NCBI GenBank assembly: GCA_964106915.2
Contig: OZ066918.1
Direction: 5' to 3' (one strand)
Source of the DNA: Podarcis gaigeae
Taxonomy: Eukaryota
Length of the DNA: 64,000 nucleotides
The first letter of the stretch is position 1. Each line of letters starts with the position of its first letter. The translations under genes were made by a program, and so were the position numbers. A model generated the notes under the pieces. The model saw only the letters and a list, made by a program, of their open reading frames with translations. It did not search any database and was not told the origin of the DNA. This document shows, in pieces, positions 1 to 64,000 of the stretch.

Positions 1-170
1 TGCCTTTGCCCCACCATTTCTTTCTGGAAATGCTAAATCAGAACAAATGTGCTGAATCAGAACAAATGGCAATCCACAGAAAACCCAGTTGCCGTTTGTT
101 CTGATTCAGTGCTAAAATGCCGGTTTTCCCAGAGGAAAGCAGTAGGGCAAACGGAAGTGTGGATGGACCC
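1..170. mobile_element. Palindromic non-autonomous element, PIF/Harbinger-like MITE (left end cut by window)
   Basis: Internal inverted repeat CTGAATCAGAACAAA / TTTGTTCTGATTCAG; ends GTGTGGATGGACCC followed by TAA. Confidence 0.5.
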
Positions 171-1209
171 TAAATTAAACTAAAGCATACTCCCCATGAA
201 AAAGCTACCATACTATATGAGAAATTGACTAAAAGGAAGGCATCTCAGGTCACTGTAGTGTTGAATGATTTGTCAGTTTTACTGATATCAAAATGAATCA
301 ACAGAAAGGCAATGCCTCCAAATGATACTGTGAATTTTATTTTCTTAAAATACACTACACGTTTTGGTAAAGCTTTATTCAGGAGCACTGAACAGTTTTC
401 CATGTAGCCAAAAGGATATGTCATGGTTATTATACTGTTTTGTAAAAAACAAAATAACAGTACCACTTTACTTTGAGGTGTTGCTTCTTTTTTGCTATTT
501 GCTATTTGGTGCAGCCGCACATTTTGCGAATTGTTCCCAAGTGTGGATTTTAGTATAAGGCACCAGACTTAGTATTCTTAAAATCTTCGCTTCCGTTGCA
601 TATCTGGTCTTTCTGGCTTGGTAGCCCTGGAAATCTTTTAAAGTTGAAGCAAGGGAACAGGATTTTTCTTGACTTCTCCCTATGATTACATCACCTAACT
701 TCAGGTGAAACATATTATTCCTTCCTCTGCACCAGAGTGGAGGGCAGGCCAAACACAGGTAGTAGGATTATGAAGCCAGTACCAAGATCCTTCTGCTCAG
801 CTGCATCTAGGAGGAGTTAGTGGTGTGAATGGAGTGAGTGGTTGTAGCTGCTGAGAGAGAGAGAGAAAAGAAGAGGAGAGAGGAATGGAAGGCAAGAGTG
901 GTGGAAAGGCCTGGAGACAAAAGGTGACAGAACAAACCCAGCAAAGAGGAGGCTGGGGAGGAGGGGCTTGGAGCAGTAACCCAACTCAGGAAAAGCAGGC
1001 AGATGAGCCAAACCTCGAGGAGAAAGAGAGTTGATGGAGATTAAAGGGCCTGACTGAGAAGCTAGGCTTGGAAAGAGGAATTGCCCTTGAGACTGTATAA
1101 GGCAGCTCTCTGTGCTCCTAAACATTTGCATAATGACTTGTTCTCTTGAAGCACATTTGGTCATTTTAAAAATGGAACATGTTGTTCTACCTGGGTCCAA
1201 TGTTTGTTA

Positions 1210-1445
1210 CAGTGGTACCTTGGTTTAAGAACAGCTTAGTTTATGAACAACTTGGATTAAGAACACTGCAAACCCGGAAGAAGGTGTTTTGGTTTGTGAA
1301 CTTTGCCTTGGAATAAGAACATGTTTCGCTTCCTGTTGAGTGTGTTCCATTTGTAAATTGAGTCCCTTGCTGCTATGGGAAAGCACACTTTGGTTTAAGA
1401 ATGGACTTCTGGAATGGATTAAGTTCATAAAGCAAGGTACCACTG
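1210..1445. mobile_element. Tc1/mariner (Tigger-like) MITE
   Basis: TIR CAGTGGTACCTTGGTTTA ... TAAAGCAAGGTACCACTG (1 mismatch in 18), flanked by TA on both sides. Confidence 0.85.
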
Positions 1446-2329
1446 TATGTGGCAAGGATGAGAGGTCAGTAGCCAAGGAGTATATTTAAGGGAAAGCGGC
1501 TGAGCAGTGTCAAGACCTGAGAGACAGGCAAGAAGGAGCATTGAAGTCACTACTGAAGGCATAATTTTTCAAGGTTCTTGTTTCTATTATTCTGTGATCA
1601 GGATACATTATTTGGGTGATTCATCCAATTTGTTGGCTTGGCTGCATCGTGCTGCATCCTCATAAGTGACCTATTTGACGAGTCTTTATTTGCCTGCTGT
1701 TTTTCTTAACAGATCATAACAATTTCCTAGGATTCCTTCTCTGATGTCTTTTCTCTAGCTCATGAGATGTTGGCTTACTTCAGCCTTCCCCAAGCTGGTG
1801 CTCTGCAGATGTTTTGTACTACAACTGCCATCAATCCCAGCCTGCCCAGTTGTAGTCCAAGATAACTGGAAGGTTGAGGAAGTATGGTTTCTTTCCTCTC
1901 AGTCTCTTGTGCTCTAGCTCTCTCCTGCCCCCCTGTTGCTCACATTTCACTTCACTAAATTGCCAGCAGGCATTCTTTCAGAGGCCTATGCTGTTTGGGT
2001 GTTGCTATGGAGACAGGAGGATGTTTGGTTGCCCTCTTCTGTTCTGTTGACTGAGAACCCTATTAGAGTGGGGCTGAACTCAAAGCATGAGGCCTGCTCA
2101 TACTTTGAGCGGGTAACTGCCGTCCTTGAGTAGGAGAGGTTGTTTATCTCTCCTACCCCGTCCAAAGGTTTCTTAATGGCATCTTATCAGTTTAATTACT
2201 AAAGATAAGAGGCCTTTGCCTTTGCCTCAGATTGAAATCTTGGGAAGAAGGGGAACTGAAACAGGTGTGGTCCTTTTTGATGACAGATTTATAAGCGAGT
2301 CTGTACTATTTCTTCCCTAAGCAGCGCAT

Positions 2330-2331
<2 letters not shown>

Positions 2332-2364
<33 letters not shown>
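2332..2364. repeat. (CA)n microsatellite
   Basis: about 16 perfect AC units. Confidence 0.95.
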
Positions 2365-2366
<2 letters not shown>

Positions 2367-4479
2367 GTGTGGAAAATCCATTAACAGGGACAGCTTGTAA
2401 TCCATGCTGCAAAAAACAATTCTGCACTGAAAAAAAGTTACACTGGTATAAGCTAGTTTTCATCTTTGGTGTAATTACATTATTTTTTTCCAATCAAAGG
2501 TACTCCTAAGCACCCTTTACTAGAGCTTATCTTGGTTATAGGGCAGAGAAGATAGGTGCTGGGGTGGGCATGACATTAAAGCCTCTCCCCAACTTTTCTA
2601 GTATTCTTGTGGTGTCTGAGGCAAACCCTGGAGAAATAGCAACCCTTCCTAACTGTCGTTGTGGGGTGAGGCTTCTCAGATTGAATGTGGCTCACTCTCA
2701 TTGTCTTTGTGATGGGGCAGCTTTGTGTATATGTTTTGGAAATGAAACCCTCTCACCAACTTTCTGGTATCTCTGCTGCTCTCATCCCATATCAGGTAAC
2801 CCTAACAAATTTATGATGGTATAAGCTTTTGTGGGCTGGAGTCCACTTCATCAGATCACTTCCACACTTATGCCATAAGAAATTTATGAGACATTTAGGT
2901 TGTGCAGAACTTGTGTTGTTTTTGCTATAGCAGCCTAACACAGCTATCCCTCTAGATATTATGAATGCTAAGTTATTTTTAGCTCTTCTGTTCAGTGTTT
3001 TCTAATCCTAACAGGAACCATGGTAATGTGGTTCAGTGCTATCTCCACATTGCAGAGAGATAGATACTAGCTTGCTTAAGGTTACCTAGCTGAGTGTGTG
3101 GATTAGGCAGTATTTGAAGCAGGCTCTTCCTGGTTCATGATTCATTCTTGGATCCCTTTGACGCACTAGATACAGATGGACAGGCACACTCTGTAATAGT
3201 TTGATAGTGCTGGATTGTATATCTAAATGACTGTCTAGTTTCCAGTACCTGTCTTTGACATTTCAGATGCTGGAAGCTGACCATATTTCAGTGGTTGCAG
3301 AAGCTTCAGGTCACTTTAAGGCTCAAGTTCATAGTGCAAGAATGATATAATTATGTGTGTGGTGGGGGGTGAGGCCTACTAAATTCCTAAAGTCTTGTTG
3401 GTACCACAGTGGAAACCCATCAGATTTCAGCAGATCTTAATTATATTCCAGTGCAATTCTAATCTAGGTGGAATTGGAAATTTGCTACTGAATTCTGGGC
3501 TTTTCCAGAATCTTAACATCCCTACTAAATATTTTTTTTCCACTCAGAAAGTCAGAATTCAGACAGGTTGGAGATATACTGAACATGGGAACAACTTGCT
3601 ACACATACACAGAGGTGCAGATGATAAGACCTTAGGGTACTTCTATCATGAATAACCCTTGTGTCATGTTGGGAAAGGCATGGCTTTGGTGTTGTCCTGT
3701 CAGGTAAACTAGGGCAGCAGTTCTAAGCAAGTCTACTAGGAGCAACTTCTAATGAATGCACTAGGACTTTTTTCCATGATGGAATGAGTTTAAGAATGAA
3801 GAAAACCCCTGCTCAGTCAGATTAAACAACCAGACCACTGGGCCTGGAATCCTATACAATAAGTGGTCAAGCAGCAGCTTTCAGGAAGCCCACAAGCAAG
3901 TGCTGAAGGGACTAACCATATTCTGTTGTCACCACTTCCTAGTAACTGGCATTGGGAGACACATTGCCCCATGAACATGAAGGTTCTGTCCAGCTATTAC
4001 TTTAGTTCATAGTTTTATCCTCCATTAACTAATCTACTCTTTTAAAGCCATCAGAGGTAGTGGCGATCACCAAGCCTTGTGGTAGTGAATGCCGTAAGTT
4101 AATGATGTATTGTGCGAGGAAGTTATCTGTTTTGGCTGTCTTAAATGTTTATACAGTAACATTTATTTTATTTGGTGATCCTCAGTTGTCCTAGTATGGC
4201 AGAAAGAGCGAAATTTATCTATCTCCACATCATGCATACATTTTTGGGCTAAGCTCCTGTTGCCTTTATAATGAGAAGTGAGCCCTATGCTAGATGATAG
4301 AATGGCTCTAACAGATGAATCATTAAATCCCTGCTATTTATGATGCTTATGTTTATGAATTACCCACCCTTAACTCTAAGGTCCCAGGGCAGGTTGACAT
4401 AAAGTGCTACAGATTATTTTTTTGACTAGCTCTCTCTTCTTCTCTTCACTCATCACCCCATTTATTCCTACTGACTCAG

Positions 4480-4710
4480 CATTCTCGAGTTGATCCAGAG
4501 GAACTGTTCACAAAGCTGGAGAGGATCGGTAAAGGCTCATTTGGGGAAGTGTACAAAGGAATTGACAACCGTACCAAGGAAGTGGTAGCTATCAAGATAA
4601 TTGACCTAGAGGAGGCAGAGGATGAGATTGAAGACATCCAGCAGGAGATAACGGTGCTCAGTCAGTGTGACAGTCCCTACATCACCCGCTATTACGGTTC
4701 CTACTTGAAG
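4480..4710 (+). CDS. STK25: STK25 exon 3 (Gly-rich loop, VAIK lysine)
   Basis: ctcag|CAT TCT CGA ... TAC TTG AAG|gtaact; [77 protein letters not shown]. Confidence 0.97.
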
Positions 4711-5204
4711 GTAACTGAAGCTACCAGGGCAAGCTGTATCACAGTGCTTGTGGGACAAGCTACTAGCAAACTAGGCTGCAATTTGTGTACTTAAGGGAAA
4801 TGGGTTTAGTTCACCCACTAAATCCATTCCCCCACCACCACCACCATAAAGTGTTCTCAGTGAGTCTTGTGGCTGGGACATTAGTGTGCCAGTGGGTGTG
4901 GAGGAGTGAGCATGATAAGAAGACTTCATCTTTGGAGGCTTTTCTCCTTGGTGCAATCAGAAATGTTTTAACTAAAAATTCTTACAACTGGCATGTATTT
5001 AGTGACTTAGAAAATTTGACTAATCTAAGTAAAATTCAAACTCCAAGAATTAAAGAGAAAACCCCTTCCCTGCTTATGAGTTGCAGACTCTTTATTAGTG
5101 TTGTCATGAGGATGCCAGAGTGTCATGATAATCAGCTGTTAGCAAGATAAAGAAGCAAACTACAACATTGGGCAATCTCAATACTTGCTAGTATTGCAGT
5201 TGGG

Positions 5205-5410
5205 ACACAAGAGTCCTGCTGGATCAGACCAATGGCCCATCAAGTCCAGCATTCTGTTCTCGCAATGACAGCCAGATTTTTATGGGAACCCTGCAAGCAG
5301 GACACAAGTGTAATAGCATTCTCCTGTTCCCAAGCAACCGGTTCTGAGGCATACTTTATCTGATACTGGAGGGTAGAATATAGCTGTCATGACTAGTTGT
5401 CATCGATCAC
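5205..5410 (-). mobile_element. Degenerate squamate interspersed repeat (probable CR1-type LINE 3' fragment); related copies near 26710-26905 and 36775-36890
   Basis: Shared motif CTGCTGGATCAG..A..GGCCCATC.AGTCCAGCA.TCT.TTCTC.CA in several copies. Confidence 0.55.
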
Positions 5411-5512
5411 ATTTGAATTCTTTCCCACTCAACTTTTTACAACACGTAAGTAGCAGTGTAATGGAGAAAGCTGAGCCAGAACCATTCACCCTGACCTGCC
5501 ACTCTTCTCAGG

Positions 5513-5513
<1 letters not shown>

Positions 5514-5546
<33 letters not shown>
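5514..5546. repeat. (ATT)n microsatellite
   Basis: about 11 TAT units. Confidence 0.95.
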
Positions 5547-5549
<3 letters not shown>

Positions 5550-5845
5550 GAAAGGGATTTAGAGATATCCTTTCACCACCACAATCTACAGGCTGAAATG
5601 GAACAGTTCACCAAAAGCTGTAGCTTCTGATTACTCATATAATTCAACTCTGAGAATAACAAAAAATATCATTAGATATTTCTAGATAATGTGGATCATG
5701 GTGCTACCAAGCACTTCAGGTCTCATTGTGACATGCGAGAACTGAATGAGGAATACAGGGCTGACGTGTTTCTTCCGCTGTTTTTAAGGCCTTAATATTG
5801 AAATGACTGTCACTGCTTTCACACAACACCTTGTCTAATTTATAG

Positions 5846-5902
5846 GGCACCAAGCTTTGGATAATCATGGAGTACTTGGGAGGTGGCTCAGCACTGGATC
5901 TA
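5846..5902 (+). CDS. STK25: STK25 exon 4 (hinge)
   Basis: tatag|GGC ACC AAG ... GAT CTA|gtgagt; GTKLWIIMEYLGGGSALDL. Confidence 0.96.
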
Positions 5903-6336
5903 GTGAGTACCTTTTTGTCATTCAGTTCAGATACCTTAACAAGATTCAGCCTGGAACATCGAATTAAAAGTAATTCCACATTGGTTGCATGAAGTACCAT
6001 CTCAAATCCACATTCAGAACTGCCACACCCTGTAGACTCCCCATATCATTCAACAAAATACATTTGTGCCAAGTGGTTATGAATGAACAGCTCAATACTT
6101 AATCAGTAATCAGAGCCCAGCTTGGAGGTGCTCTCTGATCCTGCTTTAGTTCATGTACAAGTTCATGTGTGCATAACTGCATTCTTCTTTTCTCTCTTTC
6201 TCTCTGATCTCCATGCAAATGGTTGTTCCTGACATCTAAGTTAAAGTTTGTTAAGCATGGAAGACTGAGGGACTTCGGTCTGAATGTATTAAATGTACCT
6301 CACTCCTTTACCGTCATTCCTACACTTCTCCTGTAG

Positions 6337-6445
6337 CTCAAGCCTGGACCTTTGGAGGAGACCTACATTGCCACCATTCTCCGAGAAATTCTAAAGGGTT
6401 TGGACTATCTTCACTCTGAGAGGAAAATCCACAGAGACATCAAAG
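6337..6445 (+). CDS. STK25: STK25 exon 5 (HRD catalytic loop)
   Basis: ctgtag|CTC AAG CCT ... ATC AAA G|gtcagg; [36 protein letters not shown]. Confidence 0.96.
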
Positions 6446-7239
6446 GTCAGGTTTGCAAAATACACATCTTCGTTTTTTTTCTATCAGTTCTCTTATGGAA
6501 ATTGAAATCACACGTACTTGCTTTCACCGACAATCTCAGGTGTCTATGTTAGAATCTCCCCCCCCCCCCATTTGCATTTCTGTGATCATTCCTTAAATCA
6601 AGAAGTATGAATTCTGGCAGTAATTTGTGCACTTATCAGAACAGTCTGAAGACTATCGGGACCGCTAAAGCGGATTTAGTTCTATAGCCAAGCCTGAACT
6701 CAGACTGAGAAGGGTCTACATCAAAGGTGCAGAACAGATGATGGAAATTACTCTTCTGTATGCAGAGGGCTACAGGTTCCCCACCTGTGTCTAGATAGTA
6801 GGTATCCTCCAGGACTGCCTGCAGCTGTTCTGCCACTACTTTCTCCAGTAACTTGGCTATAAAGGGTGGACTTCTTGAGGAGTGGCTGTACCATTGAGAT
6901 ATAGAAAAGGGAAGTAAAGCTGGAGAGCGGGCTAAGAATTGAGAACAAGGTAGGGGTTAAACAAGCTTTGGTAGTTCATAAAGGGTGAGAATATAACCCT
7001 TCTGCCCTATTTGCAAAGCCATAAGGGACTGGTCTTAGCAGTAGCAGGGAGGATTGAGCCAGTTTTCGGGATGTTCTGCCTTCCTTTATGCAGTTGCTAA
7101 GGCACCATTACTTGTACTAAACCAGGAATTAACACAAAACATGTTTACCGGGGCTTCAGAAAGGCACCATTTCTTACTGCAAGATAATTTATTGTATTCC
7201 CCTTTGATTCAGCTGCCTTTATTCTTATTTTTTCTATGA

Positions 7240-7407
<168 letters not shown>

Positions 7408-8629
7408 TGAGAGGAGCAGGTGAAAGCCTACTTGAACCCTAGTTCATCATTTAGAATGCATGTTAATTTGCCTTATCCTGTGTTCTGTCTACGTTAGAAA
7501 GAAAGGTGCATATAGGTGGGTAAAGTTTGCATGTGCTTCCGAGTCTTGCTATACACATCATGGGCCACTTAGTGCCCGCTTCAGTTTTCTAGTGAAGGGT
7601 GTGCTCTCTAGGGGTGCTTGTATGTTTATGCACACATTTGCACAACTTTAAAGAAATCTGTTCAATGGGTTCTCCTAACCTTTTGGATCAGATTTGGGGA
7701 GGGCACTGGGTGCATGTGGGGGGAGGACAGGTGGGTAAGTGCTGTCGTGCAATCAGGAATCCTTGTGCTAAGAGAATGTGTTAGTTGGATCCCATCCTAA
7801 AAGTCCAATTCATGATTAGAAATGCAGCCTGCTTTGACAGTGAAAAATACCCAGAACTATGGTGCAATCCATTAGGTTTAAAGATGTATTTAAACAATCA
7901 GTAATATGTATTTCTTTAAGACTTCATACCTGCCTTTCACTACAAGATCCCAGGACAGGTTACAACAATATAATACACAGTGACAAAGAAACAAACAAAC
8001 TGTTTTGCTCAACTGGTATTATCATAATTCCCTATATAATTTATATAATTTAAATGCTTGCTATTCACAAGTTGTGATCAGAGCTTAACTGCACACCCTG
8101 TAAAGGCAGCCACCTTTGATTTAGAAAATGAAGAACACAAAAAACTTCTTGCACTTTACAAGATTTCAAATCTAAGAGATAGTTAGCTTAATTATAGGAC
8201 TGCTTAATAAAAGATAAAAAGAGATATTTTAAATACATGTTTAATCTCCATGTCTTATTGCTGTCCAACCTACAGCAGTCTGACCTTCTGGATTATCTTG
8301 TAAATCGTAAGCTTAGTAAAAATGTTTTGCTCAGACACACCGATTCAAGAACTTCTAAATCTGTGTCAACCAGAAATAACTTTACCTTAGATGCCGTTTC
8401 ATTTTAGACATATGGATCAAGGAGACGCCCACATGATAAGCACACACATTGTCACTCACTCAATCACATACAGAAGTCGGGTAATTATAGGAGGCAAGTG
8501 AAGGATTTGAGTCTCTGGAGGAGTCCCCTTTTGCTGTGAATCAGCATCAGAGCTCAAGTCAATGAGTGTTGGCTTCTCTGTGCCATGGTAACACTGAGTG
8601 TTCACAGATGGTTCTCATTTTCCTTCCAG

Positions 8630-8815
8630 GCAGATATTTGGTCCCTTGGAATTACTGCTATTGAACTGGCAAAGGGAGAGCCTCCAAACTCTGACCTGCA
8701 TCCTATGAGAGTTCTCTTCCTGATTCCCAAGAATAACCCCCCGACGCTGGAGGGACACCACAGTAAGCCCTTTAAGGAATTTGTGGAAGCCTGCCTTAAC
8801 AAGGACCCCAGATTT
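8630..8815 (+). CDS. STK25: STK25 exon 7
   Basis: ttccag|GCA GAT ATT TGG ... AGA TTT|gtaagt; [62 protein letters not shown]. Confidence 0.97.
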
Positions 8816-9061
8816 GTAAGTGTTGCTCCAGCCTCTTCTCATAAGCAGAGCCTGAGTGTCAGGTCAGAAAACCTGGCAGCTGCTAGCTAGCAGAGCTCTG
8901 AAATGCTTGTCCCTGGAGATGAGCCCACCCAAGGAATGTGCAGAGTAGGCCTTAGTCCTGTTCCAATTGAAAAGACTCCTTGGAAAGTGGCAGTGGTAGC
9001 TGTCCACCTTTATGGCCCGGTCCCTGCCAGCTAAAACACCTTGTCTCTTGTATTTGTGCAG

Positions 9062-9207
9062 AGACCCACTGCAAAGGAATTGCTAAAGCACAAGTTTATC
9101 ACACGTTACACCAAGAAAACATCATTTCTCATGGAGCTCATTGACCGGTACAAACGCTGGAAGTCAGAGGGGCATGGTGAGGATTCAAGCTCAGATGACT
9201 CTGACAT
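9062..9207 (+). CDS. STK25: STK25 exon 8
   Basis: gtgcag|AGA CCC ACT ... GAC AT|gtatgt; RPTAKELLKHKFITRYTKKTSFLMELIDRYKRWKSEGHGEDSSSDDSD. Confidence 0.96.
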
Positions 9208-9732
9208 GTATGTATGTTTCCATTTTATTTTAAAAACATTTATAACCTGCTTAATATTTTTTAAACCTCTGAGACATTTGTCCTACTTTGAAAATCTTTC
9301 ATTTCTTCCCCTTTCTCCGCACCCAAATAATCAGGGTGTGATTGCTCAGTTAAGTTTCTGCAGATTTTGCATTTGTACCGATAAAGCCTGTAAGGTGGAC
9401 CAGTAAGATTTTATGTAGCTTGTTGAGAAGTACAGATGGGCACAAAAAGCAACGTACGATTTGTCATGCTGGCTGCTTCCAGTCTTTAAATAATTGCATG
9501 GTGACATGGAATATATGAATACCCAGTTCTGGGCTATGACTTTGGTATCTATTGGTACCAAGGACATTCTAGCCCCTAGATAACGGTTGGAAAATGCAAA
9601 CACTGAGTTTGCGTTTAAGTAAGATTAAGCTGGAAAAGCCTGCCGTTGGGGAAGCCCTGCCCCTGCACATCTTGGCACTCCTCTACCCAGTGTTCTTTGA
9701 ATGAAATGCACTCTCACCCCTCTTGTTTCTAG

Positions 9733-9847
9733 TGATGGAGATGCAGATGAGAGAGATCAAGGGCCAATCTGGACTTTCCCACCAACCATTCGTCCCAATT
9801 CCTTGAATAAGCTGCACAAGGGGATGTCTCATCATGGGTCCCAAAAG
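9733..9847 (+). CDS. STK25: STK25 exon 9
   Basis: ttctag|T GAT GGA ... CAA AAG|gtcagt; DGDADERDQGPIWTFPPTIRPNSLNKLHKGMSHHGSQK (WxF motif typical of GCKIII kinases). Confidence 0.95.
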
Positions 9848-10818
9848 GTCAGTGTGGTGTCCATTACCGCTGGGGACCAGAGCCCTGAGCCAGCAGTGGT
9901 CACTCTGAGGGACTGAGCAGCCAGTGTGTGGGAATTGTAGTGTTTCTCCCATTAACCCTGATACTGTCAGAGCAGAACGTATCTTGCTTTAGATTTTGGA
10001 GTCTGCCTATTCTGCTCTGGTTTTTTGTTAACTCATGAAAGATTCCATTTAATGCAGTGGAGCTAGAATGGAGGTCAGGGTTGGGAAACTTTTTTTGGAC
10101 TGGTGGACCAGATCGTTATCTGTCCCCACCCGACTGACAGATGAATTGTCCCTCCCACCTATCCAAGTCCCTTGTGCAGTGCTTCCTAACCACCCAGTAA
10201 CCAGCTGGTTTCTAGGTGCTTGGGAACTATAACACACAAAGCTTTACCAGCTGCCAAGTGCCAAGCATAGGGAAATTGCAAGAAATATGGTTGGCAAAGC
10301 TGCTTTCTGTAGACATTGGCTGTGTGATTGAGTTCTCCACCCAAGCTGTGCCTCTACCTGCCCCACACCTGAAGTCACATCTGATGTCAGGCATGGGGCA
10401 GCTGGGCATGGTTTGAGGAAAATGGGCATTGTTAAGACACATTGGGACCTGTAGCAGGCCAAATTTGGCCCATGGGCTGGAGGTTCCCCATCCCCGATAA
10501 AGGAAGTTTGCTACAAATAGTAATCCTGCTGTTAGTTGCTGCTGCAAAATGGTGTAACACCATACTCTTTGCATACATGTTGCTACTCCTGCCTGTCCCA
10601 TTTATCTGCCTTAGGCTTCTCCTAGGGACCATGTCGGAGCTGCAGCAGAAACTGGAAGATTCTTAACAGATGCTATATCTACTTTGTTCTTTACTGTTCC
10701 TGCTGGTGACAGTAGATTAATGTTGCTTGTCAAAGCAAAGCATTTTCATAGACAGGTTGAAAGAACTGTTCAGAGTCATATTGAATAGCATCCTTCTTCT
10801 TCTTCCTCCTCCTATTAG

Positions 10819-10890
10819 CCTGCTGAGCCTATCAAGCGGCAACCACGGTCTCAGTGTCTCTCTACTCTTGTACGTCCTGTCTTCGGAGAG
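10819..10890 (+). CDS. STK25: STK25 exon 10
   Basis: tattag|CCT GCT GAG ... GGA GAG|gtgagg; PAEPIKRQPRSQCLSTLVRPVFGE. Confidence 0.95.
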
Positions 10891-12283
10891 GTGAGGTGAC
10901 AGGGTCTGAATTTTTTCCAATTATTATCTTTAACATATGAAGTGTTTCTCTGAGGATGTTGGGTTAGAATAATGAGTAGGAGCTGACAACCAAGTGATGG
11001 TAAGAAATGAGACCTTTCACACTTGAATGGTGATTATTAGAATTACCGGTAATCTTTTGCCCTGTTCTGCATCCTTATGATGTGGGAGGCAGCTTGAACT
11101 CTGCAAAAGAGGTTGATCCCTGGATTATGAGCCAGGATCTGTGAGGACAGCTCAAAGCCACTTAATTTGCACAGCCGATGAAGGGGAGAGTTATTGAACC
11201 AGACACATGTTAGGTGGTATAAGAGAACAATATATGGTACAGAGAGTAGGGATCAGACAGGAAGTAATATGTACACAGGGCCAGAGTACTCTAAAGAAGG
11301 ACACGACTGCAAAACATGCACACATTGCTATATCCACAATGGATAGTGTTGTCCTCTGCCTTTCTGGTCTAAATTTGGTAAAATTGGGTCAGCAGTTACG
11401 TAGCTGCATGTATTAAGAAAGCAATGTGTTGTTTAGCTGGAGTTACAAGCTTCCCAGAAACACTGGGCATCACATAGTGAGTGAAGCAACTGGGTGCACT
11501 ATAGTGCTGGGTGGTTGATTGCATACTCTTGCCAACAGCCACAAGGCTGTTGGGTAGGTTTAGTTCCATATAAATAGCTTTAGGAACAGGGTGCAAGTTT
11601 CCTGATATCTAGTGTGCTTAGTTATTACAGCAGTGGCCCGCTCCAGTGAGCATCGTCCAGTTCCGAATCATTATGTGTCACTTGAGTTTGTCGCTTACTG
11701 TAGCTTTAGGCAATTTTTACAGCTAGGCAACATTGCTGTTGCTGCAGCTGATTAATTCTGTATTCTGCTTGTTCAAGGTACTGTTTAAATTTGGCACCAT
11801 TACCAGCCGTCAGCAATAGCATGCTAATCGAAACTGTCTTAGGCACCAATAGAGACCTTTCTGAGTTTCCCTCCTACAGGAGCTAAGTTGCAACTTTGTG
11901 TGTCCACTCAGCCTTGTCTAAAAGATTTCTGTGATGGATGGTATGTGTTTTGGGGAATCACGACCTATGCTCCGATAGGGGAAAGGCTGTTTGTGTGAGA
12001 GGTTATTCCTGTTTATTTCCATTTCTGCCTCAAGCCCCTCCCACCTATGGAATGCAGCCTCCAAAGTTTGAATTCGGCCCTTGGCATGAAAGAGGTTCTC
12101 CACCCCTGTACTACTATGGTCTTAGGGGCTGTGGAACTGGCCCATATTCTAGAGATGCCTATTGTACATCTTTATACAGCAAATGTTTTGGCCTCCCATG
12201 AAAATTGGCATTAAGGATTTTGTGCTGCTACTTAGAGCTTTCTCTTGTTCCATACATTTTGCTTTCCTCTAATGTCTTGGCAG

Positions 12284-12420
12284 CTCAAAGACAAGCACAA
12301 GCACACTGGAGGCAACGTGGGAGCCATGGAGGAACTGGAGAATGCCTTTAGCTTAGCTGAGGAGTCTTGTCCAGGAATCTCTGACAAACTAATTGCACAC
12401 ATGGTAGAGCGAGTGCAAAG
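12284..12420 (+). CDS. STK25: STK25 exon 11 (C-terminal dimerisation / PDCD10-binding region)
   Basis: tggcag|CTC AAA GAC ... CAA AG|gtaaaa; LKDKHKHTGGNVGAMEELENAFSLAEESCPGISDKLIAHMVERVQ. Confidence 0.96.
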
Positions 12421-13034
12421 GTAAAAGTTCTGAGCGTTGTTAACGTGACTATTTTTGGTGAGGATATGGGCTAGAATGAGTAAGAGAAGCCAATCCTACA
12501 CCTTGCCCCTGTACACCTTTCTCTAGTGCTGCTGTTCTTAGTTTGGGCCCAAGATATAGCTGTTTGCTTAGGACCCTAGGCAACTGTCTGGCATTCTGGT
12601 CCTTTGATTGGTGGTTGTGTGGAATGATGAAATCTAAATTATTATTATTAACAACTGTATTTTGCTACTGTCCTTCACCATAAGGTCCCAGGGTAGGTTA
12701 CATCTACAGAAACAGAATACAGCCAACAACTGATTTACATATGTCAAATTGATGTGTGCAACGCAGCGACCCAGAAGTGACTGGAAAAGGGGCTGGGCTT
12801 ATGCATGCTCCACCATCGCATGCCATGACCTGGAACACAACCCCCACACAAATTGAGGGTTGCCTCTACAATGAAAACTTAACCCTCAAAATACAGTTAT
12901 TCTGGGCCAATTAATTTGTTAGCACATGGCCTGGGGCAAACATCTGCATCACCTGCCTGTTAAATTAGGACAGATAAGTTTTTGACAATATTGCTATTCC
13001 TTGTTTACGCTTGAATTTGAAGAAAGTTGGTGTG

Positions 13035-13389
13035 CTGTGGGTAAAAGCCTCAGCGCCTAGGGCTTGCCGATCAAAAGGTCGGCGGTTCGAATCCCCGCTG
13101 CGGGGTGCGCTCCCGTCGTTCGGTCCCAGCGCCTGTCAACCTAGCAGTTCGAAAGCACCCCTGGGTGCAAGTAGATAAATAGGGACCGCTTACTAGCGGG
13201 AAGGTAAACGGTGTTTCCGTGTGCGGCTCTGGCTCTGGCTCTGGCCAGAGCAGCGATGTCACGCTGGCCACGTGACCCGGAAGTGTCTCCGGACAGCGCT
13301 GGCCCCCGGCCTCTTGAGTGAGATGGGCGCACCAACCCCAGAGTCTGGCAAGACTGGCCCGTACGGGCAGGGGTACCTTTACCTTTACC
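13035..13389 (+). mobile_element. Sauria SINE, slightly 5'-truncated
   Basis: tRNA-like B box GGTTCGAATCC (13084), core CCTAGCAGTTCGAAAGCAC..GTGCAAGTAGATAAATAGG, (ACCTTT)n tail; 7-bp TSD TGGTGTG at 13028 and 13390. Confidence 0.92.
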
Positions 13390-13464
13390 TGGTGTGAGGC
13401 TGACAGCCAGAATTTACTATGAATAAGCCTGATGCATATCCGTTGTTCGTTCTCTCTCCCTCAG

Positions 13465-13504
13465 GTTCTCACACAGCAGGAACCACCTGACTTCAGCACG
13501 CTGA
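13465..13504 (+). CDS. STK25: STK25 exon 12 coding part, stop TGA
   Basis: cctcag|G TTC TCA CAC AGC AGG AAC CAC CTG ACT TCA GCA CGC TGA; (R)FSHSRNHLTSAR*. Confidence 0.95.
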
Positions 13505-15032
13505 GGCATTATCTTTGTTACTCATTGAAAGGAGGGTGACTTTTCCCACCCCAGCTCCATAAGAACTGCATATTGAATCCATCGCCATCTGCTGTTGGAT
13601 GTTAACATTGTGCTATGGATTCCCAGACATTTCAGAGCCTTTGTGTGTGTTTCATGACCACCCTGGATGGGATTTACAACACAAATGAACATGGACTACT
13701 TTGCAGAGCCCTAGGAGGGTAATTTCTACAGTGTACTTCATGGAGGTTTTTAATTATATCCCAATTTCTCTCAGGTCAGACCTTGTTTCAAAGCAAAATC
13801 CTGACTGCTGGAAAATGGAAATTCAGATAAACACATTCCAAAAGGGAAAAGGTGGGACTGTGTAGCTCCCTGCTTTGGCAAGAGGTATGTGTGAACATTG
13901 TTCATCAGCAAGGAGGGATTATCACTACCCAGTTAGGTGGGCATATGCTGGTGCTACTCAACAAGATTTTTGCTTAGGGTTTCTCAATTATTAGAACAAG
14001 AAGATTGGCCTAACAGTTGCTGAGACAGGTGAAGCTTGCCTTCTCCTTCTCCTGTCTGTCTACTTGCTCCTTTTGTGAGGTAGGTTTGACTGCTGCTTGC
14101 ATTCTGCACTTAGCCCATGTTTCACCAGCAACAGCTTGGAAAAGATGTGCTCCTACTCAATCAAGGCCTTTTGCTGCTACTTATTATCTTGAGTGTGAAC
14201 ACTCAGTATCATGGATACATTCATATCCAATTCAAATAGTTTATCAAGAGTATTATGCACTTGCTAAAGAGGGAGAGAAGCTAAATGCTTAACTACACCT
14301 ACAGTGTAAAAGGATTGTGGTATATAAGTCTTCAAACTTCATGGAAGTTTGCTGTTCTCTGAAATGTGACTGCAATTCAGTTAAATTTAAATACATGTGT
14401 GGTGCCAACAGCTGGAGGAGGTTCTAGGTGATGTTTCTAAAATGTATCCTGTCTCTTCTGAACTGTTCATTCTATTGTGGACTTGAACAGTACTTCTGCC
14501 CAATTTATTTATGGCCATTATCTCTGCTTCTGGCCGAGAAGTAGCCTATAAATACCATAAGTATTTCAGACTTCCAGCTAGTTCTTCCTCTTCAAGAAAT
14601 GAAAGTCTAAAGTAGTCACACAAATTGACAGTCATACTGAAAAGAGTCACTTCCTAAATGTGTAAAACCATTTAGTCATTGACAGTGGTATGGATCTATT
14701 CTTTTGATAGAGTTCAGGGGTGGAGGTGGAATTGCCTATTTTACATACCCTTGCAAGTAATGTTAGGGGGAAAGTAATGGAAATGCTCTTTTCTTGGTAT
14801 TCATACTTTATGCTAGAACCGTGTCTTCAGAGCTGCAGTTGCTGCATTCTCAGTTTTGCTCATGGATAGCTGAGTTGAGAACATGGGCAGGAATATGAAG
14901 AATCCATTTTCCTTTACCATTATCCTCCAGGACTGCTTACGAAACATATGGGAATGATGTAGAAAGGAAAACAGGAAGCTGTGAAGCTGCTACTTTGTGC
15001 TGTTCATAAAAGGTACCTTGCATTTAACTCAC

Positions 15033-15131
15033 AATAAATCACCAGTAAAGCTCTCACAGTGTCTCTAGTATTCAAAACAACGTCTTAGTTTTTCAAATGA
15101 GCAGTGAGAGGGATCTGCCACTTTCAATAAA
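15033..15131 (+). terminator. STK25: Candidate STK25 polyadenylation signals (AATAAA at 15033 and 15126); 3'UTR about 13505-15150
   Basis: Two AATAAA hexamers about 1.55-1.65 kb after the stop and upstream of the CR1 fragment and the FARP2 3' end. Confidence 0.55.
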
Positions 15132-15384
15132 ACTAACTTGTCAAGTAAATGCTGACTATATGGTTATTTATGCATTGCTAGAAACTCCAAAGCTGGACTG
15201 GAGTTACTCCAGGGGAGTAAGGACTATTTTCCGTCTGATCTAATGCAGTGTGGGGTTTCAGTTGTGCTACTGAAGGATCAGGGTTGTTTTGCTAGAGTGC
15301 ATCTATCCACACACTGGTTGGGAGAGTTTTAGGCACTGCAGTAAGATAAATCAGAGCAGGTTTTTTTGGTGGTGGGGGGCTGGG

Positions 15385-15700
15385 GAGCTAAGATTGAAAA
15401 AACTGGGTATGTTTAACCTGGAGAAGATACCTGCAGGGAAGGAAAAGGAACTGTACTTTGGTGCCCCAAAAGACAGGACTACATTTCATCCGAGGGGAGC
15501 TTTCAGTTGATCATTAGCTGAAACATCTTGAACGTAACAGCAATTCAACAGTAAAATTATTTACCTAGGGGCGTGGTAGACTCTCCCTTCCCTGAAGCTC
15601 TTCTAGCAGATGCTGTACAGCCATCTGTTGTGAAGGCTGTAGGATTTCTTATGACAAGCAGGGGCTTGAAACAGATTGCCCACAAGGCCCCCTTCAACTT
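15385..15700 (+). mobile_element. Old CR1 LINE 3' fragment between the two 3' ends
   Basis: RLKKLGMFNLEK-like ORF2 remnant, GTGGTAGACTCTCCCTTCCCTGAAG and GGGGCTTGA..AGAT...CC...AAGGCCCCCTTCAAC 3'-end motifs. Confidence 0.7.
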
Positions 15701-15933
15701 TCAGTTGTGTTTTTTGTTGTGGACAATTTTGGTTAAGCCTTGATCAGGATTCAGTTGTAGGCTAGCCATAGCTCACTAGAGGTCTTAAGTTAATAAAATA
15801 GGGAAAACTATGCATTTGAAATGGGAATGTGGGCACTGCTGAGATGGGAGTCCTTTTTATATTGCAAATTCTGAACGGAATAAGAATTAGGTTATGACAA
15901 ACTGCTTGTGAGCCATCTAGAGATCTACAATAG

Positions 15934-15939
15934 TTTATT
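15934..15939 (-). terminator. FARP2: Candidate FARP2 full-length polyA signal (AATAAA on - strand); another at 16696-16701
   Basis: plus-strand TTTATT about 1.6 kb past the stop, in AT-rich 3'UTR-like sequence. Confidence 0.5.
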
Positions 15940-17523
15940 TCCAAAAACAGACACTAATAAATAAAAAAAATACATTAATGTATATTGAATGGCCATAATA
16001 GTAGAGAAGAATATTTAGCACTTTGTAGCTTCCTTATAAATGACAATGTCAAACAAAAAAACGTAACAAACCTTCCCTTTGCCCTCTAAGTGGGAAACCA
16101 ATCCCAACCTTCTACCTAAAAGACTGACCTACATAGTTTTAAGGGTCAATATGAGGAGTAATAAAGACATCTGTATTTTCCCCATGTCCTGCCCCTCCTT
16201 TAATTGCTCATACTTCAAAATGCAGTGTTCAATATATAAATATTTTTTTACCTCAGTTTCTTCTAAAGCACACTACCCATCACCACATAGTTGCTCAACA
16301 CAGTATAATAAGTAAAAACCGCCTTCAAACCAGCAGACTACTTTCTACTACTATCCAAGGGTAACGTGATAAACCTTATCTGTCCCATGAAAGAAGTATA
16401 TGAACTTAAAAAATAAAACGCATAGGCTCTGCCTCCATGATCTCGGGACAATAGCACTATAGAGAAAAGGGGGATTTCAATTATCTTGCCATTGTGCAGT
16501 ACTTGTTTCAACTGATCTGCCTTAATTCCTGAATATGCACTTTTAAATATATGTCTGCACCAGTTCTCATATGAAGTCCCTGAGTATTCCCCCCACCCTG
16601 GCCTGTCACTGTCAAAGGAACTAAGAAGTAGAGGTGTGTCATTAATGAAGGAATAAACCCTTCCATAGTTAGTCACCCCCAAACAATACTAGGCTTTTAT
16701 TACAGCTGCACATGCGTGCTTATTGGACATCTGTTACAATAGATGTTTTGGCTGAGGTAATAAAAACAAGGACTGGTTATTGCTGAAGCTGCCTTTCCAA
16801 CTCTCTGTATGCATATTTATAACTTTTAAAAGAACTTAGCCAAAACATAACAAGCACCACTCTCAAGCCCTGAACAGAAAGAGAACTCAGAACATTATCT
16901 GCACACTAAAAGGTCTGCTATCCTCATCTTTGCATACTTCAGTATCTTCTGTATACTTTTCTACCCCTTCAAACTGACTGTGGAATCCTCTTTTCTCATG
17001 CCCACTACCCAAATAAAAACAATCCTTTCAACTTTGTTTGCACTGAGAAAGTAACAAGGGTGAAGTTGCTTCCTGGCAATTTTCTGAAGCACTCCGCTCT
17101 ACCGTGAGGAGAAATTCCATCTTAAAATTAATGTGAACATTGCTTGCAGCGTGTGAGGCATGTATGGCTGGTAGGCTGAAAGAACAAGTTGCACACAGAT
17201 TATTTAGTTGAGACTGAGCGTTAACAAATAATAGAAAACCACTTGAAAGCCAGAGAACTAACATTGGCCAAACCCCAACAAAAGAAGCAAGTCATGTAAA
17301 TCCAGCAGCCACATTTTTTTCATGAACTGAATTCCCCAGAGTCTTTGCAGTCCCTTTGGATGAGAGAGCTTTCTACACTAAGCAAAATTCACCATCTTCC
17401 ACGAGGCAACTAACTTGGCCACTGGAGGGAGCAGATGGGTTCCTTTTACTACTATCATGCTCAGGCTCCTTTCCCCCATACTGCAAATAATTAACTTACA
17501 ACAGAGACCCAGCTCTGCTTCTA

Positions 17524-17614
17524 TCAGTTTGTGTTCTTTTCCTTTTCATCTTTAGGAAGGCAGAGGCTGGATCTCCCTGGAGAACTTGTGGCTCTCTTTA
17601 TTACTTCCATCCAC
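17524..17614 (-). CDS. FARP2: FARP2 exon 27 coding part, stop TGA
   Basis: tgtcag|G TGG ATG GAA ... ACA AAC TGA TAG; (R)WMEVIKRATSSPGRSSLCLPKDEKEKNTN*. Confidence 0.93.
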
Positions 17615-18463
17615 CTGACAAGAGAAAAAAAGTCAACTGTCATGGCCCTAGTTCGTTACCTACTCACTATCATTCTTTGAATGTGCTACATAATAGTTTT
17701 TAGTAGGAATATTAATATTTTGCTTTCCATTTTGCTGAGGATTTTAGTAAGATTAACACTCAGACTAACACTTGAAAGTTAACTTACTGTAAAGAAGGAG
17801 CCACAGTATCCCAACAGCCACCTGATAATTTGAAGAAAGGTCTGTTCAATTATGCTAGGTTTGTTACTGTAGTGCAAAGGGAGAGTTATAGAAGGGAGTC
17901 CTAACCCACAAGGAAGGGGACTGGCAGTTAATGCCCCTCTTTTCCACTGCCTAGATGAGTAATATGCACACCAGATCACTTTTATGAAGAGCACAGAAAC
18001 TCAAAAGGAAGGGTCTCCCCAAGCTAAATTTTAATTTTTTAAAAAATTCCTCCTGGTTTTCCTGCTGCCAATGAGTAGTTTTACTGTCTCACCCAGCCCA
18101 GATGGTGAAGACTCAGTAGAGTCAGTGGTGCTATTCATTAGTGATTTTGCACAGTTATATCTTTATGGAGAAGGACCATCAAGTTTGGGACATTAAGCAC
18201 AACTTCCTAAAGAGTCTTAAATGTAAAGCCTAGACAGGTCCCATCACTGATCACAGTGCACATTGCCTGCAACCACATACAACCTCTCAGTCATCAACTT
18301 TTATCAGTAAGAACTGCTAAAACAAGGCTTCACTCAGGCTCATTCCACTAAACCATATGGTATGTGTGAGCACAGCCAGAGTATCTCTTTAGCCAAACAG
18401 AAATGGATTTGAGTGGTACATATTTACAATATAGAGGAATTGCAATCTCCTAATGTGATAAAT

Positions 18464-18828
18464 GGGGGACGCAGGTGGCGCTGTGGGTTAAAGCCTCAGC
18501 GCCTAGGACTTGCCGATCGAAAGGTCGGCGGTTCGAATCCCTGCGGCGGGGTGCGCTCCCGCTGCTCGGTCCCAGCGCCTGCCAACCTAGCAGTTCGAAA
18601 GCACCTCCAGGTGCAAGTAGATAAATAGGGACCGCTTACCAGCGGGAAGGTAAACGGCGTTTCCGTGTGCGGCTCTGGCTCACCAGAGCAGCAATGTCAC
18701 GCTGGCCACGTGACCCGGAAGTGTCTTCGGACAGCGCTGGCCCCTGGCCTCTTGAGTGAGATGGGCGCACAACCCCAGAGTCTGTCAAGACTGGCCCGTA
18801 CGGGCAGGGGTACCTTTACCTTTACCTT
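18464..18828 (+). mobile_element. Full-length Sauria SINE in FARP2 last intron (antisense to FARP2)
   Basis: GGGGGACGCAGGTGGCGCTGTGG start, B box at 18530, (ACCTTT)3 tail, perfect 13-bp TSD TAATGTGATAAAT at 18451 and 18829. Confidence 0.95.
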
Positions 18829-18945
18829 TAATGTGATAAATAGTCCTCCCCTTACTAGAAAAATGGGGGGGGGGGAGGCCTGGGGAGATGCTTTTCCATA
18901 TATATAGTTTTAGGCCTTCACTTCTCTACCACCTGCTCCAGGTGA

Positions 18946-18947
<2 letters not shown>

Positions 18948-18983
<36 letters not shown>
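18948..18983. repeat. (GA)n microsatellite
   Basis: GA run with one interruption. Confidence 0.9.
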
Positions 18984-18985
<2 letters not shown>

Positions 18986-19017
18986 CATTTCTCAGGTGAT
19001 GTGCAAACTTCCATATA

Positions 19018-19877
19018 CAGTGGTGCCTCGCAAGACGAAATTAATTCGTTCCGCAAGTCTTTTCGTCTTGCGAAGCACGGTTTCCCATAGGAATGCATTG
19101 AAAATCAATCAATGCGTTCCTATGGAAACTGCCTTCTGACCAGGTCCGGGGACAGTCTATCCCCCGACCTCTTCTGAAGGCTGGCGGGGGGCAAAAGTCT
19201 TTGCTTCCACCCCGCCTGCCTTCCCGGGACAGCGGAGACTTCTCCGCTGTCCCGGGGGATCTTAAAATGCTGGCGGGCGGCAGCGCTGCCGCCCGCCAGC
19301 ATTTTAAAATCGCCCCGGGACAGCGGAGGACTTCTCTGCTGTCCTGGGGCGATTTTAAAGCCCCCGGGAAGGCAGGCAGGGGGGAGCAAAGACTTTCGCC
19401 CCCCGCCGGCCTTCAGAAGAGGTCCAGGACCGCCTGCTTCCTGCTCCCCCCCGCCTGCCTTCAAAAGCCGTCCGGGAGAGCGGAGAATCGCAGCGCATTT
19501 CTCCGCTCTCCCGGGAAGGCAGGCAGGGGGGAGCAAAGACTTTCGCCCCCCCGCCTGCCTTCAAAAGCCGTCCGGGAGAGCGGGAAGCGCTTCCCTGCTA
19601 TCCCGGACCGCTTTTAAAATGCTGGCGGTGGGGAGCAAAGCCTTTCGGCCCCCGCCGGTCTTCCTGGACCTCTTCTGAAGGCCGGAGGGGGGGGGAAAGG
19701 CTTTGCTCCCCACCGCCAGCATTTAAAAGAGGTCCCCGGAGATTTCCCTATGGGCGTTCTTCTTGCGAAGCAAGCCCATAGGGAAAATCGTCTAGCAAAG
19801 CGACGCAAAAACCGAAAAACCCTTTCGTCTTGCGGGTTTTTCGTCTTGTGAGGCATTCGTCTTGCGGGGCACCACTG
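19018..19877. mobile_element. Tc1/mariner (Tigger-like) non-autonomous element with GC-rich, internally repeated core
   Basis: TIR CAGTGGTGCCTCGCAAGACG ... CGTCTTGCGGGGCACCACTG, TA flanks; internal direct and inverted repeats, CpG-rich (young). Confidence 0.9.
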
Positions 19878-20126
19878 TATGTACAACTTCAATCTGAGCT
19901 ACTTTTGCACAGAGTTCTTTCACTGACAGATTTTGAAGTTAGCAGAACCCACCAAAAGTTATCTCATTCATTAATATAGGCAAGGCCACAGAAAGCATGA
20001 CTTCTGTGTGAAATTCCAGCAGCTTCCTCAACTCATTAGCAGGAGAGTTAGTAGAGAACATTTGTCAAAATAGTAACTGGGGGTAAAGAATGCATTTTGC
20101 AAATTATGTCTAGGAAGCACACTTAC

Positions 20127-20278
20127 CTCTCAAAGGTGTACTTGCTCTCAGCCCTGAAGAAATATACATGGGACTTGAACTGCAGTTTGAAGACATAATC
20201 CTTCTGAATGCCATCGGCCTCTACGGGTGTGCTGACAGTGTAACCAAGAAGTGGTAAACTGGCCAATGGATAATCATC
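20127..20278 (-). CDS. FARP2: FARP2 exon 26 (PH2)
   Basis: ttcag|GAT GAT TAT ... GAG AG|gtaagt; DDYPLASLPLLGYTVSTPVEADGIQKDYVFKLQFKSHVYFFRAESKYTFE. Confidence 0.96.
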
Positions 20279-20368
20279 CTGAAAAAATAGCCAGGTTTTA
20301 TTATTTATTTAACAGATGTCCATTCCACTCTTCAACCACCGTTTTCAGGGCAGTTTACAAATAAAATA

Positions 20369-20534
20369 CAGGCAGCAACCATTCTGCAGGTGCCCAATTG
20401 CCACGTGACCACTGACACACAGGTCCTTTCAGAGCCAGAAGAGAGCATAATGGAGGCAGAGCAGGCTTATGTGTGCTCCGCCAATAGACGCAGGGGTCAG
20501 GAACGGAACCCCTGCACAAAATGTTCACTGCCTG
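20369..20534. mobile_element. Short degenerate Tc1/mariner-type MITE
   Basis: TA|CAGGCAG ... CTGCCTG|TA ends. Confidence 0.5.
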
Positions 20535-20999
20535 TACTAAAACCCACCATGTACCACTGAGTTAATACATGAAGTTACAAGTAAAAACAAAAACCCTCAG
20601 TTCCCAGCCAGCACAAACATACCAGTTAGAGAGAACTAGCTCTCCCAAGTTCTAGGTATTGTATGCCGGCTGGAGAGCCTAACTAAAACCATAATTGGGA
20701 ACCCTCTCTGCAATTTTCTCCAACTAGGTGCTTTTAAAGAGCACCAGACATGCTATTCATATTACAATCAATTTTAGTTTACTATGGTCTGGCGATGCCT
20801 AGTGAATTGCCAGAGAGATGTGCCAATGACTAATGGCTGAAGCTGTGCTGGAGCATTCAACTCGTTGCTGACAGCAGCAACGCTCACAAAATGTACCAAA
20901 GAATGAAGAAAGCCTTTAAGAATGGATTCACAAGGCATATTGCATCTCATTCCTATATATGCCTAGCACTATCTTGAAGTTGTGCCGCATCCATCTTAC

Positions 21000-21107
21000 C
21001 TGGTGCGTCTTGTAGAAGAACAAACAGAAGTTTGTAAAAACAACCCACAGCTTCTGCCAGCCGTTACTGTTTTTGAATTTCCTCAGTAGGTATCCTGACA
21101 GCTGGTT
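21000..21107 (-). CDS. FARP2: FARP2 exon 25 (PH2)
   Basis: tgtag|AAC CAG CTG ... CAC CAG|gtaaga; NQLSGYLLRKFKNSNGWQKLWVVFTNFCLFFYKTHQ. Confidence 0.96.
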
Positions 21108-22868
21108 CTACATGGAAGAGAGGAAAATACAGTGTTAAGTGACTAGTAGTCATTCTCCACAATCGCTCAACAAAAACCTGCCGTTAAATTTGCATTGCAG
21201 ATTCAAAAAACAAATAACTTTTTCTAGGGGATGACTGAATTTGAGAAAGACTGCTTCAGAGCCTTTTTGTACAATTAGATATTTTGTGCAAGAAGTATAA
21301 AAGTTACCTTTTTATGGTGGTGATATAATTTGCCAAGTGCAGTTAGAAAAGTTCCATATTTTTCCAGACAGTGCAATATCGGAGCATGGGTGTGTAGCAC
21401 AGACATTTACTGGCTATTCCCTGTGATGAAGTTAATGACCAAGCAATATAAAGCCACCACCCAACTCCATGGTTGTGTAATTTGGAGCCATTCAAAATTA
21501 CAACCCCCCCAACAAATTATTTGGGATTCTTTGCTCTGAAACTACAACACTGGAGTGCTTGTCAAGCATTGTGTATGTTATATTTATTTTACTGGCAGAC
21601 CAGCAAAAACACCCCCAATTGCCCCAACAGTCCTTTTATTTATTGCTTTTTTAAGCATTTGACCCCCAGGTTTTTAAGGAGGTGGGAAGTGAGACAGCAT
21701 TATTTTTTTATTCAGTTTGTAGCAGTGGCTCCGAAACTTGAAAAACACTTAACTGGTTTTTCCACTTGTAATAACTGTAATGTGCCGTGCTAGATGCTGT
21801 ATGGTTTTTAATTGCATTTTTCTTGCTTTTATTTCTTATATTCTATGTTATTGTATTACAATTTGCATTCCATAGAATGTCTGTCTAATACAGCCATGCT
21901 GTGGAGCACCTGCAAAAACCTCATGGACCACAGGTAGTCCACAGACTGCAGTTTAGGAACTCCTGCTCTATGGCAGAGCTACCTACTCCCCATTCAGATC
22001 CACTCAGTCCAGATAGGATATTTCATTGTTTCCACTAAAGGTTGTTTGAGTCAGGCTTTTCCTGATCATACTAAAAAGGCTCTAAGGCAGGTGAACCCAA
22101 TGTGCCCTCCAGATGATGTTGGACTACACCTCCCATCACCCCTCACCATTGGTCAAAGTGGCTGCGGCTGAGGGGAGTTGGTGTCTAGCAACTTCTGAAG
22201 GGCATCCTGCACCAAGGTGTCTTCTCTCAGGTATGCCAGCTACTAATGTAATGTCCATTTGTGCACACACCCACACATCCCTTTTTCACAGAGTGATAAC
22301 TCTGCGTACTGCATTTCCTCCACTGAAAGGGTAGAACAGTTATGGATGCAACTGATTCATGTCCGTGCTGTGTTAACTGTGCGACTTTAAGTCCTTTTTT
22401 TTGTCCTCTACAACATGCTAAGAACCAGTAAGCAACACACACAGCTTGCATTCTTAGTTAAGGAGAAAATACAACTAGAAGACAGAAAATGTTGAGGGAA
22501 AGCACACAGTAAAAAGCCCTGCAGAGCACATGGCAGCAATGCCACTTTTAAGTTAACATGCTGGTAAAGTGAAGAGTAAGCCCCACTGGAAGGAGAAGGA
22601 ACCTAACTTGCTGTGATCTAATCTATAGGATAAATGAAATGCATCAAAACAATGGCATGTGTATCCAGGGTTCTTTTTAATAAAGGGATTAATTTGGCTG
22701 ATTTCTGCAAGATACTTAAAGGATGTCTTACCATTCATTCCAATATTTTAGATCTTTGTTTCTGCACATTAGAACAGTGTTTAAGAGAGCTATAACGAGA
22801 TGGTACAAGTAGAAAATGACCGTCTTCATAGATCCTATCAATACTGAGAGTGAGTGAAGCAGCTTTAC

Positions 22869-22981
22869 CTGAATCATACACAAATAATCAGACAGGGATA
22901 GGCTCTGGTTCCGGTACCAGCAAACATGGGTGATTGTGTTGGGCCGCTGAGTCTGGCCCAGCAAATAGCGAGGAGGAAGCT
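22869..22981 (-). CDS. FARP2: FARP2 putative alternative exon 24b (paralog of 24a, predicted mutually exclusive)
   Basis: long pyrimidine tract ...gtttctccag|AG CTT CCT ... ATT CAG|gtaaag; (K)LPPRYLLGQTQRPNTITHVCWYRNQSLSLSDYLCMIQ; 113 nt, same entry and exit phase as 24a. Confidence 0.8.
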
Positions 22982-23590
22982 CTGGAGAAACAGCAAGAGA
23001 GCAGAAAACTGAGCAGAGAGGGTGCAGGGCAAAGAGAAAAAGAAAGAAAAAGGTGATTTAGAACAAGAAAGGGCAGTACACGAAAAGGTCTGTTAAAAGA
23101 AATAGTATGAAAAAAGAAAAAAAAGCTATGAAGTTCATTATTTGTAAGTCCTAAGATCAGCAGTGCGAGGGGCCACGGTGCTTTGGGGAGAAGTCAGGAA
23201 GATTTAACAAATTTACCTAAAACAGGGTTCTCAGTGGGCAAGATCACAAACTTTTGGTTTCATAACCCCAAAGCTGATTTCTTTCATTAGCTTTTTAGTG
23301 TGAATGGCAGCTGTTGATATATCAAAGCCCCCCTTTTTATCTTTTTTTCTTCTCCAAAGCACACCCTTGTTGAGAACATGATGGAAACATGCAGTCACAC
23401 ATACAAAGAACATCTTCAGATGTCTTGTGGTTACTCATTCATTTGCTCTCTCACACAAGACCACTGAAGTTATTGAAGGAAATGGGGGTGTTAAAACCGC
23501 ACACATGTATACAGTGCAGAGAAACCAGCAACCAAGACAGACAGAGTGGTAAGTGAAAGTGATAGTGATATGTGCTCTGCTGCTGGGTAC

Positions 23591-23754
23591 CTCGACGGCC
23601 ACACTGTGATCTGTCATGGAGACACTGGTGTTGCGGTACCAGCATACATGCATGGTAGTATTGGCACGGTGGTGGCTCTGCCTGTCCAGGGAGCTACGAG
23701 AAGAATGTATGTCCTCTTCGGACTCCTGTTCTAGAGATACCTCATCTGAGGATC
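23591..23754 (-). CDS. FARP2: FARP2 exon 24a (canonical PH1-PH2 linker)
   Basis: cctcag|GA TCC TCA ... GTC GAG|gtaccc; (R)SSDEVSLEQESEEDIHSSRSSLDRQSHHRANTTMHVCWYRNTSVSMTDHSVAVE; 164 nt. Confidence 0.94.
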
Positions 23755-24450
23755 CTGAGGGGGGAGAAGGGAGCAAACATTTAACAGGCTGTGGGCACAG
23801 GGGTAGTGACAGCAGCAAGGATTGCTGACGTATAATAGCATCTTCCCCTCACAAAAGGAATTGACATGCATGGGTTACTCTCCTTCTGACATCCATGACC
23901 TTCATAATTGGTAGCTTGAAGGATAGGACACCTCAAAGTTATTGCATAGGAAAAAGTCACACTCTGTTATATGGGGAAAATATTAAAAAGTTTACCCAGA
24001 AGCATCCTAGAAGGGTTTGATTTGTAGCAGAAGGGGATTCCTAGGAAATATATAATTTCCACCTGAGGAATGCCACAGTGTGCTTCAGTGGCCCAGTGGT
24101 GGGGGCGGATCCATAGATAAGGAGACATTCAGGAGTACACAGGATATTACTTCAATGACTTCCACAGATTGGTAAGTGAACTGTGGTTTAAAAGGATGAA
24201 TACTTTCCTGTGTAAGAGGGTGGTAAGGAAAGATTACACACTATAAACTTCATCATTATTGCTTTAACAGCTGGAAGTTCTTATTTGCCAAGCCTGAAAT
24301 ATCTGGAGCATCAGAGAGGGTATGGAATGTTACTTAGTGAAAAAGACTGAATGAAGGCTGCGTAATCTATACCATTTTCCATCTCAGAGGCCTGAAGAGC
24401 ACACAACTAACCAAGAATCACTAATCACAAGTGGCACGAAAGCTACTCAC

Positions 24451-24569
24451 TGTTAGAACGATTGCACACTGAGTTTTCTAGAAACATCTCTGATTTCTCA
24501 GTGAATTTCTTGGCCATTTCAATTGCCATATTTAGATCTTCCATCCACTTCCCCATTTCCAGACGAGTG
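24451..24569 (-). CDS. FARP2: FARP2 exon 23 (end of PH1)
   Basis: tttcag|C ACT CGT ... AAC A|gtgagt; TRLEMGKWMEDLNMAIEMAKKFTEKSEMFLENSVCNRSN. Confidence 0.94.
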
Positions 24570-25082
24570 CTGAAAAATAGAGACAGGAACGATGGCTAAG
24601 CACGTTTTCAGAGCTCAGCTGCCGTTTGTGATTTATGGTTCCAGAAAAGCACTGCTTGCCCCATACTTAGAGCAATTTCATGTTTCCATAAATTCCCACT
24701 GAAATAACAAAATTTGCAGTCAATGTTACCATTCTGGCAACTGCAGAAGCTTGCCTCAACAATTTTAAATTCCACACAAATTCAGGTTTGATAAAACCAC
24801 AACACAGTTTGAATCTTTTTCTATTCCTCCTGAAATCTGAAGTCTCATAAAGATGAGAGGAAGCAACATATTATTGCACTTTAATGTAAGCTTGGAGCAC
24901 TACTCCATGGGGAAATCAGATTTTGCCTCAACAGATGACTGCATAATGACTCAGGGAGTGTGTGGTCTCCCACATTGTGCAGCCTGGGATATAGTGGCAT
25001 ATACACACACTGAAAGATGCCTATTTTACCAGTGCTTTAACACTCCTACCTTTTCACAACTGAGCACTGAGAAAATGCTTAC

Positions 25083-25165
25083 CTTGCTGCCACTACTATG
25101 GTTTTTTGAGCTGAATAAATGGTAAAGCAATGAGGGACAGACCATTCGTTTTCGCTCTCTTCCAC
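25083..25165 (-). CDS. FARP2: FARP2 exon 22 (PH1)
   Basis: ttgtag|GTG GAA GAG ... GCA AG|gtaagc; VEESENEWSVPHCFTIYSAQKTIVVAA. Confidence 0.95.
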
Positions 25166-25364
25166 CTACAATAAAGAAAATTTCTTCATCATTCAGTGAG
25201 CAACAGCAGACACATCTACACTAAAAGAAATGGTGTGACAACAGCAACTAGCTACATTAAAAGTATTTCGTTTCTATTTTGTTTCTAATGGGAAAACTAT
25301 CAGCTACAATTGCACTGTCACTTCAGCAGCTGCTAAGCATAGTAGTCACTGGCTTATTACTCAC

Positions 25365-25385
25365 CGGAGGATCCAGGACTATCAG
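25365..25385 (-). CDS. FARP2: FARP2 putative 21-nt microexon (LIVLDPP) inside PH1
   Basis: ttttttttatgtgtttgtgtttgattttcag|CTG ATA GTC CTG GAT CCT CCG|gtgagt; phase 0-0 in a phase-0 intron. Confidence 0.7.
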
Positions 25386-25739
25386 CTGAAAATCAAACAC
25401 AAACACATAAAAAAAAGTTCCATTAAGGAGAGGGAGGGAATGTAGCATTTTGGTGTGGAAGCAACACCAATTAGCACATCCAGCTAGCCTTGAAAATAGC
25501 AAAAACACAATCAAGAGTTGTCTCGTCTTCCCAGCTACTCCAATGCCAAAAAACTGGCAGTGCTTGTTCTTTTGACTACTTAAATCTATGTCTACTAATG
25601 ACTGGAGAAAAACTACAGTAACCAGATTTGCGCATTTTGCAAGAGTCCCTTAAAAGTTCAGTATAAAGAGGAAGCCCAGGTTAACATGAAACACATTTTA
25701 TTATTTTGACGTTTGATTGCTGTGTGATGTATTACTCAC

Positions 25740-25829
25740 CAGCATCCCATGAAGAGGGAGATGACCGTGAATTTTGAATTGATTGGTACCCGTGACTCCT
25801 TTGCTGGTGTAGAGCAACATATCTGAAAA
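25740..25829 (-). CDS. FARP2: FARP2 exon 21 (PH1)
   Basis: cctcag|TTT TCA GAT ... ATG CTG|gtgagt; FSDMLLYTSKGVTGTNQFKIHGHLPLHGML. Confidence 0.95.
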
Positions 25830-26904
25830 CTGAGGCAAGGAAAAGTTTACAAAATCATTTAGGTACTAGGAAAAAAGGCAATTCTATCTTTTGTCACAAT
25901 CCTTGGGTTACACCCAAAAAGTGCATAAGTAGAAAGCAGCTCAAGCAACTATTGTCTTTTTCTCTCTTCCTGCTCTGGAGCCCCTGAGCTCCTCTGAAAA
26001 TCCTCTCCATTGAATTGGGGGTTCCTCTGGAACAGTGAGGCTATGTTGTTTGGGGCTGCAGTAGGAATTTGAAATTGCCTGGAATCAGGCAGAGGAACCA
26101 TGCACAATTTATCCCTCCTATTGCAGCCCCAAATAATACAGCTCACACTGTTCAGGGGGCTCCCCAAACCTTTGCAGAGGCCACAGAGAGGGCAGAGAAA
26201 AATAGCAAAATTTATTGGCAAGCTGCCCTCCACACATACAACCATTGGATAAACGCCTTTGTAGCTTTATTTGCAAACCAAATAAATTTGCAAACCAAGG
26301 TAAGTTTTCTCTTTAAATTGTGCTGCAAGTGGTTCACAGTAAAGCATAACAGTAACAAAACCAACTATCACTGTCTGTTATATTTCTCTGTAAAAGTATT
26401 TAACTTTTATCCACTCAAGATATCTGCATTACACTATGCTTACAGTTTCTCATTGTAATTATAGGGCACAAATTATTACCAACCGGTTTTCAGTTCATAC
26501 ATGATTACAAAGAGTCCTTCAACACCAAGGGGAAAAACCCTGTAGTTTTTCTGTGCGTAATTAGGATCAAGCAAAGAGACTGCTCAACTAACAGAACCCA
26601 CTTTCTTTTCTTTTGGGAGCTCCTTTAAGGAACGGATCCTGACAACATCAAAATCTGATGAGGAACAAGAGCACATACAAATTAGCTGCCCACAGGGCAA
26701 ATGGAGAATATGAGAACCACCCTGCTGGATCAGATCAAAGATGCATCTCGTCCAGCAAACTGTTCTTAGAGGCCAACCAGATGCCCATGGCGAGGCCACA
26801 TGCAGTAGATGAGCACAGTAACACTCCTCCACTTGTGTTACCCAACAACTGGCATTCAGAGGCATTCTGCTTTCAATACTGTACTGTATGAAGTACACAG
26901 CCAT

Positions 26905-27050
26905 CATAGACTCAAAAGAATCTTGGAGTTGGAAGGGACTCTGAGGGTCATCTAGTCCAACCCCCTGCAATGCAGGAATCTCAGCTAAAGCACCCGTGAC
27001 AGATGGCCATCCAACCTCTGCTTTAAAATCTCCAAGGAAGGAGAGTCCGC
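26905..27050 (-). mobile_element. CR1 LINE 3' end
   Basis: GAGTTGGAAGGGACTCTGAGGGTCATCTAGTCCAACCCCCTGC is the reverse complement of the typical CR1 3' terminus. Confidence 0.8.
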
Positions 27051-27395
27051 AACTGTTCCATCATGACAAGCAGTTGCTGATCAAGGGCCATTCTGCTATC
27101 TATCTCTTGAGGATCCAGCCCCATGAGGAGGCAAAGAATCTGAGCTTGGATAAAGTCAGGGTTTGGGGACCCACCTATGCAGCTGCCTCACATTTCCTGA
27201 AACGTTCCATGCTGTATACAAAGGCTTCTTTATATTTTGGCTGTGAAACAACCGAGGCTCAAATAACAAAGCCGTACTCCTCAGAATATGTACATGAAAC
27301 TTAAGTCTTGACCAATCCCAATCAAACTACTACAGGGGAACGGGCTCCAGAAACCTCATTACGAGTTGAAATCTTGATCAAAAGCATCAGCTCAC

Positions 27396-27464
27396 CAGAA
27401 AGAACATCCTTTGCTGTAAACCCTTTTTGGTAAGCTTGTATAAGCAGCCTTCCCGGATAAATTC
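27396..27464 (-). CDS. FARP2: FARP2 exon 20 (start of PH1)
   Basis: ccacag|GAA TTT ATC ... TTT CTG|gtgagc; EFIREGCLYKLTKKGLQQRMFFL. Confidence 0.95.
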
Positions 27465-27807
27465 CTGTGGGGAAAAAATATACAAAGCTTTAGTACCTTT
27501 GATGGCTCTTCTGTGAAATGCAGCACTCTCTACTTCAGGGTTGGGGCTAACGGTTTTCGGCCCGAGGACTCTCTTACAGTCGCCCCCTCTCCGAGGCCTA
27601 CATGCCAGTGGTGGACATAGCCAGTGTATATACATGTACTAAACATACAGACCCCACTCACGACACATACAGTAAGCACAATGCCAGACATACAGGCACA
27701 CACCATACTCTTCCCCCTCTCTCACACATAAGATCACACTCAGACTTTCTGTTACTTTGCGTAGATTGGTTTGTGCAAAGAAAAACAAAACATTTCTCCC
27801 CACTTCA

Positions 27808-27849
<42 letters not shown>

Positions 27850-27897
27850 AGAGGTGTGTGTGTGTGTGTGTGTGTGTGTATGCATGCATGCATGCGT
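27808..27897. repeat. Compound microsatellite (TG)n(AG)n(TG)n(TGCA)n
   Basis: seen directly in sequence. Confidence 0.95.
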
Positions 27898-28299
27898 GGT
27901 AATGCTGCCATTTACTCTTAAAGAGCAATGAGCAGACAAAGGCTTTATCTTTATTCTTGATGTGATAGTGCTTAGCACTAAAATTGCAGTAGACAGACTT
28001 GCCTTGCTTCCCGACCACACCAGGATATAAATCTGGCCACTTCCCACGGATTGGCTGGCCAGATCTGGGCTGTGGGTTAGTCACCTCTGCTCTGATTATT
28101 GCCCTCATCACCAGCAGCACCACTTCCAGTTCTCTGCTGGAAGTGTGCCACTAAGCTACAAAAGGCATCTAGGCCACCAGAGCAAACTTATTTAAAACAG
28201 CTAGGCTGTCACAACTTGGCCACTCAGTTAGTGTTCTATTAAAACTAAGAATGACCAGGCTCACCACAAATTATGTGATCATCTCTTCCATTTATAAAA

Positions 28300-28810
28300 T
28301 GTAAGCATCCCCCAACTTATGCAGGGGTTATGTTCTGGGCCCCTGTGCGCATAAGTGAAATTGCGTAAAGTGGAGAGTACCTTCTAAAAAGCCTCTAAAT
28401 CTTCCCCCCACCCCAATTCTCCAGCACTCACTCTCACTCTCTCTCCATACAATTCTCTCTTCGATGTGAGTTTAAGCTCTGGGGCTGGCAGGAGTTAGGA
28501 GGATGCACTGGAACATGGCTGCTGCTGCGCTACCCCAGGTATCAGCCATTTGGCGGAGAGGCTGAGCAGCCTACACAAAGCCCTGCTGTGCCTCCGGTCT
28601 CCCCAGGGCTTCTTCTGTGCTATCTGGTGTCCTCTTTGGGCTCCGGGGAGGGTTTCTTTACAAGCGTTAAGAACTCTCCAGCTGACTCCCGCCATTTGAG
28701 TCTATTTATATTTATTTATATTCATTTATATGAGTCTATTTATCTATTTTTTGGCACTGTACATATGCTGTTGCACGCAAGTAGAACATGCGTAAGTGGG
28801 AGGATGTTTG
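28300..28810. mobile_element. Old Tigger-like MITE
   Basis: Imperfect inverted ends CATCCCCCAACTTATGC ... GCGTAAGTGGGAGGATG. Confidence 0.45.
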
Positions 28811-29154
28811 TCCAGTTTCCAAAGCTCTTTATAGTGCTGTGGTACACAACTAAGAGGCCTCAAAATGTCTAAGAGGCAAGTACTATTTTCCTGAGGATTT
28901 GTCCATGATGAATGAATACATGAAGAGAGCCTGCACACCCATGCATGCATCATGCTTGTGCTGGTCCCTGTTACCTCTGTGGATCAGCAATAATTGAAGG
29001 CCTGGGAAAACTGAAACAATGCCTACGATCCCTGAAATGAAGGCCCTTCAAAGAGCCTTTTCTCACATTGTTTTGCCAACCTTAAAAACATCTCGGTAAG
29101 TACATGCAAATACAATTTTTGAATGGTTATTTATGAAAGTTTCAATATTGAGAT

Positions 29155-29627
29155 ATATACGGCCTAGGACCCTCGTACTTACGGGACCGCCTCTCCTGGT
29201 ATGTCCCACAGAGGAACTTACGGTCTTCAAACAAAAACATCTTGAAGGTCCCAGGCCACAGAGAGGTTAGGCTTGCCTCAACTAGAGCCAGGGCTTTTTC
29301 GGCTGTGGCTCCGATCTGCTGGAACACTCTGTTACAAGAGACTAGGGTCCTGCGGGACTTGACATCTTTCCACAGGGCCTGCAAGACAGAGCTGTTCCAC
29401 CAGGCCTTTGGCCAGGGCACAGCCTGACTCCCTCCTTTGGCAATCTTCACAGAACTCTAGCCCAATGGTTGCCATCAATCTGATTTGAATTAATTTTATA
29501 ATGAAATGATTTTAGAATGTTGTATTATTTTATTGTTGTTAGCCGCCCTGAGCCCGGCTTCGGCTGGGGAGTGCGGGATATAAATAATAATAATTATTAT
29601 TATTATTTGGAAATAACATACTGGATT
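29155..29627 (+). mobile_element. L2-clade LINE 3' end (ORF2 C-terminus, 3'UTR, (AAT)n tail)
   Basis: GLGPSYLRDRLSWYVPQRNLRSS..LKVP..RARAFSAVAPICWNTL..FHRACKTELFHQAFG, then TTGTTAGCCGCCCTGAGCC and TAAATAATAATAA tail. Confidence 0.88.
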
Positions 29628-29750
29628 TCCCTAGTTCTGAAATAAACCAGTAAAACTTCTAAAGCCATCATCCCATAAAGGAGAAAGCAAGAAGAAAGGT
29701 CAGAAACAATTGAAGTACACTGGTCTTAAAATATGGAAAGAACTACCTAC

Positions 29751-29881
29751 TCTGCCAGCTGCTACAAGGTTATCAATGCCAAGCAGGTCGTGCTGTAACT
29801 CTGTTAGCTTCTGGAAATTCTCCAAACGGATGAGACTGTTTTGAAGCTGTGATGTAATTTCTGTGATTTCTTTCAGTGCAT
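29751..29881 (-). CDS. FARP2: FARP2 exon 19 (end of DH)
   Basis: ctgcag|AT GCA CTG ... GGC AGA|gtaggt; ALKEITEITSQLQNSLIRLENFQKLTELQHDLLGIDNLVAAGR. Confidence 0.95.
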
Positions 29882-30363
29882 CTGCAGAAGGGAATTACAA
29901 AAGAAAAGGTCTACTCCAAACCAACCAATCAGAGAAGCATGGATAAAAGTACAGGCCAAACTGAAGCAGTGTATGGACATTGCTTTTTTCCAAAAGGAAA
30001 AATGGAACGTTACATGTACTTATTTAAGAGAAGACGCAATCACAGAAATCTCAAAATGATTGGTAAGTGGACAGACTAGCCTAAACATACCAGACCATGC
30101 CATTTTAATTAGACCTACCCAAACCTTCCAACAATGCTATGGTATCAACAGCTACTAGTGACAATGGCAGTATTTCCTGCAGTATCAGGGGCTGTACACT
30201 GCTGAATGCCATATTTTGCAGAAGATGGTGGAAAAGTAAGGAATGGAAGACAGAGATTTTGGAAGCAAGCATAGTATATAAGCCCAGGGACAGTAACAGA
30301 GATATGTGTAATAACTCTATTTTGGCTTCTGAGACTGTAACCCACATTTCTCAGCTGTCTTTA

Positions 30364-30366
<3 letters not shown>

Positions 30367-30418
<52 letters not shown>
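30367..30418. repeat. (ATT)n microsatellite
   Basis: about 17 TAT units. Confidence 0.95.
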
Positions 30419-30683
30419 TACAGAGATCCTCATGGTGGGCAGTTTTACTCATGTACTGGGCTTTTTGTGCAGATTTCTTTGCTTACAACTTTCACTAGAA
30501 CAACTCTTCAAATTTAAGGTTGAGACTGTTCCATTATTCTTAATTGCTATAGTACTCAATTTCACAATAATTCCTAGGAGGCAGAATATGTGTCATTCAC
30601 ACGTGTGAATGCCACATTTATGTTTGACAGTAATGAGCTGGTCCAATGTCACACTTATCCATGATATCCAATTTTGCCCTGTA

Positions 30684-31035
30684 CAGTGGTGCCTTGCAAG
30701 ACGAAATTAATCCGTTCCGTGAGGCTCTTCGTATAGCGGTTTTTTCGTCTTGCAAAGCAAGCCCATTGACAGTTTAGCGGATTAGCGCTATTAGCAGTTT
30801 AGCGGCTTTTAGCGATCAGCTGTTAAGCGGCTTATCAGCGGATCAGCTGATAAGCAGCTTAGCGGCTTAGGAAAGGGGGGGAGGGGAAAAACCCCGCAGG
30901 AACTCGCAAGACATTTTCGTCTTGCGAAGCAAGCCCATAGGGAAATTCGTTTTGCGAAGCACCTCCAAAACAGAAAACCCTTTCATCTAGCGGGTTTTCC
31001 GTCTTGCGAGGTGTTCGTCTTGCGGGGCACCACTG
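30684..31035. mobile_element. Tc1/mariner MITE, same TIR family as 19018-19877
   Basis: TIR CAGTGGTGCCTTGCAAGACG ... CGTCTTGCGGGGCACCACTG, TA flanks; interior with TTAGCG repeats. Confidence 0.9.
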
Positions 31036-31502
31036 TATATTATATCTGCCGAATGCACACAGCCCCACCTATAAGAACTATGGCAGATACTTTTCTCACT
31101 TGTATTTTAAATGGAGATGTATGATGCAAAGCCAATAAGGATGAGTTTATACTTTTATGTTCACAACTTAACTACTGCAATAGTCAAAGATAACACTTCC
31201 CACAGCATTCACGTGACTCAGTATTTTCCAATGGAGACCGTTCACATGACTAAGTGCAAGTAAGATGATGGTGTGACTCAGTTCTTGGCTCAGTGTCACA
31301 CTGTTCACAGAAAGTAGAACAAAATAATAGGTAGTCCCCCCACCCAACAGGTGGGTAGGGATGCCCACCAGTCAATCACTGGGCATCACCATGACATTTG
31401 CCATACCAGGTCCTTGGGGATGTAGGACAATATATTTATTAAACACACACACAAACAAAATTAAGTGATTTAACTTCGAAAGGAAAGTGTTTGGTCCCAA
31501 TA

Positions 31503-31723
31503 CAGTGGTACCTCGGGTTAAGAACTTAATTCGTTCTGGAGGTCCGTCCTTAACCTGAAACTGTTCTCAACCTGAGGTACCACTTTAGCTAATGGGGCCT
31601 CCCGCTGCTGCTGCGCGATTTCTGTTCTCATCCTGAAGCAAAGTTCTTAACCCAAGGTACTATTCCTGGGTTAGCAGAGTCTGTAACCTGAAGCGTCTAT
31701 AACCTAAAGCGTCTGTACCACTG
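31503..31723. mobile_element. Tc1/mariner (Tigger-like) MITE
   Basis: TA|CAGTGGTACCTCGGGTTA ... GTACCACTG|TA; repeated TAACCTGAA subterminal motifs. Confidence 0.82.
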
Positions 31724-31887
31724 TACTTCCTTTAAACCCACAGCCTAAATTCAAGCTAGGATGCAAAAGAAGTTTCAAGTCATGGCTTGAACTTGACTTC
31801 ACCTGCTGTCATATATGCCTGGGAAAGGTTGACATAGGCTAGAGGTTAAAAATAACTGAAACCAGATGAACTAGTTTTGTAGCAAGA

Positions 31888-32138
31888 CAGTGGTACCTCG
31901 GAAGTCATATAGAATCCATTCCGGAAGTCCATTCAACTTCCAAAACATTCGGATACCAAGGTGCAGCTTCCAATTGGCTGCAAGAAGCTCTTGCAGCCAA
32001 TCAGAACCCGCGGAAGTCACATCAGACGTTTGGGTTCCAAAGAACGTTCACAAACTGGGAACACTCACTTCCAGGTATGTGGCATTTGGGAGCCCAAACA
32101 TTCGACTCGCAAAGCATTCAGGATCCAAGCTACGACTG
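31888..32138. mobile_element. Tc1/mariner (Tigger-like) MITE
   Basis: CAGTGGTACCTCGGA ... TCCAAGCTACGACTG|TA; central hairpin CTTCCAATTGGCTGCA / TGCAGCCAATCAGAA. Confidence 0.72.
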
Positions 32139-32247
32139 TACTGTTTCTACCAAGACAACTGAATTTCTGTCAATCAGCAACATAAAATGAAAATACAGAA
32201 TGTGTCGAGTATTGGAATTGCAGATATTTGTCTGATCTGTCACTCAC

Positions 32248-32485
32248 TCCTGCAGTCGGTGTAGTCCCGATGATCTGGCACATAGTGTTTGCAAAGTCTC
32301 CCCAGGATCAGCTTGTAGTGCATTAACCTCTGAATGGGTTTCAGCAGGAAAGTGTTGAGTGGCAAGTAACACACCTTCTGGAGTTCAAACTCCTTATAAA
32401 CCATTTCCAGTTTCTTTATGCGCTTAGTTGCTTTCTCTAACTCTGACAGGACTTCATCATGTTTCTTCAGGTAGGTGGTATATTC
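32248..32485 (-). CDS. FARP2: FARP2 exon 18 (DH)
   Basis: ctacag|GAA TAT ACC ... AGG A|gtgagt; EYTTYLKKHDEVLSELEKATKRIKKLEMVYKEFELQKVCYLPLNTFLLKPIQRLMHYKLILGRLCKHYVPDHRDYTDCR. Confidence 0.96.
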
Positions 32486-32912
32486 CTGTAGGATCACAAA
32501 AGATGCGGCCATGAGTACAGGCTCTGGCAGCATTTACTTTCAGTTTCACATAATCACGGGCTGTCATTGCACCCAAACCAAATCTTGTGGTTTAAAGCAA
32601 ACTCTGTTACCCAAACAAGACACTTTCATGACCCAGAATTTGAAAGCAGCTTGTTTGAAACAGACTGGAATTTGTTTTAAACCACAATATCTGGCTCATA
32701 GGTAACAAATCAGGATTCTATGAAAATGGAAGTTAACACTGCTGAAGACCTCAGTCCAGTCATGCAGGAGCAGCAGGCTAGAAGGCGCATGCAAGAATTT
32801 CGCCTGGGCTCCTTTCTTGAGTACACATCGCTAAACAATGATTTAATGTTATATATTAACCAGCCCACTGAACATGAAGGAACACACAGATTCTTGGGAG
32901 TTATTTCCCTAC

Positions 32913-32994
32913 CTTTAGCATATGCATATTTTTCAGCAAGACATCACCAATCCGTTGATAATCTCCTTTCGTGGGAGCATTGGAACGTCCCTCC
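32913..32994 (-). CDS. FARP2: FARP2 exon 17 (DH)
   Basis: ttgcag|G GAG GGA ... CTA AAG|gtaggg; EGRSNAPTKGDYQRIGDVLLKNMHMLK. Confidence 0.94.
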
Positions 32995-33368
32995 CTGCAA
33001 TGAGAGTGTAAGAAGATTGTGCTACTGCTCTTGGGAAATTGAATCTTACAATTATTTTCCAGTAGAAACTAAAGCATACTAACAGTAACTATAAAAGTAA
33101 AGAGTTCCAAAACTGTTTCCATTCATTTCTCAGCAAACTAACCATGTTTCCTGTTTCAATTTGTAGCCCAAATTGGAGTCTCAATAATCATTTTAAAAAT
33201 GGAAGAAAGGGGTTAACACTGTATGCTATCAACTAAACTTCTCTGAGGTTTATATGTATTTTGCAAAAATAGGCATGCCAGACCTGAAAATTTAAAACAA
33301 AGAAACCACATTTCTACTCTTTTTGACCAGATTCAAATGTTTGCCTTCACAATGCTGTTAACACTTAC

Positions 33369-33502
33369 CATAGTGCTAGCCGCTGTTCAAGCTCTTTCAG
33401 AAAACCTCTGTGAAATTCATAGATGGGGTCTATGTTTGAGAACAGCAAGGTCATGAGACCTTCAGGCATGGCATTTTCCTTGACAACTGCACTGCGGAAC
33501 CA
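33369..33502 (-). CDS. FARP2: FARP2 exon 16 (DH)
   Basis: ctgcag|TGG TTC CGC ... CTA TG|gtaagt; WFRSAVVKENAMPEGLMTLLFSNIDPIYEFHRGFLKELEQRLAL. Confidence 0.96.
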
Positions 33503-33817
33503 CTGCAGAGAGATAAATAAGAAGCAGATGTTTGGCTTCCTGTTCTTGGCATCAGCAATGTAAAAAGTATCAAAGAACCCAGAAAAACAACAACATGCAA
33601 ACAAATTTCAACAATATCAAACAAGTCCTTTGGCAGCAGACACATACTCTAAACAAGATGCACAAGAGACGTTTTGCAAATATTTCATCCGGCAAATTCC
33701 AGTTTATAACCAATTTTACCCTGAGGCTAAGGGACTGCAATAACACACAACTCACAATTTACACATACAACTATTAAAACAACTCTTTTTAGGGAAAAGT
33801 GGGTTTAAATCACTTAC

Positions 33818-33907
33818 TACAGTTAGGACTTCCAAGTCTTTTAAATAAGTTCGTTCAGTAGCAAGAATTTCTTTTGCAATGAAATAGGCTTTGTCTGCTG
33901 GGTATCT
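33818..33907 (-). CDS. FARP2: FARP2 exon 15 (start of DH)
   Basis: tttcag|AGA TAC CCA ... ACT GTA|gtaagt; RYPADKAYFIAKEILATERTYLKDLEVLTV. Confidence 0.96.
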
Positions 33908-35349
33908 CTGAAAGATAAAAGCAAATCCCAAATAAATGAAACAGAAAATGTTTCTTATTAAGAAACCTTGGTGGAGCTATATAATAAGACTACTTTGACC
34001 ATCCAGATGTGTCAATATAAAAGGAGAGCCAAAACCAAAGCCTCCTGCTCTAAATGGCTTTGAAGTATGTGGCTTTTTAAGGAAATATTTGAATCATCTA
34101 TGCCCAATGTATTCTTCAGGTGAGGCAATAGGAATCCTTAACCTGAGATGTGAATATGAGTTTCATTAAGCCACACCATGATCCTGATCTAGAGTTAGTT
34201 GCTTGAAACACACTGTTACCTGTGACCAAGCAGATACAGTAAGAACTAACCGGCAGTGGTGCTAATTCACAGATGGGATACAACTGGTAGTGCACATTCC
34301 TGACATTGATGGTAACTGGCATTCTCAACAGCACTGTCCCATACTGACATCAAATCTATTTGGTACTGGCATGAAATATTCCCTTTCCTCTGCTATATGG
34401 GCAGGAGAATGGACTGCAGATATGGTGCTGATGCAAAAAGCATTTTCTCCCACCCCACTATTTGGGCCATGCAACAATGACAGCACTGATCCTCTAAGCT
34501 GTATGTGTCTGGACAGAGACACACTGCATCGAAAAGCTTCAACCTCTTTGTCACATTGAGCCTGATGGAAATAGAAACATGGGTACAGGAAGCCACAAAT
34601 TTGCTTTTTAATACATCTCATCTAACCTCAGATAAGGCACCAAACCACAACCTTGAGGTTTACTGTATTATTTTCAATAGAAAAAGTCCTAAATTAAGAT
34701 TATGGAACATACTCCAAACACAAAAATGCCCAACCCCAAATTCCCAAATTCTTCTAAGTGTAAGATACAAAGTGGGAAGATAGAACTCCTAATTGTATGG
34801 TTAATTTCCCTCCGGCTTAGACATGCAAAATAAGGGTTTTGCCTTTCGTTCTAGTTCATTTCACGTTCACCAAGATTGATTCACCAGCAGTAATCAATAT
34901 GGTTGTTAAATAAGATAAATTCTCTATGGGTTGAGCTGAGCTTGCTAAACAACAAAACCAGCTCATTCCCACCTGAAAAAATGTGTTAAAGAGAAGGATC
35001 TGTTTTTGACAAGAAATAGTGGATTATTAGACTGCAGAAAAGCACTCAGAGAGTTGGAATTAATGTACTTTCTATAACTGTCTCTAATGTTTTACAGTAC
35101 AACTATCGTATTCCCCACAAACAGAAAGGACAAAAATGGTGCTCTTGAGGTAAAGAGAAGCATTTAGTTCATATCTCACTTTGAAACAGCTGGAACAAAG
35201 GATTGTTCCTTCTAGCAGTTTTATAGTAGCAGAGTGTCGTGTATTTATTTTAACATAGGTCAAGAAAAACCATTGTGTGGGAAATTTAATAGTACACAAG
35301 TCAGTACGATAGCATAGCACTGGCAGATTTGCACATTGCTAATATCTAA

Positions 35350-35644
35350 GGGCTTATGTACGCTTAACTTTTGCCATGCTCCTTCTATGCAGAGGTCCAC
35401 ACTTTAACGCTCTGTGTCCAAGTGGTTTATTTTGTTTTGTTTTGCCCCAAGCTTTCCCTGTGAAAACCTGTTCTTCAGTTTTCTGTGGATTGTGTTTCCT
35501 CTGATTGAAATTTAAAGAGTGGGTTTTTGCAGGGAAAGCTGTAGAGTAAAAACAAAAGGGGGGAGGGGGGCAACTCGGACACAGAAGTTTAAACCATGGA
35601 CTGTGTGTGGAAAGAGTAGAGGAAAGCTAAATGTGAATAAGCCC
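35350..35644. mobile_element. Palindromic PIF/Harbinger-like MITE
   Basis: TAA|GGGCTTAT ... ATAAGCCC; internal inverted arms AGCTTTCCCTGTGAAAACC / GGTTTTTGCAGGGAAAGCT. Confidence 0.5.
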
Positions 35645-35717
35645 CAACAAAGAAATCAGAAATTGAAGCAGAGGCTCATGAAAGAAACACAAATCACCCT
35701 CCTTGTCCTTGCCTTAC

Positions 35718-35881
35718 CTTACGCCTTGCCTCATCCTCTTCTTCTATCCTGGCACCACCAACATCGCTCAGAACAGGACTCAAAAGAGGAGATGAACCCT
35801 GGCCAGGTGTGTTCATATTCACATGAAATGAGGGGTTCAGAGTCATTGGACTCTTCATTACAAAGGAAGACAGCTGAGGAC
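35718..35881 (-). CDS. FARP2: FARP2 exon 14 (Ser/Pro-rich linker)
   Basis: acttag|GT CCT CAG ... CGT AAG|gtaagg; (G)PQLSSFVMKSPMTLNPSFHVNMNTPGQGSSPLLSPVLSDVGGARIEEEDEARRK. Confidence 0.92.
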
Positions 35882-38800
35882 CTAAGTATCACATTAGGAA
35901 AGAAGTGGGGAGGAGAAAGAGGTTAAGAATTGGTTTTGCTTCAACAAAATACCACCAGGCACATTGCCAAATCCACATAACACTTGCAAGTAGTTGTCTC
36001 CCCTGGTTTGCTTAATTATTATTATTTTTTTAAATGAGCCCACAAATATTTTAAAGCAGTCTTTGAAAATGTTAGGTACAATTTCCTGGAGGTCAAACTG
36101 GAATTAGCTAAGAATTTAGACTTTTGAACAAAAGCAACCTACAACACCAACAATCCCATTCCCTCTGCTATGGCTAAACAGATCAAGACCACAATATACT
36201 GCTTCAACATACTCCTCTTGGAGAGTTAGAGTTCTTACTACTTTCTGCAAACAGATCACAAGAGACACAGTGGCCCTGATAAACAGGGAATGGAAAGCAG
36301 GAGAACAAAAATGGGAAAGCTCCATGTTTTCAGAGTTCAGCATACATTTGATTTCAGAAACTGTATGTATGGATAGGAAATATGAAACTAGAAATAGGGA
36401 GAATGCAGATTGCATGCCCTTCCTGACTTTGGAACCACACAGCAGCTTTTAAATAACTACCCATACTAAATACAGCTTCCTCTACAGTCTTTAAACCACG
36501 TTGCATCACTAACTGGGTGGAGATAAGTTATTTCATTTGTCAAGTAATGTTTGAGGGTGTGTCCAGACAGCCGTGGCACAACGTAATTGTTATGTAGCAA
36601 GGAATGAAAAAGAAGCTTATCAAAACAATGTTTTAGCATTGTGACAATTACCAAGCTAGAGTAAATTTTCCATTTCTTGTAGCTTTTCTTTAGAGCAAGC
36701 AAGCTATTTCACAGAATACTGTTCTCTACAGAAGTGTCTCAGTTTTAATGCAAGCCAATTCCATGATCAGTATCATGTAAGAATATCAGGCTGGATCAGG
36801 CTGAAGGCCCATCTAGTCCAGCACTCTTCTCACGGTGGCCAGCCAGTTGCTCACGAGAAGCCCACAAGAGGGACTTGAACACAGGAGCTTTGCACGAAAT
36901 GGGAAATATATGGCACAGATCCGAACTGCAATGCTAAGGATTCTGGAGCCCTAGCATTGCGATTTGCTACCTAGAGCACAAAACTTCAAAATTAGGCTGT
37001 TCATCCCATTGTCCCTCACTTTCAAAGCAAAACAGCTTCTCTACTTATGCATTTTGAAAGTTTCTTGCATTTGAATTATGGCTGACATTTTCCCTGTTAT
37101 AATTAATATATATTATTATTATTATTCCAATGCTAAAGCTGTTTTGGACAGGGTAATGCCAGAGAGGGCTCCTACGCTGACACCAGTAAGTGCTGCCCCA
37201 GATATGTCTGCCACTCCCACTCCAAATTCCATTCTGTACAGCCTCAGAAAGACAGCATGAAGCTTTGTGCTCCGGCCAACATTTATTCTTGATTCCACTG
37301 TAAACAGCAAAAAAAAGTTCCACTAAACTGCCCCAAAGTATCCACTCAAAGTGATATTAAGGCCCAGTAATAAACAGGCACGTAATACTTTTCAACACTT
37401 ATTTGAAGCGGGATTAAGAAATTGGAGGGCAGCCAGCTGCAAGGCTTCTGCTACAGTGCTACACTACTGAAAGGAACCGACTGCTCTCTCATTTGACTCA
37501 GGAAGCAAAGCCTTTTAAAAGTAATGAATGCCAAAAGAAAGGGGAGGCATTACGAAAAGGAGAGGAAGTTTAAGTGCATGCATTCCCACTGGTTAACTCA
37601 GGAAGCTAAACAGTGTTACACTTAGGTCACCTGGAAGAGATTCAGAATATCAGGGAAGTTAACTATTAACATTCTTTGGCCAGTCTACTGTGTATTGTAT
37701 CAGCTCATGCAGTCCCCTGCTCCTCCTCCTGACTTTTAGTATCGTATCTGTAAGATCCAGCGTATTTGTTGGCATTTGTTCCTTTCTGGGAAAGCAGTTT
37801 ACGGGAAATCTGCTTGAACGTACAAGTCAAATACAAGCAAGAAGCAGCTTGGACTTCCCCCAGTCTTTAGTATTTCATTTCCTTTCCAACAGAAACCGCT
37901 CCTCTTTAATGTTTTCTTTCTTTCTTTTCTTTCTTTCTTTCTTTTCTCTCTCTCTCTCTCTCTCTTAAAAAAACTCTATTTGAAAATGCTGCTCAGTTTC
38001 AAGGCTAATATCCTTTTCATTGTGTGTATATGAGATTGTGAGCAGATGGCATCCAGTACATTATGACCACAATTGTAGAAACAACAGTGGGGGTGAAATC
38101 TTTCCTTAAAACACACTAAGTAAAGAAAGCTCTGCCAGTGTCTCACACTGCTCATTAGCAGCATGGCATTTTAACAGGTATATGATAAAGGAATACTGCT
38201 ACAGCTTTTCTTTTCTTCTTTTCTGAAGATGAATTGCTTTTGCCCCACCTCTCACCTTCTGCAGGAAGCAAAAGAATTGAAAAGAATCATGGGAGTGGGG
38301 TGGGGTGAGATTAAAGATGGGAGTGGTTTTGAAACAATGCAAATCAGCATGATTTTTACAGTCAGTGACTATTAAAAGGCCTCCCATTATACATGGGAGT
38401 CAACAGACAACTTTGCAGCCTGCCTGACAACTGACTGGTTATTTAGAAGGGATGCCGCATCTACTTTTGATAGTATCATTTCACAAAGAGGGAAAATGTG
38501 TGTTTAGAGTGTGAGTGAAAGTTGTGGATATGAAAAGCACATAAGGAACTTTAGAAGCAAGTCTTTTGCCTTATAATTAGTGGTGCCTTTTGTGTGTGTC
38601 TGTAGATGAGCCTGTCTGACCATGTGTAAAACTGAACTTCCTTTGCCACTGAATCCAACTTCTGTGTTTCCAGAGAGGTCTGCACTTCGAAGCAGTAGTT
38701 TTATGTAGTTTTTCAGCTGCAGGTTTGTTTAATTTTAGATGAATGCAAATCATGTCACAGAAGTGGGACTAAAGATGTAGAGAAGCTAATGCAATGCACA

Positions 38801-41800
38801 ACACCTTCAATTTAACAGCAGTTAAAGGATGTGTGTCCCCAAGTGTCTTTTGAAAATCTACATCCAACAAGCATTTCCTAATTTGAAAAATTAGAAGTAA
38901 AACTACTGCTAAGTAAACTGATTTTCTTGAAAGCAGGTGAGTTTCAGTAGTACCGCAGACAACTTACATTCTACATTTATTAATACATACATTAGTACAG
39001 GTCACAATAATGCATGAAAATCCATTTGTATGTCCACCCCCACCCCTCATTCTACAGCAATCAGATGTTAAACTCCTCAAACTCTTATTTATGTATATTA
39101 AAAGTATGACTTCTACAAAAGGTTTGTAGCCATCAGCCTTTCTGTTGGACACTGATGCACTGACAAGTTGTATAAACACATTACAAGTTACAGTAAGCCA
39201 GGCTTTGTTTTTAAAAAGACACTATACACTTAGCTGATATTAGTATGCATGCGATAAAATGGCAGCAGACACTATGGATACGATTTCGCAATAGTTTCAG
39301 ACCTGATCCTACTTATGTGAATGAAGGCTAGAACCTTCAAAGAGTGCACAACTTAGCAAAAGTAGATTTGTGATTTATTCAAAACAACTTCGGAAAACCA
39401 AGCAAGTCCCCAATGTGCTTACACTATGGCTCCATAAATGATGCACCCAGTCTACTTGTCTCTGAAAACTGAGGGTTGGGTAGCTGTCTATTGTATATAT
39501 ACAATATCTTCTTTCAAAAAGAAATATGACAGCTTCTCAAAAAATACAACAGGCTAGCATTCCAATCCCACACACGGTTTAATACCATTTAAAAAAACCC
39601 CAAAAATTGCAGATATGAAAAAATGACTCCTGAATATCCAAAGAGTCTGATTTTTAGGACATGTTATTTGCACTATTTTGAACAGAAATCTATTTTCTAC
39701 AAGCTGTTCAACCTTTTGACATAAGTAATCAAAATAGGATTCTATAACCCCTCTAAAACTGAATACCCCATTGAAAAAGACTCATTGCCATTATTCCTCC
39801 TCTCCATGACCCTATTGTAAGAACAGAATTTGCTACTTCAAGCTGTAAATAAACCTTGATGCCGTAGCCCCTTCTTATAAGAGGCTGAGGCCTTTAAAGA
39901 AGAGCAATTCATTCTTTGCCTCATGTCTTCCCTTTCTATGACTGCTACAGGTATAGACAAGTACAAAAGAAGGAATTCATGGTTGCACAGAGACAAAAGT
40001 AAATAGCATATCTGCAAGTGCCACACAGATACCAAGTAAGGAAACCCCCAGATCTTGATGTCTTTTGCAAAAAAGAAAAAAAGAAAAGAAAAAAGAGGAA
40101 TTGTAACATCTGCTCTCACCCATAAGTAGTATATGCTCACGAAGTGTTTGCACACTGGTAAACTGAAATAGCATTTTTACCCATGCCATGTGTTCTAAGA
40201 TGCATATATTACTTACCGTACCTGCAATGGTAGTTAAAGAACTGGTTCTGTGCATTCATATTTACAGAACACAATTCTCTGTATGGTTCCATAGCACGAT
40301 ACCAAAAGCACACAGATACTCTCCAAGAGGTTATTAACACTCCCAAATAGCATTTTAAAATGGAACAATATTATAATGAGAAGGTAGGGTGCATTTCCTT
40401 TCCCAAAATATGATGAACTTCTTTTATATTCTGTGTCTGAAAATAAAAAGGGCCCTTGATAATACGATTGTCATTACAGTACAGTTGCATCCAGTGCATC
40501 AGATTTACTCCTAAGAATTAACCTTCTGAGGAATCATATTTCCAGGTAGTATAGTAAGCACTATTTAAATAAGAAGTTCTACCACTGTGTCAATATATTG
40601 TTTCCTACATCAGGATGCATTTTACTTAAATTTGAACTGTCAGAAAAATGATCCTCTTTAACTACTACCAAACTTGTAGCTATATTTGGCTTGGGAATCA
40701 CTGATTGAAAACAATGCTAATTCAAACTGAGGGCCAGTGCCTCCGAATAGCCAGTGGTGGGGAACTTGTGGCCCTCTGAATGTTGTTGGAATAAAATTTC
40801 CATCAACCTTGGTCACTGACCATGATGGGAGCTCTAACTCCAACAATTTCTGGAGGAAAGCAGGTGCCCCAACCACTACAAGTAGCCATTACCCGTATTA
40901 TGAATTATTGTAATCTGCCCTCAGTGACACCAGCACAGAGGAAAAATTGACTGACTATTTGAAGATATCAATATTGCTAGGAAAGAGGAAAATGTTAATA
41001 CTGGTGTCAAAATTTCAGCCAACTGGGAATGTGCAGAGCTCACAACCGAGTGCCAACAGTGCTTGAATATCAAGTACTAAATAGCTGGACACAGGGCACT
41101 TGAATGTGTGTTGTAGGAACTTTCTGTCTGTAGAATAGTACTAAAGTGTTACAGCCTGCGTTGTAAAACAAAGAAATGAGAAAGATATGAAAATGTCAAA
41201 ATTGTTGAAGAAATGCTTTTTTTATAGCACGTTTTGAGGATTTTTGATCCCAAATCCCAGGTTTCTTGTATGTAAGGGGTCCAGCTGTATGTAGTTCACT
41301 GTGCAAATTAAAGCAATACTGTCAAACAAAAATGCTAATCAAGTGTGGATAATGAAACAGCAGGTTTAAACAAGAGAGACCATAAAATATTTGGATATGT
41401 AGAACACTTAATCTGCATAGGCTACTTAGATATTTTGTGGCCTATCCCGTAAGTTAAATGTTGATGAGCTTCACAGACTAAGCTGCCTGAAACAAGCTAA
41501 GTAGATTTTTACTTGTGTTTGTGTATATAATTTATACTATAGATTTTCATAGAATATGTAAGACTAAAACAACAACTTATGATCATGGCCAGCTTGTTTT
41601 AAAGAAAGAAGAGAGTAAAAATGGTTCAAGATAAATTCGCTGTTGCATTCCAGAATAAATCGTTGCATTATAAAGAGCTACTACACTTCTAAAGTAAGGC
41701 AGCCTTACAAAATAAAATAGTAAGCCTTTTTTAAAAAACGAAACCGTTAATGAAAGGTAAAAGCAAATTTATCATTCATATCAAAGACTTCCTCATTTTA

Positions 41801-42726
41801 TTGCATAAACAATTTCAAATTAGTACAAATTTGTGTATATATCATCAATAATTTCAACAGAAAACAAAAAGTATAAAACAAACATCTGGAGTATAAAAAT
41901 GATCATGATCAAAAAGTTGTAGTAAGAATTTCCAGTCCAATAAATGTATTTTTTCCTGAATATGTATCAATTGTACTAAGAAACGCATCATACTAAGGCA
42001 CAAATCATTTGAAGCATAAAGCTTTACTATATGTATGTCCAGTATGTTCTGAACCTTTGCAGTCAGTTGCCAATACAGAGAGTCTGTATTTTTTATGTGC
42101 TCCACATACTAAAGCTATGACTTGGCCCTAAATATGCCAAACTGTTTCTTATGATCTCACTCATACCAATTTTAAGTACTGATGAACCATTGAAAATCAA
42201 ATTCTTCATTAAGTGGATGAACCCCCTAAAATTTCACCAACAAGGAGTAAAATATTTAGCTGGAGCTGAAGTTAAGCGTGAAGAGCTGCAAAAAACTCAC
42301 AATATTAATTTATTCAGCATGTGCATACAAGTATATATACTGCATTAATTGGTTGGGGAGTTGAATATTAAAGGTAAGTGACCACTGTGAGAATCAGTAC
42401 TGAGACATTTGCAATGAAAGCCTAACTATTGCATGTAATACCTGAATGCTTAAGACTCGGCAAAATGACAATAATGGGAATGAATTACCAACAGGTTTTT
42501 AATTAATGCTCTTCTAAAGGCATAACACACACACCATCCATAAGAATATATCTGATAGGAAATTCAATAGTCTTTTAAGGTTAGTAAACTGAATTTAAAA
42601 GTGAACCAGATTGCAAAATAAGCATGTGACTACTCAAGTCAAGTGGTAAATAATTATTAGAAAAAGAAATTGCTTTAATAGCAAATTATATACTCAATTC
42701 TACAATGGATACAACATTATAAATTA

Positions 42727-43349
42727 CCGTATTTTTCGCCCTATAGGACGCACTTTTCCCCCTCCAAAAATGAAGGGGAAATGTGTGTGCATCCTATGGG
42801 GCGAATGCAGGCTTTCAGGAAGCTACCCACAAGTCTTGCAAGCCCGGCGGGAGGTCCCACGGGCTCGCAAGGCTTGCGGGCAGCAGCCTGCAGCCCAAAA
42901 GCTCGGGGGACAGCGGAGAGGCGCAGCGCCGCCCCCCCGCTATTCCTCGACCGGGTCTGGAGGCTGGCGGGGGGGTGGGAGAAGCAAGCTTGCTTCTCCT
43001 CCCCGCCAGCTCCACAAGCTCGGGGGATAGCGGGGAGGTGGAGCGCCGCCCCCCCAGTATTCCCTGACCTGATCTGGAGGCTGGCGGGGGGGGGGGAGAA
43101 GCAAGCTTGCTTCTCCCCCCCGCCAGCCCCACAAACTCGGGGGACAGCGGGACAAGCCGCTGCCCCACGGAGGCTAGAGAAGCTGTCCCTGAAGGCAGAA
43201 GAGGGAGACGGAGCGCTCCGTCTCCCTCTTCTAGCTTGGGGATGGCTGCGCAAACCTGGGGGGGGAATAAATTTTTTTCCCTTGATTTCCCCCCCAAAAT
43301 ACTAGGTGCGTCCTATGGGCCGGTGCGTCCTATAGGGCGAAAAATACGG
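42727..43349. mobile_element. Tc2-group (CCGTA-ended) Tc1/mariner non-autonomous element, young
   Basis: Perfect 27-bp TIR CCGTATTTTTCGCCCTATAGGACGCAC at both ends, TA flanks; GC-rich core with an about 115-bp tandem duplication and hairpins. Confidence 0.92.
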
Positions 43350-46246
43350 TATATGTGGACAGTTCTGCCAAAGCTTAACTGTATATGTTTGTCAATGCAT
43401 ATTCCATCAATCAACTCATCCTTTATTTTTAATTGGGTCAAAATAAATATGTTTAAATACAGAATGATTATAAACCTATAATAATGTCAGTTAAGAATGC
43501 TTTGAGTATATCTGATATAAATCCGAATATTTAAAACTACATACCCATGTACCATAAAGTGCAGTCAAATACTTTATCAGTGTACAATGGAGCAAACTCA
43601 CTTGCATGGATGTTTCTGCAACTATTAAAAAAGCTACCTATTATGTACAGATTTTTGATTTTCCCTAATGTATCTTAGTGTCAGAGGAACATTCACTTTG
43701 TGAATTTGCTCCCCACCTGCCTGTTGACCCCGAAGCAATCAGCTGCTACTTGCTATAATCTGCAACACACATGCACATTTATTTTAAAAACTGGAATTCT
43801 AGGCAAGTTTTTCTACTAACAACCAGATTTGTACTAAGAGAAGTGGGAAATGAGCAAAACAGTAAAAATAATAATAAAACTAGCAAAATTAACGATATCA
43901 CAAGATATGACTAGGGTGAACAAAAATGTTCATCTTCTGTAGCATAGATGGTTTAATACTGAACAAAACAGACTTGAACTATGACAAGTTTCTCAGAAGA
44001 AAATAGAATACACTATGAGAACTAAGAAAGTGCAAGAGATCTCCCCATGGTATAATAAAAAGGGAAATCTTTATACACACGAGCCCAAGGTCTTCCATGA
44101 GGTCTGCAATCAAGAGGCAGAGCAAATCTCTGGTTCCTTACAACTTCTAGATCAGCCCTCCATTGTCCACATTCTGAATTCTTTAAAAAAAACACTACAC
44201 TACTGGAAATTAACCAGCTGACCCAACACATTTTTTTTCTGCTATGCATATCAGTCCCAACTTCAATCAACATAACCTTGCCAGTCCATAACTTCACAGC
44301 TTGGAGATAAAAAGAAGCTGAGTATGGTAATGTGAAATTTATTTTTAACTATATTCCACTAAGAATAAATAACAGGTTCAGACTTACCTAAAAGGTTTGA
44401 GAGTTCAGGAACAATCTCATATTGGGAATGAAGGCAATTTAATGTGTTTAAAACAGAAAAACTATGATGTTGTTAAAAAATACTATTTTTAAAAAAAATG
44501 TTAGACGTTCATAGGGAAGTACCCTACAAGTACTTACAAAACAGAAGGGCATGGAGTCCAAACAAATCCTGAATATTTTACTTAATTTCCAAACATACAA
44601 CATATTTAAGAACAACAGCTACTAGAAAAGTCTCTGGGGAGGTTAACAGGCACATCTAGAAAATGCACCTGCATTTGACCAATCTTGTATTTAATGATGA
44701 TGGTTTTGAATAAAATATGGGTATTGTGCAATGCTCCAAATGGAAAGGAAAAGGTTGCCTGATTTTAGTAACTGAACTGATCTATTCAATAGGAAGCTTT
44801 AACAGGAAATTAGCTGTACTGTCCCAAGAGTTCAGAAGTGGATTGCCATAGATATGTTGTTTCTGAGAAGAAATACAATTACCTCATGTTACCATTTACT
44901 AACCGAAGTTATTTGTACAATCTCGGCGTGTACCACCAGTCATTGATCACGACCAATATCTAATTTTAGAACTCCTAGCCTGTATCAGCAAAGGTGCATG
45001 TATTCTTAACTTTAAAATCTTACTTAAGCAAAGTCCTTTCTGAATTATGGTTGGCAAAAGTAGGGAAAAAAAACCTTTAATCTAGTAATATAATTTTATG
45101 GCATCAGCGTCATAGCTTTAGAATAAGCAAAGCAATACTTAAAATCCAAGTTAAATATAGAATATGAAGACCCAAATTGCAGATATTCTCCACATACCCA
45201 CATGAAGCACAACGTGGCCCTACAGAGTCCTGGTACTTCTCCGAAAAACTAGAGGGGCAGAGATGTCTGATTTTAATTTTTTTTAAAAAAAAAAATCTGA
45301 CATCTAAAGATTGCATTCCATGGTACAGTAAGCCAGCAACTTGTGCACATCCAGCTTTATGTGTTTGGCCCCAAAAACCCCACAAAACCTTTTTTAAAAA
45401 TGGAAAGGATGTCCTGGGGAAAAGACTTTGGCAATCCCACCCGCACTTGAACCCAGTGTGTTTTGCCTTTATGTGATTTGGCTTCAGGTGTGATCCTTGG
45501 AGCGTAACCCCTGGGTTAAGTTGCGGGTTTACTATATGTATTCTTTAATGTGCTACTACCCAACTAGTATAAATTCTTCCTCATTTAACCATTTCAGGCA
45601 CATAGAGCATATCACTACAGGTATAATAAACTACTAGTGAAAGTGAATCTTGTATGCGGAAAGACTCAGAACAAAAAGCAAACTAATTGGCAGCCCGAAG
45701 GCAATCACTCCATTATGCTGAGCTGCACACTGATAAAAATCAGCCTAATAAGAATTTGGTCAGGAGGATTATGAAAGTGGTTTTTTAAAGTATGATAGGA
45801 AATCCACAGTGAAAACACAATTATCACAGGGTACACAAACCAGATGTGCCTGGTTCTCCACCACCACCACAGAAAATCTGGTGAAGTTCATATATTGCAC
45901 AATCTTCCCTTTCACACAGGCATAATTAGGAAATTATAATGGAAAGATACACAAGCCTGTTTAATTAACTCAAGATATAATCCTTTGAGACACAGCCCTA
46001 ACAGTATTTTAGTTTATTTCCTGTACAAGGTTTGCTTTCCTGCTTTGCAACTTAAATACATTCTTCAATGTCTATCAGGAGACCTGAGAAAACCAGGTTT
46101 GCCAACTCTCTTACCGCCATAATATAGTCTTTCAATACCACTTGTATATTCATAGTCTAACAATAATAAGATCATTTCCTTGAAGTAGTACCATCTTCAA
46201 ATAAAAGCTCAAGCAAACCTTTCATATTGATTCAGTTAAGTTACAG

Positions 46247-46368
46247 CAGGGGTGGGGAACCTGTGGCCCTCCAGATGCTGTTCCACTCTATCTCCCATGG
46301 CCAATAGTCATGCATGATGTGATTTGTAGTCCAACAGCATATGGAGGACCACAGGTTCCCTATCCCTG
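46247..46368. mobile_element. Short hAT-type MITE; similar degenerate copies near 1780-1880, 22090-22220, 40750-40875, 58840-58960 and 63967-64000
   Basis: CAGGGGTGGGGAACCTGTGGCCCTCCAGATG ... GGAGGACCACAGGTTCCCTATCCCTG inverted ends. Confidence 0.7.
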
Positions 46369-46820
46369 TCTTATAGGCTTGTTTCTGGAGAGTAATGAGT
46401 TAAAATTCTAACAAAGCACCAACAAAGCAGCACAAAATATACCAATGGCCTTTCAAGACATTTACTGCTCATCAGCAGCAATGCTTTGTAGAGGGTTTGT
46501 TATTTGCAAAGTGTACCTAAGTTCAAATACAGTGATGCAGTGACCTTCACCACAGATGGTTTAAACAATTGCTGGGTGATAAAAAATGTACAATGCATTA
46601 GAAAAATTATAATGGCTAGTCTGCACCACTGACATCTACACTTCAAAGTAGCAACTAATTTATGATGGCTTGAGAAAAATTGGGATAAGGATTTTAAAAA
46701 AGGACATGAATTTGAAATCCAATCACTAGAATGAACCAGGTCAGAAACAATCTACATTATCTTTTCTCTTTCAAAACCAGATTCCCGAAAGCATAAATTA
46801 ACGTATTATCAACCAAAATA

Positions 46821-48044
46821 TTAATGGCTTGTGTGTGTGTCTTCTGTTTTATCTTCCTGGGTGAGATTCTTAAGATTATTCTGAAAATCAAGAGTGAAAT
46901 TCTCTCTAGTAGCCTCAGCAAAGGGGTTGTTGAAAAAGAGGTTTATGTCTAATGGGGCTGCAGTTTCTGAATCCCATGAGTCATCAGTGCTACTAGAGTC
47001 TTCTGTAGTGGTAGGTGGATAGCTCAGCTGTTCCAACTGGTCAATAATGTCAGTGAACTGAAAAGCTGAACTTGACTCAGAGCGAACTGAATATGCTGGA
47101 AAATTCACCATTGAACTAGCTTCAGAGTGATTAGCAGAGCTATAAGTGTGCAAAAATGGCATACCATTTAATGTCAAATTGTTGAGAGAACTACTTTCAG
47201 AACGGTTGTTAATTAATGAACTAGTTTCAGAAGGACTCAGAAGACTTTGCATTCTGCTTGCCTGAGCTTTAACTTCAAACAATTCCGAGGTATCAGATGG
47301 CTGTTCATTCCCATTAAAATCACTCTCTCCTTCAAATTCAAACTCATGGTCCATGTTCATATCTACTGCTTCTATGGAGCACCTATCAGGACTTGACTGA
47401 GAAGACATCATATTTCTTTGCAGAATTTCTTTAGTTAAAGCAGGTGACTCTGAGAGACAATTAGTTAGATCTGACTCCTGCAAATCTAAACCATCATACA
47501 AATAGGAAAATGCTTCAGAACCTCCAGCAAAAAAGGACATTTCTGCTGGATCATCATCAATGAACTCTTCTGAAACCTGAAGCTGGGAGCTAACTAGTTT
47601 TACAAGTGAGGCACCCCTACCTTGAGGCAGATGCTGTTTAGCAGCAATGGCCATACCTGTGGTAAAGTCATCCACATAATTGTCATTTTTACAAGTAATC
47701 CTACCTTCTACTGCTTCACCTAAACCACAGCTACTCTCAACATTAGTACAAGTGGGAGTGCAGTTTTCTGCAACATTACAAAGCCCAACACCTTGGAATG
47801 ACTGGAGTACTGGTGATCCAGGCTGCTGTATCACTTTCTTCCCAGTTTCTTCTGATGTCCCACTATTTGCTTCTGCGGCCAAGCTCCTTGTATGGGATAT
47901 TCTGGGCTCCAAAAATAAAGGCTTGCTCTCTGTGAAAGTGGGCAAGCTGGCAATGTTTGTGGCTAACGCATTATCCGAATGAAAGGAGGCATATGTACAT
48001 GCATTAGGCCCAGAGGTTCTTAATCCATCTGTAAATGAGGCACT
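46821..48044 (-). CDS. FARP2: FARP2 exon 13 extended as alternative terminal exon (407 aa + stop; acidic Ser-rich tail)
   Basis: Frame stays open 971 nt beyond the 47792 donor to TAA at 46821 (419-aa ORF of the track minus its intronic first 12 codons). Confidence 0.75.
   Translation of the reverse strand, partial: SASFTDGLRTSGPNACTYASFHSDNALATNIASLPTFTESKPLFLEPRISHTRSLAAEANSGTSEETGKKVIQQPGSPVLQSFQGVGLCNVAENCTPTCTNVESSCGLGEAVEGRITCKNDNYVDDFTTGMAIAAKQHLPQGRGASLVKLVSSQLQVSEEFIDDDPAEMSFFAGGSEAFSYLYDGLDLQESDLTNCLSESPALTKEILQRNMMSSQSSPDRCSIEAVDMNMDHEFEFEGESDFNGNEQPSDTSELFEVKAQASRMQSLLSPSETSSLINNRSESSSLNNLTLNGMPFLHTYSSANHSEASSMVNFPAYSVRSESSSAFQFTDIIDQLEQLSYPPTTTEDSSSTDDSWDSETAAPLDINLFFNNPFAEATRENFTLDFQNNLKNLTQEDKTEDTHTSH
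47792..48044 (-). CDS. FARP2: FARP2 exon 13, canonical spliced form (253 nt, weak donor)
   Basis: cctcag|AGT GCC TCA TTT ACA GAT GGA TTA AGA ... TTC CAA G|gtgttg; phase-1 exit matches exon 14; SASFTDGLRT...QPGSPVLQSFQ. Confidence 0.8.
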
Positions 48045-49372
48045 CTGAGGAGAAAAACAAGAGAGGAAGCTATTAGACAATCTGTTTTAGGATACATCTA
48101 ACCATGTCCACTTGATTTGACAGATAAACATGTTTATAAGTTCATGAATTTTACCGAGATGACTTGACTGTGAAGACTGTGGGACTCATCCTTGCCTGTT
48201 TTCAGTGTGAGAGACACTACCGCATGACAAAGGTGGGTGAATCGGTGCCCTCTGCTTTATCTATGGCATTTTAAATCTGGCTCAAGTGTTCAGTCATCCA
48301 TGATTTGTATTAATTTTAGAAAAAAACATATTGCGCCAACTTTTTAAAGGTAACCATTTCATTGAGTCTTGAGCTTTGAAAACCTATTTCTTCAGATATG
48401 GTGGAAGGATACATGCATTATGTGACTATTAGACATAGGCAGATTGTATTGATCACTCACTGGTTTCTCTAGATTTTCATGTCTGTTTTGCATTCATTCC
48501 TTTATTATTTATGTAGAAGTGGCCCTGTTTGGTTTTTATAAAATGGCAGTGGGAATCATTGTGAGGTGATGTATCTTTATTATATGAAATTGAGGATGAA
48601 TGAACTCTTCATAGTATGACTAATGATGTTTTCCAGATATAATTTTCGGAGTAGATGAATGGAGAAAACTGGCCCTGGGTTTCTTACAGATAACTCTTCC
48701 TCCTAAGGTCTACATGAGAGTACTATGTTGGTTTAGAATTCTGGATTTGGGACCAGAGAAAGCTGATTCATTATATGACTGTGTTAACTGTAACAGTAAT
48801 TATGCATGAAATCTTGACACTCTGAAATGGCATCTATAGAAAAGTTTTTGTTATTGCAACAGTAAGGAGATTAATTTTCTATACAATGGTAAATCATATT
48901 GATAATGAACTACAGCTCCTGGCTGATAAAGATATACGAATTATTTAGGACCAAATATTGATCTGGATCCAAAGAACGGCGTTGTTCCATGTGCCCCAAA
49001 AAAGATTCATGCTTTTAGAACGGCGCCCCCATCCACCCATATATATTCCATGTAGCAAATTTCCTTTGCAAGTAGGTTTTATATGCAGTTTGCAATATGG
49101 CACGGAGCTCTGCCATTCAAAAGAAAAAAGCTAAAAATTCCCTGGGCAAACACTCAGGAAAAATTGTTTTCCTGTACAAGCTGAAAAACTCTGAAGTTGA
49201 TTCAACAGTACACACATATTTCACATTACTACCAGAATTGGACAAGGCTGAACAGAGCAATGATTGAAAATATATATAATTTTAAATGCAGACGTCATTC
49301 ATGCTTTAGAATGAAAAGGCTGAGTTTCATAATCTTTCTGATAATTCAAAACAGGTTAATATCAAGACTAAC

Positions 49373-49430
49373 CTGTTTGGGTGTATCAGCATGCAAGGTG
49401 TGAGCAGACATTCTAGTTTTACTATGCCTC
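49373..49430 (-). CDS. FARP2: FARP2 exon 12
   Basis: ttacag|G AGG CAT ... AAA CAG|gttagt; RHSKTRMSAHTLHADTPKQ. Confidence 0.92.
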
Positions 49431-50323
49431 CTGTAAAGAAAGAATATGCTGTGATATCCTGATCACTTCATTAGCTATATACAGAAAGCACACGGGGGGG
49501 CCTACAGTAAGAAGCTATTCCTGAAGAATAACCTACTTCATAAGGCTGTTAGGTGTGAAAAAGATCAATAGTAATAAATCAACGAGCCTCAGAATTTTGT
49601 CATTCATGGATAATTGTATCTGTTAGACACAGTGACTGCAAATTATAATTTTAACTAGAGAGAGAGCAAAAATGTATTTCCATATTCTGTAAGTTTCAAC
49701 ACAAATATCTAAAATACAAATCCAGGATAGGACACATTTTTAACATTCAAAAAAATGCTTAAAATGTTTATTCATGTGGTCCAGATGCTCAAGATCTGGT
49801 ACACCTCTCCAAACTCTCAATAGCCAATTTTGGGGTGTGCAGGGGGCTGCAGAATGGAAGAAGAATGACCAGAAATCATCTCCCTCCCTGTTCTGCTGAC
49901 GGATGCTTTTTTGTCAGCAAAAGGGAAGCTCTGGATACCATCCGGTAAGTATAACAATGAGCAAATGCAAGATGGTTTACAACATTGGAACAAAAAAAAG
50001 ACGACATGTCTCCAGTTGGCACTATGTGAAGGAAAGTGAAGTTTAAGCCAACATATTTTCATGCCATTCAATCAAATCACTTTTCTGAATTTGAAACATG
50101 TTAAATGGTTTGTCAATTTCAGCTCCATCCTACGCAACATAATTCCCAGTGTCAAGTATCTAAGCATTTTAATTAATTAAATTTGAAATATAAAAATGTC
50201 AAATAATACTTTAACAGTTTACAATCTCTAGGAAAAAATGCCTTTCATTATTGTAGACTAGACTAAGGAAGTTACAAAATAAGAACATCAAAGACTCTTT
50301 GCTTATATAAAAGAGCTTGTTAC

Positions 50324-50392
50324 CTTTCATATGGGATTTTTTTCAACCCACTTTCTTTAACATAATCCACCAATTGTTTCTGTGTACGCCCA
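50324..50392 (-). CDS. FARP2: FARP2 exon 11 (FA domain)
   Basis: tcacag|T GGG CGT ... GAA AG|gtaaca; GRTQKQLVDYVKESGLKKIPYE. Confidence 0.95.
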
Positions 50393-50567
50393 CTGTGAAG
50401 AAATAAATGTGAATGTTACAAAAAAATCTCCAGGAAAAGTACATAACATTCTGGGCTTCTTGTACTCAAGAAATAAAGATCCTAAACCTTTAATTTAAAA
50501 GGAATTACTTTCAAAGTTTTTCTTAGTTCCATTTTCTTGGATCAAAATGAACTGGGTTATATCATAC

Positions 50568-50731
50568 CTGTATCTGAAAGATGACCCTCTGCTGAAAAAG
50601 ACTGCTTTTGACTTTGGTTTTGGCTGATCAAACAGCCTGAAGAAAGTGTGATATTCAACACATATTTTCCAGAAGTTCTTGCACTCATCTCTACTTCCCA
50701 AAAGAAACTCCAGAGTGTCTTGATATGGACC
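50568..50731 (-). CDS. FARP2: FARP2 exon 10 (FERM-C / FA)
   Basis: ttctag|GGT CCA TAT ... TAC AG|gtatga; [54 protein letters not shown]. Confidence 0.96.
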
Positions 50732-51337
50732 CTAGAAATGAAACACAATGGGACTTTATCATGCTACCTCTACTCATTTAAGGTTACAATGAGAAAATAT
50801 TTAATAAAACTTTATTCAACAAAAATAGATGATAGAAGTGAAGAGAAAAACAAAAAATAACAACAAATAATATATATTCGAGACAAGGAGCTTTTGATAA
50901 TAAAGTCAAAAGAAAAAGAAAAAATCAGGAGTGAATATAATGGATTTGATTATAAAATTGTAAATGGGGTAGAAAAACATATTTTTTAATATCATGGTTC
51001 AATGTAGGTCTCAAGAACATGCTCTAGAGCAGTGGTTCCCAACTTTTACAAGTGTGAAGACCCCTTTTTAACTTTTCCCCCCCTCAGATGCCCACATGGG
51101 CTCCTTTGAAAGACAAGTCAGAATATAAATAAACTTAAATAATAAATAAATTTTAGAAACACAAGAGAAATTCAGACTTTAATGAAATATGGGTTTTACT
51201 AACATGCTTTTATCGTAGTGCTATTACCTGTGAACCATGTATTCAGGCATTAACAGTACTGAATACTGCATGAACGTCATTTCATATTTAAGGCATGCTT
51301 GAAAATGTAGAAGTGACATTATCATGGAAGTACTTAC

Positions 51338-51433
51338 ATGAACTTCTGGATGAAGCTTGATAAGGAATCGTTTTCTTTTGAAGCTTATTTTTCGGACTTT
51401 GGACCAGTTGAAAGTATTGATTTTTGTATTACC
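51338..51433 (-). CDS. FARP2: FARP2 exon 9 (FERM-C)
   Basis: acacag|GGT AAT ACA ... GTT CAT|gtaagt; [32 protein letters not shown]. Confidence 0.96.
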
Positions 51434-52116
51434 CTGTGTTCAATTCAATATAAAATAACTGAGGTATATTATACACAGGATTTAAACAGAACATAAGTTA
51501 TAGACTTATACTGTCAAACCTTTTTTCTATCTAAATCATATCGTCTGGATCAGATAACTGATAATTTAAAACAACAAGACTGTTAAAAGAACCTCTAGTC
51601 CTGAAAGCAGCCCTCCCTGACCTTGCTACTCTGGCCTTTGACATTTGAGATATGTCTTTTCAGGATCCACACTATTCCTGTGATTGCAACCTGTTCTAAT
51701 TATTTTTAATTCTGAAAGTTAACTTGTTGTAACCCACCCTAGGACCTGCTGGTGAAAGGAGGTAACAGATTTATTACAACTACTACTACATTTGACTACA
51801 ACTCCCATCAGCCCAAGCCAGCGTAATGAAGGCAGTATTACAAAAGCCCCCATTAGTCTCAAAGAAGAAGCTGCTGCAATGGTGCCCTACTAATCCCATC
51901 TGGGTTTGATGAAGAGCGCTGCTGCCACAAAGGCATCTGCAAACATCACATTATCTATTGGGACTGCAAAGACTGTTGTAGCAAGGATGTGGTAGCCATT
52001 CATTCAGAATCAATTGCTACATGCTCTAAAGCAGGCATATGAGTCTATCCTCTGAGTTTAAAGTCTTCTGTCTGCATAACTACAAAATGTTTCTCACGTT
52101 AAATCTGTTTTCCTAC

Positions 52117-52264
52117 CTGGAATACCAGTACACCCATGTTTGATACAGCCAAATTAATTTTTGTTCCCTCACGGTCAGATGCCAGATGAAATCTCATGCC
52201 ATACATCTCCAACTTCCGAGCTATTTCAAGCACCTGGAAATCTGATTCAGCTGGAGTTTGGCCC
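52117..52264 (-). CDS. FARP2: FARP2 exon 8 (FERM)
   Basis: acacag|G GGC CAA ... TTC CAG|gtagga; [49 protein letters not shown]. Confidence 0.96.
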
Positions 52265-55200
52265 CTGTGTTACCAAAATTGAAAATATTATTAATTAGTT
52301 ATAACACTATCCAAAGCTATGAAACAGGAAAAAAGACTCCAACATAGTTCAACAAGTTTAATGAGATCATATCCATATTAGTAAGCAGTCACTAAGCTTC
52401 AGAGTTATTCAGGTTTACTGTGCCAAAAGAGAAAAACCAACTAGCATAAAAATATGTTACAAATGGAAGAACACATGGCAATCTAGTTGAAGTCATAATC
52501 AAACTCAGAGACATTTAATTATTCTTTAAAACAAGTGTATCCTTAATATGCCCTGTATTTCATAATTTTAAATGCAAAATGCTACGTATTCCATAATTTT
52601 GTAAAAGATATGCCAACATCTACTCTCTCTTTGTTTGAAAACATGAGAGCAAGTCATTAAGCAGGCAAGCTCAATTGGACCAAACAGCTTTGCAACATTC
52701 AAGACAGATGCCCTACAATAGCATCAGTTGACTATGTTTTTGTATATAGACAACCGGCTACTGGTGGTTCTCACACCCACCCATTATCTGCAGTTGATAG
52801 GTGTCAATCCTTAACAGTTGTGCTTAAGTCTGCCTTCTGAATGAGAATGATTGTATTATCCTAGTACAAGGGAAGATCCCCATTATGAATTTAAAGAATA
52901 TCTAACACACATTCAAAGTGCATGATTTCATCGAAAGAATCCTGGGAACTGTAGTTTCCCCTCACATAGCTACAATTCCCAGCACCTTTAACAAACTTTG
53001 ATTCCCAGGATTCTTTGGGGGACATGATATGCTTTAAATGTGCACTGATTGTGTTTTAAATGTATGGTGTGGATGTGCCACAGTTGTGTGCAAGTGGTGT
53101 TAGGACCCTCGGCAACATGCTAGGTCAATTCACTAACATCTTGGGTAGTAGCAGTCCTGAAAATGTAATCAGTCCTCCCAAGCTGTGGTTCCTCTGCCTA
53201 TTTGGGGATCAACAGTCACGACTGTTACAGATTGCTTGTTGCCTTCTACTCCCTGTATCTCTTCCATCACACAAAAGTGGAGAAGGGGGCGTGTAAGCCA
53301 CAGGCTCATGCACACAGATTATAGAGATATTTATTACAGATTAAAATGGTGAACATTTCTATGCTATTCTAGTGACCAGAAGAATTCCCTGAATAAATGT
53401 TTGCCTAAAAAAACTGATCAACGTTCTTAAATAACCTCTTCCACCTACAGAAGATACTGTATTTCCGAAGTGAGAAAAACCAGTAATTATGCCAAGTGAT
53501 TTACTGTATGCAAGCAAATGTTTACAAGGGTAAAGCACAGTGAGTAATTATCTTCAGATGTTTTCAGTCGACTAAGCCTCACAGACTGGCCTGAAAACAA
53601 TCTGGTCTAATTTTGTTATCTGCTAAGCAGATCAATCCGCTTAGCCATCCTACAACCAGTGAACAGCCAATCTACAGAATTTTCTCAACAATAAATATAT
53701 TCCTGCAGTTGTTTCTAGGATTTTTTGTTTTTGTTTTTTTTAAAAAGTTCTGACCTTGCATGGACAATAAATATTTCAACGTTATTGCAATATTCACCAA
53801 TAAATTAGGGTCAAACTGACATAAATGTGGTAAGATACTGTACAGTACTTTGAAAAGGCCATTAGGCAGTGTTAATTGGCAAATTCTGCTGCTTTTAACT
53901 TGGATAACTTTACATTAATTTGTAAACTGCATAAGTGAACAAAGTATAATTGCTACATTGGCATTTATAAGGCCCAAGCAAGATTGAAAAACATAGTTCC
54001 AATCATATACTTGCCAATGGCAGGCGAAATAGTGATAGAGTAGAGAACACTTTCAGAGAATTGGTAGAATGGAGGGGTAGTTAACCCTTCACATGTACAC
54101 TAATTATATGTTGCAAATGCTGTCTCACTGGGTTACTTTCCCCTTAGTTAGGACTCATTTATGGTTTTGAAGCCTAGCCTTGTGGGGGATTTAATATCCA
54201 GTTTGTAGGAAAGAATCAACACACAGAGAACGCCACACACCTGCTGATTGCTCAACCTTTGCATTAGCACTGTAAGAGGAACATGAAGTTGGAAGCCTCC
54301 TGTTTACACAGAGAATTTTGCTGTGCTGTGTCCACAATAAAATATATTTTATGTTAAGCACAGAGAACAAAATACATTAAATTGCACTGATAATTGGATT
54401 AGGGTTTGTTTTCAATGACCATTATGATAATGTAGCAGCCTCATACCCATTGTTTGGGAAATCTAAGAAACAAAAAAAATCATTGCAGTTTTGAAATATG
54501 TGTTTAAAATCAGTGCTATTTTGAAAGGTTTATTCCACCATCTTGATTCAAAATGATATCCTATTAAAGGAGAAAACATTGAGGAAAACATTATGCTTAA
54601 ACCCTATGAAATCGGTTCTTCTTAAATTTCATTTCTATTCAAGAATGCTTCAAATACCATTGTAATAAAAGAGCAGATTAAATTATTATGTGGTCAGTTT
54701 CAGAGTCACACATCTAATAGACTATACTGTACAATAAGGAAGAGTATTAAATAAATGCAACGATTCTATCCATCTAAATCATTCTCTGAGTAGACCCACT
54801 GAAAATCAATGGACCAACACCAAACTCCTACTTTGAGGGAAAGCTGCCCAGCTTATAGTCTTAACTTACAACTTCTGCTGCAAACCTATTCAGTGGAGTG
54901 AGATATATTTCACCTTTGGGATAAGACTCCACCCTGGAAAGTCTACCTGCCAATCAAGCATATACTGTACTGATTTGCTAGCACTTCCCCTTTCTGTTTC
55001 TGTACTCAAAAGCCCCATGGAGTATGTATTGGACAACCTCACATTTACATTACTTTTTAAAAATAGAACTTAGAAACAAGGTTTTCAAAAGAAAAGTGAG
55101 GCGAAGACTTCTGTCTTTTCCTTGATTTTGTCACTGTCTAAGCAATCAAAAGAATTTAAGATGTTTGTTTGCACTGAGCATGAACATGGTCAGAAATGTG

Positions 55201-55519
55201 GAACCTCTAAAAGCAACATTTTTAAAGATTTGTAGTCCTGACATTTGTCAATGGATTCTTCTCAAATTTGGGCATATTATACCACTCTGCAAGTAAATTA
55301 TAAGACTCAAATTTCATGCCACAGACAAATTTTCTTGCTTTGAGGACCAACAGGTCACCTAGCCAACACAACTAAATTCTCCTTCTAGCATTACTACGAA
55401 GGTATAGGTGAAATAACTTATGGTTAATGAGAGATATAGACAATCTTATTTTGTTATCAATAACAGCAACAAATAGTGCTATGTTGAATACCAGAAATTA
55501 AACATTCATTTACACTTAC

Positions 55520-55634
55520 ATGTGCTTCTTGTGAAATTCAAGTATTTTTCCTTGCAGTCTTTCTTGGTTTGGAAAGTACCGGTTGTTTTTAAGATGCTCT
55601 CGGTCCCCAGATTCATCAAAATCTCCTAACTCAG
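55520..55634 (-). CDS. FARP2: FARP2 exon 7 (FERM-M)
   Basis: tcacag|CT GAG TTA ... CAC AT|gtaagt; ELGDFDESGDREHLKNNRYFPNQERLQGKILEFHKKH. Confidence 0.95.
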
Positions 55635-56409
55635 CTGTGATAGAAGAGAAAAATATATTTGAAAGAAAATATTGCTTCACTATTGCAAATGTTCCCTAAA
55701 GTTAGCAAATGGATCCTTGAAGGTATCTTCATCTTACAATAACCATTGGTTCTCAATAGTATATATGGGATACAAATGACGAGATTTGGTACCCCTTTAT
55801 AAAGTTTTCAAATGATCACCCTGATGACTGGCACCCACCAGATTCACAAAATGGACTTTGGTAAGACCTAATAGACGGATCTGTTTCATGAGGGGAGGGG
55901 TGTTGAGAAAAGGGAAAATTCAGTGTTCCTGTGCTATCAGAATCAACATATGTGTGAGTAGTTAAGTTCCCAAGGAGATTCAACATAGGCACATTTAACG
56001 TTTTTAAAAAACTAAACTTCTAAAAGCAAGCTGATAAGACAGAAAAGGGGAACATTATTCAGAATGTATGAAGACTTACTGAAAGCATGATAACAGATAT
56101 TGAAACAGAATGTATGCCTCCTATGTTTCCCCCCTCTTTGTAAATGTTATTTATATCAGATTCAAAAGAGCCCAAGAAAGTCCAAGTAGATGCTTGCATT
56201 TAATGAGCAACACAAGTGCAAATCAATTATGTTAATAAAAAATGGCTTCTGGAAGCAACTATAACAGAAGCAGGAAATTAACCAGGGAAACTGTTGTAAC
56301 TGCTGGATGACAAAGAAGCAAAATAATTACTGATGAAGGAAACTGTAGAGAAGCTGAATGGATTCTTTGCATCTGTGTGCACAATATATAAGTGACATTA
56401 GATACTAAC

Positions 56410-56507
56410 ACTGCAGAAGGTGAGAGATGAGGAGTGCTGCTGTATTGTCGTTGCAGGTAAGGCGTTCCTCAGCTAGATCTCTCTTGATTTGCAATGCAAA
56501 TAGATAC
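56410..56507 (-). CDS. FARP2: FARP2 exon 6 (FERM-M)
   Basis: ctttag|G TAT CTA ... CAG T|gttagt; [32 protein letters not shown]. Confidence 0.95.
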
Positions 56508-57973
56508 CTAAAGGGGGGGGAAATCAATAGTATCATATTTTGTCCATTTTACTAGTTGTTTAGCAGCAGGAAATGAAAAATGGCCCATGCAGGAGTACTA
56601 CAGGCCAGTTAGTAGCTGCATATATGCACAATGCTGACATTGAAGGCAATGTCTGTGTGATAACTAAGAGTAGTAATATAGCATTGTCTCCTCCCCCCTC
56701 ATACCTCCAACCTGCTTAGTGACAGCCATTTACTACTACCACATCAGATCACCAGCTGTTGCTAGCCAAGATTTATGCTGTCACCAAGCAACATACAACT
56801 GCACTACCTCTAAGACTGGCTGGCTTAGTATCAAATGTGGCTAAGGCTTGTTCAAATGTGAGGTTCAGCTATAGCTCTTGCTACCGTCACAACTCTCTCT
56901 ACCTACTAGCTTCCCTGTGACTGACTCATGTCCTGAAGAAGCCCCCCCCCCCAAAAAAAAGCTTTCTAGTTAAGCAACATATTTAAGTTTTTCAAAGTCT
57001 GTTTTAATAATTTTGTAATGCTATTATTTCTTCAGGTACAAACCTCCACAGAGCATGATAGAACATGCATCCTCACCCATTTCCTATGACTTAGGAGAAA
57101 CTATGAAATATATACTTTTTCAAATATAGCAACATATCCAGTATACCCTGCAGCAATCAACGGCAGTCATTTAGGAAAGGAGTGCAAACAACAGAAAACG
57201 GCACCACGTAGTTTTAGCAGAAACTCAAAAATCACAACTGAACAGAAAAACTGACAAGCACAGAATCACTGATGGAAAGGTATGTAGGTGGGCTGAAGTA
57301 GACAATATAGGAAACACAAATGGCACCATTTGGCAGAAAAACAGGTATGTAAGGGCTGGAGTTGAGTAGATCTGCAAGAGGAAGACTTCAATGAGACTCA
57401 TTAAGAACACAGGAGACACCATTCATATGTACTTTCAACTGAAAGCATGGACACAAGAGAACACAATCAAATGGCACAGCAAGTTGGGAACAGAATGAGA
57501 AATATCAGATAAACAATCCTGAAATTCATAACATCCAAAGGCAACTAACAGAAATATGAGTTGCTACCCTGAAGAACCAGTACAAGTATTTGTAAACTAC
57601 CATACCAGTGTAATCTTATAAATGTTTATTCAGAAGTAGTCCTGTTGTGTTTAATGGGCTTTACTCCGATGTAAATATGCACAGGTCAGGATAACAGCCT
57701 GAAACCACTGCACCAAGCAGCCAAACAAGTTCTTTATCTCAATTTTTAAACATGGACATTTTGAACACATCCTTGGCTCTACACAGCTGTACACAGCTGA
57801 AGCAGCATCACTGCCACTTGATTAGATCAGGTAAAACTTGCTGTCATTCAAGGCCACACACACACATATCAACTCTGGCAGTGAATTCACAGGTCCTTTG
57901 AGTTAATTCATTAATCCTTCTTTCCTATTTCCATTGTAAATTTTTGTGGAATTAATAGTGCCCCATTGTTTAC

Positions 57974-58052
57974 CTGGTGTACTCCTCTTGCAGCTGACCA
58001 GGGTCAGGAGGGAAGAACTTTACTGCTAGACGAAGCAATGCATTCTTTGGTC
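57974..58052 (-). CDS. FARP2: FARP2 exon 5 (FERM)
   Basis: ttttag|GA CCA AAG ... ACC AG|gtaaac; PKNALLRLAVKFFPPDPGQLQEEYT. Confidence 0.95.
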
Positions 58053-59290
58053 CTAAAATAAAACCAATGCATTCTATTAACTTTTACCTTTATAGTTGAA
58101 ACACTGAATCTGAATACCAATTGCCAACTCTCAAACATGAGCTAATAGGAATTAGGTATTTATTGAATGGATCATGAACATTTCAACTTAAATGCAGTAA
58201 CTCTGAAGTATACCAACATAATTCTGAAACATGGTTGCAATATACACCCTAAGCAAGTGATCTGAAATACAGGAGAGGAACCTATATTAGCTAAAGTGCC
58301 AGTGGTAGGTAGCTGTTGAAAACTACTAAATGGTGGAAGGAAAGGGATTAAAGGGATTATTTCGAAACTGGGAGCCAAAATAATACAAGAACACCAAAGA
58401 ACAGTAAAATGGGATGAATGAATGTGGGAAGTTGGCATAATCAAAAACTGGAATAGGATCTCATGAAGCTCCTAAGGTGATCCAAATTCTAAGGAAGTTG
58501 CAGCCAGAAAACAAATGTTGACCTGTGGAACAGGTGAATACTCTGTTAATTAAAGCATTTTAAAATGTTTTGTTTACTTTTGTTGTATTTTTATTTTTGA
58601 TACAAGTCATTTTATTATTGAAACAGAAAGGCAGGATGAAATTAATTAACAAAACCTTCTAAAATCAAAGCATTTGAATTGCTGAATGAGCCAGTGGGAA
58701 TGTAATTTTGTAAAGCTGCTTTAAAAAAAACTTCATTTTTTGTGTTTTCCATATGAATATTCTCCAATTCCATTGCTTAAGTGAACCTGTGTGTCGTGCA
58801 AAACAGATTATCTTCATTTGCTTCAAATCTCTAGAACAGTCTTCCCCAACATAGTGTCCTTCATATGTCTTGGACGAATATTCCTATCATCTTCACCATT
58901 GACCATGATAGCTGGTAATAGCTGTAGCCCAAAACCTCTGTAGGGTACCAGGATGTGGAAAGTCAGGCAATCATATTCTGGCTTAATAAAGTAGCATAGG
59001 CATGAGCTGCATGCACCTTACCACAGTTAAAAGTATGCTCCAAAACCCTGGCTTATTGGGAGACATGAACCATAGTTCTCAGTTCAGACTTAACAGGAAG
59101 CTACAGTTAACTCTGGCTTCCTGGATGGTTTCACGCTTGCACAAAGAGGCAGCAAAGGGGCTGCATGTGGGTACACACAGCTCATAGATATCCTGCCTTA
59201 ATCTTCCAAATGTGGCCATGTTAAGAATAGCACCAAAAAGTTGCTAGAATTCTAGAAAGAAACACTAATAGAAATAGTATATATACTTAC

Positions 59291-59333
59291 TTCGTATTTG
59301 TTTAATTATAGGTTTCATAGGCTCAAGCCAAAT
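59291..59333 (-). CDS. FARP2: FARP2 exon 4 (FERM-N)
   Basis: gttcag|ATT TGG CTT ... CGA A|gtaagt; IWLEPMKPIIKQIR. Confidence 0.95.
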
Positions 59334-59929
59334 CTGAACAAGGAAAAAAGGGCTTAGGTAAGCAAACACTGCAGCAGTAAATAAAACCACACAGCTAAAA
59401 TAATTCTAGCACCTGTAAACCAATACTTCCCTACACCCCCATTTCAGTTAAACAAATGTTTTAGCTAAAGGAATAAACCTCAAAATGTCTATACATAGAT
59501 AGTGAAAAATATAGTGGAAAAGGTAGCAGAAGGAAAGAAGTTTCCTGAAGCAAATGAAGGGAAGGCACTGAGTTCTAGTTATGGCAGAGCACCTTTCGGA
59601 AGGATCACAGGAAAATTCATTTACACTAATGCTTGTGCAACAGAGTCCCTTGCCCAAGAAACTTATGGCAACTCTTTCTGGAGGTTTCAGTGAGGAGACT
59701 GAATGAAACTGCCCAAGATAATACAGCTAGAGGGCAAAGATTAGAATGAATGACTTGAAATTCCTTTCAAGTATATGAATGCATTTATTCATGCAAACTT
59801 CAAAAATAACGTCAAATATATTTTTTTATCCACTGAGAAAAAAACAGGGTTTTTTGCAAAAGGTCTAGATAGAACTCTACATCTAAATATGCAAATTCTG
59901 CCATCAAATGAAGTACATCAGGCAAGTGT

Positions 59930-60545
59930 TGTTTGAGTACACTGAATGTCTAGATTCAATTCAATCTGGGTTCAGGTCTGGTTTCATGATTGAATCAGTC
60001 TTTGTCACCCTCAGAAGAGGGACGGCGAAAATGCAACGCTGTTACGATTACTTGATCTCTCAATGGTTTTTGACCCCACTGACCATATCTTCCTACATCA
60101 ACTGTTCAGGATCAGTATAGGAGGCAATGTATTACAGTAGCACTGTTCCTACCTATGTGGGTAAGTTCAGAGTGTAACAGTGGGACAACAATGTTCTATG
60201 GCCTCCTGCACTTGTGTTATGTAATTCTGCAAGGCACAATTTGGTCCCCAGTGCTATTTAACATCTATAGCTACTACACCTTAACATCTGGATCTGGAAA
60301 GGCTGTGCAAGTCCTGGATCTATGCCTGAATGCAGTTGTGGACTGGATAAGGGCCAACAAACTGAGTTTGAAACCTGGTAAGAAAGAGGCTCTGTGGGTA
60401 GGTTCTTACATCCTGAAGATACTGCACTCCCTCTGAACAATCAGGTATGTAGTTTAGATAAACCTTTGTCATTAGAGGTCCAAGTGAATTCTGTGGCTAG
60501 CAGTGCCTTTCCCCAGTTATGGCAGTATATGGATTGGGATAGCCA
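59930..60545 (+). mobile_element. Degenerate L2-clade LINE reverse transcriptase fragment
   Basis: Broken frames: LDSIQSGFRSGF..ES, LQGTIWSPVLFNIY, CLNAVVDWIRANKLSLKPGKKEALWVG. Confidence 0.8.
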
Positions 60546-61236
60546 CTGTAGTCCATACAACTTCACCAACACACAACATGTGCAATGGTGCACTCCACCA
60601 CGTGTTTAGTTGACTTCACATCAAGCCTTATGCCATTTATGTCATAGGTATTGTCAGGCCTGTTTCATTGCTCAAGGTTATATTACTTGATCCCAGTCAT
60701 GGACTTTCTAAACAGTTTTGTTTGATCTACATTTTACTTTTATCCCTTGTAGCACAACATCTTGATTCTATGTCAAAAGATACAGCACAAACGCTACACA
60801 GTAGAAATGAGATTCCAATTTATACAGCACTCCATTTCAACTCTAAAAATGCTAATCAAGTGGTTTGGTGTCTTTTCTTGAAACACCGTTCTTTTTGAAT
60901 CATAGCAAAAACTAATAAAATTCATTGAAAAGGAACTAAACACTCAAATTAAGAGAGCTCCATAATAAGCAAAGTAGGTAGTGCTTGATTTAAAAATGGA
61001 AGGACCAAAAAAGAGCATTCAACACAACTGTGTAGGGTTATTATCTGAAACAACTGCAGCTGCATCACTATGGTGCAGCTTTGCTTACCTGTAATATAAT
61101 CCTCTTTCTCCTACATTAAAGGAATTTTTGTGCAAATTTAACCAGAGTAGAACTACCAAATGTCTTCCTTTAAAAACAAAGCTGAAAACACATCTATTTA
61201 AAGGTGTTTATATTCAGATAAAAATATATTACATAC

Positions 61237-61341
61237 CCAATATGACTGCATGTTCTGGAATTCAATTCCAAAGTAGTCCGATTCAACCAAATTCAACCGA
61301 TTAAATACTTCTGTCAGCAGTTTCTGGCCATAACATTTTGA
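61237..61341 (-). CDS. FARP2: FARP2 exon 3 (FERM-N)
   Basis: ttctag|TCA AAA TGT ... TAT TGG|gtatgt; SKCYGQKLLTEVFNRLNLVESDYFGIEFQNMQSYW. Confidence 0.94.
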
Positions 61342-62214
61342 CTAGAAAAAATAAAATAAAGTGAAAATGTAAAGTTGAGTTTACTTGAAAAGTAATGGCT
61401 AAAGCTGGTTTCAAGGCCTGGAAACAAAAAGATAAAAATAGTTCATGCCAATTTAATGCTACTTCTGCACATATATCAACACAATGTATTAGAATTCTTT
61501 CTTTGCCACTTCCATGTGGCCTGCATTCAAAAAAATGAACCACAACTGTTAAAATTTTCATGCCATATAAAAATACACAGCCTATTAATAGATACACTGT
61601 TCTGTAAAGTCTTAAAGGCAAGCTGAGAAACATTACGTGAACACATATCAAACATATCAAAAAGACTGGGCAATATCCAATTAGTCAAAGTCAGAGTAAA
61701 TGAGTATGGATATCACTCATCCAGTTCCAAGGGAACCTATAACAAGAAGAGGTTTCTCACCTCAGGCTATTTTAAAGGTTTTAGATCATCTTGGAGAAAA
61801 TATATACTAGATTCTGACTATATACAGAAGAAAGATCTCTCTTAAGTCAATATCTTAAGACCTTGGTCCTATCATCCACCTTCAATCCAATGCCTCTTTG
61901 AATTCAATGCTTTGTTTTGAAACAAGCTAAAAGTCAGTCAAAGACTGTGCTCCCTTGTGGAGATGTTTCTGAGTGCTATAGAGAAGCGGTTTCTTTCAAA
62001 ATTTCAATGGCTGTTAACTGGAGTGAAAAACGTGTACAGCTCAGTTAAACTAAGGAACCTGGGAATATTTTTGTAACTTTCTCTCTTAAAAACGGATACT
62101 TTTTCAGGGGTGAGTGAGATAATCGCTCAATAATATATTAGAAATTCATTAAACCCAATACAAAACACTTTAAAGCCTTCACTTGATTAAAACTGATTCC
62201 ATGATCCTCTAGCA

Positions 62215-62617
62215 CAGGCACGTCCAACAGGTAGATCGCAATCTACCGGTAGATCGCGGGGTGTTCCTGGCAGATCTCTGGTCCCTCAGGGATCTCCTTC
62301 CCCCAAAATAAAAAAATTAAAAAGAATTTTAAAAAAGCTCAACCACTTTGCCTTTCCAAAAAAAGCTCAGCAACTTTTGCTTCCTAGCAAAAAAATTGGA
62401 CCATCAGATAAAGGTCCACTATTTGACTGCGGATTCAGGACCCTTATTCAGCAATGCTTATTCAGTTCCATTCATTCATATATTCAGTTCCATTCATTCA
62501 TTTGCTCCCTAAAAAAAAAGCTCAACAACATTGATCCATCAAACGACAATGGGTATCTCACTGCCAGTTTTTTATACTGTGAGTAGATCGCAGTCTATTG
62601 GGAGTTGGACGTCCCTG
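62215..62617. mobile_element. hAT (Charlie-like) non-autonomous element
   Basis: TIR CAGGCACGTCCAAC ... GTTGGACGTCCCTG (1 mismatch), perfect 8-bp TSD CTCTAGCA at 62207 and 62618; subterminal GTAGATC repeats. Confidence 0.9.
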
Positions 62618-64000
62618 CTCTAGCACACGTAATGACCTTGCTTGAACACAACACTAAGCTATGGTTTACCTGTGTGAGCTGGTCAAAATCTCAGGATTCC
62701 ATAATCCCCATACTCTACTCTTCCAGCATAGCCACAAAATCATCAGATAATTTTGCTTCAGTTTTCACTTAACCAGTTTAACATGTTGTACAAATGTTAA
62801 ACCATGGTTAATCTTAACTATAGTTAGCGAAACAAAGCATCTTCAGAAATTATTGTTTGAAGTTTGCTTGGTTCAGAAAACCATTTTTACGATTGCCCAT
62901 AGTTTGTCTGGCTTTGGATGTCACTACAACCTGTGACTGATCTGATGCTAAAACCTGCAATTTCCTCCACTAAGGAGTAAACCCTAATCAAACCAAAGTG
63001 GAGTCCCTTGTACACCTTCCGGCAACTCCTGCAGCCAACATAACTGCAACATCAACTGATGGGCACCATGATGTCTATCCCAACTCTTAGTAAACATTAT
63101 TTATTAAAAAACTGCTTTTACATTTCTACAATATTGCATCTTTTGCTTCATGTATATCAGTCTTTAATACTCTAAATGGAAAATGAAATGATTGTAAGTC
63201 GTGTGAGTGAGGAATGAATCTTTAGCTTTGAAGAGAAATTCTGCTAACAAGAACAATATGTTTGGAAGAAAGCCTGGCATTTCAACACCACAATAACAAA
63301 ATGCCTGAGATACCTAAAAACCCAGGAACAGCACCTGGTCAGACTCCTGTGAAACAGTCCAGAACAGCACCCCAAGATCACCAGATATTTGATCACCAGT
63401 GTGACTATCTTTTCTCTGATCATGTGGCAATAGCCTGTGGTCACAATAATAGAGTAAAGGGGTGGGGTGAAAACTGAGCAACTGGTCCCCAAGAGCTGGG
63501 GGGGGGGGAGTATAAGTGCCTGGGCAGAAGACAGTATATTTTGGCAAGAGAGGAGGCAAGAACTTTAACCTCACCTGCCCCAGCATGGTATGTTTGATGC
63601 CATAGTCCTAATCCATTCTTTCCTTCATCTCTCCAGACTCCTAGACAAACCATGTATCAACAATTAATGCACAACTAAATTTTCAGTAATTTTTCCTAGC
63701 TCTTGCCTTCGTGATTTGATCAATAGTTTCATAATGAGCAAGACACATCCTTTAATAGTCAACTGAAAAAATGTGCAACTCTCTAATATAAAAGATGATA
63801 GTGCAAATGTGAAAATGAATACTGACAGCTTTTTGGACTATTTGAAGTATCTCCAGTGTTTAGAGGGGGGAAATTGTCTTCAAATATAACAACCATTCAA
63901 TTTTATTTTTAAAGTGTTATGATATTGTTCGAAGCTGCCTCTACAGACCACTTTTTACAGTAGAACAAGGGTGGGGAACTCTGGCCCACAAGGGGTCCCA

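What the first reader, a model, noticed from the sequence alone, without database searches (positions are those of the whole stretch)
22869..23754. Tandem-duplicated, frame-enforced mutually exclusive exons (24a/24b) in the FARP2 PH1-PH2 linker
Seen: 609 nt downstream of canonical exon 24a (...HRANTTMHVCWYRNTSVSMTDHSVAVE, 164 nt) lies a second exon with good splice sites (...QRPNTITHVCWYRNQSLSLSDYLCMIQ, 113 nt). They share R.NT..HVCWYRN.S.S..D. Both lengths are 2 mod 3 with identical phases, so exactly one must be used; both or neither shifts the frame. 24b drops the acidic, Ser-rich stretch (SSDEVSLEQESEED..SSRSSLD) and is 17 aa shorter. Known: the FARP DH-PH-PH module is autoinhibited by PH2 packing on the DH domain. 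Inference: the swap could retune autoinhibition or phospho-regulation by tissue.
Basis: partly seen in the sequence, partly recalled or inferred. Interest (0 to 1): 0.8.

Follow-up and report, generated by a model that had tools for sequence, protein, structure and literature searches.

The report
Ancient swap-exon pair in FARP2
The FARP2 gene in this reptile- or bird-like genome carries two diverged copies of the exon just before its second PH domain; both copies have been kept from fish to marsupials, a fish demonstrably uses one or the other, and no searchable paper describes this switch in a regulator of cell shape and axon guidance.

Summary
On the minus strand, exon 24a (23754-23591, 164 nt) is followed by a diverged copy, 24b. 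The two share 13 of 27 residues, with an alignment score of 83 against 18.4±4.1 for shuffles.

Both lengths are 2 mod 3 in the same phase. Including both gives a TGA inside 24b, and skipping both gives a TAA in exon 25.

24b is not a decaying duplicate:
- The order exon 23 / 24a / 24b / 25 recurs in two bird contigs and a teleost contig.
- Against a bird, only exons align, and 24b aligns at 90%.
- dN/dS is about 0.03.
- AG and GT are kept in every genomic copy seen.

Two RNA contigs from one teleost species are identical except that one carries 24a and the other 24b (plus a 21-nt microexon).

One correction: the conserved and used acceptor lies 27 nt upstream. The exon is therefore 23008-22869 (140 nt), 8 aa shorter than 24a rather than 17.

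FARP1 has the same pair, and all 24b-type cores form one clade, so the duplication probably predates the FARP1/FARP2 split. Frog FARP2 uses a 24b-type core.

The functional effect is inferred only. The same stretch is noted once elsewhere in this scan (s1-689191).

The parts
24451..24569 (-). FARP2 exon '23' (end of PH1 C-terminal helix and start of the linker); it ends with 1 nt of a split codon, donor A|GTGAGT
23591..23754 (-). Exon 24a, 164 nt, the canonical form: an acidic Ser-rich stretch plus the HVCWYRNTSVSM core. Its donor GAG|GTACCC departs from consensus, and that departure is conserved.
   Evidence: (4gzu residues 348-399, E 9e-17)
23009..23590 (-). Intron between 24a and 24b, 582 nt. 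Its last ~200 nt are 71% pyrimidine, against 57% upstream of 24a.
22869..23008 (-). Exon 24b in its long form, 140 nt: the conserved acceptor CTGCTCAG| at 23010-23009 and donor CAG|GTAAAG. It encodes (I)FCSLAVSPELPPRYLLGQ..HVCWYRNQSLSLSDYLCMIQ.
22869..22981 (-). It is in the same phase, but this AG is not conserved in teleost L005, so it is a possible alternative 3' splice site at best.
21001..21107 (-). Exon 25, the first strands of PH2 (NQLSGYLLRKFKNSNGWQKLW..); the common acceptor for 24a and 24b
20111..20281 (-). Exon 26 (rest of PH2), approximate limits. Together with exon 27 near 17628-17527, it provides the downstream junctions that expose a premature stop in 24b or exon 25 to NMD.

Best explanation
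24a and 24b are an ancient pair of tandem-duplicated, mutually exclusive coding exons of FARP2. Each splices from exon 23 to exon 25 in the same phase. Because both are 2 mod 3 (164 and 140 nt), an mRNA with both or with neither gets a premature stop upstream of two further junctions and should be removed by nonsense-mediated decay. Only single-choice mRNAs are productive. The swap keeps the invariant core (R.N...HVCW.R) that precedes PH2 and changes both flanks. 24a supplies an acidic, serine-rich stretch and ..NTSVSM.DHS.AVE. 24b supplies a hydrophobic and proline-rich stretch with an invariant SPE-LPPRY (a PPxY-type motif) and ..NQSLSLSDYL.M.Q, which AlphaFold2 predicts as a helix running into the first strand of PH2. 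What is shown: the homology, the phase, the stop codons, the conservation and purifying selection, and exclusive use in one teleost. What is inferred: use in the window's species, NMD policing, regulation of the choice through the long pyrimidine tract before 24b and the weak 24a donor, and any effect on the autoinhibited DH-PH-PH module or on partner binding.
For: The gene is FARP2: 24a matches FARP2 4gzu at E 9e-17, and the neighbouring exons match snake and lizard FARP2. Homology of the two exons. Six of the 13 shared residues use different synonymous codons. A phmmer search of the 24b peptide against 1.84 billion representatives gave 15 hits at E<1e-10. These are genomic read-through ORFs and gene models from teleosts, sturgeon, birds and a marsupial. 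All of them show Q|V (a GT donor) and NNA-G.. (an AG) at the long-form acceptor. The order 23/24a/24b/25, with lengths 164 and 140 nt, recurs in window, L002 (Bambusicola), L004 and L005 (teleost). Against the bird only exons align, and the 24b block 23041-22864 aligns at 90%, as well as 24a does. Selection on 24b: window versus birds dN 0.01 / dS 0.29-0.39; fish versus fish 0.01 / 1.08; window-fish differences by codon position 7/4/22. This is as tight as for 24a. Transcripts: L001 (SRR21813220) joins exon 23 to 24b (140 nt) to exon 25 and on to the stop. L006 (SRR21284487) is 100% identical elsewhere but carries 24a (164 nt). Frame consequences. FARP1 has the same pair: genomic L003 has a 161-nt 24a and a 128-nt 24b-type exon, both 2 mod 3. 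Ameca FARP1 (24b-type) against Ataeniobius FARP1 (24a-type), plus Ficedula and Eleginops, show it in annotated proteins. All 24b-type cores form one clade, with support 85/100 on 27 columns. Anuran RefSeq FARP2 (Bufo, Bombina) uses a 24b-type core. C, W and R of the core are invariant in 103 sequences.
Against: Sauropsid transcripts found in the protein searches (snake, lizards) carry 24a only. The metadata of the two teleost runs are unknown, so tissue specificity is not shown. Several gene models start in the intron just before 24b, which could mean a separate transcription start rather than an annotation break. No 24b was seen in placental mammals, and two human catalogues of mutually exclusive exons do not list FARP1 or FARP2. 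AlphaFold2 models give pLDDT below 50 for most of the 24b-type segment, including the CW.R core, so nothing structural can be said about autoinhibition.
Confidence: 0.85

Rival explanations
1. 24b is an unused, decaying duplicate of 24a (a pseudo-exon) that only happens to keep an open frame and splice-like sites.
For: An open frame of 37-46 codons is not rare by chance. Reptile transcripts seen carry 24a.
Against: 24b is conserved at 78-97% amino-acid identity from teleosts to a marsupial, with AG and GT kept in every copy. dN/dS is about 0.03, and the conservation stops sharply at the donor. It aligns to bird sequence as well as constitutive exons do, while the introns do not align at all. 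It is spliced into a complete ORF in a teleost.
Confidence: 0.03
2. 24b is mainly the 3' part of an alternative first exon driven by an internal promoter in the 24a-24b intron, giving a short PH2-only product rather than a swapped full-length protein.
For: Gene models in Danionella, Gracilinanus (GC-rich upstream sequence), Ficedula FARP1 and Eleginops FARP1 start in the intron just before 24b and then splice to exon 25.
Against: The teleost transcript joins exon 23 directly to 24b. The acceptor AG is conserved everywhere. In the window, the frame upstream of 24b has a stop 20 codons before the exon and no ATG after it. Such models are what predictors produce when two frame-incompatible exons break a gene, and other models hold both exons with invented filler. 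It could still coexist with the swap in some lineages.
Confidence: 0.07
3. 24b acts chiefly as a poison exon: it is included together with 24a to trigger NMD and lower FARP2 output, and its protein sequence is irrelevant.
For: Joint inclusion gives a TGA inside 24b. Conserved poison exons are common in regulated genes (general knowledge).
Against: The substitution pattern is that of a translated exon in the 24b frame, with third-position changes dominating and an invariant CW.R core and PPRY. A full ORF with 24b alone exists in fish, and a 24b-type core is the annotated form in frogs.
Confidence: 0.05

Closest known systems
Tandem duplicated exon substitution events / mutually exclusive exons catalogued in human (Hatje et al. 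2017, PMC5740500; Martinez-Gomez et al. 2022, PMC9741552)
   Same: Adjacent homologous exons in the same phase, substitution of a homologous protein segment, ancient origin, and both copies under purifying selection.
   Different: FARP1 and FARP2 do not occur in the held supplementary tables of either catalogue. The two exons differ in length (164 against 140 nt), and only the C-terminal ~27 residues are homologous. 24b was seen here in fish, frogs, sauropsids and a marsupial, but not in placental mammals.
Frame-enforced pairs such as FGFR2 IIIb/IIIc (148/145 nt), where double inclusion or double skipping shifts the frame and is removed by NMD (my own knowledge, not checked here)
   Same: Exclusivity at the mRNA level is guaranteed by lengths that are not multiples of three. 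The choice itself must be made by regulators. There is a long pyrimidine tract before one exon.
   Different: No regulator is known here. No conserved UGCAUG site was found near 24b. Tissue specificity has not been shown.
ATE1 exons 7a/7b and Dscam-type competing RNA structures (10.1101/2020.06.04.134791; PMC6071210)
   Same: In the window, the best intron duplexes flank 24a and 24b and use adjacent arms in the middle intron.
   Different: The duplex energies are what chance gives (about 0.5-1 expected as good), and the arrangement is not found in the bird or fish loci. I do not take it as the mechanism.
Autoinhibited DH-PH-PH module of FARP2/FARP1 (PDB 4gzu, 4h6y; He et al. 2013, cited in PMC6041286)
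   Same: 24a corresponds to chain residues 348-399, just before PH2. PH2 and other elements block the GTPase site (PMC6041286).
   Different: Only the 24a form has been crystallised, and the 24b form has never been studied. Models made here were too uncertain in this segment to compare.

Membership tests
Tandem-duplicated mutually exclusive exons | Neighbouring exons are homologous to each other | tested here: met
   Score 83 against 18.4 +/- 4.1 for shuffles, 13/27 identical; 24b hits only FARP2 and FARP1 in the PDB
Tandem-duplicated mutually exclusive exons | Same splice phase, so that either exon fits between the same flanking exons | tested here: met
   Both start with 2 nt of a split codon and end on a codon; either one alone gives an open frame into exon 25
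Tandem-duplicated mutually exclusive exons | Mature mRNAs contain exactly one of the two | tested here: inconclusive
   Met in one teleost species: L001 has 24b only and L006 has 24a only, and they are otherwise identical.
Tandem-duplicated mutually exclusive exons | Both copies are conserved as coding sequence across species | tested here: met
   dN/dS 0.01/0.29-0.39 (24b) and 0.008-0.016/0.48-0.53 (24a) between window and birds; splice sites kept
NMD/frame-enforced exclusivity | Double inclusion and double skipping both create premature stops upstream of a later exon junction | tested here: met
   TGA in 24b and TAA in exon 25, with exons 26 and 27 downstream. The decay itself was not tested.
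Steric-hindrance exclusivity | The intron between the two exons is too short (under about 60-80 nt from donor to branch point) to be spliced | tested here: not met
   The intron is 582 nt in the window and 856-1280 nt in the other FARP2 loci
U2/U12 spliceosome incompatibility | One donor of U12 type (RTATCCTT) paired with incompatible acceptors | tested here: not met
   Donors are GTACCC (24a) and GTAAAG (24b), and both must use the same exon 25 acceptor; no conserved U12 branch site is visible before exon 25 in L004 or L005
Competing RNA structures (docking/selector) | Conserved intronic complementary boxes that loop out one exon | tested here: not met
   Only chance-level duplexes, not conserved; introns do not align between window and bird
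FARP2 (FERM, ARHGEF and pleckstrin domain protein 2) | DH-PH-PH exons orthologous to FARP2 rather than FARP1 | tested here: met
   4gzu E 9e-17. Exons match snake and lizard FARP2 at 78-100%. Exon 25 has the FARP2-type NQLSGYLL rather than the FARP1-type NQLSGNLL. The FERM part lies outside what I examined.

The most novel reading that the evidence does not exclude
The 24a/24b pair is a binary switch that predates the FARP1/FARP2 split and sits in the segment that locks PH2 onto the catalytic DH domain. It exchanges an acidic, CK2-like phospho-stretch for a proline-directed SPE plus PPxY docking motif. It is used together with the 21-nt PH1 microexon as one (possibly neuronal) programme, and it has been lost or left unannotated in placental mammals. 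If so, non-mammalian vertebrates have a FARP2 isoform whose autoinhibition is released differently. That could explain why the crystallised 24a form behaves like a 'pseudo-GEF'.
Probability: 0.2. Interest if true: 0.75.

Novelty: new member of a known kind. Interest (0 to 1): 0.55.

Why it matters
FARP1 and FARP2 link plexin/semaphorin and adhesion receptors to Rac and Cdc42. Their DH-PH-PH module has been crystallised only in a closed state, and whether and how it opens is unsettled (PMC6041286).

A conserved either/or exon immediately before PH2 offers a natural pair of variants, more than 400 million years old and present in both paralogues, to compare in GEF, binding and localisation assays. 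It also explains a recurrent annotation failure: gene models split at this point, or hold both exons with filler. And it adds an old pair to the catalogue of tandem-duplicated exon substitutions, one that human-centred surveys did not list.

Tried and rejected
As a result read laying could not be used.
Exons were searched singly by reference, and the frame consequences were computed locally only.
3. He et al. 2013 (PMC3595398) is not held, so the crystal contacts of the linker could not be read.
4. AlphaFold2 models of a teleost 24b isoform fragment and of Ameca FARP1 (24b-type, with DH-PH1-PH2) gave pLDDT below 50 over most of the swapped segment. Only a helix leading into PH2 is predicted with rising confidence. 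Foldseek returned 4gzu and 4h6y as expected.
5. Competing RNA structures, steric hindrance and U12 incompatibility were rejected. One duplex script timed out.
6. RBFOX-type GCAUG sites near 24b are not conserved.
7. Genomic DNA for opossum, Xenopus and Discoglossus was unavailable. It therefore stays open whether frogs lost 24a and how the marsupial locus looks.
8. The FARP1 24b-type word search found only two close relatives.
9. Run accessions were not found in any paper, so the tissues are unknown.
10. Literature searches for FARP1 or FARP2 with mutually exclusive exons, microexon or splice variant found no description.

Full report
**The observation.** The gene runs on the minus strand. Exon 23 ends at 24451 (A|GTGAGT). 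Both alternative exons begin with two bases that complete a split codon and end on a whole codon.

The similarity between the two is real. The local score is 83, against 18.4 ± 4.1 (maximum 45) for 2000 shuffles, with 13 of 27 residues identical. In the whole PDB the 24b peptide matches only FARP2 (4gzu, E 2.7e-4) and FARP1 (4h6y). Exon 24a matches 4gzu residues 348-399 at E 9e-17. No third copy lies in the window. Six of the 13 shared residues are encoded by different synonymous codons, a first sign of selection on the protein.

- Exon 23 plus 24a plus 25 is open.
- Exon 23 plus 24b (either acceptor) plus 25 is open.
- 24a plus 24b gives a TGA inside 24b.
- Skipping both gives a TAA in exon 25.

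Exons 26 (about 20281-20111) and 27 (about 17628-17527) follow. Such stops therefore lie upstream of later junctions, the situation in which nonsense-mediated decay is expected. That expectation is established knowledge and was not tested here.

**Conservation.** A phmmer search of the 24b peptide against 1.84 billion representatives gave 17 hits, 15 of them at E<1e-10.
- Most are short ORFs that read through the exon on genomic contigs of teleosts and birds.
- Others are gene models from Danionella, Acipenser, Bambusicola and the marsupial Gracilinanus.
- In every genomic ORF the exon is followed by Q|V, which is a GT donor.
- Nine codons before LPPRY there is a codon pair of the form NNA-G.., which is an AG.

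Contigs fetched for four of these show the same order, exon 23 / 24a / 24b / 25. They also show the same lengths, 164 and 140 nt, in the window, Bambusicola (L002), a second bird-like contig (L004) and a teleost (L005).

Between the window and the bird only exons align at all. The 24b block (23041-22864) aligns at 90% over 180 nt, and 24a at 90.7% over 183 nt. In register, conservation stops within a few bases after the donor.

Substitutions are those of a translated exon. Between window and fish they fall 7/4/22 by codon position. dN/dS is 0.01/0.29-0.39 against birds and 0.01/1.08 between two fishes, as tight as for 24a.

**The acceptor.** A teleost RNA contig (L001, Logan SRR21813220) joins exon 23 not to LPPRY but to a point nine codons upstream (..SDRSN-L-FGSPAVSPE-LPPRY..). 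In the nucleotide register this is the CAG| conserved in all genomic sequences.

In the window the conserved acceptor is the AG at 23010-23009. The exon is then 23008-22869, 140 nt and still 2 mod 3.

**Exclusive use.** A second contig from another run (L006, SRR21284487) is the same gene of the same species. It is 100% identical over 250, 202 and 605 nt and 99.9% over 1081 nt. It differs in two places:
- it has the 164-nt 24a where L001 has the 140-nt 24b;
- it lacks a 21-nt microexon (LIVLDAP) that L001 includes.

Both ORFs run on to the same stop. This is direct evidence for either/or use in a teleost. For the window's species I have none. Reptile transcripts that surfaced in protein searches (Micrurus, Podarcis, Phrynosoma) carry 24a.

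**Age and the paralogue.** The FARP1 locus of a fish (L003) has a 161-nt 24a-type exon. It is followed after 259 nt by a 128-nt 24b-type exon in the same phase, with a pyrimidine-rich upstream tract and a GT donor.

Annotated FARP1 proteins of two goodeid fishes are near-identical apart from this swap: Ameca has the 24b-type and Ataeniobius the 24a-type. Ficedula (bird), Eleginops and Coryphaenoides also show a FARP1 24b-type exon joined to exon 25.

On the 27 alignable columns, all twelve 24b-type cores from FARP1 and FARP2 form one group (ultrafast bootstrap 85, SH-aLRT 100). The 24a-type cores sit with the single form found in invertebrates. With so few columns this is suggestive rather than proven. 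It fits a duplication before the FARP1/FARP2 split.

Anuran FARP2, including RefSeq models of Bufo and Bombina, has a 24b-type core as its linker exon. The neighbouring kinase gene in Discoglossus fits FARP2 synteny (the synteny itself is from my own knowledge).

I saw no 24b in placental mammals. Because the databases hold such intronic ORFs only when an ATG happens to precede them, this is not evidence of absence.

**What the swap changes.** Across 103 FARP sequences the C, W and R of the core are invariant, and R, N, H and V are nearly so. Both exons keep them.
- 24a adds an acidic, serine-rich stretch and ..NTSVSM.DHS.AVE.
- 24b adds FCSLAVSPELPPRYLLGQ and ..NQSLSLSDYL.M.Q.
- PPRY is invariant in all FARP2 24b copies from fish to marsupial. 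It has the form of a PPxY motif, and that reading is my inference.

The module is known to be autoinhibited by PH2 and other elements (PMC6041286). My recollection of He et al. 2013 is that the inter-domain linkers are well ordered, but I could not read that paper.

AlphaFold2 on a teleost 24b fragment and on Ameca FARP1 (DH-PH1-24b-PH2) predicts a helix from the end of the exon into PH2. It leaves the rest, including the core, below pLDDT 50. The effect on autoinhibition therefore remains a hypothesis.

**How the choice might be made.** The 200 nt before 24b are 69-74% pyrimidine in every locus, against 54-68% (55-57% in the sauropsid loci) before 24a. The 24a donor is consistently off-consensus (GTACCC, GTACCG, GTATCA). 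These features suggest regulated exon definition, for example by PTB-type repressors; that is inference only.

Steric hindrance is excluded by introns of 582-1280 nt in the FARP2 loci. U12 incompatibility and conserved competing RNA structures are not supported.

**Known or new.** Searches for FARP1 or FARP2 with mutually exclusive exons, splice variants or microexons found no description. Two catalogues of human mutually exclusive or duplicated exons do not list either gene in the files held.

The exon does appear in some automatic annotations, often wrongly: models start in the intron before 24b, or contain both exons with filler. I class it as a new member of a known kind.

**Earlier scan notes.** The scan's index holds the same stretch once more (s1-689191). 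It also holds a note on the PH1 microexon (s1-689250), which I found to be alternative in the teleost and to be conserved against bird.

Noticed in passing
In the teleost it is alternative: included in the 24b transcript (L001 735-755) and skipped in the 24a transcript (L006). The two choices may be coordinated.
   Followed up: partly
L001 ~540-632 and L006 ~160-251: Both teleost RNA contigs retain the same intron of about 90 nt, which contains a stop, between ..RMFFL and FSDMLLY.. of PH1. This could be a detained intron or an assembly of pre-mRNA reads.
   Followed up: no
window 22990-22964 (SPELPPRY in 24b): PPRY (PPxY form, preceded by SPE) is invariant in all FARP2 24b copies from fish to marsupial. 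Frogs have APRY, and FARP1 24b lacks it. It is a candidate WW-domain or proline-directed kinase site.
   Followed up: partly
P0021 (Acipenser sinensis model), P0022, P0033, P0101, P0010, P0015, P0117, P0124: Public gene models break at this exon pair. Some contain both exons joined by invented filler, some start in the intron before 24b, and the sturgeon model holds two 24b copies (flagged as unverified or possibly contaminated).
   Followed up: partly
window 23454-23492, 24083-24098, 21608-21627: Adjacent arms in the 24a-24b intron can pair with the upstream intron (looping out 24a, -25.5 kcal/mol) or with the downstream intron (looping out 24b, -27.4 kcal/mol). The energies are at chance level and the layout is not seen in the bird or fish loci.
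   Followed up: yes
P0151 (Bufo XP_044146958.1), P0163 (Bombina XP_053567516.1), P0159, P0160: Anuran FARP2 has a 24b-type core and a much-changed end of exon 23, with no acidic stretch. Whether frogs lost 24a could not be checked because no genomic DNA was available.
   Followed up: partly

What the first reader, a model, noticed from the sequence alone, without database searches (positions are those of the whole stretch)
46821..48044. FARP2 exon 13 reads through into a 323-codon extension: a hidden GEF-less, FRMD7-like isoform
Seen: the exon starting SASFTDGLRT has a weak phase-1 donor (CAAG|GTGTTG, 47792) that fits exon 14, yet the frame stays open another 971 nt to TAA at 46821 in AT-rich, non-transposon DNA. 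With random codons 323 stop-free codons has probability about 2e-7. The tail is acidic and Ser-rich with motif-like islands (EEFIDDDPAEMSFF, FQFTDIIDQLEQL, DDSWDSE, LFFNNPF). Known: FRMD7 is the FARP1/2 paralog made of FERM-FA plus one large terminal exon, with no DH-PH-PH, and it lies next to STK26 as FARP2 does to STK25 and FARP1 to STK24. Inference: this locus makes two proteins, the full RhoGEF and a roughly 790-aa FERM-FA-tail protein. That may be the ancestral dual output, of which FRMD7 kept only the short form; it could be a scaffold or a competitor for FERM partners.
Basis: partly seen in the sequence, partly recalled or inferred. Interest (0 to 1): 0.88.

Follow-up and report, generated by a model that had tools for sequence, protein, structure and literature searches.

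The report
Ancient GEF-less short FARP2 isoform
The signalling gene FARP2 makes a second, abundant protein of about 800 amino acids that keeps the membrane-binding part but replaces the catalytic half with a conserved acidic tail; its sister gene FARP1 does the same, and the nystagmus gene FRMD7 looks like a copy that kept only this short form.

Summary
Confirmed and extended. FARP2 exon 13 reads through a weak donor (47792) into a 323-codon tail. The tail is conserved from squamates to sharks (dN/dS 0.09-0.15 in its core), and the weak donor sits at the same place in lizard, bird, mouse, frog and fish. Stranded RNA from a close relative covers the tail and at least 2.3 kb of 3'UTR, with no reads in the two upstream introns; tail depth is about half that of the shared exon. 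Spliced cDNA contigs exist for mouse, bird, frog and fish. It is not hidden from databases (mouse D3Z4C0, 795 aa), but I found no paper on it. FARP1 has the same read-through, with a homologous tail (hhalign 95%); a published 800-aa mouse Farp1 proteomic isoform is probably it. The FARP1 tail matches the FRMD7 C-terminus (97%, mostly two motifs); FARP2 and FRMD7 tails do not match directly. FRMD7's last exon starts at the same junction. C. elegans frm-3a/b has the same layout. Function is untested; a disordered membrane scaffold is most likely. The scan had not noted this elsewhere in this genome.

The parts
50323..50396 (-). FARP2 exon 11 (FA region), spliced to exon 12
   Evidence: junction reads 50323>49429 in three runs
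49373..49429 (-). FARP2 exon 12, ends ...PKQ, phase 0; same junction and phase as the start of FRMD7's last exon (DVSKQ|V)
47792..48044 (-). Exon 13, part shared by both isoforms (253 nt)
   Evidence: junction reads 49373>48044; homology
47786..47794 (-). Weak internal donor AAG|GTGTTG, phase 1; AG|GTG at the same place in squamates, bird, mouse, frog and fish
46821..47791 (-). Coding extension of exon 13: 323-codon acidic, Ser-rich, disordered tail ending at TAA
47514..47570 (-). Conserved island 1 (EEFIDDDP...FFAGGSE), shared with the FARP1 tail
47178..47231 (-). Conserved island 2 (SETSSL..NN.SESSSL.N)
46995..47126 (-). Conserved island 3 (SEASSM.NFP..SVRSE.SS.FQF.D..DQLEQLS.PP), includes a short predicted helix
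46920..46985 (-). Conserved island 4 (DSW.S ... LF..NP)
44500..46820 (-). 3'UTR of the short isoform, covered by stranded RNA reads to the edge of the stretch laid; true end further on
42460..42532 (-). Conserved non-coding block matching the very end of a bird short-isoform cDNA contig (39 nt, 97%); candidate 3' end, not mapped
35718..35881 (-). Exon 14, phase-1 acceptor, entry to the DH-PH-PH exons of the long isoform; intron 13 is 11.9 kb
8627..12424 (+). STK25-type kinase exons, tail to tail with FARP2, as an STK26-type kinase is with FRMD7 in locus L013

Best explanation
Exon 13 of FARP2 is a composite internal/terminal exon. When the weak donor at 47792 is used, the 11.9-kb intron is removed and the known FERM-FA-DH-PH-PH exchange factor is made. 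When it is skipped, the transcript runs on, is ended inside intron 13 after a 3'UTR of several kb, and encodes a protein of about 800 aa: FERM-FA plus a disordered acidic tail with four conserved motif islands. Shown: frame, selection, donor conservation, spliced stranded RNA, full-length cDNA contigs. Inferred: competition between the weak donor and an intronic poly(A) site sets the ratio; escape from NMD because the stop is in the last exon; translation of the FARP2 form. This dual output predates the vertebrate duplications that gave FARP1, FARP2 and FRMD7: FARP1 keeps both outputs, FRMD7 kept only the short one. The short protein most likely works as a membrane scaffold, placed by FERM-FA and recruiting its own partners through the tail motifs, rather than as a plain dominant negative (about 65:35).
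For: Tail homologues in reptiles, birds, mammals, frogs, coelacanth, ray-finned and cartilaginous fish. dN/dS 0.09-0.15 in the tail core against 0.27-0.28 in the shared exon part; DNA indels within squamates are multiples of three. Sense-strand RNA depth 5-18 over the tail, zero in introns 11 and 12; one 3073-nt contig joins exons 11-12-13 through the stop. Mouse 6.4-kb cDNA contigs with the 795-aa ORF in 89 blocks of the collection; bird, frog, fish, squamate cDNA contigs. FARP1 read-through at a phase-1 ACAG|GTCCAG donor in paddlefish and mudminnow genomes, intact proteins in Ascaphus (811 aa) and carp (719 aa). hhalign FARP2 tail-FARP1 tail 95%, E 2e-8; FARP1 tail-FRMD7 C-terminus 97%, E 1.4e-11; all 22 FRMD7 tails score 10.6-40.2 bits on the FARP1 profile against a best shuffle of 8.0 in 462. 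FRMD7's last exon starts at the same phase-0 junction, with no GEF remnant before the convergent kinase gene. Mouse Farp1 800-aa isoform with nine intron-specific peptides in 132 brain samples (PMC8248162). C. elegans frm-3b arises by splicing inside the last frm-3a exon, and FERM-FA alone rescues receptor clustering (PMC7260190). FRMD7 is recruited by CASK (PMC3633374).
Against: No direct FARP2-FRMD7 tail match (hhalign E 0.38). The FARP1-FRMD7 match rests mainly on two short C-terminal motifs, one of them low-complexity; masking it drops most scores near the shuffle range. The FARP1 profile has only 8 partial rows. RNA comes from a related species, not this genome's own; the 47792>35881 junction and the poly(A) site were outside or not visible in the reads. 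No peptide evidence for FARP2's tail. I could not confirm that the published Farp1 isoform is the exon-13 one (no supplement held). No invertebrate or lamprey tail was found. No partner is known and AlphaFold shows no docking of the tail on FERM.
Confidence: 0.78

Rival explanations
1. Same isoform, but its main job is to compete: it occupies FERM-FA partners (plexins, aPKC, CASK, membrane lipids) without GEF activity and so damps FARP2 signalling; the tail serves stability, localisation or phospho-regulation.
For: It keeps the whole FERM-FA and lacks DH-PH-PH; it is about half of the transcripts in two RNA runs. A short afadin isoform acts this way (PMC4436838, abstract).
Against: A pure decoy would not need four motif islands kept since sharks with dN/dS near 0.1. 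In C. elegans the short form rescues rather than opposes (PMC7260190).
Confidence: 0.2
2. The extension is mainly a large internal cassette: a downstream donor near the end of the tail splices to exon 14, giving a GEF of about 1350 aa; the stop-containing form is a by-product.
For: Many predicted proteins of 1220-1395 aa hold tail plus DH-PH-PH; birds and turtles share a donor at FAQAT-G; the window has in-phase donors at 47705, 47657, 47621 and 47165 that score above 47792.
Against: The junctions of those models differ from species to species, as gene predictors produce. The bird donor has no GT in this window, in two other squamates or in mouse. RNA depth does not drop across the stop codon and continues 2.3 kb beyond. 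cDNA contigs in five lineages end in the UTR, not in exon 14.
Confidence: 0.07
3. The FARP2 isoform is real, but FRMD7's C-terminus arose independently; the similarity to the FARP1 tail is convergence of Ser/Asp-rich motifs.
For: No direct FARP2-FRMD7 match; the signal weakens when the ESSDSDS motif is masked and is slight in the N-terminal half.
Against: Two different motifs in the same order and spacing at the same end; collinear alignment over 257 columns; shuffles that keep local composition do not reach the scores; same exon boundary and phase, same kinase neighbour.
Confidence: 0.2
4. Unspliced pre-mRNA or a chance or transposon-derived open frame without a protein.
For: None beyond the weak donor.
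Against: Zero depth in neighbouring introns, spliced upstream junctions on the same contig, purifying selection, protein conservation across jawed vertebrates, no Pfam or repeat match.
Confidence: 0.01

Closest known systems
Database-only short FARP2 isoforms (mouse UniProt D3Z4C0, 795 aa; Dasypus RefSeq isoform X2; Xenopus laevis farp2.S isoform X1; zebra finch A0A674GXH6)
   Same: Same exon-13 read-through, same tail; these are its orthologues.
   Different: They are unreviewed models; nine paper searches found no study of the isoform, its conservation or its function.
Mouse Farp1 800-aa 'intron-retained' isoform (Li et al. 2021, PMC8248162)
   Same: Paralogue, about the same length, translated intron sequence; probably the FARP1 exon-13 extension found here (811 aa in Ascaphus).
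   Different: Reported as intron retention with possible loss of function, not as an ancient terminal exon; FARP2 is not mentioned; identity with the exon-13 tail not confirmed.
C. elegans FRM-3A / FRM-3B (PMC7260190)
   Same: One FARP locus, a short FERM-FA-tail form and a long GEF form made by splicing from inside the short form's last exon; synaptic scaffold role with LIN-2/CASK.
   Different: No sequence link between the worm and vertebrate tails was found or testable; the layout could be convergent.
FRMD7 (X-linked infantile nystagmus)
   Same: FERM-FA plus one large last exon starting at the same junction and phase; convergent STK24/25/26-type kinase neighbour; C-terminus similar to the FARP1 tail.
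   Different: Separate gene and separate FERM clade, no GEF exons, no direct similarity to the FARP2 tail. Its C-terminus was described as without homology to other proteins (PMC3633374).
Composite terminal exons made by intronic polyadenylation (for example soluble FLT1, PMC2926593)
   Same: Skipped 5' splice site, read-through into the intron, new C-terminus and 3'UTR.
   Different: Here the added coding part is 323 codons, under selection across jawed vertebrates and shared between paralogues. That such tails are usually short is from my own knowledge.

Membership tests
FARP2 gene (versus FARP1) | Exons closer to FARP2 than to FARP1; STK25-type neighbour | tested here: met
   tblastn sum 2157 bits with a bird FARP2 against 1010 with a mammal FARP1; kinase exons at 8627-12424
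Composite terminal exon isoform | Internal 5' splice site used for the long isoform | tested here: met
   Phase match to exon 14; same junction in turtle, mink, sifaka and catshark proteins; depth halves past the donor. Junction reads themselves not seen.
Composite terminal exon isoform | Mature spliced RNA continues through the donor, the stop and a 3'UTR | tested here: met
Composite terminal exon isoform | Poly(A) site inside the intron | tested here: inconclusive
   No pile-up of ends within 44500-50490; candidate conserved block at 42532-42460 matches the end of a bird contig that finishes in a run of A
Protein-coding exon | Purifying selection and frame-keeping indels | tested here: met
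   dN/dS 0.09-0.15 in the core, 0.07-0.29 over the whole tail; first 70 codons near 0.6-1.1
Protein-coding exon | Peptides or ribosome footprints | not testable with these tools
   Only indirect: paralogue peptides in PMC8248162
FRMD7 | FERM domain in the FRMD7 clade | tested here: not met
   Orthologous short isoforms group with FARP2, 100/99 support
FRMD7 | FRMD7-type C-terminus (SQSD, EFRPLG, ESSDSDSE, SGSLQL) | tested here: not met
   hhalign E 0.38; profile scores at shuffle level. The FARP1 tail does match.
FRMD7 | FERM-FA plus one large last exon from the (S/P)KQ phase-0 junction, no DH-PH-PH | tested here: met
FRM-3A-type scaffold | Binds CASK/LIN-2 and clusters receptors through FERM-FA | not testable with these tools
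   Literature only (PMC7260190, PMC3633374)
Folded domain or known Pfam family | Confident fold or family hit for the tail | tested here: not met
   Pfam none, PDB none, Atlas none, AlphaFold pLDDT 50 alone and about 30 in the full protein

The most novel reading that the evidence does not exclude
FARP1, FARP2 and FRMD7 descend from one dual-output locus, possibly as old as bilaterians (FRM-3A/B). FARP1 and FARP2 still each make an abundant, unstudied GEF-less scaffold of about 800 aa, and FRMD7 is that isoform fixed as a gene. The 'unique' FRMD7 C-terminus then has living homologues, and phenotypes of Farp1 or Farp2 knockouts credited to GEF activity may partly belong to the short proteins.
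Probability: 0.65. Interest if true: 0.72.

Novelty: new variant of a known kind. Interest (0 to 1): 0.62.

Why it matters
FARP2 is studied as a single Rho-family exchange factor in semaphorin signalling, polarity and osteoclasts. About half of its transcripts in the samples read here encode a protein without the catalytic half. A published Farp2 knockout deletes the promoter and first exons (10.1101/2020.01.15.908434), so it removes both forms and cannot separate them; the same holds for N-terminal antibodies and probes. The tail offers four motif islands conserved since sharks as direct baits for partner searches. The FARP1 bridge gives FRMD7's C-terminus, where truncating nystagmus mutations are reported (PMC10811807, abstract), its first homologues and points at two motifs to test; it also names candidates for the redundancy that was proposed to explain why FRMD7 loss affects so little of the brain (PMC3633374).

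Tried and rejected
Pfam, PDB sequences, ESM Atlas and Rfam gave nothing for the tail or UTR. A full phmmer scan of 1.84 billion representatives returned FARP2 tails and one low-complexity algal protein, no FRMD7 or FARP1; the FARP1 link needed a profile. Direct FARP2-FRMD7 tail homology was rejected. The stronger-scoring donors at 47705, 47657 and 47621 were rejected as the conserved switch because they are lineage-specific. Tail-plus-GEF models were judged mostly prediction artefacts. AlphaFold of the full short isoform gave no sign of the tail folding back on FERM, so autoinhibition has no support. The FERM tree has no outgroup and cannot order the duplications. Loose-end tables were filled by a short repeat at 46241-46289, so the exon 13-14 junction could not be read. 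No genomic DNA was obtained for shark or ray. The supplement of PMC8248162 is not held. Human sequences: P0372 is labelled human FRMD7 and was left out of all comparisons; P0314 was scored once before I took it for human FARP1 and was dropped afterwards; human FARP2 was not examined.

Full report
Observation. On the minus strand an acceptor at 48044 opens a frame of 407 codons that ends at TAA 46823-46821. The first 253 nt are FARP2 exon 13; a phase-1 donor AAG|GTGTTG follows base 47792. Exon 14 lies at 35881-35718 with a matching phase-1 acceptor, so intron 13 is 11.9 kb. The 323 codons beyond the donor are stop-free with probability 6e-10 given local composition, while the other frames hold 19 and 52 stops. 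The gene is FARP2, not FARP1, and by similarity the genome is a squamate's (best tail hits 81-84% to lizards).

The tail is a real coding exon part. Homologues were found in geckos and other lizards, snakes, tuatara, turtles, birds, marsupial and placental mammals, frogs, coelacanth, bichir, sturgeon, teleosts, elephant shark and a stingray. Four islands are nearly invariant. Pairwise dN/dS is 0.09-0.15 in the core, lower than in the shared part of exon 13 (0.27-0.28); the first 70 codons of the tail are close to neutral. The donor AG|GTG stands at the same codon in two other squamates, a bird, mouse, a frog and a fish, whereas three better-scoring in-phase donors further on are lineage-specific. 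It is among the weakest donors of the gene, and its weakness is conserved.

It is transcribed as a mature terminal exon. Reads of a close relative (about 97-99% alike in coding parts) are strand-specific for the gene's sense, show the exact junctions 50323>49429 and 49373>48044, cover the tail and the 2.3 kb after the stop, and leave introns 11 and 12 empty. Correcting for exon length in the bins, shared-exon depth is about 24 and 20 in two bulk runs and tail depth about 12 and 10: roughly half of the transcripts read through. This is a rough figure from two samples. One contig of 3073 nt joins exons 11, 12 and 13 through the stop. Independent spliced cDNA contigs with the complete short ORF exist for mouse (795 aa, 6.4 kb, 89 blocks of the collection), a bird, a squamate, a frog and a fish. 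The 3' end was not mapped; a conserved block at 42532-42460 matches the end of the bird contig, which would give a UTR of about 4.3 kb, like the 3.9 kb in mouse. The long isoform's junction was not visible in the reads but is present in orthologous proteins.

Paralogues. A search with a divergent frog FERM domain retrieved FRMD7 and FARP1 proteins. The FARP2 tail profile hit no FRMD7 but hit a paddlefish FARP1. Genomic loci show that FARP1 exon 13 also runs through a weak phase-1 donor (ACAG|GTCCAG) into a long extension in paddlefish and mudminnow, with exon 14 several kb downstream; intact products are on record for Ascaphus (811 aa) and carp (719 aa), and manatee and vole models hold parts of it. 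Profile comparisons: FARP2-FARP1 tails 95%, E 2e-8, anchored on the EFIDDDP island; FARP1 tail-FRMD7 C-terminus 97%, E 1.4e-11; FARP2-FRMD7 none. Against shuffles that keep local composition, four of five FARP1 tails score 29-39 bits on the FARP2 profile (best shuffle 5.7) and all 22 FRMD7 tails score 10.6-40.2 on the FARP1 profile (best shuffle 8.0). The FRMD7 signal is concentrated in two C-terminal motifs and weakens when the Ser/Asp-rich one is masked, so this link is likely, not proven. In a bird locus FRMD7's last exon begins at DVSKQ|V, phase 0, the same junction as FARP2's PKQ|S; no GEF remnant lies between it and the convergent kinase gene, whose exons match the STK25-type gene in this window.

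Mechanism. Shown: two splice outcomes at one composite exon, a conserved weak donor, an abundant GEF-less mRNA. Inferred from established RNA biology: a poorly recognised 5' splice site before a long intron lets cleavage and polyadenylation in the intron win part of the time; the stop lies in the last exon, so junction-dependent NMD is not expected. The protein is FERM-FA plus a tail that is acidic (54 D/E against 15 K/R), Ser-rich and predicted disordered, with two short helices at most. Conserved islands in a disordered chain are most simply binding or phosphorylation motifs. I favour a membrane scaffold over a pure competitor because a decoy would not need them, because worm FRM-3A rescues receptor clustering (PMC7260190), and because FRMD7 works by CASK-dependent membrane recruitment (PMC3633374). 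No partner was identified.

What is known. The isoform is in unreviewed databases for many species, so it is not new as a sequence. Nine literature searches found no study of it; the library lacks most subscription papers. The nearest reports are an 800-aa mouse Farp1 isoform with nine intron-specific peptides (PMC8248162), which I take to be the paralogous form without being able to confirm it, and the C. elegans frm-3a/b pair, where the long form is spliced from inside the short form's last exon (PMC7260190). FRMD7's C-terminus has been described as having no homologue (PMC3633374). The mechanism class, a composite terminal exon, is well known.

Verdict. Real, ancient and abundant; a new variant of a known kind. 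The new content is the synthesis: both FARP genes keep a dual output and FRMD7 appears to be the short output fixed as a gene. Interest 0.62.

Noticed in passing
window 23755-23591 and about 22976-22860 (-): Two similar exons in the PH1-PH2 linker; one protein segment hits both. Fits the mutually exclusive pair noted earlier as s1-689191.
   Followed up: partly
window 47705, 47657, 47621, 47165 (-): In-phase donors inside the tail that score above the conserved one; 47165 matches the junction of two bird protein models (LNG|). They could give minor GEF isoforms with longer linkers.
   Followed up: partly
L011:23470-23720 and L012:49400-49560: The FARP1 tails of paddlefish and mudminnow each change frame at or near a homopolymer run, and the paddlefish copy has a further stop; assembly error or decay of a duplicate is not resolved.
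   Followed up: partly
P0393, P0331, L011, L012 (FARP1 short form C-terminus): Ends in a conserved VFSC from frog to fish, which looks like a PDZ-binding end; the FARP2 short form has no conserved C-terminus.
   Followed up: no
window 46241-46289: Short interspersed-repeat fragment inside the 3'UTR that draws many unrelated reads.
   Followed up: no
window 19100-19780 and 42680-43350: Two GC-rich (60-65%) internally repeated elements with open frames on both strands, probably copies of one mobile element; the second would lie inside the long 3'UTR if that ends near 42460.
   Followed up: no
window 45544-45113 (-): A 144-codon stop-free stretch inside the 3'UTR; read data from the relative show frame-breaking indels there, so probably chance.
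   Followed up: partly
P0191, P0192, P0194: Bird protein models fusing a septin domain to the short FARP2 form; most likely merged predictions of neighbouring genes.
   Followed up: no
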